From Sarea resinae (Eukaryota): 64,000 nucleotides of DNA. Below the pieces are notes generated by a model. The model had not been told where the DNA came from and did not search any database. It saw nothing but the letters and a program-made list of their open reading frames with translations. This document shows positions 1 through 64,000 of the stretch, one piece after another. Every line of letters begins with the position of its first letter. Position 1 is the first letter of the stretch. The DNA is taken from NCBI GenBank assembly GCA_026026165.1, contig JAPEUD010000074.1, positions 1 through 64,000 on the forward strand. Direction: 5' to 3'. The position numbers and the translations under genes were made by a program.

Positions 1-1686
1 CCCCCCCCCCCCCCCCCCCCCCCCGGCTGGAGCACTATTGCGGCGGCGCATCGACACGTTGAGAGTAGCTCATACCGTTCCATCCCGCATATGTAGGTGA
101 GGTGCACTCTGGATCAGATTGGATCAATCGATACTTCGTCCATGGAAGGGGAGAGGTGTGCTTCTAGTGTTCCCTACTTGACGGATGCGATACCGTAGAG
201 TACTCCGTACATTCTGCAGAGACTCATGCGCCAATGCGATTTCTCCATGCTAATGCTTAATAGATTGAGGTGCTCCGTGCCCTTCCACGCTCCGTGTTGG
301 GATCAGGATCGGGCTCGTGCTCTGCTACTCGTGCGCGCTCAAGAGCAGCGATGGGTCGGAAGGGGCTGACTAAATGCTTGCTCGGGGTACTAAACGACTA
401 AACAGATTAGGGGCAGCTGAACCGAAGCTGAAGACGACTCGGCGTGCATAGCTGCTCTCCGATTGACCATGAACCTATGCTCGATTAGACGGCCATGTGC
501 GATTACTCCGAAACTGACCCTTCCCGCGTAGGTAGTCATAGCAGAGCTGTGGTCGTCGTCGTCGGATAGTCTCGACCTGAATATCTATTGCCTGGATATC
601 AGGAGAGAGAAAAAAGAAAGAGGAAAAGAGGGGATGGATGGAGCGAATGACAGATGTAAAGGATGTTGGCCGGCCTAGGTACCGTGACAAGAGAGCCTCC
701 TGCCGCGTCTATGTCCGCCCCATAGCGGGAATACGTACTCGATGGGTACCGTCCCGTACCTATATTCCTTAGGCTAGCAGTGCGACCCCGGAAATCCACC
801 AGATCGCGCGCCGCCGGCTCTCTCTACTCCTACTACCACTACCTTCCTACTGCCTCCTCTGCCTTCCGTTCCTCTAGAGTCCCTTTGAAAGCTTCCAAGG
901 TTGATTCCCATAGCTTGGCCTCTTCTCATGAGCGCCTCTCATCATTCCTCCATCGCCGTTCTCTCATCATCTTTGAGCTCTTCTATTGCCATCTAATGCT
1001 GCTCTTCAATGCGAAATCACGAAATGGTCCTCCAGGAAGTCTAATTACGCTGGCCGCCTCCAGACATCCGCTCACTGTCTCATTCTCGAGCTTCCCGTCA
1101 TTATAAGCCTTCCTGGTCGCCCGCGCACACCTCCGGGCTCACTGTAAGACGCGCACCGTATTGTTCGCGAACCTCTTTCAATCCTTGCGGCCGCGCTATC
1201 CCTCTCCCATTACAAACGCGGATACGCTTCTGGTTCCTTATACCCCTCCAGATTTCGATGCGACGGGAAGCAGCAGCAGTGTTACCAGCCGCGGAACAAA
1301 GAACACTTCCATCACGAGCTTTACATCTCCTGCAACTACGCACTGCTGTGATTGATGCCTCTCGCTCTTTCGCCGATCTAATTTTCAGTAGATTGGCCTG
1401 CCTAGCCCCTGCCAGCAAGAGTGACGAGGCCAGGACGCATTTTGTGGATCTGTCGGACATTGAGATCATCAGAGAGCATTTCGCCATCTGATCGCATATT
1501 GTTGAAGGTTTTTGGAGCGCGCTTTACTCTGCGCATTGTTGAGAATATCGATTTTGGAAGCAACATATCATTTCTTCACGAGCATTTGACGAAATCAACC
1601 ATCTCTGCACCCGTTCTGAAGGAGCGCGGAATCCGCATATCGACGAAAAGACCACCGTCCAAATTATTTGCTTCCGATCTGCAGTC

Positions 1687-3663
1687 ATGAGCTCAGCAGG
1701 CGAAAGTCTTCCGCGAAGTCCGTTCTCTCGTGAGCCAAATCAGACCGGCCCTCCCAGAAATATACCAATCCTGCCATCCACTGCTGCATCTTCCGAATCC
1801 CCTCGTGAGGATCCCATGGATGTTACTCCTTCAGCTTCGACACCCATGGGACCTCCGAGACATAGTAGCCCCGATACCGAGCACGCTGGGTCGGGCAACA
1901 ACAGTGTGTCCGCGGAGGGGGGAGGATCGAACATGTCTGAGTCTGGCCCAGGATTGGGAGCGGCAGCGGCGGCGGCAGCGGCAGCCCAACAACCCAAAGT
2001 CGTACAAACGGCTTTCATACACAAATTATACAAGTACGCATGATGGGAGCCCTATCTAGATTCATAAAGCTAAGTTCATACAGTATGCTGGAAGATCCAA
2101 GTATTCAACACCTCATATCATGGGCACCGACCAACGAGAGTTTTGTCATGTCGCCGTCAACAGAATTTTCGAAAGTTTTAGCGTGAGTAGACCACTTGTC
2201 ATCTTCGAGACTTGAGGGGCATCCTAACAAGGCTAGTCAATACTTCAAGCATACCAACATTTCTTCTTTCGTACGACAATTGAACATGTATGGGTTTCAT
2301 AAAGGTAGGTGATTAGGACACTTTGGTCTTTGGCTCCTTACTGACCATCTCGCAGTGAGCGACGTTTTCCAGACTGGCGCGCCTGACACCCCTCTTTGGG
2401 AATTCAAACACGGCAATGGGAATTTCAAGCGAGGTGATCTCGTTGGGTTACGGGAGATCAAGCGGCGAGCATCACGGCATGCCCTAATTCACCGCGACTC
2501 ATTCTCATCTGGACACAAGACGACCACTACGCAGCCTGGAACTCCCGCAGAGCCTATGCCCGATGCCACAGAGGCTCGACTAAATGGGCTAGAGCATTCT
2601 CTATACGACATGCATTCTCGCCTCGTCCGGGCTGAGGAGGGCTATGCTCTCATAAATTCACGTTGTCAGACGCTGACGGAAGGGCTCATGCGAAGCCATC
2701 AGGTTCGTCTTGTACCTTGCAACAAAAGCACTGTTAACTGACGGAGTACAGTGGAATCAGGATCTGACCGGGTTCATTATGGCACTAGTACCTGATCCGG
2801 AGAACCAAATGCACCGCGATGGTAAGTGTGGCCATGCCGTCTCTGTTTCGTGTTCGCTAACTCGTCAAGCCTCTATAATGCAAAAAGAGATATCCCGGCA
2901 AGGAGACATTTTACGGAGTATCGAAGACCCTCACGAGTCTCTTTTGTCGGGCCGTCAGCCATATTTCTCAAATATATCACTCGATGCAGCACCCCTATCA
3001 CCCAGACAGATTGCTCAAGACGATCCGCGCCGGCAGTCAATGCTCGGCCCGCCCCGACAAAATCTCTTCAGGCCGCCCGTGCCGTCTCATCTAGCAATAT
3101 CGCCCCGCAGGTACGGATCGATAGGTACCGCCAACTCGTCTCCAAACTCAGCCCGTTCCCATGTCCCTCCTCCACCTCCTCCGCCACCACAACACTCATT
3201 AGCTTCTGTTACCTCGCCTGCCGCCAACCTGTCCAGAAGACACACTTCTGCAGACATTCGCCTCCATGGCTGGCAGGCTGCTCCTGGTGGCTCACCTTTC
3301 GGGTCGGGGCAGTCATCGACGCAATGGCCATCCTCGCCAAATCGAACGCCAAACCCAGGCGATCAGCAGCTGCGCGACGCCCTTGCTCAATATGAAATAC
3401 GAAACTCTCGACCGCACGGTTCACGTCAGGCCACCCCTCCTCTAACAAGTGACACGACCCCCTCAAATCTCAGCGTCGAAAGCGGGTGGTCTTTTGGCGG
3501 ACCAAGGTACTCTCTAAAGCCGACGGATACGCCAGGACCCCCTACCAGACGTTCCAGTATGGCTTCGAATGTCCATTCACTGCTGAACCCGGCCGAGACC
3601 GCCGAGCGGGCGGACGAAGATGATCCAATAAGCGACGACCGAAAGCGGAAGAGGATGCAGTAG
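1687..3663 (+). CDS. SFL1: HSF-type DNA-binding transcription factor, Sfl1-like (6 exons)
   Basis: Spliced translation gives the HSF domain (AFIHKLYNMLED...FKHTNISSFVRQLNMYGFHKV...WEFKHGNGNFKRGD), a coiled coil, RRxS PKA-type sites and a C-terminal SNVHSLLNP motif typical of Sfl1 orthologues. Five GT-AG introns keep the frame. Confidence 0.88.
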
Positions 3664-4370
3664 CAACGCCATGTTCTCATTTCATTTGGAGAAGCTGCAA
3701 GGCACTCTCGATCCAAATTTCAGCCGGATTCTGAAGATGCTGTTTCTGTCTACTTGTACTATACCACCTTTCGCACTTGCAGTCTTTGCTGCGCTTATTC
3801 TTATTCTCTGTACTACGACATGGTATGAGAATGATGACTTTTCTTTTTGCTAGCGTTTTGGGCGGCATTTCTGATATGGATTGCCTTGATGGCATAAAAG
3901 GACAACGATGGGATGGGCTAGGAGGGATTAAGGAAAGTCGGCAATGGGGACAAGATGGCATGACTGAACAGCTAGAATTGAGGGTCTAATAGAGAATTAG
4001 AATTTTGCAAGTTCGGTCAATACGAAGATCAAAGCTCCTTGGATTAATCTCGAACGTCCTACTATTTTGTAGATACGTTGGGCTGTGCGACAACATTACC
4101 TCACCCGTAATCCGAACCTCAATGTACAGCTCTTTTGATCACTTTGATGAGCAGAAACAAGCAGATCAATCACCTTCGCCCCGAACAGCCGAATAAACGT
4201 GTACGAGGTCAAGGACGACATGATAGCAAACAGCAAGGGACTCTTCAAGGTAGCACATCAGATGGTGGCTTGATACCGCAAAAGGGGCCCTTCACATAGC
4301 ATAAGATGAACTCACACCACAGTATGAAAGAGCTCGTCGGATAGGAACGTGTTCGACTTGTATTGAGTGT

Positions 4371-5082
4371 TCACGACACCGCGCTGACTTCTGGTGCTTT
4401 GTTCTTTTTGTGCTTCTTCTTTTTCTTCGAGGATTTCTCAGCCAGCAGCTGATCCAGGTAATTAGTCGGCTTCGATAGCTTCTTGTCGTGTGCTGCAAAG
4501 CCGTCAAGTGCTATTTTTCCGGATCGTGCGATATCATCCGGCTCCTCTGTCCCCCCTAAATCGGTCTCAACTTTCCTTCTCTTCGATTTTCCCAAGGATG
4601 ATCTGCCGGCTTCCTCGTCATCATCGTCGTCGTCGTCGTCATCGTCCCGTCGTACAGGATCCGTGTTGGCAGCCTTGGTGACCGGTCTATGAGCGCCTAC
4701 TGAGTTTTGTAGTCCGCCTGGCTTTAATTGTGGATTCAGGGACCGCTTCCCGAGCAGCTTGCGTCGGAGTTTATCATTCGAGGACAATTCGCGGCGATTA
4801 GAGTCTCCTTCGACGAATTCTTTGGGTAACGGAGCACCGAGCCCCAGCCTGGGGTATGTGAGCAAACGCGATTGCCGTTAGACGAGCAGGACGATCTTAC
4901 TGCTGGGGTACCGGTGCAAAGGTGTCTCGATCTTCTCGTTCCAGATCCTCTTCGGATCTTGCACGAGCAAGCTCGTCAGGCGTTGGGGGAGGAAGCCATG
5001 AGGCGATGAGGCGCTGGCTTTTGGCTAAAGCGACATTGGCTCTGTTGAAGACGATGTCGGCCTCGCTGGTGGGACGCGACAT
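4371..5082 (-). CDS. Fungal DUF3245-like protein (basic/acidic, likely nuclear/nucleolar), 2 exons
   Basis: N-terminus DIVFNRANVALAKSQRLIASWL, then LGLGA and LRRKLLGK, with a poly-D stretch and a K-rich tail. Intron 4849-4900 (GTAAGA...CAG) joins the two ORFs in frame. Confidence 0.8.
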
Positions 5083-5436
5083 CCGGAGAGTAGGGCGGAG
5101 CAGAGCAGGAGATCCCGGTATGGGGAGGGTCTGGAGAGGTAACCAGAATCACGATCTGCGCAGCAAAAGTGGCATGCTTCAGTGGTGTCTCTGAGGGGAA
5201 GGGTCTCCACAGTCACCCGTGTGGTCCGTCGTTTCCTCCGTGTTTCCGCCATGTGATGACATCGGCAATAGCCGTTCGCTCGTTCAGGAAAGCCTACTGC
5301 GCAGTCCTGCCCCGTCCCCGAACGACTACTATTACTACTACCATTACCCCAAGCTCTCCCCCGGAATCACCTTCTCTCCACATCTTATCCTCTCTCAACT
5401 CCACATCTTCATCGAGACAGACTCATTGAGGCCATC

Positions 5437-7266
5437 ATGTTCAAACTCGCCCGCAGTCGCCCTCTGGCGTCAGCGCTGAGGTCCGCCCGGGTATGGAAAC
5501 CTCTTCTTATCCGAGCTCCAGATACGCGGATTGGCGGAAACTAATCACTTCTCGACAGGACACGCCGCTGAAGAGTTCTGCGGCCCAGCAAGCTCGCTTT
5601 CTCTCAATTCACGAATACCTCTCAGCCGGTCTGCTCAAACAAGTGAGTACGCCGCCCCTTCCGTTCTCCCGGAGCTGACGCGTTGCTTCAGTATGGCGTC
5701 GGTGTCCCCAAAGGCGAGGTTGCTCGTTCTGCGGCGGAGGCGGAGGCTGCCGCCAAGAAGATCGGTATGAATTAGCTCCGTGGATCTCGTTCACCCGGTA
5801 TGAATTTGTCTGATCTGTGTAGGCAATGATGACTTGGTCATCAAGGCCCAGGTCCTGGCTGGTGGTCGTGGAAAGGGCCACTTCGACAATGGTCTAAAGG
5901 GAGGAGTCCGAGTCATCTATTCGTACGAATTGCCCTGAGACCTAAAACTGAAGCCCCGGAAAATACTGATCTTGATAAATTACAGGCCTACTGAGGCCAA
6001 GATGTTCGCTGAGCAAATGATCGGTCACAAGCTTATCACGAAGCAGACTGGAGCTGCGGGACGTTTATGCAATGCTGTCTATATCTGCGAGCGGAAGTTT
6101 GCCCGTCGTGAATTCTACGTCGCTGTGCTCATGGACCGACAAACTCAATCTCCTGTCATCATCGCTTCATCGCAAGGTGGTATGGACATTGAGACGGTTG
6201 CGAAAGAAAGCCCAGAGGCAATCATCTCAACCAGAGTCAACATCCACGAGGGAGTTACCGATGAGATGGCCCAAGGAATCGCTACCCAACTTGGCTTCTC
6301 CGAGCAGTGCATCGATGATGCCAAGAACACGATTCAGGCTCTGTACAAAGTTTTCATGGAGAAGGATGCAACTCAGATTGAGATCAATCCCTTGTCGGAA
6401 ACCTCGGACCATCAAGTCCTCGCGATGGACGCCAAGATCAACTTCGACGACAATGCCGACTTCAGACAAAAGGAGGTCTTTTCATGGAGAGATTTGACGC
6501 AAGAAGACCCCGACGAGGTCAAGGCTGCGAAGTAGGTCGTCACTTAACCTGAATTTGAGCGCAGTGCTGACAGACCAAGGTCTGGCTTGAACTTCATCAA
6601 GCTCGATGGTGATATTGGGTGCTTAGGTATGGCTCCCAAGTAGTGCATCCAGGAAAATCGCTGATTCACAATAGTCAACGGTGCTGGTCTTGCTATGGCT
6701 ACCATGGACATCATCAAGCTAAACGGCGGTCAACCCGCTAACTTCTTGGGTAATTAAATTTTCATTATGGTATGGATGACACTCTGACACAGTACAGATG
6801 TTGGCGGTGGGGCTACCCCTCAAGCTATTCGAGAAGCTTTCGAGCTCATCACCAGCGATCCCAAGGTGACGGCCATCTTCGTGAATATCTTCGGAGGTAT
6901 CGTTCGCTGCGACGCCATTGCTCAAGGTCTCATCTCTGTCGTTGAGAGCATGCATCTTCGTACTCCCATCATTGCTCGTCTGCAAGGCACCAACATGGAG
7001 AAGGCACACCAATTGGTATGAATTTGCTATCATCTCATTAAAAATTACTCGTTTTGAGGCTAATTTTGTTCGCAGATCAACGACTCTGGCCTCAAGATCT
7101 TCTCTATTGAAGACCTTCAAAATGCGGCCGAGAAATCTGTTCAATTCTCCAAGGTCGTGAAGATGGGTAAGCTAGCCCAGAAAGTTTATCTTAACGGCAT
7201 GGCAGCTGATCCTACGTTCTAGCCCGGGACATCGACGTTGGCGTTGAATTTACCCTTGACATTTGA
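5437..7266 (+). CDS. LSC2: Succinyl-CoA ligase beta subunit, mitochondrial (10 exons)
   Basis: Presequence [10 protein letters not shown], then [44 protein letters not shown] and [12 protein letters not shown]. Nine canonical introns; ends EFTLDI-TGA. Confidence 0.97.
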
Positions 7267-8211
7267 TAGCTTTGCATGAGACCTTCTCTTCGCTGTTGTA
7301 TCATGGACGTGGACTTCTAGAGGACCTTTGTAGTACCACAGCGTCTTGTCCCATTTTTCTTTATATATGTGAGGTTTGACCTGTCGGCTTCTGTCCAGTC
7401 AATGTATCTGAGGGGTTCGCATCAGTAGATATGGATACTCGTGCATTCATCTGCGGTGTGGAAATGAATTGAAGTCGACTCGAAAGCACAAACTGAATGC
7501 AGCAATGCACAGATCAACCATCAACATCAATCTATTGGCGAGTCGTCGTGCGATAATGCCGCAATGATCAAACAGCTCTTCTCCCAAGTAATAATGTCCC
7601 ACAGAATAGTGGCAGACGACATACTCCGTAGTACTGCGCACGACCACTCCTACCACGGAGATACGGCAGTAGAGTGCCTACTGCGTGCGAGCACTATCAG
7701 CAACAAAAGTCCATGTCGACGGCATCGTCAATTTGTCAAATCATGATGTTTTGGGTGGAGCAGTGTGTGGCCGCTGTCGCGTTTGGCTGCGTCTCGGCTC
7801 GTCTACTTTCTCAGATTATTTCTCGATCGAGTGCTTGTTCCACAAGCTAAGTCGCGTTGGGCAGGTCGTTATCGCAGCGGCCATGGTCCCCACGGTCTCC
7901 ATGGTCCATGGATGATTCCTTCCACGCCACGCGGGGACCTTTATCAATTTAGGCCCGTCGCCCGCATAGCAGCCAGTGGCCACAGATCGTTACCAACAAC
8001 ATAAGCAATTGATATCGGAAAGCCATGCACAGATCGCCGCAGACACTATTACAGACTCCTACCATGTGCCATCTTCCTTTATTCCTATCTCCCATTTCCC
8101 ATTGCTTTGCCTCCCCCCAAGCAGTCGCTCCCAAGGATATGCACAGGATTTCTGCCGGGTCGGCATTTTGAAAGAAAGCAACCGCGAGACGACATCTGGC
8201 AGAGTAGCATC

Positions 8212-10219
8212 ATGGCAGCAAACGACCCTGGTCTTGCTCCTCTCGGGGCCCTAGCCGAGGATCCCAAGAAAGGCGGCATCGAGGCCACTGACAGCTTGGA
8301 GGAAGAGCAGCCAGTGGCACCTGATCAGTTCGACGAGCGGTATCAAACCTCGAGGTTTGAGCTTTGGGCTTGGTATGCCTATTACATTGGCAATAATGGC
8401 CTCACGCTGTTCAACTTTGCGCCGACGGCCTTTCAAAATCTTCTCTCTCAAGCTGCCGGCGATAGCGGTCTGTTGCGTTATTGCGGGAAGTAGGTTTTCG
8501 TGTCATGATGCAACAAAGTGGCTTTGGCTGCGGGAAGCTGATTTGTATTCTAGAGAGCGCGATATCAATAGCATTGTCCTTGTCTCCAATGGCATCTCGT
8601 TTGCTTTACAAGTGGTGGTGTTCTTGGTGCTTGGCAGTTTTGCGGGTCTGAACACGGACATGCCAACCATTGATGGTATTGGGACTGACCATCGCAGACT
8701 TCGGAACTTGGCGACCGAATATCCTCATCGGCCTATCATTCGTGGCGTGGGGAATTGGATTTGGGTGGCTTGGCGTTCATACGCCAGAAAAATGGCACGT
8801 TGCGGCGGGGCTCTATATAGTTGGATGTGAGCACAGCTGGACGTCCAAGGAGTGCCCGTGGCTGAGACTGACGGAATCGCAGTAATTGCTTATCAGACGA
8901 CTTTGACTTTTTGGACTGCAGCGTAAGTCTGCCTGGACCTTACAGATATCCTTGCTTACCAATCCACAGCTTCCCAGGACTTGCACGCAACACAGTCGAA
9001 CTCCGCGACAAAGCCGAGGAGTTCTCATCGGGAATCATCACCCGTGACGAATACGACTTCGCAGACAGTATGAAGCGAAACGAGCTCTCGAACATATCTT
9101 TCTACATCCAGTCGCTGGGCGAGATTGTCATCCTTGCCATCATTGTTGGTATCATGTTTGCCGAACACGTCAATGCAAGTGAGAGTAATAATAATTGGGG
9201 CTTGAGCGTGCTGATTGCATTTGCTACGGGTGTGTGGGTGTTGCTGTCCTTGCCGTGGTTCTTCATGGAGAAAAGGAGGCCTGGGCAGAGCGTGCCGGAA
9301 GGCATGAATATAGTGTCCGTAGGATTTTGGCAGTTATACCGGGCTATCACGCAGATTTGGAAGCTGAAACAGAGCTTATTCTATCTGATTGGTGAGTATG
9401 CCTTTGGATGTTCTATGTTCATTGCCTTGCTGAGAATGGCTATAGGCTACTTTCTCCTCGGAGACTCCCTGAACACGACCGTGACCGTCATCGGTACGCT
9501 CCAGAACTCCATCGTATCGTATAACACTCTGCAGCTCAATTACCTCCTCCTTGTCGGTATTGCCGCGCAAGCAGTGGGAATCTACTCCTTCTGGTTCATC
9601 CAGCAACGCTACTCGCTGAGTACGAAAACTATGTTCAATGCCGTCGCCGTAGGCATCATCCTTCTGGATGGCTGGGGCATGATCGGAATTTGGACGCAGA
9701 AGTTCGGCTTTCATCATCTTTGGGAGGTATGGGTCTATCAGACATTTTATGGGCTGTTCGTCTGTCCATGGTACAGCTATTCACAGATCATGGTAAGTCA
9801 ACTTTTGGTTTGTTTCGCACGCTGCACAACCTCCCATTCTACTTCCCTCCTGACCGCCAAATCCGATGCTAAATGGGCTCGTTTCTCTCTATGGGCAGAT
9901 TTCAGAAGTAACGCCGCGCGGCAAAGAATTCCTCTTCTTCAGCCTCTTCAGCATCATTGGCAAGACGTCCTCATTCATTGGCCCTATCGTCTCGAGCGCC
10001 ATCATCGACGCCAGCCCACACCACAACAATTCGACGCCCTTTTATTTCCTCTTTAGTCTCAGCCTCGCCAGTTTCCTCTTCTTGCTGTTCTTTGTCGACC
10101 TGAAAAAGAGTCGCCGCGAGCAGGAGGCATTTCTGGAGCAGGAGAGGATCGCTCGGGAGAACTTGGGCGGGCCCAAAGTTGGGAAAGACGGTGCTACTGG
10201 GGCCGAGGAGATGTTTTAG
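8212..10219 (+). CDS. Atg22-family MFS vacuolar/amino-acid efflux transporter (7 exons)
   Basis: ELWAWYAYYIGNNG, multiple TM segments, and ISEVTPRGKEFLFFSLFSIIGKTSSFIGP. Six GT-AG introns restore a continuous frame. Confidence 0.88.
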
Positions 10220-11061
10220 AGTGATTGTTTTCTTCCTGGTTTTGGAGATTTGCTTCTCAGGGGGTATTTTGAGGGGACGAACGGATTGCATATCATAGGC
10301 GTCAATCAAGTATGGCTCATCCCTATCGAGAGCGAAATCAGCGTGTGCAAGTTCCAGTCCGTTCAAGAAGGGTTGCCTGAAATGCTTTCTCCCGTAGTTT
10401 TGAAAGGGCAACAAGGGACATGGATATCTAATCTAATCTGATCTAATCTGATTCGGAAGGGATCGAAAATGATGGCCTCGGGCTTCCAAATTATCTAGAT
10501 ACTTGAGGATTCTTTTGTATTAGGCCTACTACTAGAGGTCAGTGCTATACTCTCTATATGGTTTTCAATTGAATAGTATTACTGGTGGGCCCTAGACAAT
10601 AGCGAGCTTCAATGCAAGGAGGCCTATTGAAAGTCGAAAATAGCAGACAGAAAGGGCTTTGAGGAGAGCAAGGCGATAAGATTCCACCCAGATTTATATA
10701 TGACCCAGAGTTGTGAAAGCTGACGTCCAGCTTCACTGATAACTATCTATCCTTGTACTTTGTATGGCTATCTCAGCCTTCACATAATGTGCCGTGCTCG
10801 AATTGTTTTCATTCGAACGAGGACTTTCCATCTGCACGGACGACGGAGATCTACCCCACCCCACATCAGGCCCGATGAGGAAAAGCTCGACGCAATGCCC
10901 GACCAAGTACGCAAGAATCCCTGCGTGATCTTAGAAAAATAAAAAACCCATGAAAGCAGAACATCGTTCGAGGGGCAGAACATCATTGCTAAGATTCCAT
11001 CTTCTGCTCTACCACGCGCCTCCGATGGTGTCGACGCTGTCCATACGTTTGTGTCGCCTTG

Positions 11062-12360
11062 ATGCCGAGGAGAGGCCCCGAGAAAGAGCAGCCTGGTGAG
11101 GGGGAGAGTCCTCGTCAGAGGCAGAAGAGCCTGGATGTGCCGAGATATCTCCTGTCGCCCGGCGATGAGGGATATCGCACGCCGACGATCGAGGACGTTG
11201 AAAAGGCCGACCGTCAGTACCAGGCCGACCGCGACCGTCTGTTTCGCGCGTTGTCGAATTACGAACAGCAAGCCGATGGGCCGCTGGATAGCCCGTCCTC
11301 GGAGCAGGAGGGGCAGCAGGAGAGCGGATTACATATGAGCGCTTTAAGCTTGCGAGAGCGAATACGGCATTTTACATGGGGATTCTTCACCATGACCATG
11401 GCGACCGGCGGCATAGCCAATGTGATTCATACCGGTCCGTCTCCTTTGTCGTCGACGGCTGTTTTCACAGACGACTGATATTCGATATAGTCCCTTTCCA
11501 TTTCCACGGCCAGTACGCCCTCGGCTGCATCTTTTTTCTGCTCAATATAGTCCTCTACATCATCAACGTCTCGATGATCTCCATGCGATTCATTTTCTTC
11601 CCACGAACGCTGCGAGCCTCGTTCATCCATCCCACCGAGTCGCTCTTCATCCCCGCCAGCGTTGTCAGTCTGGGCACGATCCTGCTGAACATCAGCCAGT
11701 ACGGACTCCCCCGAGTGGGCCACTGGCTGCACACCACGATGATGGTGATGTTCTGGATATACGCCGGCCTGGCCATGATCTTCTCGGTCGTGATCTACTT
11801 GATGATGTGCGTCTTCGACAACGCCCCTGAATGCTTGGCGATCCCCGACTGACCCATTTCCAGGTGGTCGACCCAGACCTTCACCATCGGCCAAATGACC
11901 CCGATCTGGATCTTCCCGGCCTACCCGCTCCTCATCATCGGGCCCCAGGGTGCCGTGCTCTCCAGCACGCTCGCGAAAACCCGCGCATACGACATCGCCA
12001 TCGGCGCCTTCACCTTCCAAGGAATCGGCTTTATGGTCTCGCTCATGATCTACGCGGCCTTCATCTACCGGCTCATGACGCAGAAGCTGCCCAAAGAGTC
12101 GCTGCGGCCGGGCATGTTCGTGTCCGTCGGACCGGCGGGCTTCACCGCCACGGCCGTCGCCAACATCGCCGGGAACGCGAGCAGGCTTCTCCCCGCGGAC
12201 TTTATGGGTAATGGGGCCCTGGCCGCTGATATCGTGAAAGTGGTGGGTAGTTTCTTCGCCATCTGGCTCTGGGGGTAAGTGAGCTTTTTCGCTATTCCAA
12301 CCTCTTTACTTTATCAGCACAATCGACTCTCTCCAACGTCAACAGAAAACTAATCCCCCT

Positions 12361-12391
<31 letters not shown>

Positions 12392-12825
12392 ACAGTCTCG
12401 GCATCTGGTTCTTCCTCGTCTCCACGGGCGCGCACCTCTCGTGCGTCGGGCCGGGCAAGCTCGACTTCAGCATGACCTGGTACAGTTTCGTGTTCCCGAA
12501 CACGGCGCTGGTGACGGCCACGTTCGCCATCGGCCACGCCTTCGACTCGCACGCCATCCAGGTCGTCGCGTGCGTCATGAGCGTCGTGCTGGTCGCCGCC
12601 TGGCTCTTCGTCTTCGCCATGATGGTCCGCGCCATCGTCCTCAAGCAGATCCTGTGGCCGCAGAAGGGCGAGGACCGCGACGAGGGCGGCTGGAAGGGCG
12701 ACGCCCTCCGCGGCCAGATGCATGATGCCTATGTTCCTAATGGGAACGGCCGAGGCATAGGCGTGGGCACGGGCTTGGGCTTGGGCTTGGGGGTGGGCGT
12801 CATGCGGAGGGTCGGCACGGCTTGA
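11062..12825 (+). CDS. SLAC1/TDT-family C4-dicarboxylate (malic acid) transporter, Mae1-like (4 exons)
   Basis: RERIRHFTWGFFTMTMATGG, HPTESLFIP, MTPIWIFPAYP, RPGMFVSVGPAGFT, WYSFVFPN and ILWPQKGED motifs. Confidence 0.92.
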
Positions 12826-13278
12826 TGATGGGGGGTGGGGGGGGGGGGTCATCTCTAACCGAGGATGAATGGACGAATGAATGAATGAATGGAGGGAGGG
12901 AGTGGTGGAGCGGTATTGGACTCTGGGTTGCATTTCAAGCGGACGGCGTTCGGGGCAAAGGGGGAAGTGCTGGATCGATAAATCTTATACCCGTAGATAC
13001 ATGCCCTAGACGGAGAATACGACGTCGCGGTGGCCAACGCAGTACATTTTTACTATTCCCTTGTAGAATAGAGTAAAGCCATCGATCCGGTCCTATCCGA
13101 TCCTATCTGACACCATCTGATCCCATTTTGATTTCCTTTGCGTCTCCTTTTTCCGCTCCATCGTGCACACCCAGAACAAGAAAAAAGAGAAAAGAGAAAA
13201 GAGAAAAAAGCTTTCCAACGCCGCCCGCCCGCGCGCGCTCGGTACATATCAGCCAATGCTTTGATGTCGTTTGACGCG

Positions 13279-15018
13279 CTAGACCGTTTTCTTGGCGCCA
13301 GCGCTAGAGCTGGGGCCGGGGCTGGCAGTCGCTGTTCCGCGGAGGCGGCTGAGCTGGAACATGCGGTTGAAGACGATATCCTGTGCAAGGCGTTAGCCCA
13401 GCCATCATATGGATCGAATCTATTCCGTCTTTCCCCCAGGCCCCCGTTGGACTTGGGTTCATACGAAGGTTCAAGACAAGAAGGGGAGGAGGGGTGAGGG
13501 GGGGCAACAGCAACAGAAAGAGCAGAAAAAGAAAAAAAGAAAGAAAAAGAAAAAAGAACCACATACCATAGTACCCCTCGGCAACCACGTATCCACGAAC
13601 CAGACCAGGCCACTCATCTTGCCCTCCCAGATCCAGCCGCGGCCCTTCTCGCCAAAGATCCAGCAGCGGCGCAGGGCGGCGCCGAGGCGGCCCAGGCCCG
13701 GCACGCTGGCCAGCCAGCCCGGCGAGGTGGCGCCGAGGATCTGGCCGACGACGCTGCGGGCGTAGGCCGAGGACGGCATGGCGCCTTCTTGGCTGTGCGT
13801 CACGCGGCGCGCGTACGAGGCCGCGATCGGGTTGTAGAGGGATGTGGGCGGGAGCTCGCGCTCGACGCGGGCGATTTGCGATTTGACCCCGCCCGTTATG
13901 AGTGTGAGGACTTTGACGCTGGAGGGGGTTAGTGTATGGTGGTGGACTCGGAAAGGATGGGATGGTGTGTCGAAGGCGGGGGAGGGGTGAGTGGTGGAGG
14001 GGTTTCGAAGACGACGTACCCGAACGGCTCAAGTTCGACGCGGAGAGTGTTGCTATAGGAGTGAAGAGCGGCTTTAGAAGCGTTGTAGGCCGCTGTGAGC
14101 ATGTAGCAAGAGAGCATGTCAGTCATCAACCACTGTTCTCAATATAGCACTTGCCCCTCTGAAAAAAGTCGATGCTGAAGGGATGGGATAATCGAAAAGG
14201 GGCGTAGAAAAGGACTACGAAAAGACTCACAGCCGAAAACATACGGCATGATCCCTGCCAGCGAGCCAAGCTGCACAATCGTTCCCTGCGCCGCGATCAG
14301 GAGCGGGATGAACTCTTGGCACATGCGCATGACGGCGAAGAGATTGACTTCGAAGAGCTGCCGTACTTCAGCCATGTCGAGGTCAAGCGCCGGGACCGTG
14401 AAATCTGTCGATCATCCATGAGCTTTCATTGAACGCCAATGATTCAAGCTAGTAAATCCATCTTTGAAGAAGGATAACCGAGATGTGGGCGCCTTACTTC
14501 GTCCCCTGCATATCCACCCAGGATCAGCCAGAATTCCAGGTACCGAAACAAACATCACCCAGGATTCGGGCAGAGTAGCAAAGAAAAAAGCACCCCGCAG
14601 CACAACTCCATCAGAAACCCAGATTCAAGGATTCGGCGCAAAGCTTACGCATTATTGACCAGATAGTCCAGCTTCCCCCCGGTCAATTGCTCAACCTCCC
14701 TCCTGGCATTCCGGATACTCTCCTCCTTGTCAACCTCGAGACTCAGCGTCTCGATCCCCAGGGCCGAGAGATCGGACAACGAATCCTTTGAGCGAGCCGA
14801 GGCGATCACGCGGAGACCTCTAGAGTGGAATTCGCGCGCGAGAGAATTGCCTATGCCGGTGCCGCTGCATCTGTTTGTGAATCAGGCAGAGGAGGTCAGC
14901 TTGCTGGTTCTCTTTGGATCTGCTCTCTGATTCGTCTGGTTTTGCTTGGGCGTGATGGAGTTGAGAAGGTGTCGGCGACGTACCCAGTGATCAGGACTGT
15001 TCTCCTGGTATCCGCCAT
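13279..15018 (-). CDS. Short-chain dehydrogenase/reductase, Ayr1-like (1-acyl-DHAP reductase), 7 exons including an 8-nt micro-exon
   Basis: Spliced protein MADTRRTVLITGCSGTGIG...LDYLVNNAGRNFTVPALD...YNASKAALH (YxxxK)...ITGGVKS. The last exon 13279-13380 ends AKKTV-TAG. Confidence 0.88.
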
Positions 15019-15565
15019 ATTCGCTATCTATCTTCTTTGGCCAGGAATTGGGCCAGAAATTGGGCCAGAGAAAGGAACGAGCAATTGCTTCTTATGGAGG
15101 GTAGACACGCTTTGAAGCTTGGACGCTGGGATCAATGTAAACTGATTGGTACGCGGTAGGTCTGTTTAAGCACCGCGTGCCTCGGTATGCGGAGGTACTC
15201 CGGGTCAGGTACCTCGCTAGGATCTAATCTAATCTAGTCTGATCGTCTTCCCTCGTACTCTGCCCATGATCGACATTGCTTGACCCCGCCATGGTGCAAT
15301 AATAGGCCGAGCGCCCCCACGGAAGACCCACCCCGAACGCGTAGCCGCGGGCTTTCATGATCGAGGCCCCGTATGAGCTCATCAAAAACGGCACTGACTT
15401 GCTCCCTGGAATCTTAGTCGCCGTCTTTTCCTCAACCAAAAATGAAACAATGTGCCAAGCCCACCCACGTACACAGACCGAGAGCAGTAGTACGACGTCG
15501 AATATGACCATATCGATGCCCCACGGAGTAAGTGTTGCTCCCCTTCCGAAGCCAATAAAGTAGAA

Positions 15566-16328
15566 ATGATCAGACTTCCCCGTGCGGCCTCATCCCTCCC
15601 AACCCTGATCAACTTCAGCCGTCGAGGATTCAAATCCATCAATCCATCCGCAAATCGACCCGGGAAAATGGCAGAAACCCCCAACCAGCGCGACCTCGTC
15701 GCCTCAAACGCTGCCTATGCCGCCAACTTCAAAGACGGCGACCTGCCAACCCCTCCCTCAAAGAAATACTCTGTCGGTACGTGGATGCCAACACATGGAT
15801 GCATGACATATATGTACATATATCTATGCGTACACGAGTTTCTCTCTCTTGGAGAACCTTCCCTTGACCCTCGCCTCGCAAACACCCTGGAATGCTAATA
15901 GTGCAACGAGCACAGTGACATGCATGGACTCGCGCATCTTTCCCTCGGTCGCCTTCGGCATCCCCATAGGCTCGGCGCACATTATCCGCAACGCCGGCGG
16001 CTCGGCGTCCGAAGCCCTCCGAAGCATCCTGATCTCGCAGCACATGCTCGGCACCACCGAAGTCATAGTCATCAAGCACACGGGCTGCGGCATGTTGACC
16101 TTCAGCAACGCGGATGCCCGCGCCCAGATAGCCAAGGACTTGGGCGGTGACAACACATCAGTGAAGAAGTTAGATAATGTGGATTTCCTGCCTTTCACCG
16201 ATCTGGAAGAGGAGGTCAGGAAGGATGTCAGGTTTCTCAGAGAGAGCGAGTTGCTGGTGCATGGCGTTGTCGTTTCGGGCTGGATTTATGAGGTTGAGAC
16301 TGGAAAGGTGAAGAAGGTCGATGTATGA
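15566..16328 (+). CDS. Beta-class carbonic anhydrase (2 exons)
   Basis: Zinc-ligand motifs VTCMDSR and KHTGCG, plus IRNAGG and SGWIYEVETG. Intron runs GTACGT (15777) to CAG (15915). Confidence 0.93.
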
Positions 16329-16760
16329 GTGTGGATGGCAAAGGTGACGAGGTGGCTTCATCTTGAGGGATGGGGATACTCCTCTGGGATCGGCCTCGTC
16401 TGGGAATCGCCTGATGGGCTGGGTAGTACCTAGGTATGCAGGCTGCCTGTATAGGCCGCTCAAGGATAGATGACAATTACGAAAGTTTCAAAATCTCCCA
16501 AATATCCAAAAAAAGAACCACCATCAAAAAGCTCAGACTGCTCTTCGAAGCAGTCCTACGAAAACCCATCTGGGTTTATCTCATTAGAGATCCCGGCCAT
16601 CTCTAGAATCGAAAGGCTGCCTTCTTTTACTAAGACATTATGGTTGAATGTAACTGCATACTCCTCGTTTTCGTTTGACCTCTTCCATTTCCCCTCCTCC
16701 TCTTCCTCTCCTCGTCCTGCTCCTTTTCTCCTTTAATTCCTCCTGACGCTTTTTTCCTTC

Positions 16761-16866
16761 TTCCACTGCCGGGATTCGAACGCAACTGCTCTAGCCATTG
16801 CTCTAGAGCCCCATTCGCATTTGAAGCACGGCAGTAACCCCTGAGTACCGTTACACCAACATGGCC
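16761..16866 (-). other. tRNA-like / Pol III-box-containing hairpin (possible tRNA pseudogene or SINE relic)
   Basis: A-box-like TGGTGTAACGG (16848-16858) and B-box GTTCGAATCC (16772-16781), with several stems. Acceptor and T stems do not pair well and no T-run terminator follows. Confidence 0.3.
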
Positions 16867-17695
16867 TTTGTTGGAATGAATGGTGTTATCGTGGATGATA
16901 AAGGCCCAAACGATTCACCCGGCTACATGCCATTTCTCAGACGAGGCAGATGGCACCGAGTACCTTTCAACATGGCCTTTCTGGTTGGAATGAATGATAT
17001 CGTTGATCACATTGGGCCGAGTTGGGCTTTTCACTCAATTGCAGTGGAAATAACTTGCTACTTGTACTTGGGATGGGTCATTTTCTCACTGCCCATGCCT
17101 GAATCATCATCATAGTCTTTCAATCGCTATGACCAACGTTACTATAGCTCACAACACCATCACAACAGTCTCTTCAGAGTGGTGTAAAAGGTATCAGCAA
17201 CCTCCGTTTCTAGAGCTAAATCGAAGCCAACGGAATTCTCTCGCAACCTTACGCCCGCTATAGATGATCGAACATGTGTTCCACAGTCCTCGTGCCAGTG
17301 ACTATGCTAGCTAGAAATGCGGACATGTGCGAGAATGAGAAAAGAGGTTGAAAGACAGAAGCGAATACCGCTAAGCTTAGCATTTCTGCCAGTGATATCC
17401 ATCCCAGATGTGTATATCGTGTATAAGATCTGTCAGTTAGGCCAATGGTATCGTTCATATATCCATCCTAGTTCATCCAGACACCAATTCTTTCACCTAC
17501 CCATCCGCCCACCCGTCCGTCCCGATGCGCCTGCCCAACGCTCATTTGATACCCAGAGACACAAAGTATGAAAAGAAGCGAAAAGAGTGAAGGAAGCAAA
17601 GAAGAAATATGGAGATATATGTCCCGCGATGATGCTCAGCCTCATTTGAATCAGCTCTCTCGACGATGATCGGACGAGGCATGTGCTCTTTCTGC

Positions 17696-19581
17696 TTAAT
17701 CAGTAGCAGGATGAGCAGTGCTTGTATGCTGAACATCTTCCGCCTGTAAAGCAGGGCCTGGGGTGTTCGATGCCTCATCCCCACAAGCACGAGCCGCAAT
17801 TTCTTCCTGGTCGGCCGCCGCGGTGCTCGGGCCCGAAGTTGAAGCTCCAGCTCGTCCACCCATGAGCCGAGTTCGCAATCTGCCACCAAAACGATCCCTC
17901 CAATTCACGCGTTCACCGGCACGTGTGGCTTCCTCGAGGCCCCGGTTATGCTCGCGCAGAGTGCGTAAGGCTGCAACACGCTCTTCAGGAGTGGCGTCCC
18001 GCATTCGGTGGACGTTGAGCGTATTCTGCAGAAATGTACTAATGGCATGGCGGGATCGGCGACGGCTGTCAGCTGTGCTGTGGTCGAGTGATAGCGGCGG
18101 GGCGAAAAAGTTACGCCCTTGATTCGCAGGAGTGTTATTATCGTCGTTGTTTTCATCGTTAGAAGTGTTTGAGATGGTTGGGTGGAGGTCGACACGGCTG
18201 CAAGATCACGTCAGTGAGGCTGGATGGGATATTATAGCAGGCTATTGAATGCTTACCATAAGGGACATGTTCCCGAAACGTTGAGCAGCCACGGATCAAT
18301 GCATTCGGGGTGGAACATGTGCTTGCAGGGTAGGACACGGATGTCTTGACCCTTGATGAAATCGTCCGTACAGATCGAGCAGACGAGACCTTCATCTGGC
18401 GATGTTTGCGTCTCGGTATGCTCTGCTGCAGGAGACGCTTCTCCAGACCCACCAGACGTTGTTGCGTGTCCATCTTTAGTCCCTTCCACCTCTCCGCCCT
18501 CGGTTGCGTGGCGATCTTGTGACACTCCTGCTGCTTCCACTGGTGCCCGTCCTTCAATGACTTCAGCCCCCTGATCAGCATCTCTTGCTGCTTCCGAAGA
18601 TCCGAGTTCGACATCTGCAGCACGACTTTTGTCCTCTTCCCGCTCCCCGAATTTGACAATCGGTAATGTCTCAAGCATAGCTCTTGCGATCCCCCTCGCC
18701 CTACTCTGTCTCGGCCTTCCCCGAACATTCCTTGGTCCATATCTCTCTGGATGACGGTGGGCCCTGACCGCGCCCGTTACGATGATGGTCAGGAAGGTAG
18801 CCGTGATCACTCCGGTGATGCTGTAAAGAATGATCATGGCGACGGCCGTCGTCGGCGCTCCGCTCGACGAGGTTGAAGAATAGCCTGAGCTCGTACTGTT
18901 TTCGGCCTGCTTATCCGCAGTCGTATTCCACAGGACGACTGCTGCCATGACGGCATCCCCGGCGTTCAAGAGAGTTGACTGTAGCTGACTCGAGTCGTCC
19001 GGCCGAGTCATGGAATACAATGAAGTGTAGTTAAAACTCGAACCACTGGAGAAACGACAATTGGCGGAATAATCGCTGTACAACACGATGGCTGGTGGGT
19101 CCTTGCTCGCAGCAGAATCCAAAACACTCGCAGCGGGGATATAGCCCGCATAAGTGGCATTATCACAGCTCATAAACGCGATCTGCGAGGAAGCAAGGTC
19201 GACGACCGTTGTGGCATCGGTTAGCGTGAGATCCCCGCTGAGTCGAAGTCCCTAGTGAAGTGAGCCATGCCAGCCGCGCATCCATCCGCCCCCAAGAGAC
19301 GTCAATGGGAGACATACCTCTAGAGTTGACACGGATTGAGCATACCCGGCGGCTGATGTCAAGGGCTGGAGGAAGAAGGTCTGTAGGGCGTTATCGTTCA
19401 TACGGACTTTCAATACCAACTGGGTGTCGGGAGACGGTTGGAAGAATGCTGTGTCGTTGGCGGGCGTGATAGTCTGGGCCGAGACGATGGCAACCTGCAC
19501 CAGCAGCAGGAAGGCCAGACATGTTGGCGACAGGAACGAACCTATTCTTAGATGCGCCATGCTGGCGGTCTTGATGACCAT
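17696..19581 (-). CDS. Membrane-anchored RING-H2 E3 ubiquitin ligase (signal peptide, PA-like luminal domain, TM, RING), 3 exons
   Basis: Signal peptide, IAFMSCD and AIVLYS luminal motifs, TM AMIILYSITGVITATFL, and RING CSICTDDF...[27 protein letters not shown]. The start could alternatively be 19560. Confidence 0.9.
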
Positions 19582-19674
19582 TGTGGATTGAGCTTGACCA
19601 TCGAAGGTGTCTGCCGTTTCCGCTCTCACTTCTCCGGTCTGGCTCTGACCTCTGTACCTGTCTTGGGGAGGAGA

Positions 19675-19814
19675 GGAGGAGGAGGAGGAGGAGGAGGAGG
19701 AGGAGTTTAGAGGGTCGAGGGTCGAGGGTCGAGGGTCGAGGGTCGAGGATCGAGGTTAGAGGATGGAGGATCGAGGTTAGAGGATGGAGGATCGAGGTTA
19801 GAGGGTAGAGGTTA
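19675..19814. repeat. (GAG)n tract followed by 16 heptamer units (GAGGNTN-type) forming a 21-bp higher-order repeat
   Basis: Read directly: GAGTTTA, GAGGGTC x5, then (GAGGATC GAGGTTA GAGGATG) x2 plus variant units. Confidence 0.95.
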
Positions 19815-20904
19815 GAGAGGATCGAAACTTGGAGGAGGCTAGAGTGGGTATGATAAGGCATAAGCGGGCGTGCGGGCGGCTCGAGGCGGACTGGGGAGAC
19901 AGACGGGCGAGTCAATTGAGTGAGGTACCTTGGGCTGTGGGGGGACACGGTACAGTGCCAAGGATCTTCGCGCGGGAGGGTACATCCTTTCGGGTAGGTA
20001 AAGGTACCGACCTTACTCTAGAGTAGTGGTAAGTGGTGAATGGAGTGGAGTGGCAGTGAGACGTGGTGAGATCACCAAGGTACGGAGTAGCTGTGTACGC
20101 AGTATGGTACTATGGAGTACTACGAAGTACAAAGTACAGCATCTGGCACGGAAAGGTACAGGCACGGGCACGGGCATACTAGTAGCGACCTCAGGAAAGG
20201 TAGTAAGGTACGGTACATAGTAGGCAGGCAGGCACAGGCACGGGCACATGTTCGAGCGTCGTGCAATTGGAATGAATGAGGTGGATGAATCCAATGGGTC
20301 GGACAGCATAAGAGGGAGTAGAAGTACGTACTATGTAGGTAGAGGCCGAAGGGCTTTGCCCATACCGTAAGGGGTGCGACAGTGCTGAGTAAACACCAAG
20401 GTAGACCGTATTAATAATCAATGGCCCTCTCCAGGAGAGCGCTGCTGACAAATCTGGCCATTGCGGGTCTCGATTACCCTCGATGACTGCGATGACTGCG
20501 ATGACTGCGCTACTCCGTACAGTCCAGTATCCCGTCGCTGCTCCCTCCGATGGCGACGAGCAAGTCACCCGCCGCGTGGGCGAAAGTCGAGCATCGTGGG
20601 CACGCTCGCTGGTGGATCATGGCCTTCTTGTAATCATCATCATTGTAAAACAAATCGATCCTATCCGCTGGCTTGGATCGAAACCTCCGTAATCGACCTT
20701 GATCTACCATTTTGCTTCGTTCGTACTTTGTACTCCACCAGGGTCCATCATCACCGCAATTCGCCATTTCGCATCCTCGCATCCTCGCATCCTCGCATTT
20801 CGCAAGTCCGTGAGACGTCATCTATCCGGAAGGTCGATTCCACAAATACGGGCAGCAGAATCGCGACCCGACTCGGTTCATCGCCTACCTCTCATGTCGA
20901 CAGC

Positions 20905-22535
20905 ATGTCGTCGCCACCTTCAGGAGGATCCGAGGCCATGAAACGGCCACGCCCATCCCTGACAGACGACGAGCCCGAGACCAAACGGCATAAATCGGTC
21001 CTCTTCGTGAAGAAGCGTCAGATTCATGACCGTCCAGACTCGAGAGTATGCAATGCCATGTCATGTCGTCGTTGGGACGCATTCAGCAGCTAATTGAATG
21101 CCGTTTCAATAGGACCTCGCGCCCGTATGTTCAAGGTACCAGCAGGCCGAGGCAACAGGACAAATGTCCTACGATAGGAATCTAGAGGGCGCCGCTGGAG
21201 ATTCTTCGGTGGCATCCGAGTCCCGACGGGAAAGCGCTCTAAACGAAACCAGCATGGCACGGATTCCCACAGGACACGAAAATTCAAAATCACTGGAAGG
21301 GAACAAGCCTCGTTGGCGTGGTATGTTATATTTACTCATCGCTGCAGGAGATAGCATTTGCTGCTACCGTGCCTTGGGCATTATGATGCAAACACTGACC
21401 TGTGTATGATGTTGTAGTTGGCGATCCTCACGAAGAAGTCTGCTTCAGCTGCAAAGGAGGTGGACGTTTGATTGGATGTGTGACCTGTCCGCGTTCCTAC
21501 CATCCCGGATGCCTCACTCCTCCACTTTCACCTCAACATCAGCCAGACTCGTGGTACTGCGAAGTTTGCATGGACAACCATGATCAACCTCCCGCATGCT
21601 CTCCGCTTCCATCTCCGGTAACATCGCCTCAGCCTCGTTCTGCCAGCTTGAAGGGCGCCTCTGGACCGGAGCATGCTCATAAACCGGCGCAGTCTTTGGT
21701 TGATGCGTCACATCACGTCAACGACCCTCCTGCATGTACGAACACCATAGCTCACCGTGTCAGTTCTCAAGATTATGGGCGCAGAAATGGAGATAGCAGC
21801 TCTCAGGGACGGCTTCAGCCGAGTATAGGTGCTCGTGGAGAGGCTGAAGAATTTACACGTGTTGGGGACAGAGGTCGCACAGCATTTCAAGATCGCATGC
21901 GCGAGGCTCCTGCCACTGGACCCAAGCCAGCTAGCGGAAAGAGGAGTCACGAAGCTCTCAATCAACATGAGAGTCCAGCAAGCCCTCGCCCGACCTCGTC
22001 ATCTAATCGTTCACTCAACGCGAAAGAAAAGCCATTACGATCGTCTCAGTCGGCGAATGCACGAGTTTCTGGAAAGCCTGCCACGCCTGCCTATTCGGAA
22101 GATGCTGCAAGTGAAACAAGAGAACCCTCAATCACCTTTGATCCATGCCCATCAAGAAGGTCCAGATATTCGACACTACCGGATGAAGTTGAAGGCGCAC
22201 TATCAGTCATCTACCGCGAGCTCGAATCTGGAGCTCAATGGCAGGGACTCTCGAAAGATCTATCTAGTAAGGTGCAGATTCTAGACCAACAACTCAAGAT
22301 ATCAGACGGTAGGCTTGTTTTGGCCCGTCAAGAGCTCGAAAGTCGTCAGAGTTCCGAGGTGGTGTTGCTCAGAAGAGACTTAGCTGCCAAGCAAGCGGAA
22401 ATAGAGGCCTTGGATGAGCAAAATAGGAAGCTCAGGAGTGAGCTGGATAACATCAAAGCTCAAGCGAAGAGCAAGGACGAAGAGATGGACAAATGGAGGA
22501 GTAGGCTCAGGATGATGATTGATGGCCCTTCATAG
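20905..22535 (+). CDS. PHD-finger protein with disordered middle and C-terminal coiled coil (3 exons)
   Basis: C4HC3 PHD: CFSCKGGGRLIGCVTCPRSYHPGCL...WYCEVC. Basic NLS-like KRPRP/KRHK; heptad-rich C-terminus. Introns at about 21046-21111 and 21321-21417. Confidence 0.8.
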
Positions 22536-23743
22536 CCTGCGAAAGATTCAAGATACCCTGATGGTTTGGACGGACAAAGTTACGCTTTCCTTTCGCATAC
22601 GGGGCGTTGCGTGCTTAGGGTCAGCATCTCTGTGACATTCACTTTAGGTATGGAAGAGCATGAGCTGAGCGATCACACTTTCATAGAATCCATCGAATAC
22701 TTGGATCCCAAATAGAATCATTCATCAACACCGCAGTCTGCAGCACGAACGACGCATCGGCAAGGTTTTGCAATCACCCGCATCTCGTTTGCATAATGTG
22801 GGAAGACTAGACAAATTTGATAGCGACGAGTCTACGGTCAGAGCGGGCGCTCTCTCCTGTGATGTTTTTGGAAGCGAATCAAGCTGGACCTTGAGGGGCT
22901 TCTTCGATGTAAAGGGGTAGCTGAGGAGTATGGGTCACTCAAGCCGAAGTGCGCTACTCATTCACAGTAATCAAATATAATCAATACCTCGGCCTTTAAG
23001 TGGGCTCAGCGGGCAATACAATGAGATGGCAGAAAACGAGGAGATTGAGGTTTACTGATTACTGATCTCCGCAGATTCGCTTAAAGCTGGCTTTAAGCTT
23101 TCCAGTGCAGCCTCTCACCCCGCGTGGTCTACGGGAGCATAACCTCTAATGGAGGCATTTAGACGCACGTCTGTCATAGCGCTGCTATCTCTAGCTGCTC
23201 GGTTGTCTGCTAACAATACATTCATGCTGTCATGTCCTCTTTTGAGGATGCGCCTAGTCCCCACTGTCCTGATGGACCGGATTTGGTTCGCCAGGATCAT
23301 TGCATTTGCTTTGGATCATCCTCGACTTTCTTCTTGCCTGAACCATATTTGAACCCTCGGCACTTGAACATATTAAATGATTACCTGTTGGCTGCAGTAT
23401 TCGAGCGGCGCTTGGGGAACTATGGTTTGATAGGGCGCAAGTCCCGTCTTCGCTCGACGCGTCTTCAAGCACACCTTCATCACTCTACTGCGCGTGCACT
23501 TTCAGATTTAGGATGATCAATTGCTCGCGTCTCTAGATGATCCTCACGCAAGGAACATGTCGTGCTCGGACTCAGACTGACGGTGTTGCTGAGACCGAGA
23601 TTCCGACCAAGGATGGTTGCGCTTCTTGAAGTTGCCAGCGTTTGAACTGACCTACCCGCACATCATCGCAAGCTCTCTTGTCTAAATTGGCTGCAGTCAT
23701 CGAGACGAAGCTCACGGACTTTGAATAGTCATAATCGTCAACC

Positions 23744-25561
23744 ATGTCATTCGAGACCATGGACGTGGAAAAGGAGGCAGTTCAGGAAGATGACGAACTT
23801 CAAACAGAGCCTCAAGCCACGGAAGGGAAATCACTCGAAAATGAATACGCGGGTAGCCCTGAAAACCCTCGCAATTGGGGCAGAGGCAAGAAAGTATATC
23901 ACGTCGGAATTGTTGCATCATATGGCTTTGTAGTGTAAGGATCTCTCTTACCAGTCTTTATGGCCTACCTCAAATTCCTCTCGATTGAGAAATGACAATG
24001 CATGGTTGAATATCTAGCACCTTTGCGACCTCAGTGTACACGCCGGGCATCACGTCCGTGATGGCCCGCTTCCATGTCTCCGAAACGGTTGGTCTCTTCG
24101 GTCTCTGTTTCTATACCTTAGGTCTAGGCTGCGGTCCAATAATCGCAGCCCCCCTTAGTGAAACGTACGGCCGCTCAATCGTATATCGTGTCAGTCTGCC
24201 TATCTTCGCTTTGTTCATACTTGGCTCCGGCCTGGCGCAAAATTGCACAACTCTGGTTGTGTGTCGATTTATGGCGGGTGTTTTTGGAGGGCCGGCACTC
24301 AGTGTTGGTGGCGGCACTATTGCAGATATTTGGCCTAGGTCTCTGAGAGCGCCAGCCACTAATTTCTACGCGCTGGCTCCATTTCTGGGTCCTGCGATTG
24401 GTATGTGCTATGTCCCTCCCGTCGACCATCACAAGCAGTCGCTCATTCTTCTCCTTTTTCTTTATCCACAGGTCCGGTGATAGGTGGATATGTCGCAGCC
24501 TCCAAAGGCTGGCGCTGGACCCAATGGGCGATCATCTTCTTCGCCATAGCCACCTTCCTCTTTTCCTTGTTCATCGCGGAAACATCCAAGAAAATTCTCC
24601 TCCGTCGACACGCCGCGCGTCTCGGTCTCAAGGCAGACACAACGCCCAAACCCAAGGCGTCAGTAAAGACACTCCTGATTGTCACGTTGGGCAGGCCCTG
24701 CACAATGCTCGCCACGGAACCCATCGTCACTTTCTTATCCGCTTACGTCGGATTCAACTTCGCAGTGCTGTTCTCTTTTTTCGCCGCCTTTCGGCTCATC
24801 TTCGGCCGCGTGTATGGCTTTGACACGGGACAGATCGGTCTTGTTTTCCTTGCCATCGGTCTCGGCTGCCTCCTTGGGACCGCCACAGGGCTTCTGCTGG
24901 ATAGATTAGTGTACCAGAAGCACGCTGGCAGGGCCAAGCACAGAGAGGCCGTATCAGCAGAGCACCGACTGCACGGTGCAATGATGGGAGCCTTCGGGCT
25001 GCCAATTGGGCTTTTCTGGCTCGCGTGGACCGCACGCAGGGACGTCCACTGGGCGAGTCCGGTGTTCGCGGCCGTGCCATTCGCGTGGGGGAATCTCACC
25101 ATCTTCATGAGCGCGGTCTTGTATCTCGTGGACATGTATGGCGACTTGTACGGCGCTTCCGCGTTGGCTGCTATCGGCTTCGTGCGGTATCTGCTCGCTT
25201 TCGCATTCCCGCTTTTCACTATTCAAAGTACGTTGAGTCTTCCCTCTTTTCCCTCTTGTCCCTCTTGTCCCTCTTTTCCCTCTTTTCCCTCTTTTCCCTC
25301 TTGTCCCTCTTTTCCCTCTTGTCCCTCTTTTCCCTCTTGTCCCTCCTTCGCCTTTACCACCACCCCTTTTCCACCCCACGCAGCATCATCACCCAGTACA
25401 GCACAACTGACAAGGCAAAAGTGTATGACCGCCTTGGCATCGCCTGGGCCACCAGCTTATTAGGTTTCATTTCGCTGCTCCTGCTACCAATACCCTGGGT
25501 GCTGTATAAACACGGCCCACGCATACGGGCTAGGAGCGCGTATCAGAACGTTGAGAGCTGA
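23744..25561 (+). CDS. MFS drug:H+ antiporter (DHA1 family), 4 exons
   Basis: PENPRNW, APLSETYGR, GGGTIADIW, GWRWTQW, EPIV, AEHRL and FPLFTIQMYDRLG motifs. Confidence 0.93.
25242..25340. repeat. Intronic 9-bp minisatellite CCCTCTT(T/G)T x11
   Basis: Directly visible inside MFS intron 25228-25421. Confidence 0.95.
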
Positions 25562-27752
25562 TTCAAGTGGAAGAGAGAAGGTCAAGAGGGAACAAGAAAA
25601 TTGATAGAAAGGGGAAAAAGAAAAATTAGTAGAAAGGGGCAAGAGGAAGGGAAAGGAGAATCAGTCTACGGCGCCATCGATGAAATCCAATTCTATCCTA
25701 GCCATCATTATAGTAGTAATAATCTCACTAGTACCGTATATATGTGCTGGTTTCTGACAAAATTCAACTCCCTATGGCCCACACTCTCCGCACCCTAGTA
25801 ACCTTCAGCTAATCCTTAATAAAGTTTTACTCTTTTCTTCACCGTAGAATTCACGACTGAAGCAACAAAGACCGTAAAGAAGCATCGAAAAAAGGAAAGG
25901 ACGCCATAAATCTATAAGTCTATCAACATAGCCCTTACCGTACGCTCGCGTTGTCCATAATCTCCCTGTCCCGAACCACCCCCTACCATCCACCTGCCCA
26001 TTAATCCATAACCCTCAGCCAAGACCGTCATGGGATCCAGTAAGAAATCCACTCTAGAGCCAGACCTACGGAAGAGGTGTTTGATCCAGCTACATCCATC
26101 CCACCCACTCACTCACTCCTAGCAAAACTCGTACGGTGCATTGATGGAAACAAAGATCCTTAGCGCCGAGAATCTTTGAGAGGAGTGAGTAGAGAAAATC
26201 CACACTGTCTGACTGAATGGGACAAGGGAAATTCAAGGATTCCTCTTCCCCTGCTTCTCTGCTTCGGCTTTGCTTGAGGTTTCCCTGCCCCCCCTCCTCT
26301 CTCTCTCTCTCTCTCTCCTAGCTGTCCTATCTTTGCTCGAGCTGTCATTTCCTTCTCCGGACTCAGGCCTTTCAGCTACGATACTTCTATAGCTACAAAC
26401 AAAAAAGGAGAAATCAATCTTAGCTCAATGCCATTCGTGTTCGGCGTCAAGAGACCAACAAAGCCGATGATCCATGTACGAAGTACCTCAGCTGGCTTCC
26501 ACGCCTTTATGCTCCCCCCCCCCCTCCTCCCTCCCTTTCCCAGACCTCTACCAAATGCCCACCCCCTACCCCCAAACCTCTTCGATTCCATCTCAATAAT
26601 CTCAATAATCTCAACCCGACAAGACATTCCCACCATAGCAAGCAGCTCGCGCGACATCCCATCCATGGCGATCCACGAGCTAGTAATATCACAATTTCGT
26701 TCCTCTCTCTCACATCTCAGTCTTAGCCCCTCCATCCATTCCTCTTATTCTTCATTCTTCAATTTTTCTTTCCCCTTTCTTTTTTCCCCCTGTATGTACT
26801 GGGCTGTGACTAACTGCCCAAGCGCCCTACGAATGAGAGGGTATGCTATCGTTCTTCGCTCTCCTGCCTCCCCACTGTCCCATCTATCTACCTACCTATT
26901 CACCTACCTACCTGCTTTTGAACCTGTCGACATGCTTCAATGTCCATTTTGATTCCATCGCCGCACAGTAGCAGCAGCAGCAGCAGCAGCAGCGCCTAGT
27001 AATTTCTTTATCAAGACCCACACCCACAACTCAACTTGGTGGCTTTATGGCTTACGTAGTGGCGTACCCTCGAACGCTCCAAGTCCCCAAGTGTCAATGT
27101 CAAACAAAGACCTGTTTCTCCCCTATCCCATACCCCACGACATCCCGTGGTTTCCCCTTGTGGTTGCCGTACCGCCCCCTAGTAAAAAAAAAAGAAGGGT
27201 TTCAGGCTCGCTCCTTTTTCACCGGCGGCACATAGAGGATCCATCATACGGGGCATGGCCCGATCTAGATCCCCCCCCCCCCCCCAAAACCCGCCCACAT
27301 CCCCAAGACTCGTCGTATTTGTTCAAAGAACATATATCTCGAGGAAAAGGGCAATCCTTTCACTTTGGGGCGATTTTATTATTATAATACTTTATAGGTA
27401 CTAGCTCATAGTGAGCGGACCATTTGCGATTCCCTTGACACACCACCCCCTGATACATTGAAACCCAGAGCCGGAAAAAAAAAATAAAGACCAAAACGCC
27501 ACCAATTTCTCCCGAGGCCCTGCGCCAATTCTCCTGTAGTCCTGGGCTAGTCTTCGAATTCCAATGTAGGCATACATATCGCTGTGATTTTAATCTTTTT
27601 GGCTTGGTTTGGTTTCATAGTGTTGGGGGAAAAAAGGAGAGTCTCGCGATAGCAAACCAATACTTCTCCTGACATACTACTAATGTACTGTCACTTATCC
27701 ATTAATGCATCCAATCCATCTATCTACATCATTTCCACACAGCCACTCTCTT

Positions 27753-29534
27753 CTACGCTCGGAACGCCTTCGCAAAGAATGGCGTCGCGGAAGCGTAGCT
27801 CGAACTCATAGCACCGAAAGTACTAGCAGCAGCAGTACTGCTCGCAGCAGCAGTGGCGTAAGCGGTGGCGCCCGAGGTGCTGAAGAGGATCGGACCTGTG
27901 CCCGCGGCCTTGGGGTTGCCAAAGGTTTCGTAGCCAGTTGGTTCCGCGGTCGAAGAAGCTCCGCTGAGGAACGAATAGGCTGCGGTGGAGTAAGCGGCGG
28001 GTGGGATGCCGGAGATGGCGCCGCTTCCTGACGCAGACGCTGATGCGGATGCGAACTCAGTGGCGAAGACGGAAGAGATGGCACTCTTGGCCAATGTTGC
28101 GCTTGGGATACCTGACGAATTGGTGATTTCCTTGATGCTGGACGTGGTGGAGTTGAATTTCGTAGGGGCGAGAGACACTTCGTTGTGCGTAAGGTCATAG
28201 ACGACGTAGGCGCTGCGGAGGAAAGTGTCACCGAGGATAGCTTCGCCGTCTCCCCCGTAGCTGATGCCGAATTGGCATGCTGGCCTGCCATCGGCGAACT
28301 CGGCAGGTGGGTCGTTGGGCCAGACAAGTTCGCTCAGAGGCACACGAATTGTAACGGAGCTGAAGGTATAGTCGATGGTGGTCTTGTTTGTTGCGAGCGA
28401 GCAGGGCACGAAGGGTGTCTCATCGTCGAAGTCATAGAGCACGTTGAAGAGGTTGTAAGTCTGGTTGACGATGACATCCGGGAGGATGGTGTTGGTGGTG
28501 CCAGAGTCGAGGAGCGCATACACTGGAGTATTGTTGAAGACGCCGGTGGTCTTGCCGTTCGTGTAGCCAACGCTTGACATGGCAACGACGAATTCTCGAT
28601 AGACGCCATCTTCGCTCAGGACAGGAAGAGTCTCCAGCTCGCCGGTAAACTTATCAGTGTCGACGCCGCCAAATAGAATGGACCCTTCAGATGCGTCCAA
28701 GTCGTTGAGCCATAGACTGTACGCTTTTGCCTTGATGAGGCCCGCATTTAGCAGGGCCTGCGGTAGATTTGTGTATGTGATATTGTTCTCCGCTGCCTCG
28801 GCCTCGTCCTTTTCATAGCCGATGCCCATGACGCCCTCTGCGCTCAGGAGTCAGTCACGGTATGAGGATTGATTATCTTGGTAGGAGACTAACCAGCATT
28901 GCTCGAGTTGTACCCGATACCAAATTGGAAGCCTGGCACCTTGACGCCGCCAATATGAAGAACGTCCTTTGCGAAGTCGCCATAAGCGCCAGTTCCGTCG
29001 CCGTATGTAATATCAAAGTCACTTGAAACATATTTGTAAGTCGAGGATTTGTTCGCATCGTCTGAAATATCGTCAGTGTCTAGCACCTGTAGGGGCAGGG
29101 AAGGGCTGTCTCACATGTTCCATAAGATGTGCAAGGGTCCTCGTCGGATGTGCAGTAGGTTGAATTGGGAGTGTTAACATAGAGATCGCTGCTACCTGTG
29201 TCGATCTGTACACTAATGGCTTGGGGTGGTGTGCCTAAGGTAATGTTCGCAATGTACAACTCGCGCTGCCTAGGTCAGTAATGGGCTTCAAACAAAGAAG
29301 TTCTGGATATCGACACACATCATCTGACTGGCTGAGATTCTCCAAAACCGTTCCAGGAGGAGCCCTTCTTTGCAGTTGACGTCCACGGGCTTGCGCAAGA
29401 GGGTCGGCAGACCTCTTCTGTTTCGTACTCATGTGAAAAACTGACGGCGAAGTATTGGGCTGCGACAGCTGGATGGCCTCCGTGCCCGCCAGCAGGAGGC
29501 CTAACGTGAGCGAAAAGAGAGCGAGCGACTTCAT
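27753..29534 (-). CDS. Secreted pepsin-like aspartic protease (yapsin/OpsB-like), 4 exons
   Basis: Signal peptide MKSLALFSLTLGLLL, pro-region ending RR, catalytic motifs IDTGSSDL and LLDSGTT, ILGDTFLRSAYVVYD, and a Ser/Ala-rich tail. Confidence 0.93.
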
Positions 29535-29948
29535 GGCGTGCTTGCTTGCTGAAGTTGTCACGATAGCAAAAGGATTGGATTTGTGCAAAGAGCAGGGTAT
29601 ATCGATCTTTCGGCGCGTAGGGCTCAGAATGTGAAGAGCACACGGACGAGAAAAGAGACGCAAACACTAGAGAACAATAGGAAAGAGAAAGTCCGTGGGA
29701 CCCTGAAATTCGATCCGAGGCTTGTCTGATTCTGAAGATGTATTCTAGAAAACGGAGTAGACAGTCTCTTTATAAATCCGTCGACTGGGACATTACGCAA
29801 AGAGTCTGACAACCACGACTTCACGTAACGTGCGCATATTCTTTGGAAGGAACGTGCTGCAGACTAAAGACAGAAGGATACAAGATCCGATTCGGTGCCG
29901 CCATGCCCATAGCCACAGGCTAGCCCCTTGAGCCTCGTCGAGATCCAT

Positions 29949-30004
29949 CCTTGATCCTTCGTCCTTGATCCTTCGTCCTTGATCCTTCAGCCTTGATCCT
30001 TCAG
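29949..30004. repeat. 14-bp tandem repeat CCTTGATCCTTC(GT/AG) x4 upstream of the protease
   Basis: Directly visible. Confidence 0.9.
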
Positions 30005-31047
30005 CCTTTGGCCTTCTTTTTTGGCCTACTACCGCTGCTCAACATCAACCACAACGCTAAAGATGGCAGGGCCAGGTACAGAACGATTCATTATTCGTTC
30101 CCTTCCTGGTCGTTGTTGGTATGCCCAAGGCAGATCAGTGGCGGAGTGTTCTTTATCGGCCGTGCTAATTGCTATTCTGGTACTATGTAGGCGCTTGACG
30201 TTATGGAACCTGTCGATCGTCTCGAGCTGCGCAATAACAGGAATAGCGGCAACTCTAGGGACAAGGCCCATGCCAACTTGGAAGTGACCTGAGGAGTACT
30301 TTGGACGTGAAGACTTCCAAGGCGGGTACCTCGCACCAGTAGGTACTTCGTACTCGACGCAGTAGACACTGCGCCTTGCTGGACATGGTCCATGGCCGTT
30401 CGAATCTTGCAAATGGAGGTGACTTGCCCCACTGTACTGCGCAGTAGCAGGCAGCACTCAATGGCATCCATGGATGGATTCCACCCCTTCCTTCGACCAG
30501 CAAACGCTTAGCCTTTGTGCGAAACACCATCATTTCATGTTTCTCCGTCCTCTGAAGCGAATCAATCTCGCTCCCGGCCTGGCAAGCGTGGTGTGCTCTC
30601 ATGAATTCGGAAGCTGAAGATCAGAAATGTACTGTACGAGTAACCACGACACGTGGCTGCAATAAGCTTAATGGAAGGAATGGGTTGGGGCTATGCCCGC
30701 CAGCCATCGCGTTTGTCTTGGAAAGCAAGCCATGACAGAAGAACTCGTTCCTTCTTCCTTCCGTCTCGCTACTGCGTCAGGTAAACCGACGAAGGGCTGC
30801 CGAGGTCAGCATGCATCTACGGATGCTTGTGTAATGACGAAGGATACAGTCTCACGTCGAAAAAAAGTGGCACAAAAGAAATGTAAAATGGCAGCAGCAG
30901 TGAAGTGTCATGACATCGTGCACAACTGCCTCGTCTTTTTGAATTATTCTGCTGTAGACTCCATCTGGAAACTACATGCGCTCTACGACGGAACGACACA
31001 AACCCCAGGTACCGGATACGCAGTCAAAGAAACAAGCCCACATGCAC

Positions 31048-32623
31048 CTAGTTCATCTGCCTAATCAAAGCGTTGATCTTGTCCTCCCGGTTGCCCAAGT
31101 CGCCACCCTCAACAAAGTGCTTGAACTTTCGGGGACGGAAGCCACCAGTGGGGTTGCTGAGCTTGAAGGGCCAAAGGAAGTTGCTGGCTTGCTTGAAGTT
31201 GGGGCCGACCGAGTACAGCTCGTGGATCAAGTCCTCCATGCAGACGATGCCATACTTGCCGAGGTTGGCCTCGATAAGAGCGTTGTCGGTGAGAGGAATG
31301 CGCTGCTTGTCGATCTTGCCATAGCCGCGCTTGTAGACGAGCTCACGGATGGACTTGAGGTTGGGGTAGCCGTAGGCGATGTAGGGCTCGACAATCTTCA
31401 GCATCTCAGAGGTAGCCTTGGTAAGACGAACAAAGACACCGTTGTTGATCTGAAGAAGACGGAGAAGCTGGAGAATCTTGCGGGGCTTGGGAGCAATCTT
31501 GTTGATACTGCAAACAAAGACACATTAGCGTTGATCTTCCAATTTCGGCATTCCAGATTCTAAACTCACCCCTTGATGCGGACGACAAAGACCAACTTGG
31601 GCTCGGCCGGGACGTAGTAAGAGCCATCTTGCTTGCTCAGGCGAGCAAGGCGGACCTTCTCACGCTCTGCATCGCGGTACTCCTTCACGTAGCTCTCGGC
31701 ACGCTTGAAGATAACGCCACGCTTCTCCTTTTGGGCCTGTATTGAAGACAATTGTTAGCGATTGTGATGCTAATTGTTGAGTATAGAACATCGGAGCTCC
31801 AATTGACGATTCAGTCCCGAAAGATGGTTAATTAAAGCGACAGCATTGCCCCGTAGGGCTAGTCGCGTGGTTGGTGTTTTAATCACTATCGTCTCCTTCC
31901 CATAATATCCCAAAGAATTGCCGGAAATAAAGTAGAGCACAAACTAACCTTTCTCTTCTTGTCAAGCTCGGAAGCACGCTCCTCACGCTGCTTCTCTTGG
32001 CTCTTGCGCTTCTTCAAAAGGGTCTCGGGGACGAGGATCTGGTCCTGAGTTGGCACGCTCCTATAAACATCCAGAAGATACAGTGTCAGATTGGTCTGTC
32101 CGCGAACGGGAAAACTCAATTGCGCCGAGCTAAGAATTGCAGCTGAAGCACGGCATTCTCGGACTGGAGGCATGACTCGACGACATGAATTTAATCGGTG
32201 AGACTGATCGGCGACAACTACTAAGGCCTTTCTCCCCAAGGAGCAGAAGACCGTTCGCTGTTCCGTGGGGTCCCATCCAACAATACCTCAAACAAATGTT
32301 CGAGAGATATGCGCGCACAACGTCAACCTCCTAGTGGCACTCGCAAGCCTGAAGCCGGCTATTGCCCTGAAGGTTGCAGGCGGCAATACATTTCAAGGAG
32401 AAAATTTGAATCTTCAACCTCAAGACCCCGACACTGTCGTACATCAGGCACTCTTTCGAGGCCGGAGACGAATGTAGTGCCTGGACGAATCGAGCTGGGG
32501 CTAACTTCGTGCAGGACGAGAGTACAGCATCTCCAGCGAGCGGAACCACGACTTCATCTGACCACTGGCATCGGGCAATCAGCTCGAAAGGGAAAAGGGT
32601 CATGCATACGTTTGAGGGGCCAT
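31048..32623 (-). CDS. RPL7: 60S ribosomal protein L7 (uL30); exons 32610-32623, 31949-32060, 31570-31736, 31048-31507
   Basis: [24 protein letters not shown]...[24 protein letters not shown]...[15 protein letters not shown]. Start context CAAAATGG. Confidence 0.97.
31805..31893 (-). ncRNA. Intronic box C/D snoRNA, snR39/snR39b/snR59 family, in RPL7 intron 2
   Basis: Terminal stem GACGAT/ATCGTC, C-box GTGATTA and D-box CTGA. The guide ACCATCTTTCGGG is complementary to the conserved LSU rRNA segment CCCGAAAGAUGGU. Confidence 0.88.
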
Positions 32624-33087
32624 TTTGAAAATTGTCGACGTCGAATGGCCGGTTCTTCCTGGTTTGGTTGTCGTTGTCGAGTCGAGGGCTGGAGAGAAAG
32701 TCGAAATCGTCGCGGCACTCAGTTTCGCTTTCGCTGTCGCTCTCGCTTAACTGATCACCGTACCATGTAGTGTGGGTGAAGGGTGTTAGGGTTACGGCCT
32801 TGGAAAACCCTGGATGACTAAGGCAAGAGAAGCCCGACAACTGACAGGAACGGCGTATCGAGGTACTGTGAGGTGCCCTACGGAGTACTTTGTACCTACC
32901 TGGTAGGGTTATCGATTACAAAGATAGTATCTAGTAGAGAGTGGATAGTATCGTCATGTGTAAGGTAGGTATGAAGGGTAATAGGTAAGGCTGGGGCACA
33001 GGAGGAAAAGGATCCTATGGGTTTCCAACTATCGCGACAATAACCATCCATGGACGTCGGCAGGCGTTGTCCTTTTCTTACGGCTTC

Positions 33088-33925
33088 ATGAACACCAAAC
33101 GTAAGGCGGTCGGGCTCTCCGCCTTTTCCGCCCGGTCCCAAACCGCATCCTCATACGCCTCACACGGCGACTACCTGCGAACCTCGCACCTCACGTCCCT
33201 CCAAACCCAGCTCTCCGTCTTCCAGTCACTGCTCCACCAATTCTCCCTGACACATGCCAAGGATATCAGGTCGGACCCAGCCTTCCGCGCCGAGTTCGCG
33301 CGCATGTGCAATGCCATCGGTGTGGATCCACTCGCAAGCAGCAATGCTGCCAGCCGAGACGGCAAGAAGGAGGGCAGTATCTGGGCCCAGATGTTGGGCG
33401 GCAGCGTCAACGATTTCTATTTCGAGCTGGCCGTGAGGGTGGTGGAGGTATGCAAGGACACGAGAGCGGAAAATGGCGGGCTCATCGGAGTCGATGAGGT
33501 CAGGTTGAGGGTAACAAAGGGGCGTGGCATTGGAGGAGGCATGCAAGTGTCTGAGTAAGTGGATCTCATGCAGTTCTGGCTCCTAGAGGAATGTGAGCCG
33601 ACAGTACTACAGTGATGATATACTTCGAGCAGTCGGTTCTCTGAAACCACTTGGCTCTGGCTTCACGCTGCCTACGATCGGCGGCCGGCCCATGATACGT
33701 TCCATACCAAAAGAACTGAACACGGATCAATCTACCGTCCTTGAAGCCATACAAGTACTTGGATATGTCACTGTATCAATGTTGCACGACAACTTAAACT
33801 GGGAAGTGGCCAGAGCAGAGACAGTCCTTCAAGATTTACTCACCGACTCTCTGGTTTGGGTAGACCAACAAGCCGAAGAAGCAGAATACTGGTCACCAAC
33901 TGTCATTCATGATGCTGGCGAATGA
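33088..33925 (+). CDS. SNF8: ESCRT-II subunit Vps22/Snf8 (EAP30), 2 exons
   Basis: RKAVGLSAF, FRAEFARMCNAIGVDPL, DFYFELAVRVVEVC, RSIPKELNTDQ and LVWVD. Confidence 0.93.
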
Positions 33926-34072
33926 CAGCGATGATGCCAGTTGGAGAACTTTATGCCATTTCATTATTTAACCTAAGAAGCAAGCACTGCGCCGGAGTTT
34001 TGGCGTCTATGAGAGAAGTAGACATAAGACATAGAAATCGATGCATATTCAGCTTGAAACCGTTCGTGCACG

Positions 34073-36833
34073 CTAAGCCTTTACAGCTCCACCAAGAGCA
34101 CCACCAGTGAACTGTCCTCCGCCCGGTCGTCTGCCTTGTCCGCCATGCGCGCCTCTCCCTTCACCCCCCCGTCCCCTTCCGCCTCGTCCACCGCCGCGAC
34201 CACCTCGACCACCCTGTCCTCCACTTCGTTCAAATGCGTTGGCTGTACCTTGTGTTCGTTGCTCCAGTACCCGCTCGTTTGACTCGATCAATCCGCTAGC
34301 CTTGTCGCTCAAAGTCAGAGCCATGCTCTGTAGCCTTGATAGCTCGACGCCCTTCCTGAATATGATCGCACTGTTGACTTGATCCAGAGCCGCCGCAAGC
34401 TCTTCATGTGAGATCATTTTACTCACAATGGCAGCAACCTTGCGTTCGGACAGGTCAAACATCGAGGCGAGTGTGCCGACAGATAGGGTATCGTAGAATG
34501 GCGCATATGTGAACAGGTAAGTGCGAAGACCTTCCTCTTGGATTTGTTCCGAAAGCATCTGCTTGATCTTCTCTGGCTGCGACATCAGGTCCCAGATCTT
34601 GATTGCGTGAATGAACTTGGCGGACTTCTCCCATTCCCCTGCCGCGAGAGCTTTTGACGCTTGCATAACATGATCACGCGTATTTTCTGGGGGTCCGGTG
34701 AAGATTTGGCGTTCGTGGTATTCCAGCATCCGCCGATATGTCTTGCTAATGATCCGTTTCCGAATATCGGGGGAGGAGCCAGTCTGCGCAAGAAGAGGGA
34801 TCTCAAGCAGCATAGAACAGGTCAAATAGACGCATTCAAGTAGCTCCAGATTGATATGCATATGGAATGGTAGCTGGCGTTGACGTTCTAACCTCTCTTG
34901 TTCAGGCGAGACTTGAGAGTATCTCTGCATCTGGACACCCTGGGCTAACAACTCTTTCTGACGACCGCTACCACAGATCTCTTGCAGTGAATTTTGTGCT
35001 TCGTAGATAAGACCGGAGCGGAATGCGCAAAGGCCGACTTGAACGAGGGTACGGTTGTAGAGAATTTGCGTGTTGATGTCAAAGCTGCTAATGGTCTCTT
35101 GGAGATGAGACATCAAAAGCATGTCCCGAGATCGGTAGTACTGGTCATGGAGAGCAAGGAAATAGACCTGACAGAGCATAGCGCGGGCGCGGATAATGCC
35201 CTCACTATATTGGAAGAGATAGGTACAGAGGGTCTGCACGAGGGAGGTGGTATCCGCGGCGTCGGATCTTGGGGTAATCAAAGAGTCGAGAATGGAAGGT
35301 ATAGCTTTCCAGGTATTGTCCTCTAGAATCGTCACAACAGATGATGGCTATATTCAAGGATCGAGTCAGCAAAGGTTGCCTCGAGTCTCGACTCCACTGG
35401 ATAATGCTTGCCTTGAAGTAGATATGCTCTAATCTTCGCATAACAATGCGATTTAGAGACTCCTGAGGAACATCCAGTTTTTCATCTTTCTTCAAATTCT
35501 CCACGTAAAGTAGTGCGCGCACAACCCTAGTGTACAGCAGTCCCTCATCTGCCAGCCTCTCAATATATTCGGCCGTATGGGGATCGATGTGTTGCAGAGA
35601 TCGGGTTAATTCATCGTCGAGTCTCTCCACGAACGACACAATGCTGCCTGGGATCCGAAGTTTCTCGCCTGGCGCTGCTGTAGGCAGCTTATCATCGTCT
35701 TCCCACTCTTCGGCATTTTCGACGACTACCAAGGTGGGATTTGCCTCTAGTTCGTCCAGGAGAGTGCCAAATTCGCGTTCGGCGCTAATGAAATGTGTGA
35801 GATAGTTCCTGGTATACGGGTAGCCGTACTTACAGCTTCCATTGATCCTGAGGCAAAAATGTGGCAGATGATGTAGTCATATCAAAGCGAGTCGAGATCA
35901 ACGTGAGTAGAACCCGTATCTTCTGGTACGGCGATGTGGCGACTTCAAGCAGCCTCTCCATAACTCGAACTTGATCCAGTCGGTCAGTGTTCTTCTTGCC
36001 CCGAGATTCCACGATTGCACGCAGATGCTTGAGGATGCTTTCAGGAGTATATTGCAATGTCTTTCCACCTCTACCAACCATTGAGAAGCCTTCATCGTCG
36101 GCGCTGAAAGCCTCTCCGGCAGCAAATGAAGCTTTTGATTTCTTCGGTTTCTCAACCGGAACAGCTTCCAGCTCTTCTTCTGGTGCCATGTACTCGTCCT
36201 TATTAGCACGATACAGTTCGATTTCCTTTGCGTAGTCTTTGTTGTTCTTTCGGATACGTTGCTTAACAGCATTGAGACCCCTGGCATTCGTAGCGTTCAT
36301 TTTCTTCGTAGAAACCTTCTGCTTGGCCAGCGTCTCGTTCATGAAGTCTTCCAGGTCCGCAATAGCTTTGACATACAGCTTAGGTGCCGGGCCAGATTGC
36401 AGAAGTTTGGGAAGCTGGCGATTCAGCTTATCAAATTCTGTCGGGAGGTCAGTCCCGTCCCAGTCTCCAAGCCCCTGTGTACGGTCCTACCTGCAGATAT
36501 GACAGCCCAGTCATTAATCTTTTCGGCATTTTCGATTAATTTAATAGTGCCTTCCAGCTCCTCGAGTCTCTTATCCTTGGCGCTCTTCACGATCGTCACT
36601 TTGTCCTCGTCCTCGCTTTCTTCGCTCTCCGAAACATCTTTCAAGAACATGGCAGCTCCGGTCGGCCGCCCTTCAGCGTCGGAATCGGATCCATCTGCAT
36701 CAGAACCTTCCTCCTCCTCACTAGATGATTCTTCAGATGCTTGCTCCGCTTCCTCTTCCTCTTCGCTGTATAGCTCCTCGTCCTCGGAAGAGCTCTCACT
36801 GGAGCTGTCGCCCGCGTGGAAGAACCGAGACAT
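34073..36833 (-). CDS. NIP1: Translation initiation factor eIF3 subunit c (4 exons, one GC-AG intron)
   Basis: MSRFF plus acidic N-terminus, [40 protein letters not shown], a PCI domain and an RGG tail. Confidence 0.97.
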
Positions 36834-37833
36834 GATGGCTGACGGCAAAAAGAGATTAGGTTAGGCAACGGAAAGGTCGTGCTGAACGCGCGGTGGGTTT
36901 GCGATGGGTCGAACGTGTCGTCGCCAAGTCGTTGATTGACTTCTCCACTGGCTGAGGCGGCGAACTTTTAGCGAGGTAACTTCTACAATCTGATGAGTAG
37001 GGCTAGCCCTCCTAGATGAATAACGGCGATGTCCGACGGCTGAAAGCAATAGTAAATTACTCGAAATAGAAAAAGAGTCATCCGTCAGAGAATACCTGTT
37101 GAGTCACAGTATGATCGCACGTCCTGAAAGCCCTGATTAAGAGGCGTGATCTAATTGAGTGATGCAGCGGTGAATCTGCCGGCGTTGGGGCCTCGCTCAC
37201 TGATTCCTCTTTGCGCAAACGCTCAGTGTATCGATACTAGCATTACATAAAGTAGCTTAGTAAGGTGGTTACTTGGGCGTAAAGGGCTTCAACCAATGCA
37301 CGGAGGGTAACACCCAAAAATGTTGTGAGGGTTGGCAATCACCGCTGGTCTAGCTAGGGAAAGGGGCGAACACAGGTAGCTGCGTGAGAGGAAGACAAGC
37401 CTCGCAGGTAAAGAGGAGTCGAAAGAGATGTATTGAAAGCGAGAAAGAAAAGAGTCAAAGCGGGAGAGCTCAGAAAAAGATGTAAGAGCAGTAGATAGGG
37501 GCTGCGACGGCATATATTTTCTTAATCACGTTACGGCTGTTCAGATATTCATGGGCCAGACTCCTCCAAGTTCTATCTTTCCTCGTAGACATAATGAAGC
37601 TGTAAGACGTATACCTATCTGCAAGTCCGAAGAACTCTAATGTATAGGCGCCTGATACGCGGCCTTGCGCGCTCGATTGGCTGCTGTATGATGCTTTCTC
37701 TATTGTGCTGCTCTAGACTGCGTCAGTACATGACCGGTGTTCCGCACGCCCATTCCCAAAGAAAAATAAATATTAGCTAAGATTGCAGACGAGCAGCGTT
37801 GCCAAAGGCCATGAATCATCATTTGTATCTCTT

Positions 37834-40800
37834 CTAGCGATTCTTATATTCCTCTTTCAGAACCCAGCGTCCTCTTCCCCTAGACCCCTTCTCCAAGTCA
37901 GCTATCTCTTTCAGCATCTCTTTGAACTCTGCCGTCTGCTCCGCAGTGTTGCAGAATCGATTAAAATGATCGATCAGCATCTGCGTATGAACCTGACCAC
38001 CATGAACGAGCAAGTAATCTCGAATCAACTTCATGAATTCCTTCCCCCTGGGCCCTGGCGTGCCCGACCTTGGACTGCGTCCAACAGGCGTCCCAGCCCT
38101 TGCGAAACTGGCGTTGCCTGCCGCAGTTTGCCGACTCTGCAGTCCAGCGAGAATGCTCGACGAAGCTGGACCTCCTCGGCCGGAGGCTCTTCCAAATCCA
38201 GATCGCGCCTCAGGCCGCCCAGCGCTCCCAAACTCGCCCGTCCAAGTTGGCGTCCCAATTGGCACTGATCTCGCGGCTTCGCCCGCCTTCTTCAGCTCCT
38301 TGGCCGCTTCGGCAGCCACTCTCTTTGCTTCCCTTTCGATCATTTTTGGATCAGCAGCTACCACCCTCTTCCCATTGATGATCTGATCGTGCTCAAGTGC
38401 AGAGTGTACGCCAGAGCGAGCAAAGATTCCTTCCATGACACGGGCTTCACTATCTTTAGCTGGATCACTGGCCTTGTCTCCCTCTTCCTCTTCGCTAACA
38501 AAATGTTCTAAGCCCGCTACTCCAGCCATCTTACGGACGCTTGACGGATCATCGCGGTCTCCTTCGACTGCAGAGCTGCTGCCATTACCACTAGCCGTAG
38601 TCCCCTCTTTAGCAGTCTCACCGTTTCCGAATTTTACCTCGGTACCTTGGAACAGCTCGCTCGTCTCTGTGGAACCAGCATCTGCTGATCCTAATGTGAA
38701 GAGATCGTGTAAATCTTTCAGCTGGAAATTTTGGCGTTGTTTGGGGTCCTTCAAGATCTTGTGAGTAAGCAACTGCTTGAAAATTTGTCGATGGTATATT
38801 TTCTCTTCTATCGTCCCCGCTGTCATGAGCCGATATATCATCACTTCCCTCTTCTGGCCCAATCGCCACGCACGTTCGCGAGCTTGCACGTCGGTAGAAG
38901 GGTTCCAGTCGGGATCGTAAATGATCACCCTATCTGCTCCGGTCAGATTAACACCCAACCCCCCAACCTTTGTTGTGAGCAGGAAAACATGAATATCTGG
39001 AGTCTTATTGAACTCATCTACTAGACTTTGCCGGTTTTGGATAGGAGTGTTGCCGTCCATTCGCCGATACTGAATACCGACTAGAGATTGAATGTATTTC
39101 TCCAAAATGTCCAGCATAATTCGATGCTGGGCAAACAGCAAAGTCTTATGACCTGTTTTCTTCCACAGCTCGATCAATGCTTTGACAACCTGCATCTTTC
39201 CTGCCTTTGTCCCGTTGCCGTAATTGTAATTGACCTTTTGGGATAGAAGCTGACGGTCTACGAGGTCCGGGTGATTGCAAATTTTGCGTAGAATATCGAT
39301 CCCGTAGAGCACCTGTCTCTTCCCATTCATGATGGATTTCATATCATCTGAAGCAAGAAAATTTTCGTATGCCTCCCTTTGCACTCTCGTCAACTTGCAA
39401 AAGAGAACTTGTTCAGTCTTCTTGGGTAGATCTGCTGCTACATCAATCTTGAACCGTTGAAGCAGATATGGGCTGATGGTGTCTTTCAGCGTTTCAGCGC
39501 ATTTCATGGCCGTCTGTACCTGCAAATTCGATGCGTTTGCATAGCCGCCTTGTTTGATTGGAAACTCGAATTGCGCTCGAAAGTTGACTAGTGTTCCCAG
39601 CCGCATGGGAAATACAAAATCGAAGAGTGACCACAGCTCTGTCAGGTTGTTCTGCATAGGCGTCCCTGAAAGGATGACGCGATTGGCAGTGCGCAGTTCC
39701 TTGCAGTAGATGGTAATTGCTGCGTTGGGATTGCGTATCTTATGACCCTCATCGAGGACTGCGTATTCCCAGTCGATTGATATCAATTGCTCTGCGTAAG
39801 TCTGTAGCCCGGAGTAAGTCGTCACGAGAACATGACCGTCTTTCACGACACGATCGACGATTCTTTCTGCAGCTTTTTGCCCTTTGGTTTTCCTCCGCTT
39901 CCGAGTGCTATCCCATGATTCGAGCACGAGTTCGTCTTCTGCTTGTCGCTCTCGCCCAATGTCAATCATGCCACTGCCGGAAGTATGAAGGATGGAGACC
40001 CGAAACGGTGGCCACCATCTGTGAAATTCATTGACCCACTGCTTCATTACAGTAGCAGGTGCAACGACGATGATTGGTTTCGTCAATTTATTCGAATAGT
40101 GTAAACCGGCCAAGAAGGATATGATCTGAATTGTTTTTCCAAGACCCATTTCATCTCCAATGATTCCGCCGACCTGCTGGGAGAACAGTTCCCACAACCA
40201 TTGCACTCCAGTCTTCTGGTAATCAAATAAGGAAGGAAATATATCTCCCGGTATTCGATAGCCGCCATCAAATTGAGCATCTGGTCTTGTTGGATGCGGT
40301 AAATGGTATTCTTCTTTGCCTGCAGGCTGAGAACTTTCATTCCTCCCTTCTTGATCGGATGCTGCCACCAAATCACCTGCTTCGCCATTCTCAATCGCCC
40401 TCTTCCTCGCCTCGCTACGCCTTTTGGCCCAATCTTTTAACCTCATTTGATACAGCGCTTCGTTACCATCATCGATTCCCGTAAGATCTTCTTGCTGGGC
40501 TTCCTGCTCCATTCGAGCCTTCCTTTTCCCGGCAGTCTTGCGCTTCCTAGCAGGTGTTGCAATAGCCAAATCATCTTCGTCTATCTCAAGGAATTCATCA
40601 TCTTCGTCGGTCAAATCGGGAATGAAAGTATCCTCCGCTTCTGTCTTGATTCGGGGCGTCGATGCTCTCTCCTCAGCGCTCGAATCAGCAACCCGCGTAG
40701 TTGATTCCACTCTTCTCCTTTTTGTCGGCCTTTCTAGGGGAGTTGAAGGATCAGAAGAGTCTGCGGAGCCACGAGCTTCCTCAAAACCAGGCATGAGGAG

Positions 40801-41641
40801 GTTACGATGTGACATGACCTCCTGGTTTCCAATTGGCTGCTCCGTCTCGTCCTCTGATAAGCCTTCCTCGGCGTCGAGCATTACATCGTGGAAAGAAGAG
40901 CCAGATCTAGCCAGAGAGCGGCCCATTGCAGAGAAGGGAGTAATTTTCCCAGTTCGGATGAGAAAGTCTCGCTGACTTTCGTTCGGTAATCTCTTATTAC
41001 CTTGCTCTTCACCAGACTCTATCTGTTCATCCTGCTTGTGTCGATCGTCTATGCGCTCTTGTATCTGAACCAAGTCTGTGTCTAGAGTTGCAATCTTTGC
41101 ATCGAGATGAGCTTTTTCCGCTTGCAAGCGCGTCCTTGTGGCTGATCCGTTAGGTTGGGCGAGACGCTGCTCTAGTTTTCGAATCTGAAAGAATAGTCTC
41201 CTATATGTCGATATGGTATTAGTATAAAAGTGATAATATTGTCAAGGTTTTGCTGAAAGTGATCGTACTCCTTCTCAAATTTGGTCTTCTCCAGCCGCTT
41301 CTGGTCCCTCTCATCGGCTTGCTCAAGGAGTAGACGATCTGCCTGGAAGACTTGGCAATCAGCTTATTTCTTGCTGAATAGCAGTATATCTCCCTTTAGA
41401 GCCTCACCTGTCGCCCAATGTCCCTTTCCAAATCATCTTGGTCTCGTACGTTCTCCGTCAGATGCTTAAGCCTGCTGGCTTCGTCATCCCCATCGTTTAG
41501 AATATCCTCATTAGGCTCGTTGCTCATCCCTTCCTCCTCTTCCTTAATTGCAGCCTGCGCATCATCTCTCGGCCCAGGGCGAATTTCACTGGGGTGGCCG
41601 TCTTTTGAGACTTTCGCTCTTGGACCTGGAGTGTCTGCCAT
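37834..41641 (-). CDS. RAD26: Rad26/CSB (ERCC6) SNF2-family ATPase for transcription-coupled repair (3 exons)
   Basis: LIRTGKITPF, GDEMGLGKT, LDEGHKIRN, LSGTPMQN, WNPSTDVQARERAWRLGQ and a C-terminal winged helix (FKEMLKEIA...WVLK). Confidence 0.96.
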
Positions 41642-43651
41642 GGTCTCGGAAGAGTGACGGCGTTTTGGATACGCGATGTTTCCAAGATTATATGTTTTCG
41701 GCCGTGTGGCGACTGAACAGCCTCAGAGGGACTTTGGTCAATCTTACGACGGGACCGGAGAAGAAGTCTGATGGATTGGATGTTCACCACCATTCCTCGA
41801 ACTGGGTGGCGAAACGGGTAGATCGGCGCGTCTTTATCATCATAGTAAAGTAGCTGTATGTATTATATCTGTAAACTACCTTGCGGTCACCCGGCAAAGG
41901 ATCTGAACGGTGGAAATTCAGATTATATTCACCTCACCTCACCTCCAGGGCGAGCGCTCTTGACTCAATGGAACCTGGAAGCCTTCTTAGCGACAGCATC
42001 ATCGTCATTCATCTCGTGCGCGGAAAGGAACTGGCAACGGAGGTTGCCGGCCCTCGCAGATAGGTTTAGCGAGATCACATGTTTCGGCACGACGTTGGGG
42101 TATGCTCTTCATCATCCCCAGCTTACCTAAGGTAGTACCTTATTGAGGGCTCGTACCTGGATGGCAATATGCAGTACCTACCTTAGGTAATCAGTTGCGA
42201 GGCAGCCCAGGTCAAGCACGAAGCACTGCGGTATGGATGCTTCGAGGTACTTCGTACTTCGTACCTACGTTACCTACGTTAGGTTCCTACCTGAGGTACC
42301 TAAGTAAGGTACCTAATGTGTGGTGATGAGCGAGCAGCCCAGCCTTTCGCCGCATCCGTTGTCTGAGGTGTCCTCGATAGCACTGCACCCCCTGGATCAG
42401 CAGAGCAGTTGACGAAGGCTGGGCTCCGGCTGAGCTCGGGGTCTCCCAACTCGGCGAGCTCTTTCTTTTCATGGACACCCTTTGAGATGGCCCTGATACG
42501 AGGGGGATGGGAAAATGGATACCTTCGATGCAGGCGTCGAACAGGCCGTATCCGCCTGTGAGTGACTGTACTCGATCTCACACTCTGGATCCGGCCACGG
42601 GTCGCTCTAGAAGTACTCTCTCGCTCTTCGCTGTTCGCTTCCACCACTTTCGTCTCCTCGATCCCTCGCACTCGTATCCCCTGGTGACCCCATACTGGAG
42701 TGCATCCTACCGTGTACGGCAATTGATTGATCATTGACGGATTGGTGGATGATTAGTATACCTTAGGTACCTGACAGCCCGAGAAGTATCTCGTACACTG
42801 TTTTGGGTTCGTACCAGATCCTACCATCCGTACGGTAGTCGCGCGCTCCAGCGGTCGAATGCCCAGATCATCTTGAGCGTTTTGGCTTTGCAGTTGCCGC
42901 TTTGGGATCGAGGACATTATCGAAAGCATTATCATTGACACCCTCAGCCGTACAGTCGTAGTAGAAGTAGTAGTAGTAGACTATCTGATACTGGAATACT
43001 ACCCTTCTTTTCCTTTTTATTCCTCCTCCTCCTCCGCCTCCTCCTCCTACCGTCTACCTTACCTGACTTCTTCCATAATCCTTGCCGCTACCTACCTTGT
43101 CCTGCCTCCTACCTCACTTCGTGCCCACCTGCTACTGCCTACTCTAACTGTAAAGTCGGCTGTCGACCGACCTCCCCACCTACCTTGCTCCGTTTACCTC
43201 ACGCAAACCACGCACGCCTCGTCATCTCTATTCGCGCCTGTGAATTGTCACTCTCGCCAAACCACCAGTTGTCGACGGACGATTCCCCGGCATATGCACG
43301 GGCAGTACAGACACCCAGACAGACAGGTAGACCGGATACACTTCATGCCCAAATGATCGGGCCTCAAAGTGCATCGTGAAGGCACTATTCGAAGGGCTGC
43401 TACCATCACGATAGCATCAACCTCTCTATCTGTCCATACCTTTCTGTCGCACTGCATCAGACGCGACGCATCGGCCTCGCTACGCCCCACCAGCCAGTGG
43501 CCGCTGTGGAAGCCGGCGCCCAGGCTGTCCAAATCGCGACTTGGAGCCCGCTTCCTGACTTCCGGAATCGTCGCTCTCATCCAGCAACCCGACCCATCCC
43601 GGCGAGTCATCAAACACAACCTCGCCGGCAGTGAGAGCCACATCAGGCCTC

Positions 43652-46759
<3,108 letters not shown>

Positions 46760-48038
46760 AAGTTCCTTGTCTTCGATAGCGACAGGTCATCGGGCCGATT
46801 GCGGTCCAAAGTAATTCTGCGGCCATTTTGGTATCGAGATTCTCGTCAGCTCTGCTAGCCCTTACACGGAGTCTACGAGGGCAAGCACATATGCCGCTGT
46901 CCCACCAGCATGCCTCCGTGGAGAATGCTTCTGATGATATAAATTTGCACAGTGATAGGGACCTCTCAATGTTCTCCAGCTTGAAGGAGCTATACTTTTT
47001 GTTCTTTGCAAGATTCCACAATTGGTCTAGGGTTTGCTCCGTGTTACGAGAAAATGCGATGATTGCCTCATACATAAACCTCTCAGCGTTCTATCCGTGT
47101 TCATCGCTGGAATGGGACGGGTCAGCTCTTGTGGTAGTCGGTTAGCATTAGCATAGCGAGACTTTGCAAATCAGAAATCCGCGAGCAGTGGGTCAGATTG
47201 ACTGCTGCTTAGCTCATGTTGGCCGTCCATTGTGTACCGTGAAATAGTATGAAATCAATTCTGTTATAGTCGAGAGCTCGATCTGGAGGTAGCGTGTGTC
47301 TTATGTCTCAAAACTCTATGAGTGGGTGGCGATAGCAAGGGGCTTTCTTCTTCCCCCTTTCGACTTGGGATCGACATGGCAAGCCAAAAATAGGTAGGTA
47401 GGTAGGTACCTACCTTAGGTAACGAGATCTCCTGTACTCCGTAGGCAGATGTCGGACGTGCAGTACTTCGTACACAGTACCTTCATCAACAAAGTGAAAG
47501 CCCTTCTACATGGTATATTGATAGCGGTACCTTAGATAGATGTACCACTCTCTGTTCGCTAAACAACGGGATGCATGGGACGAATAGTGGGAAGCCGTAA
47601 ATAATAATAGTGCACTTTGCCCTCGTAGTACTTCATAGTTCGTACTTTCGTATGATCGATAGAAGAATTCGCGTGTTTGTCTTATCCTCCATACTCCCTC
47701 TCGTCCTCTTGCTCTCGTCGATTTAGTTGCACACTTCATTCTTCACTCGTTAGCTGAATATATGTAGGTTGTCACTCCCTTGGCTATCTCGTTCAAGATC
47801 TTCGCTCATTTCAAGCAGTTATGCGTCACTCGTTCGCTCGGCTCTAAACTACCCTTACTGCCGACTCGACTCCTCAGGCTACGAGACTCGATCCTAAGAG
47901 CTCGATCATACATACTTGAGGGAGAACGAGGGCCGGGGCAGCACTTCCGAAAATCACCATTCAGAGGAACATAACCTCTGGCTTTACTCTGTCGGAGGTT
48001 CGCCCTCGCTCGTTCCATCGGCCTCAGTCCTCATCACG

Positions 48039-49111
48039 ATGAGGACCCCTCGACTTCTCCCAGTGCTATGGACGCTCTTCCTTTTCACGGCTCTCTCCGA
48101 GGCTTGGCCATGGCCTCCGTCTTTTCAAGGAATCGAGGGATTGGTAGTCCGACGGGCAGATAGCAGCAGCAGCAGTGAGCCCGATCTTTACGGATTATGC
48201 TGAATTTCCACTGACGGTACCTAGACACGGCGTCGGCCACGGATAAGAGCAAGACCTCGGCATCTGCTACCGCATCGTCCCCGAAAGAAACCGGAAAGGG
48301 ATCTGCCAAAGCAACTGCTTCGGCGTCTGCTTCTGCTTCTGGGTCAAAAGCCTCGGGATCCTCCGCATCTGCATCGGGGACTCAGAAGTCTTCTGCCAGC
48401 GCCAGCGGAAGTAAGAGTGCCAAAGCTAGTGCAAGTGGGAGTGCCAGCGCTTCAGGCTCAGCATCGGCGTCTGCGTCTGCATCTGCGTCTGCCTCGGGCA
48501 CGGCCAGCGCCTCGGGCTCTAAAAAGACAGACTCCAAGAAAACCAGCAAGACCGCCAAATCCTCTAAAACCATATCCGTTGATCCTCGTCTTCCCGCGGG
48601 CGGCATCTCAATGATTACACCCAACGCACTCTCTCAAACAACATACTACAAAATCGGCGAATACATCACCTTCGGCTGGAATTATACCTCCCTCTCAGTG
48701 ACCCCCTCAGCTATCGACATCCTCGCCTCCTGCAGCGCTGCCAGCGACATTTTTACTATAGCCATGAACCAAAGCGTGGGAACCAAAAATGACGTCACTT
48801 GGGATACGGGCGAATACCAAAAGACTGCCACGGTGCCGTTGCTGACGGAGACTTATACCCTGATTATCTACGACGCCGCCAAGGACGTCAGCGCCACCGC
48901 CAGCGCGGGCTACCTCGGCACATATGACCAATTCACGTTCGGCATGTATACACCACAGCCATATACTCCACTCAATGAGTATCGATGCGCCACTTGCAGC
49001 TCTGCTCTGTCCGATATGGAACGACATACTCTAGGTTTTCTGCTGGGTATGGGCGTTGTCACTGTGCTTTCCTTTACCTGGTTTGCGGGGGCCACGGGCG
49101 CGCTACTTTGA
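48039..49111 (+). CDS. Secretory-pathway membrane glycoprotein, Psg1/YKL077W-like (signal peptide, Ser/Ala-rich region, conserved beta domain, C-terminal TM)
   Basis: Signal peptide, Kex2-like VVRR, SASASA repeats, DPRLPAGGISMITP, YYKIGEYITFGWNYTSL, FGMYTPQPYTPL, CATCS and a TM helix. Confidence 0.82.
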
Positions 49112-49500
49112 TAGCTTACAGCTTCCGTGGTTTCAGGCTATTTGCCTCGTGAATATCTCTTCGAAGTTCTGCCCAGCGTTGTCAGCATCAGCATCCGCAT
49201 CTGTATCTGCATCTGCATTTGCGATTATCATCTTCTTCAAAGTATTGTCTTTTTTGGCTCTGGATCCACATAACTTATACAAACCAAACGATACAAACGC
49301 CAGGCATCAGTCTAATAGGTATGGAAATGGGGATCTCAAGGGGTGCGGGTTGGCCGGCTTGGGTTGGTCGGCAGACGGTCTCGGCGTTTCTGGCATTTGA
49401 ATTTAAGATTACGTACGGTGTTTACGTTAAGCTAGCTACAAGAACATATAATTCCATCCAACAATCCATCAATCCTCTTCGGTCGCCTCATAGGTCATAG

Positions 49501-50683
49501 CTACGTTTCTCTGCCATGGCCCCCCTTTAGACCCTGTCCAGCATCATGCCGATAGACATAGGGCCAATCATCGCGCACCAGATCTGCACGGATCTTATAC
49601 GCCTCCTCTGCCTCTTCTAATACGGTTGTGTCGACGTCTACGACTGCCATTCCCTCCTCAGAACTCCCGAGTCGCACGAGCGGGCCTATGAATGGCACCG
49701 TGATCTGGGAGAGCCCTGCGAAGCCCTTGCCTGCGGGACCGCCGGCGTTGGCAAAGACGATTGCTGCCAAAAGGTGGAAGATTAGTATGCCATGATGTAA
49801 AGGGGATAAGATGGGTGTTACCGCAGGTATTTTCGAAGGTGCGCGAAATGAGTGTGCTATCTAGGAACACCGCCTCAGAGACGGGGTTCCGTGATAAGCC
49901 TGCGGGGGTGCAGTCGTTGAGTGTCCCTGTAGTTATACAGGCTCAATCAGTCTCAACTCACAGCAAGGTACCCTTGGGATTCCTATTCGGGAATGACTCA
50001 CAGAACGTGGGTATGATGATTATCTTTGCCCCCCCAGCTACTAGCTCGCGGAATGCTTCGGGGAAGGCGAGGTCCCAGCAGATTAACAAGCCGACAGGCC
50101 CGACGGGCGTTTGAAAGACTTCGTGTGGATGGTGGCCGCTGGACGTCAGATGTGGACGTTCAGTGTGCCTGTTTCTTGTTAGATGGCCTCTCGAAACAGA
50201 AAAGGGGCCGCCGAGTAAGTACCAAAGGTTTTTCTTGACGTATTTCCCCAGCACATCTCCCTGGTTCCCTATGAAGTAAGCCACATTCAGCAGCTGATAG
50301 TTCTCTTCCTTTCCTTTTTCTTGTTCTTCATCAATATGTTTCTCAAGAACTGTGCCAGGCACGATGCAAATATTGCACTCCTTGGCCAGCGCCTGGTATT
50401 TCTGCAAGTAGTGGGTCCATTGCGCAGTCAGTTCTATGAAGCCAGGTTCTTGCGGAACCCAGCTCGTCAGGTGGTATTCCGGGAGGACGGCTAGATGTGC
50501 GCCTTGAAGAGCTGCAGAGCGAATGAAGTTGGCCGCGCGCGAGAAGTTCGACTCAATTTGGAGAGGCTGTCGGAAAGATATTCAGCGGGTTGAGAGGCAA
50601 GGAGGAGAAGGGGGGGATGTGGGGAAGGGGGATCTGACTTCTGGGTGGAGCTGGATCACAGCGATCTTATAAGTTGGCGCCAT
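49501..50683 (-). CDS. Carbon-nitrogen hydrolase (nitrilase superfamily), 5 exons
   Basis: Catalytic triad contexts LPEY, KKNLW and ICWDLAFPE; N-terminus MAPTYKIAVIQL. Confidence 0.92.
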
Positions 50684-51042
50684 GGTTTTCAGATTTGAAG
50701 AATATCAATTGAGTTTGATGTTCATGCAATACGCAGAGTAGGCTAAGGAAGGAGGGGGAGGGGATTACTAGAGGAAATTGGTCCTGATGCCCACCTGGAT
50801 ACCATCTGTGGAGGGAGGTTAGCTTATCGATATCAGGGTGTCCGATATTGCCCCGATATGGAGGGTCGTAACGCTAAACTCCTTGTAGGGTTGCTCAAGC
50901 GAAAGCCCTTCAACTTTTGTCGATTTCACACCAACGACATCAACGACGACAATTGACGATCGGAGCGGCCAACGACTGAACGACGAAAACGAGACAGAAG
51001 ACCTCTTCCCTCATCTACAGTCATTGAGGCTTTTCCATCACC

Positions 51043-52611
51043 ATGAACGTTCAACAACGCCTGCCGTACTCGAATCGGGATGTCCCGACTCATCCTCGCA
51101 ACGACTCCGACGACGAGGAAGAGGCGCTCGTGAACGATTACAGAGAGCAAGTGCAATTTGACGATGGCATGAGCGAGTTGGATCGGACGACCTCTCTTGG
51201 CGCCAGTTCGCAACAGGACATACAGGCTCAACTTGCCGCGGCCGCGACGCCTTTAGAGTACCAAGCCACTTTAGAGACAAAGTTCGCCAGCTATGACAAC
51301 TACTGCAGTCTTTTCCACTTCATCCTGAACTCGGAGGGCCCTGTTGATCTTGAAGTTCCTTCCGTAAGAAAATCTGGGATTCCAGAGCAGAAAGCGCGAA
51401 ACTAATGTTGAGTTTAGTACTACTGGGCATGGGATGTCATCGACGAATTCATCTACCAATTCAACAGCTTCTGCAGCTACCGCAACCGCGTGGCTCGCAA
51501 AGGCGACAATGAAGAAGAGATCCACCTCCTCCGCGAGAATCCCAATACTTGGGGCTGCTACAGTGTTCTCAATGTCCTGTATTCCCTCATCCAGCGCTCG
51601 CAGATCAACGAGCAGCTCGCGGTCATGAAGCGCGGCGAAGACCCCACCGCAGTGGCTGGCGAATACGGCACCCGCCCTCTCTACCGCATGCTTGGCTACT
51701 TTTCCATCATCGGTCTCCTCCGCGTGCACTGTCTGCTCGGCGATTTCAGCCTGGCCCTTAAGACTCTGGATGACATTGAGCTGAATAAGAAGGCTATGTT
51801 CGCCCGCGTCATGGCCGCCCACTTCACTACGTACTATTACGTCGGCTTCTCCTACATGATGATGCGCCGCTACGGTGACGCCATCCGCATGTTCTCCCAC
51901 ATCCTCGTCTACGTTTCCCGCACCAAGAACTTCCAGAAGAACGCCCAGTACGACTCCATCTCGAAGAAGAACGACCAGATGTACGCCCTGATCGCCATCT
52001 GCGTGGCTTTCCAGCCCACTCGTCTCGACGACACCATTCACACCGCTCTGCGCGAAAAGTACGGGGATCAATTCCAGCGCATGCAGCGCGGCGGTCCTGA
52101 CTCTCTTCCTATCTTCGAAGAGCTCTTTCGCTCAGCCTGCCCGAAATTCATCTCCCCAACCCCACCGGACTTTGACAACCGCGAGATCAACATCGATCCC
52201 GTGGAGCACCACGTGCGCATCTTTATGGACGAGGTGAAGACGAACATGTGGACTCCCACCGTACGCTCATACTTGAAACTCTACACGACCATGGATCTGA
52301 AGAAACTGGCCGGCTTTTTAGATGTCGAGCCTGAGAAGCTCAGAGCGTGGTTGTTGGTGAACAAGCAGCGAAGTCGCCAGGTCAGATGGGCGGAGAATGG
52401 GTTGTTGGATGGTGATGTGGTGAACACGAGTGATCTCGATTATGCGTTGCAGGGGGTGAGTACTCTTTCCTTGTCTATGACAAGATCCAATTTGAGTTCC
52501 CACGACAAATCACTTACTTATGTCCTTCAGGATCTCATCCACATCTCGGAAGCGAAGGTCGGTCGTCGTCTAGTAGACTGGTATCTTCGTAATCTCGCCC
52601 GCACGTACTAG
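51043..52611 (+). CDS. Translation initiation factor eIF3 subunit l (3 exons)
   Basis: WAWDVIDEFIYQF, LGYFSIIGLLRVHCLLGD, ACPKFISP and RSYLKLYTTMDL. Confidence 0.95.
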
Positions 52612-54843
52612 TCTATCTTGGCCATTGGCGTAACTTTTCACTCGTCACCTCGTGGTCACGTAGCTTGGTCGTTCAAGATCAAGCATGCTCCCGTCTCTGT
52701 GTCATCTTGCGAGATCATCAAGGTGGGCATCTCCGTTGGGTTATCCGCAGCCAAGGTGGCTCGTGTCTCTTGATGTTTGCATCTCGAGTGATGCCCAGAG
52801 CAGCAGCGCCAATCATCAAGTCATCTTTCCAATAAACGTGAATCGGTTCTCATGGCGTCCCTTCGGTCTGATCTACAATTTACGTTTACGCTTCACAGTG
52901 CTGCATGATGGGAGGGGGCGGAATCTACGGGCAGAGGGGCGACACCTAGTTCACTATTCGATAGACCACCTAAAATCAAAGCAAAAAGCTCCTTGAAGCT
53001 ATGTATCTTGAATGTTTATCATATCGGACCTTTTCTCTTGGTATCTGAGGACAGCGCACTGTCATCGCGAACTTGTCTATCTTCTCGGTAGAATGTCTAG
53101 GTAGAGTGTAGGATGCCTGAAGATAGACGGGACGGCTGGCCTTACTATAGCAATATTTTGAGGTGCGTAGCCCACAAGTCTGAAAATAGTCAGCCATTGC
53201 AGCACCCATCCAGCCTGCTGGTCCCTTTCGTGTTCTGCTTTGCTCCCGTGCTTTTGCATTCGAACATCCTTTACAATTGACGGGCACTTGACTGCAATCA
53301 CGCCACTTTCATTATATGGACGCATTTATCATCTGCAATTGGCCATGTGAAACCACTGACGATGTTTGGATGAAATATTATTGGATGCCAGGATGTGGAA
53401 ATTCGGAGACGTTCGACGGCAATTGGCCATCATTTACTATAGTCCCAGTCTATTGGTTGGGCTGGACGGTGGGATTTCTCGTAGTAGTAGCCCAGTCGTT
53501 GAATGTCGGACAGCGCGGCCTGTAGACGTTCGACGATAATTGTCCAAAACTTACTTGAGACGTTCGACGAAAAATGTCCAGAACTTCGCTACCAACTACC
53601 ATATTCTAAGGTACCATACTTTACCTAGACCAACTTTCAACTGAATCAGGGTTCGTCGAAGTTTCGCGCATGGATAGATTGGATGGATATCCATGGATGA
53701 TGAAAGATGTTTCCGGACTGGCCAGCACTCTCCACACACTGCGTTAGCTAGCCCCTGATCAAAGGCATCTCTACGAATCCTCTGCACTACCCCACGCACC
53801 ACGCATAGGGCTGTCACGAATCCAGAGTCGTCCTGTCCAGTGTCATCCATCCTCAGGGATTGGCGTCGTTTGGTAATCGGTCTATCTTCTCTCTAGGGCC
53901 CTCTCTCCGGCAATTGAAACAGATGAGAAGAGTACCTACCGGTCTATCATCTCGACGTAGATATAACAGGCAACATGGAGTTGTCCAAGTTAAGCCAAGG
54001 AGGGAATTGCACTAAATACCCTAGGTGACTACCTACAGACTTCGGTAAGGTACTTTGGATAAGTATGGAGCACATGTATGGTGCAGATAACCGATGCCCC
54101 AGATATTGAGTTTGTGGGGAGAGATCTTAGCGTCGACTTGGATTAGATCTTGACGCAACCCCCCCATGTGCTCGCGCTACTACCACCTTATTTGCGCTCT
54201 GATATTTTCATTCTAGAGAGTGCTGATTGGGTCTTGGTTCAGGGCTCAAGGCCTCCATTTTCTCATTTCTCTCTCTCATTTCCGTTTCTGGTTTGCGAAC
54301 AGCTACCATTAGCCCTACTGCCGGCACAAGCGTTTTCGTATCGTAGCATGTGAGGCAGAGGCTTCCTCTCCAAACACTCTCTACTTTCCTCTCTTGGGTC
54401 TAGTCAACATGCAGGTGTCATTCCATCAATCTATGACATTTGACTTTCGTCCTGATATTTGCAGAAGCCATCGCAGCCGAATTAGGTTGTGACGAATATT
54501 CTTGTCATTATTGCGTTCGTCGTCTTGAGCGCCTCCATATCTGTATCATCACTTGCCTTCTCAATTCTTCTTGTCTAATGAAGTGGAAAAAGATAATGAC
54601 GTAGAAATATGCCCCCTCAACTCACTCTATCTCTTTAGCATCATATTTAAGAGCTTTCTGATCCCGCCTGTGAGCTGATCTGATTTGGCTGCTTCTGCTG
54701 AACGTTACACTAAACACTGTACGGGAAAAGAATTTTGAACATTCTATGCGAGCCTCCAATTTCAACATACCATTATCACAGTATACCACACAATACAAGA
54801 GAATACAATACAATACAATACTACAACACACAGCATAAATATA

Positions 54844-55779
54844 ATGGCAAGGCCACGAATTAGATTTCTCTGCTTTCCCCTCCTCCTCGGTATGTCATTA
54901 TCCAATCGTCGGCATCTTCCCATCCCCAACTAACAGGCCCGTCCCAGCTCCACTCGCTACGGCCCAACAGTCTCCTACCACGTCCTCTCCAGAGCAAGTA
55001 GCTGCTGAAAGCCATCGACAACACGTCATCATCGCACATGGCCTAGTCATGGGCCTGGCATTTGCCGTGTTCTACCCGCTCGGCGCGCTGGTCATGGCCG
55101 TGTTCCGCTTCCGGGGCGTGGTCTGGGTGCATGCTGCAGTGCAGGCATTTGCATACCTCATGATAGTCGCTGGAGTCGGGATGGGTATCTGGATCGCAAG
55201 AGGCGAAGGCGAGGTATGTTTTCCATGTCCTATTGCCGCCCACTCTGGCTCGTTGATCTTTTGGTAATAATGCTGCTTGCGGACCTGCTATGATTCTGCC
55301 GCGGTCTATGCTAACGGAGAACCCCGCGCTGGGATGGTCAGTTGAATGCGTTTAATGGGCACCCGACCATTGGCATCATAGTATTCGGTCTCATGACCTT
55401 CCAGCCCTTCCTCGGTCTCGCCGCCCACAGGTCGCACGTCTTAGAGTCTTCGCCCTCATCCTCAGTCTCCTCCATATCGGCCCAAAAGGCCCAGCCAGCA
55501 CCCCTCAAGGCCACGGTCCCAACACACGTTTGGCTGGGTCGCGTGCTGATAATACTTGGCATTATCAATGGTGGTCTCGGATTGCAGCTAAGCGCGAACA
55601 CGACGAAGGGTGAGATCGCGTATGGTATCATTGCGGGGGTATTGGGGACGCTGTATCTGGTTGTTGGGCTCGGGGTTTGGTTATTTGGAAGGGGTAATGG
55701 GGAGAAGGTACAGAATGGCCAAGGACAAGGCCAGGAAACAAAGGCTGAAATGAGAAAGGGGGAGAATGTGGAGGTATAG
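54844..55779 (+). CDS. Cytochrome b561-like membrane protein with signal peptide (3 exons)
   Basis: Heme-ligand-like His in AHGLVMGLAF, WVHAAVQ, GHPTIG and THVWLGR; QPFLG and INGGLGL motifs. Introns restore the frame from ATG 54844. Confidence 0.8.
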
Positions 55780-56289
55780 GCCGTGTGCGACCAAGTCGGA
55801 AGGTGGGCTAGGTTTTGAGATATGATGTGCAATGGGATGAACCATAATGGATCGAAGAGCCGACCATGCAATGTTTGATGGCTTGCTGCTCATGACATCC
55901 ACATAAATCGGGTATTCAGGATAATTGGTGTTTAGGGGTCGTGTGGTCTCCGTTATCGCCTTGATATTTGACGGAGGGCCCCATATCATTTAAGTATTTA
56001 TAATGACGGCAGACGCTCGATTCAGCTCTTAGGTAGTCGGCAAGTTGGACGATTGATTCTAGACCAACAACGTTCCACAATTCAGCAGCCGTGTATTGAT
56101 TCCGGGCTAACGCATTGTTTCCAGAAGCAACGTTGATTGTATATTGCTTCTGATGAGCCATTTAGCAATACAGCCCTAGTGTATGCCTCCCAGAAAAGTC
56201 AAGTACAAACCTCGCCGGGACACCTGCTACGCCTTTCCACAACTTAAATCACTAGTACCCCATTCTCATAAGTAGCAAAATTTTCTGAT

Positions 56290-58367
56290 TTATTCCGTCT
56301 TTCCCGTGTGCTCGAGAATGGTCTTGATCATCTCATTACCCACGCGCGTCGCCTCGGCGAACCGTGGCGCGAAATACTCCTGGATCCCTTCGAACCGATC
56401 GCGGTAGCTTGCGAAGTCACCGAAACTGACGCAGTCGCTCCAGCCCTGTAAGCGTGTTCTCAGTAATATTCCCTGCAATCAGATCTCTACTAGCAACATG
56501 GACGAGATGAGATGAGAAAGTAACTTACCCTCGCGGCAAATGTGAACTCTAGGTCATCAGATCGGAAAGTGTTGTCTTCAATGGCAGTACGGATGACTTC
56601 GTCGAGGAGGTCGGGCTTGCGGAAGAGATACTCGGTCACACCGAGCCAAAGACGAAATAACTATATCCGAAAGAGTGATCAGCACGATGCCTCCTGACGA
56701 AGGGGACACTGCCCAGGCCCGTCTCGGGGGTAGGAACTAGCACGCAGCGGTACTTACAGGAGTGGAGCAAATCATATGGTCATAGGGAACAATGCCCAGT
56801 CTCCACCAACAGTCCACCATAGCCAGGAGACTAAGGTGATTGTTGGGCGTGCGCTCCTTCGGGATCTTGCCCAAGGAAAAGCGATCGAGAACCTCGTCTC
56901 GTAGCAGCAAATCCTCCTCGCTGCGGTCAGTCCCGAAGACCGCGGCGCCGGCGGTCCGGATGCGCTTCTCGAGCTCTTCACGATGGCCGCCGAGCATGAG
57001 CTTAAATAGCTCCGTCACGGATTCGGCGTACTGCCTGATCTGCTTCTTGGCGGCGGGATTAAGGATAGCGAGACCGGCGTAGACGTGCCATTTGTTCGAG
57101 TAGATTCGGAGCGTCACATTGATCTTAACATTCTCTATTCCGCCAACGTAGCGGTTGATCTCCCAGGGGAATTGGTTGTTGGCTCGCCAGGCCGTGCCCA
57201 TGCTAGACAAAAACATTCAGCTTCACTATCCGATACGACCTTGCTCTGATGTTCACCTTAGAAAAGCAGCATGAGTGACTGCTTGGGTGTCCGCCGTTAT
57301 CCGGTCATGTTTCTCCGCTGTGAGATAGACGTGCTTGGAGCGGAAGCAGGACAGGATCTTCTCGACCAAGTTGAATTTATCTTGAGAAGCTCGGTGTTTG
57401 ATAAGCACCTTCGCGCCATTCTAGTCAGCATGTATGCTCCGAACTTGTGTCTGAAAGATTCTGACCAGGGGCTGTCCCTTGGGATCTACGTTAGGTCCAT
57501 GAAGTGAGTGGCAAGATATAATCTCGACGTCTTCTGGAAGGTGCTTCTCGAATGCGGAGATCTCTGGTGCTTTGCAAGATGTCTGGCCACCAACTATAGC
57601 ACCCTGTTTCGTAGCTGGAAGTGCATGAGCATGTTACAGTCGATAGGTTTGGCTCAATGAGTAGTGATGGGCATACATGGTCCATATTGGGCGACTACTT
57701 TTTCTATAGTCTCAGCCTCAACACTATAGATTATGTAGTCGCTCGACCTTGACACGAGGTGGCCGTTCGGATAGATATGTACGTTCTTCTACAAGGACAC
57801 TCAGCATCCACTGATATAATCTATTTACAAAGTAACATTTTACCCTCGACTCAAACTCTACTTTCAGGTCCTCAAACTTGTCTGCTCTATCGCAAGCGTT
57901 GACCCTGGAAAACTCCAAACGTTGATCAGCTAACTTGGGCGTCGTAAGTAAAGCAGAATGAGTACGGGAGCATCTATTATCTTGGTTAGTGGCTGGCCAT
58001 AGCAAGACATCGAGCAGTAAAATAGAACAGAGCAGGTAATTGCGTTTCAGACAAAGTATAAAAAGGTAGCTGAGATGTTACATCATCGACAGCCAAGCGG
58101 CAAGTCTGGAACCAAAATGGCGACCAGACCCGCTGAATGGCCGTACTCGAGCCAAATGCACTCAAGTCATCATTGCAAAGGGAACAAGAAGATGAGAAGG
58201 GAAAGCTTACCATATGACAGTGCTCCAGATCTGTTTCAGGCCACCTGTACGGTTAATGCAGTGACTGAGGCGCTATTTCTTTACCTCCATCCAGCTTCAC
58301 TGATCCTCCTCGCATACATCTTCCCCATGTCCCCCATGCCAATGATCCCAACGGCAATATCCTCCAT
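56290..58367 (-). CDS. TYR1: Prephenate dehydrogenase (NADP+)
   Basis: Rossmann motif IIGMGDMG, GWR-VNACD across intron 1, GGQTSCK, HSLHGP, HDRITADTQAVTH and GGIENVK. Confidence 0.95.
58040..58178 (-). ncRNA. snR13: Box C/D snoRNA, snR13 homologue, inside TYR1 intron 1
   Basis: C-box ATGATGA (58167-58173), then TGAGTGCATTTGGCTCGAGT and AGCTACCTTTTTATACTTTGTCTGA, closely matching yeast snR13 as I recall it. Both guide elements are complementary to LSU rRNA AAGGUAGCCAAAUGC. Terminal TTGC/GCAA stem. Confidence 0.9.
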
Positions 58368-58822
58368 TGTAGGAAGAGAAAAGCAGCTTGACCGTCGAAT
58401 AGAATCGAGTGTCTGCTAATCTGCGGATGAGATCCAACGCACGGGTGAGCAAAGCACTGACCGCCTTCCTTTTGGGGTAATGCAGTCTGTGTCTCGAAGC
58501 TCGACGAGGCGTTGTCACTCTTGAGATTGACGCAAGATGATGAAGAAAGAAAATGAGGTACGAAGAGTAGGATGTTTGGCTTTCTTTGTAGTCAATTGTA
58601 AGCGAGAAAGCTCCTCACGGTAATTGCCGTTCGTTCGTTTCCGAGCTCGGCTCTCCAGCTTCCTTAAGGTATTGTTGTACCCTAAGCGACATGGAAAAAT
58701 TAGGGCACACTAACGGAATGACCTTTTTTGCCGACTGATCTTCAAGACGAACGAAGAGCGAAAGAGAGACGACGACGTCGACAACAACAAACCCCTCCAG
58801 GACCACCGACAAACGATTCAAA

Positions 58823-59530
<708 letters not shown>

Positions 59531-60069
59531 ATTACTGGAGGCTTTCTGGGTTATCTTTACTGGGGAGATTATTCGATGTTGGTGACAAAAACGAGAAGAA
59601 CGGCTTTGGCCTGGTCTTCATTTTTCTACCTTGTCACATGAGCTCGATGAGAATTGTCGGAATAGATAATCAAATCAGTCACAACATCAGTATCATTATT
59701 GTGCAGTATTCTGGGTAGATTGCTTGTAATATGCATGTGCCTGTGGATGCTTCCCTGAGCAGTCACGAGGAGATAATAGGGTAATCGCTTATCGTGTCTA
59801 AATATGTCATTTGGTCTTAGCAATACAATAGAGATCTTCATTCCAAGCCGGCCAGCAGTCTTGCGACACCCTCGGACAGGTGCAAGATTGGTTTGAAGCA
59901 GAAGCTGCTCCCAGATGCGGAGGAGAGCGATGCAGTCTCAAGACGTTGCGGCATAGTCCGTAGATTGACTGGCACTGAATGATCCCAAGAGACTACACTT
60001 TTAACACAATCACACATCCCACTCGCAACATCTTATCTCTACGCAGGAATCATTTCGTCCTCCCGTGCC

Positions 60070-61308
60070 ATGGAAGACACTAATCAATCTGTGGTTCTGA
60101 TGCTGGACTTGCCTGCGAAATCCTTGTGTGGGATAAATCTGCTCTCATTCACTACCAATCCCAAATTTCAAGGCATCAAAGGCCTACCTCCGGGTATCCA
60201 CTTCATTTTCACGGGCGCCACGAACTCGTTCTCTGTCCGTCATGGAGTCTGGTTCAGGATTGAGAGGCCCAATTCTACCGACCCCATTGATGTGGTTATC
60301 AAAAAGTGGGATGCTGAAAGGGAAGAGCTCGTTGACGAGACAGACAAAGCTGAACAGCTTCGCTGGAGGGCTAACCTTGGTACCATCTGGAATGACCGTC
60401 TCACGCCGTATCGTCAGTCCGCCGCCACTAAAGAGTCTCAGGAAGATGGAGCGCTTGTGGAGCAGAAGGGTGATTGGGGGCGTCTGTCTGACTTCGTCAC
60501 CTCTACGTTGCTTTCTAGGATCCTTGGAGGAGAATGGAATGACTGGAAAATTACCTCTGCCAGCTCGGCCAAAGAGGACATGGAGGATATTGCCGGTCTG
60601 TCACAAAGGAGTCCACCAAGCAGTATACAGCCTGAAAAAGTACTCAAATTCCTCCCCATCAACCTCAAGGAAACCTGGAGGGCCGGGGCGACTGGCCGAG
60701 AGCGAACGGAGGGTGCTCAGGACCGCTCTTGGGCACTTGGAAACGTCATCAGTAATTACTGCTCCTATGGCATAGCAGAGGAAGTCATCGGCGAGATGCA
60801 GTTCTCATTCCTGATGGTCCTGACCTTGAACAATTTCTCTTGTCTAGAGCAGTGGAAACGCATCCTCAGTCTAATGTTTACCTGCTCAAGTGCAATCGCA
60901 GAGCGCCCGGAGCTCTATATCCGCCTCTTAGAGTGCCTGAATCTCCAATTGCACCACCACGACGACATTGAAGGGGGCCTTCTGGGGTTGGAAGACGAGA
61001 CTGGGGTCATGATCCGGCGCCTGTTGAAGATCTTCCGCCGGAACTTGGATGACGTCTTTTCTCCGCCCCTACTCTCGGTGCGCAACTCTCTCGACGAACT
61101 TGAGGCCTTTCTTAAATCCGAATTTGATTGGTACCTCAGCGATTCATGGGTTCGAAGTGGCATGCTCGAGCTCGAGGACGGCGAACAGGTCGAGATGGAC
61201 ACCATCGATATGGAAGATGAGGATGAGACGGGCGAGTACGCGCCTGTCGTTTTGGATCTTGAGGCGCTGCCGAAAAGCATCCATGATTCTGATAGCGATG
61301 GTTATTAA
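60070..61308 (+). CDS. AAR2: Aar2 U5 snRNP assembly factor (single exon)
   Basis: GINLLSFTTNPKFQGIKGLPPGIHFI, DRSWAL, GEMQFSFLMVLTLNNFSCLEQWKR, and acidic C-terminal EYAPVV. Confidence 0.92.
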   Translation: MEDTNQSVVLMLDLPAKSLCGINLLSFTTNPKFQGIKGLPPGIHFIFTGATNSFSVRHGVWFRIERPNSTDPIDVVIKKWDAEREELVDETDKAEQLRWRANLGTIWNDRLTPYRQSAATKESQEDGALVEQKGDWGRLSDFVTSTLLSRILGGEWNDWKITSASSAKEDMEDIAGLSQRSPPSSIQPEKVLKFLPINLKETWRAGATGRERTEGAQDRSWALGNVISNYCSYGIAEEVIGEMQFSFLMVLTLNNFSCLEQWKRILSLMFTCSSAIAERPELYIRLLECLNLQLHHHDDIEGGLLGLEDETGVMIRRLLKIFRRNLDDVFSPPLLSVRNSLDELEAFLKSEFDWYLSDSWVRSGMLELEDGEQVEMDTIDMEDEDETGEYAPVVLDLEALPKSIHDSDSDGY

Positions 61309-62116
61309 GGGCGCACTGTATTGTCTCTATAGAATGCCTCGATCGGAGGGTCAGCCAACGATTTCACGACCTTTAATGATACTGTGCGTCAGGTTTAAGA
61401 TACTGGGTTCAGGGGCCCCTCCATGGCTGATTGGCTCTGCCATCCGACATTGCTCATGCACTCCCTCACGGCGCTAGCGCTCGTGCCTATTGCCAATACC
61501 TTCCTACCCACTGTACCTAGGTGATTCCAGCCTCTTTTATATACTCCTTCTAAGTTCATAGCCGTTTCACTCGAATTGCTATCCCCTCTCAAACGAAAAT
61601 TCACCACGGTTGTTCTGGACTTGCAATGGCTGAACGGGATTGGAGAATATTACGTCTGGGCAAGCGGCTGTCATAAATTTTTGGGTGGACGGCGATATGC
61701 GCAATGGAATAGAGCTAGGGTTGTGACAGGTATGGAAACAAACGCCTTGTGGAGATTCATGATTGAGGGAGACGGCGAATCTGAGACATTCTGATCGGGT
61801 TCGGGCTTAGAGGTCGTTTCTTCGCCGGTCTCAATAGGCGCTGGCAGCCTGATATTTGTCACCATGGTGTACAGCAGATAGAATTGGGTCGATGGTAGTA
61901 TGAGAGATTTGAAGGCCTGCGTCTCCTTTTTGCCCTTGGCTCTCCAATTTCCAGCATTCATTCATTCATTCGGGATAAGAAGCTCGACCCGTAGCATTCG
62001 TCACATTCGTTGGTTGGCTCTCCAAATGCTCCAATATAGCTTTAATTCGTGATCTTCAGCTATATACCGTAAATACACAATGCAAAGCCATCCATCCCCA
62101 TCCCCATTTGACCAGC

Positions 62117-62879
62117 TTAACGGTATGACTTTTGGTATCTGGCGCGAGCTCCCGGACCACCTGCAAAAACTTTTGTTAGAGACTGCTTCTTCATGTAATC
62201 TTCCAAAGATGTCGTTCTCACCAAACTTCTTCGGTTCGCAGCGACGGTTATCAGCAACTAATAGCGTTCGGTCGTATTGGACGAGGGCTTGCTTCAGTTG
62301 GTTCTTGGAGTGTTCGTCAATGAACTTCTGGTAGTATGCGACGATGGACTTGGCGATGGCTTGTCGGATGGCGTAAACCTGCGAGGTATGACCACCTCCA
62401 GAGACACGGACGCGGATGTCGACCATGGAAAATTTGTCCAGACCGAGGATGAGAAGAGGTTCGTAGACCTGCAAAAGTTGAGTCACCGGTCAGACACCGT
62501 ATGAAGCGCGGAAGAAGAGCTCCGCAAAAGAAAAACGCGGGATGAGCGCTGCTTGAATTATGGCTGTCGTACCTTGAATCGGAGGATCTCAGGCTGAGTG
62601 AGAGCAAGGGGCTTGCCGTTGACCTTGACCAGACCTTTACCCGCCTGTAAACCATGATATTAGCATTCGCTGAGGATATATTGAGCCTTATCGCCCGTCT
62701 GGATCCGTACCTTGCAGTGAGCGACGGCCGTAGCTATTGATGAACATCCATTAGCATCCCAGTCACAGCAAACACGGCCTCGCATTCGATTAGGCCAAGC
62801 AGCGCCCGGCTGAGTCCGTAGGAGTCGGCTTACCGGTCTTCTTCTTGCCGAAGCATTGGACACTCTGCGTAGAAGCCAT
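62117..62879 (-). CDS. RPS16: 40S ribosomal protein S16 (uS9), 5 exons
   Basis: [30 protein letters not shown] and [17 protein letters not shown]. Confidence 0.98.
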
Positions 62880-63227
62880 GGTGGATGAAATGGCCTGCGG
62901 CGAGCGGTCGTTCGTTGAGAAATCGTCAAGTGTCGTGGTGATGGTCGTCGTCGCGGGCGTCTTCAATCTTCCCTTTTCGCCAATTTCGATGTGCGCACTC
63001 GGTTGTCAGATTCGCTTATAATCTGCGCTAAGGGTTAAACCTCACTCAGCTAGGTAATTTAGCCGACTACCTTATCAATCGATCGCAGAGCCTCAGCTAA
63101 GAAATCTACTATGTACGAAGTACATACCGAGGCACCTCTCCTACCTCGTTTCTCAAGCTCAAAGCCCTTTCCGATATGGTAAAGTCGTGGGGTACCACCT
63201 GCTCAAGTGATAGTCTGCGTCTTCGCT

Positions 63228-64000
63228 ATGCTCCTCGCCTTTGGCTCAAATGGCGCTGGACAGCTAGGATTGGGCCATCGAGATGATACATCATTTCCCA
63301 CTCCCAGTACTCTGGCGTCCGTTGAGGATGCGGGACCGCCAACTATAATAGCGGCTGGAGGGAATCATACATTAGTCCTTTTTCCGTCCGGCGCGCTGTT
63401 CGCCACTGGGGATAATGGCAATGGAAGGGTTGGCATCAGTCCCTCCGATCACTGCTTAACATCGTTCACAAGAGTTCAATTTCAGGATTTGGATGGAAAT
63501 GTTGTCAATCGATTCAAGCTATGCTCCGCCACATGGGAATCATCTACCTTCGTCACCTCAGATGATATAGTTTACACTTGTGGCTCAGGCTCCAAGGGAG
63601 AGTTGGGCCAAGGAGAAGGGATCATCCACTCTCCGGGTCCGCGTCCCCTCATTGGCTTTCCCCCCGCGGGGACCGAAATCGTAGACCTAGCTGCGTGCAT
63701 GGGCCATACTGTTGCGGTGCTTACGAACGGGGACGTATACGGCTGGGGAAATGGCCGTAAAGGCCAGCTTGGCTGCCCCAACGTGATTGTTTGGACTCCC
63801 CGACCCATATATGGCTTACAGTTCAAGGCCATGAAGGTGGCATGCGGACGAGAGTTCACTTTCATGGTAGGCAAGCCCGAAGACGGCCTATATGCTATTC
63901 TTGGTGCGGATAAATGGGGCGTGAAATCTGCCGCTCCCACGACAGTATCGGGTTGGAAGGATATAGGCGCCAGCTGGGGCAGCATCTTCATGCTCTCGGC
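63228..64000 (+). CDS. RCC1-repeat protein, Ats1/Kti13-like (truncated by the window end)
   Basis: MLLAFGSNGAGQLGLGH, AAGGNHT, SATWESS, GSGSKGELG, WGNGRKGQLG, ACGREFT and GASWGS repeats. Confidence 0.82.
   Translation, partial: MLLAFGSNGAGQLGLGHRDDTSFPTPSTLASVEDAGPPTIIAAGGNHTLVLFPSGALFATGDNGNGRVGISPSDHCLTSFTRVQFQDLDGNVVNRFKLCSATWESSTFVTSDDIVYTCGSGSKGELGQGEGIIHSPGPRPLIGFPPAGTEIVDLAACMGHTVAVLTNGDVYGWGNGRKGQLGCPNVIVWTPRPIYGLQFKAMKVACGREFTFMVGKPEDGLYAILGADKWGVKSAAPTTVSGWKDIGASWGSIFMLS

Follow-up and report, generated by a model that had tools for sequence, protein, structure and literature searches.

How is the first intron of a TYR1-type (prephenate dehydrogenase) gene of Sarea resinae spliced, when a snoRNA and a second set of splice signals lie within it? 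We analyzed the locus in a stretch of 64,000 nucleotides (contig JAPEUD010000074.1; hereafter the window). The reading that we favor, with a probability of roughly 0.62, is that intron 1 is a canonical intron within a canonical intron (a stwintron sensu lato) that is spliced inside-out and carries the snoRNA as its cargo. Two nested sets of splice signals exist, and the inner junction occurs in an RNA that keeps both outer sites.

The outer donor GTAAAG begins at 58284, and the outer acceptor CAG occupies 57907-57905 of the minus strand. The intron is in phase 2; joining across 58284..57905 yields the peptide junction GWR/VNACD, with exon 2 opening as G GTC AAC GCT TGC GAT. The earlier note had proposed that removing the 380 nt as one intron gives this homologue-like junction, and the sequence, the translation, and the intronless relatives L002-L005, in which the same junction runs uninterrupted, all agree. 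Every coordinate in that note was found in the minus-strand sequence. The coordinates of the locus are collected in Table 1.

Table 1. Features of the TYR1-type locus, in positions of the window
Feature	Position	Strand	Basis
TYR1-type (prephenate dehydrogenase) exon 1, ATG to ..GGA TGG AG	58285..58367	-	translation MEDIAV..GWR
Outer (external) intron, 380 nt, GTAAAG..CAG	57905..58284	-	sequence, translation, weak RNA joint
TYR1-type exon 2, G GTC AAC GCT ..., VNACDRADKF...	57844..57904	-	sequence, translation, relatives
5' segment of outer intron, 74 nt, left after inner splice	58211..58284	-	RNA contig cover
3' segment of outer intron, 69 nt, with outer branch and outer acceptor	57905..57973	-	sequence; RNA contig cover
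Inner (internal) intron, 237 nt, GTAAGC..TAG, snoRNA-bearing	57974..58210	-	RNA joint; conserved architecture
Inner donor GTAAGC, 37 nt 5' of C box	58205..58210	-	sequence; same position window in 54/54 orthologous introns
Inner branch site CTAAC, A at 57986	57985..57989	-	sequence; geometry in 37 representatives
Inner acceptor TAG, the one in use	57974..57976	-	RNA joint boundary
Putative box C/D snoRNA, snR13 family, about 139 nt by terminal stem TTGC/GCAA	58040..58178	-	Rfam match, homologues
Ribosomal protein S14-like gene, divergent neighbor	58818..59400	+	ORFs; GT..AG joints in RNA

Family scans covered the single exons of the window gene and the protein of the intronless relative L004. 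The exon-1 peptide matched NAD-binding Rossmann families weakly, and the single exons scored below threshold (PDH_N, 13.5 bits against 26.5; NAD_binding_2, 17.5 against 21). L004, which shares 79% identity over 150 residues with the large exon of the window gene, passed PDH_C (29.4 bits against a cut-off of 22) and also NAD_binding_2. A protein atlas search returned no usable match (best score, 0.76), and a PDB sequence search with the large exon gave only chance-level matches.

The snoRNA within the intron has the elements of the box C/D class, namely a C box (58173-58167), a D box (58050-58047), an internal C' box (58086-58080), and a terminal stem (58178-58175 with 58043-58040). A D' guide lies at 58164-58145, and a second conserved element lies at 58074-58064. 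Its best Rfam match, obtained in a narrow, permissive scan, was snR13 (RF01223) at 20 bits, below the gathering score of 47; the model matched as two separate pieces, and the middle part differed. A scan of 55000-61000 with E up to 1 gave no match, and neither did the whole window at the gathering score. The guide stretch agrees with the snR13 consensus letter for letter and is conserved in the alignment of 37 representative introns, a set used for geometry, alignment, and coding counts; the boxes in this alignment are invariant or near-invariant. Homologues of the snoRNA occur at 68 of 80 loci. In yeast, snR13 has a gene of its own rather than an intronic location, unlike the snoRNA of the window. 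CD1 of Neurospora crassa is described as a 125-nt intronic snR13 homologue whose D' guide directs 26S-Am2242 (Liu et al. 2009, PMC2780460), and the putative target of the window guide is adopted from this description. The window snoRNA shares the box C/D type and the D' guide stretch with snR13 and the intronic location with CD1. For snR13, "extra base-pairing" has been reported (PMC3116282), and the second conserved element is consistent with it. On these sequence features, the cargo of the inner intron is assigned to the snR13 family as a putative guide of rRNA methylation.

A complete second set of splice signals around this snoRNA had been proposed from the window sequence, with AAG at 57981 or TAG at 57974 as the inner acceptor. 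The set is present: the inner branch A follows the D box by 61 nt and precedes the inner AG by 12 nt. The inner intron begins 74 nt past the outer donor, and 44 nt separate its end from the outer branch motif, a CTGAT at 57929-57925 within the 3' segment. No element of the outer intron is disrupted: its donor, branch, and acceptor stand whole before as well as after the inner splice, which leaves a remainder of 143 nt (74 + 69).

Such motifs are short, and a single 380-nt sequence can hold a set of them by chance; under this explanation only the 380-nt intron would be used, and the Rfam result at the gathering score might be counted in its favor. Conservation of the signals was examined in 54 unique long orthologous introns of 303-537 nt, every one of which (54/54) carries the snoRNA. 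An inner donor was sought 30-80 nt before the C box, and an inner branch was sought 50-75 nt after the D box with an AG 9-20 nt further on. The donor was present in 54/54 introns, the branch with its AG in 52/54, and both together in 52/54, whereas 200 dinucleotide shuffles gave mean counts among the 54 of 3.4, 3.5, and 0.17 (maximum 2), respectively. The intron flanks form 36 clusters, and no similarity was detected from one cluster to another. Two features that the search patterns did not demand recur as well: a G precedes CTRAY in 33 of the 37 representatives, and 29 of the 37 have a G at position -1 relative to the inner donor. The inner sites are thus conserved among TYR1 orthologous introns and are not chance matches; with the inner junction also present in an RNA contig, the chance explanation is very improbable.

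The geometry of the two introns differs. In the 37 representatives, the distance from the end of the D box to the inner branch A is fixed at a median of 58 nt (range, 53-74; sd, 5.3), and the inner intron measures 225-298 nt (sd, 13.9), whereas the outer segments vary (5' segment, sd 33; 3' segment, sd 16). Spacing is constrained within the inner unit and loose in the outer segments. Hirose and Steitz reportedly formulated in 2001 a position rule for snoRNAs, with an optimum about 50 nt upstream of the branch point; the short, constant distance in the TYR1 inner intron agrees with such a rule. Intronic snoRNAs of N. crassa are described as constrained in their distances to both splice sites (Liu 2009, PMC2780460). 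The tight spacing between D box and branch in TYR1 probably serves snoRNP assembly.

The outer remainder has the look of a functional intron. In the 37 representatives it measures at least 74 nt (median, 109), a second branch lies near the terminal AG in 50/54 orthologous introns, and its donor is like that of the ordinary neighboring intron 2. A weak outer donor was considered as an argument for splicing of the inner intron first and was dropped: G stands at +5 in 16/37 outer donors, yet intron 2 donors carry it in only 9/17.

The RNA data consisted of contigs assembled from the short reads of one metatranscriptome run; such contigs are blind to the order of splicing, to amounts, and to the ends of small RNAs, and their depth is not a measure of expression. 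One contig of 200 nt joins 58313..58211 to 57973..57877 and skips 237 nt that read CT..AC on the plus strand and hence GT..AG on the minus strand. Its depth is 7.22, and its sides of 103 and 97 nt contain 0 and 1 mismatches. The contig is unspliced across both the outer donor (58285/58284) and the outer acceptor (57905/57904) and has the form expected when the inner intron is removed first. The joint at 58211/57973 identifies TAG at 57974, and not AAG at 57981, as the acceptor in use.

The outer junction, with 380 nt skipped, is represented weakly by one contig with a depth of 2.9. Because its shorter side is only 27 nt and it was placed at a likeness threshold of 85%, this contig may originate from a related organism. 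Excision of all 380 nt in a single step may be another route to this junction, and it would release the snoRNA too. Intron 2 of TYR1 was also present unspliced in the same run; pre-mRNA or DNA must therefore have been in the sample, which makes a partly spliced form unsurprising and gives no indication of its fate.

A metatranscriptome run may contain DNA, and the joined form could accordingly derive from a strain whose genome lacks the 237 nt, either by deletion or by absence of the inner unit. Relatives L001, L013, L016, and L018 do have a short, snoRNA-free intron at the same position. Yet the skipped part has exact GT..AG ends, with a branch site that precedes the AG by 12 nt, and a contig that differs from the window by 1 mismatch in 200 nt would have to lack a snoRNA that every long orthologous intron has kept. 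We consider a DNA origin highly unlikely. The short introns were also aligned to all nested remainders. The best scores for L018, L013, L016, and L001 were 43, 26, 24, and 19, compared with shuffled-query means of 45.7, 27.4, 26.4, and 14.2 (maxima, 59, 40, 36, and 24), and these alignments gave no sign that the inner unit had been gained or lost exactly. As to its origin, a self-contained, snoRNA-bearing intron may have landed inside an older short intron, one that would persist snoRNA-free in some relatives.

The same contig bears on a more elaborate isoform suggested for this locus. The window contains an extra CAG ending at 58245 and an extra donor GTACTC starting at 57965; if all sites were used, exons of 34 nt and 8 nt would insert 14 codons in frame into the nucleotide-binding fold. 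The arithmetic works in the window (42 nt, open frame), but the inner-spliced contig runs unspliced through 58284..58245 and 57965..57905. Among the 37 representatives, an extra branch with AG was found in the 5' segment of 2, a consensus donor in the 3' segment of none (0/37), and both extra signals together in none (0/37). The scheme would also require a first intron of 40 nt and an exon of 8 nt, sizes below the usual fungal limits. The micro-exon proposal is therefore not upheld, and such an isoform is extremely doubtful. A simpler variant, in which the outer donor is joined to the inner acceptor, would retain 69 nt, in the window an open stretch that preserves the frame; it was rejected as not conserved because the length of the 3' segment is divisible by three in only 9/37 representatives and the segment is open in 3/37.

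Removal of the inner intron alone does not yield an enzyme. In the window, the inner-only product reads AGG TAA from exon 1, an immediate stop right after codon 28, and a stop occurs in the retained remainder of 37/37 representatives, within two codons in 33. The outer intron must therefore also be removed for the enzyme to be made. The nested or recursive splicing of the earlier proposal can be narrowed by the junction itself: the inner splice produces ..CATATG + ATGCTC.. and creates no GT. Recursive splicing in the strict sense is thereby ruled out, as no donor is regenerated and a second step would reuse the original outer donor; a nested inner intron is supported by the RNA contig and the conservation.

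The inner intron (58210..57974, 237 nt) has a strong donor, a branch site, and an acceptor of its own and is laid out like any common host intron of a snoRNA (about 40 nt from donor to C box, about 58 nt from D box to branch). In the inside-out scheme, it would be spliced first. Its lariat would then be debranched and trimmed to release the snoRNA, which probably matures from this lariat. The 143-nt remainder, which runs from the outer donor to the acceptor CAG and contains a branch CTGAT, would make a short intron of the usual fungal kind, and a second splice would take it out and join GWR to VNACD. We infer that the inner-spliced RNA is a precursor of the mature mRNA.

The contig depths (7.22 for the inner-only form, 2.9 for the full splice) would also fit a dead-end isoform. 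The corresponding explanation is that the inner splice makes the snoRNA while the RNA left behind is largely a by-product that is lost by nonsense-mediated decay (NMD) or kept in the nucleus. Functional TYR1 mRNA would then come from a minority of molecules, through a one-step outer splice or a slow second step, and splice choice or the efficiency of the second step would set Tyr1 output independently of snoRNA output. A trade-off between snoRNA and Tyr1 through splice choice, the alternative raised in the earlier note, is likewise conceivable. In line with unproductive splicing, no other TYR1 RNA species of this organism is as well supported as the inner-only form, although contig depth does not measure expression and a library with unspliced intron 2 samples nuclear precursors. 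The universal stop in the remainder fits as well; however, a phase 2 intron that starts with GTAA, GTAG, or GTGA gives a stop automatically, with no sign of design. Widespread NMD-sensitive variants are reported for human snoRNA host genes (Lykke-Andersen et al. 2014, PMC4233243). The gene arrangement agrees too: the start codon of the S14-like gene lies about 450 nt from that of TYR1, and a divergent RPS14-like match was found upstream of TYR1 in 40 of 54 loci with at least 1200 nt of upstream sequence, a head-to-head position that fits transcription tuned to ribosome production. Against the explanation, the outer sites are intact, the remainder has a normal length, and nothing visible blocks the second step. 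We regard unproductive splicing as unlikely, though deserving of attention; it is compatible with the inside-out reading, and the two differ only in what fraction of the molecules finishes the second step.

A related and equally tentative proposal is that the arrangement acts as a decoupling device. The TYR1 transcript might be driven from a promoter region shared head-to-head with the ribosomal protein gene. The inner splice, on essentially every transcript, might then supply the snR13-type snoRNA at the rate required for ribosome synthesis, and the outer step might be separate and slower or regulated. If this is true, failure of the outer step would lead to an immediate stop and decay, and enzyme output would be set independently of snoRNA output.

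The inside-out reading places TYR1 intron 1 among known nested introns. One class of stwintrons (spliceosomal twin introns), termed "sensu lato", comprises canonical introns nested in canonical introns (Flipphi, Fekete and co-workers, PMC8469720). Nested canonical introns of Pezizomycotina are described there as excised inside-out, with an intermediate without the internal intron, and intron definition is stated to favor "the smallest intron possible" (PMC8469720). TYR1 intron 1 agrees with this class in having two nested U2-type introns in a protein-coding gene of a genome resembling those of filamentous ascomycetes; the internal and the external intron both possess a donor, a branch, and an acceptor, an RNA without the internal but with the external intron was found, and the mature frame needs both to be removed. 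It differs from the classic D, L, and A stwintrons (sensu stricto), as the internal intron leaves the external donor, branch, and acceptor uninterrupted. Because no external element is interrupted, these classes do not apply, and the inside-out order is not forced by the sequence. Compared with known stwintrons, the TYR1 inner intron is further distinguished by a conserved snoRNA cargo and a tight geometry, and the arrangement is kept across at least 36 diverged flank groups.

Fungal polycistronic snoRNA hosts provide a second comparison. Nested, stepwise, and recursive splicing has been described for them, with intermediates in ESTs and RNA-seq (Luo et al. 2013, PMC3596301; Donovan et al. 2016, PMC5033589). 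TYR1 would be like them in that the region holding the snoRNA intron is removed in several splicing steps. As portrayed in these reports, however, the hosts are non-coding, their introns abut (zero, one, or negative exon length) or an intron lies inside a snoRNA, and splice sites are regenerated or destroyed by the neighboring splice; TYR1 is protein-coding, holds one snoRNA intron wholly inside another intact intron, and regenerates no site. For human snoRNA host genes, alternative splicing with NMD has been proposed to uncouple snoRNA from host mRNA (PMC4233243). There, as in TYR1, the RNA from which the snoRNA intron has been spliced can carry a premature stop; the difference is that the inner-only RNA of TYR1 is also a possible intermediate, rescuable by a second splice. 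The literature on nested introns and fungal snoRNAs, as searched, described neither a snoRNA-bearing internal intron nor this TYR1 gene.

Gene models would present one long intron at this position, which hides both the snoRNA and the inner splice, and RNA-seq pipelines would call the inner junction a frame-breaking "alternative isoform". Nested introns in fungi have mostly been treated as evolutionary curiosities, and the reason for the persistence of their inner signals is often unclear. The TYR1 inner intron has an obvious cargo and a fixed distance between snoRNA and branch, and dozens of diverged lineages retain the arrangement. In mammals, assembly of box C/D snoRNPs depends on the position of the branch point, and the locus offers a natural system for asking whether the same holds in filamentous fungi. 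It may likewise serve for asking whether a long fungal intron must shrink from the inside before intron definition removes it, and whether a protein-coding snoRNA host can split snoRNA output from mRNA output by a two-step splice.

The coordinates proposed in the earlier note were each checked against the window sequence, and all proved correct. Exon 2 reads G GTC AAC GCT TGC GAT, and removal of the 380-nt outer intron, the first intron of TYR1, joined GWR to VNACD in the translated exons, as the earlier note had read it. Single exons of the window yielded only sub-threshold matches to protein families. The gene can reasonably be designated a putative TYR1-type prephenate dehydrogenase because the 430-residue frame of an intronless relative (L004) scores above the Pfam thresholds for both the dimerisation domain of prephenate dehydrogenase and an NAD-binding domain and shares 79% identity with the window's large exon over 150 residues.

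Positions of the TYR1 intron 1 signals, the snoRNA elements, and the neighbouring gene
Feature	Position	Strand	Basis or remark
TYR1 start codon ATG	58367	minus	sequence
TYR1 exon 1 end, ..GGA TGG AG	58285	minus	sequence
Outer intron, donor GTAAAG to CAG	58284 to 57905	minus	sequence
Extra CAG	58245	minus	5' segment of outer intron
Inner donor GTAAGC	58210	minus	second donor within outer intron
snoRNA C box	58173-58167	minus	sequence
snoRNA C' box	58086-58080	minus	sequence
Second conserved snoRNA element	58064-58074	minus	nearly invariant; immediately 3' of C' box, 12-23 nt from D box
snoRNA D box	58050-58047	minus	sequence
Inner branch CTAAC	57989-57985	minus	second branch site within outer intron
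AG dinucleotides inside outer intron	57981 and 57974	minus	candidate inner acceptors
Extra donor-like GTACTC	57965	minus	3' segment of outer intron
Outer branch CTGAT	57929-57925	minus	21 nt before outer AG
RPS14-like ribosomal protein gene	58818-59400	plus	head-to-head with TYR1, start codons ~450 nt apart

The snoRNA is closed by a terminal stem, TTGC/GCAA. Rfam returned no match for it at normal settings; a permissive scan of 181 bases ranked snR13 first at 20 bits, below the gathering score of 47. In this match, the guide at 58164-58145 was identical to the snR13 family consensus at every letter. The snR13 homologue of N. crassa, CD1, is described as a 125-nt intronic snoRNA with a D' guide for 26S-Am2242 (Liu et al. 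2009, PMC2780460). The second conserved element is too remote from the D box to be a standard methylation guide; it fits, and may represent, the extra rRNA base-pairing reported for snR13 (van Nues et al., PMC3116282).

RNA evidence came from the one public run that matched part of the window, a wood-decay metatranscriptome (run X1) kept as contigs, which were placed on 56700-59400 and are uninformative on splicing order, amounts, and small-RNA ends. Two joints within the outer intron were found. The inner joint, in a 200-nt contig with a depth of 7.22, skips 58210..57974, exactly from the inner GT to the TAG, and has arms of 103 nt (58313..58211, no mismatches) and 97 nt (57973..57877, one mismatch). 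The contig is unspliced at both the outer donor (58285/58284) and the outer acceptor (57905/57904) and is the form expected when the inner intron leaves before the outer intron. The inner splice that the earlier note had drawn around the snoRNA is thus seen as the joint 58211 to 57973, in addition to its positional conservation in relatives; of the two acceptors suggested for it, the TAG at 57974 was used and the AAG at 57981 was not. The 58284-57905 junction, whose sole presence in RNA had been named as one part of what would refute nested splicing, is accompanied by this inner joint. The outer joint skips the full 380 nt at a depth of 2.9, with a shorter side of 27 nt placed at an 85% likeness threshold, and this contig may come from a related organism instead. 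A 125-nt contig with a depth of 8.4 (57782-57906, minus strand) comprises exon 2, the unspliced TYR1 intron 2 (57843..57789), and the first part of exon 3, which means that precursor RNA or DNA of this organism is in the library.

We scanned metagenome contigs for related loci; 347 stretches matched, 168 of them encoded a relative, and the best 80 of the 168 were taken (L001-L080). A snoRNA homologue was present in 68 of the 80. The other 12 comprised three contigs that stop right after exon 1 (L022, L049, and L053), four loci with no intron at this position (L002-L005), and five with a short snoRNA-free intron, namely L001, L013, L016, and L018, with 48-79 nt at the same codon position, and L021, counted with them. 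Extraction by exon matches yielded 75 introns including that of the window, 59 of them unique and 54 of these long (303-537 nt); L027 and L056, which carry the snoRNA and end before exon 2, and L021, whose exon matches were incomplete, were left out. All 54 long introns begin with GT, end with AG, and contain the snoRNA. Nearly all share one layout, in which a consensus donor lies 32-79 nt upstream of the C box and the D box is followed after 53-74 nt by a branch site and, 9-18 nt further, by an AG; a second branch site near the terminal AG was found in 50.

A comparison of intron 1 across these relatives, akin to the alignment that the earlier note had called for, revealed that the inner sites are kept. 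In fixed position windows, the inner donor was observed in 54/54 long introns (mean 3.4 and maximum 11 in 200 dinucleotide shuffles; 50/54 without the form GTTCGT, which entered the pattern only once it had been seen in four sequences belonging to a single group). The inner branch plus AG occurred in 52/54 (shuffle mean 3.5, maximum 8), and both signals together occurred in 52/54 (mean 0.17, maximum 2), the 54 introns being related sequences rather than independent draws. The intron flanks clustered into 36 groups between which no similarity could be detected, and the inner signals were therefore retained while their surroundings changed. Among 37 representative nested introns, a G preceded the branch motif in 33, and in 29 the inner donor had a G at position -1, although the pattern required neither. 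The nested intron signals are real and exceed chance, and the overall inference of the earlier note is largely borne out, except for its micro-exons.

Dimensions of the nested intron in the 37 representatives (nt); the remainder is the outer intron minus the inner intron
Distance or segment	Median	Range	SD
D box to inner branch A	58	53-74	5.3
Inner donor to C box	42	32-79	9.0
Inner intron length	241	225-298	13.9
5' outer segment	55	38-215	33.3
3' outer segment	56	26-93	16.0
Remainder after inner splice	109	74-274	39.4

The size of the inner unit is constrained, and both outer segments vary freely. Even the shortest remainder is within the ordinary length of a fungal intron. The fixed spacing between the D box and the branch probably serves snoRNP assembly; the reference snoRNA-to-branch spacing in mammalian work is reportedly ~50 nt. 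For intronic snoRNAs of N. crassa, constrained distances to both splice sites have been described (Liu et al. 2009, PMC2780460). A weak outer donor was dropped as an argument for removal of the inner intron first, G at +5 being found in 16/37 outer donors and 9/17 intron 2 donors; if anything, the outer intron resembles the gene's other short introns. In one group of loci (L020, L023, L030, L047, L050, L055, L069, L077, and L078), the 5' segment is long, at about 90-215 nt, and 20-40 nt upstream of the inner donor it holds an additional strong branch motif with a CAG after it. This pair could mark either a third intron unit or an acceptor that competes unproductively. Its counterpart in the window is weak (TTAAC..CAG, ending at 58245).

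Removing the inner intron alone left a stop within the remainder in all 37 representatives (within at most two codons in 33), and the outer intron must therefore also be removed for the enzyme to be made in every lineage. The earlier note had further proposed micro-exons and a 14-codon insertion through the use of all sites. This reading was rejected as a peculiarity of the window sequence because 0/37 representatives had a consensus donor within the 3' segment and 0/37 had both extra sites together; the RNA contig is also unspliced through both proposed extra introns. Joining the outer donor to the inner acceptor keeps 69 nt (57905-57973) in frame and stop-free in the window, a 23-codon insertion, and this product is open in only 3/37 representatives and hence unconserved.

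Two nested canonical introns provide the simplest account. The inner intron, shaped like a normal snoRNA-hosting intron, would be recognised and spliced first; fungal intron definition is described as preferring the smallest possible intron (PMC8469720). The lariat of the inner intron would then give rise to the snoRNA, and the remainder, by then reduced to a short intron whose signals are intact, would be spliced second. We assign a probability of about 0.62 to this productive two-step pathway, in which inner-only RNA is presumably converted to mRNA and the inner lariat is the likely snoRNA source. The main rival reading, which we consider less probable, is that inner-only RNA is mostly a dead end through nonsense-mediated decay, or is regulated, so that snoRNA supply is uncoupled from enzyme supply; such uncoupling has been put forward for snoRNA host genes in humans (PMC4233243). 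Two observations favour this reading: no TYR1 RNA of this organism is better supported in run X1 than the inner-only contig, and the head-to-head RPS14-like gene, which recurs in relatives, would suit transcription set by ribosome demand. However, contig depth is not expression, precursors were clearly sampled in the library, and no block to the second step is evident. The sole difference between the dead-end and productive readings is the share of molecules that finish step two.

Among the 54 loci whose upstream sequence reaches 1200 nt or more, 40 had a divergent RPS14-like match upstream of TYR1. Such a match was not found upstream in snoRNA-free L002, L005, L013, L016, and L021, or in one snoRNA-bearing group (e.g. 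L023, L028, L031, L047, L055, L069, and L077). In run X1, contigs over the RPS14-like gene had GT..AG joints at ~58892-58971, 59043-59146, and 59309-59376 (plus strand). The region 58890-59380 exhibited high depth and many third-position differences, and RPS14 transcripts from numerous other fungi present in the sample therefore map there. The snoRNA intron may have arisen by insertion within a pre-existing short intron or have been lost from the relatives without the snoRNA, and the short introns of L001, L013, L016, L018, and L021 and the intron absence in L002-L005 may reflect loss or the ancestral state; aligning short snoRNA-free introns to nested-intron remainders gave no signal on insertion versus loss.

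Among described introns, the nearest counterpart is the stwintron sensu lato, in which one canonical intron lies inside another and excision proceeds from the inside out (PMC8469720); TYR1 intron 1 has this defining structure, and an RNA with the form of the intermediate is present too. It falls outside the stricter stwintron classes because no outer-intron signal is interrupted. Of the nested or recursive splicing suggested earlier, the nested structure and its inner-spliced RNA hold, whereas strict recursive splicing does not apply because no donor is regenerated. Stepwise or nested snoRNA splicing in fungi is described in the cited sources only for non-coding polycistronic hosts, with abutting introns or an intron within the snoRNA itself (PMC3596301, PMC5033589), whereas the host here is protein-coding. 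A literature search that covered few subscription journals returned no paper on a protein-coding gene whose internal intron bears a snoRNA, and none on this gene. The nested TYR1 intron extends a known nested-intron type and is not a new principle. Its deep conservation, tight geometry, and clear cargo make it a good handle on fungal snoRNA biogenesis and multi-step splicing.
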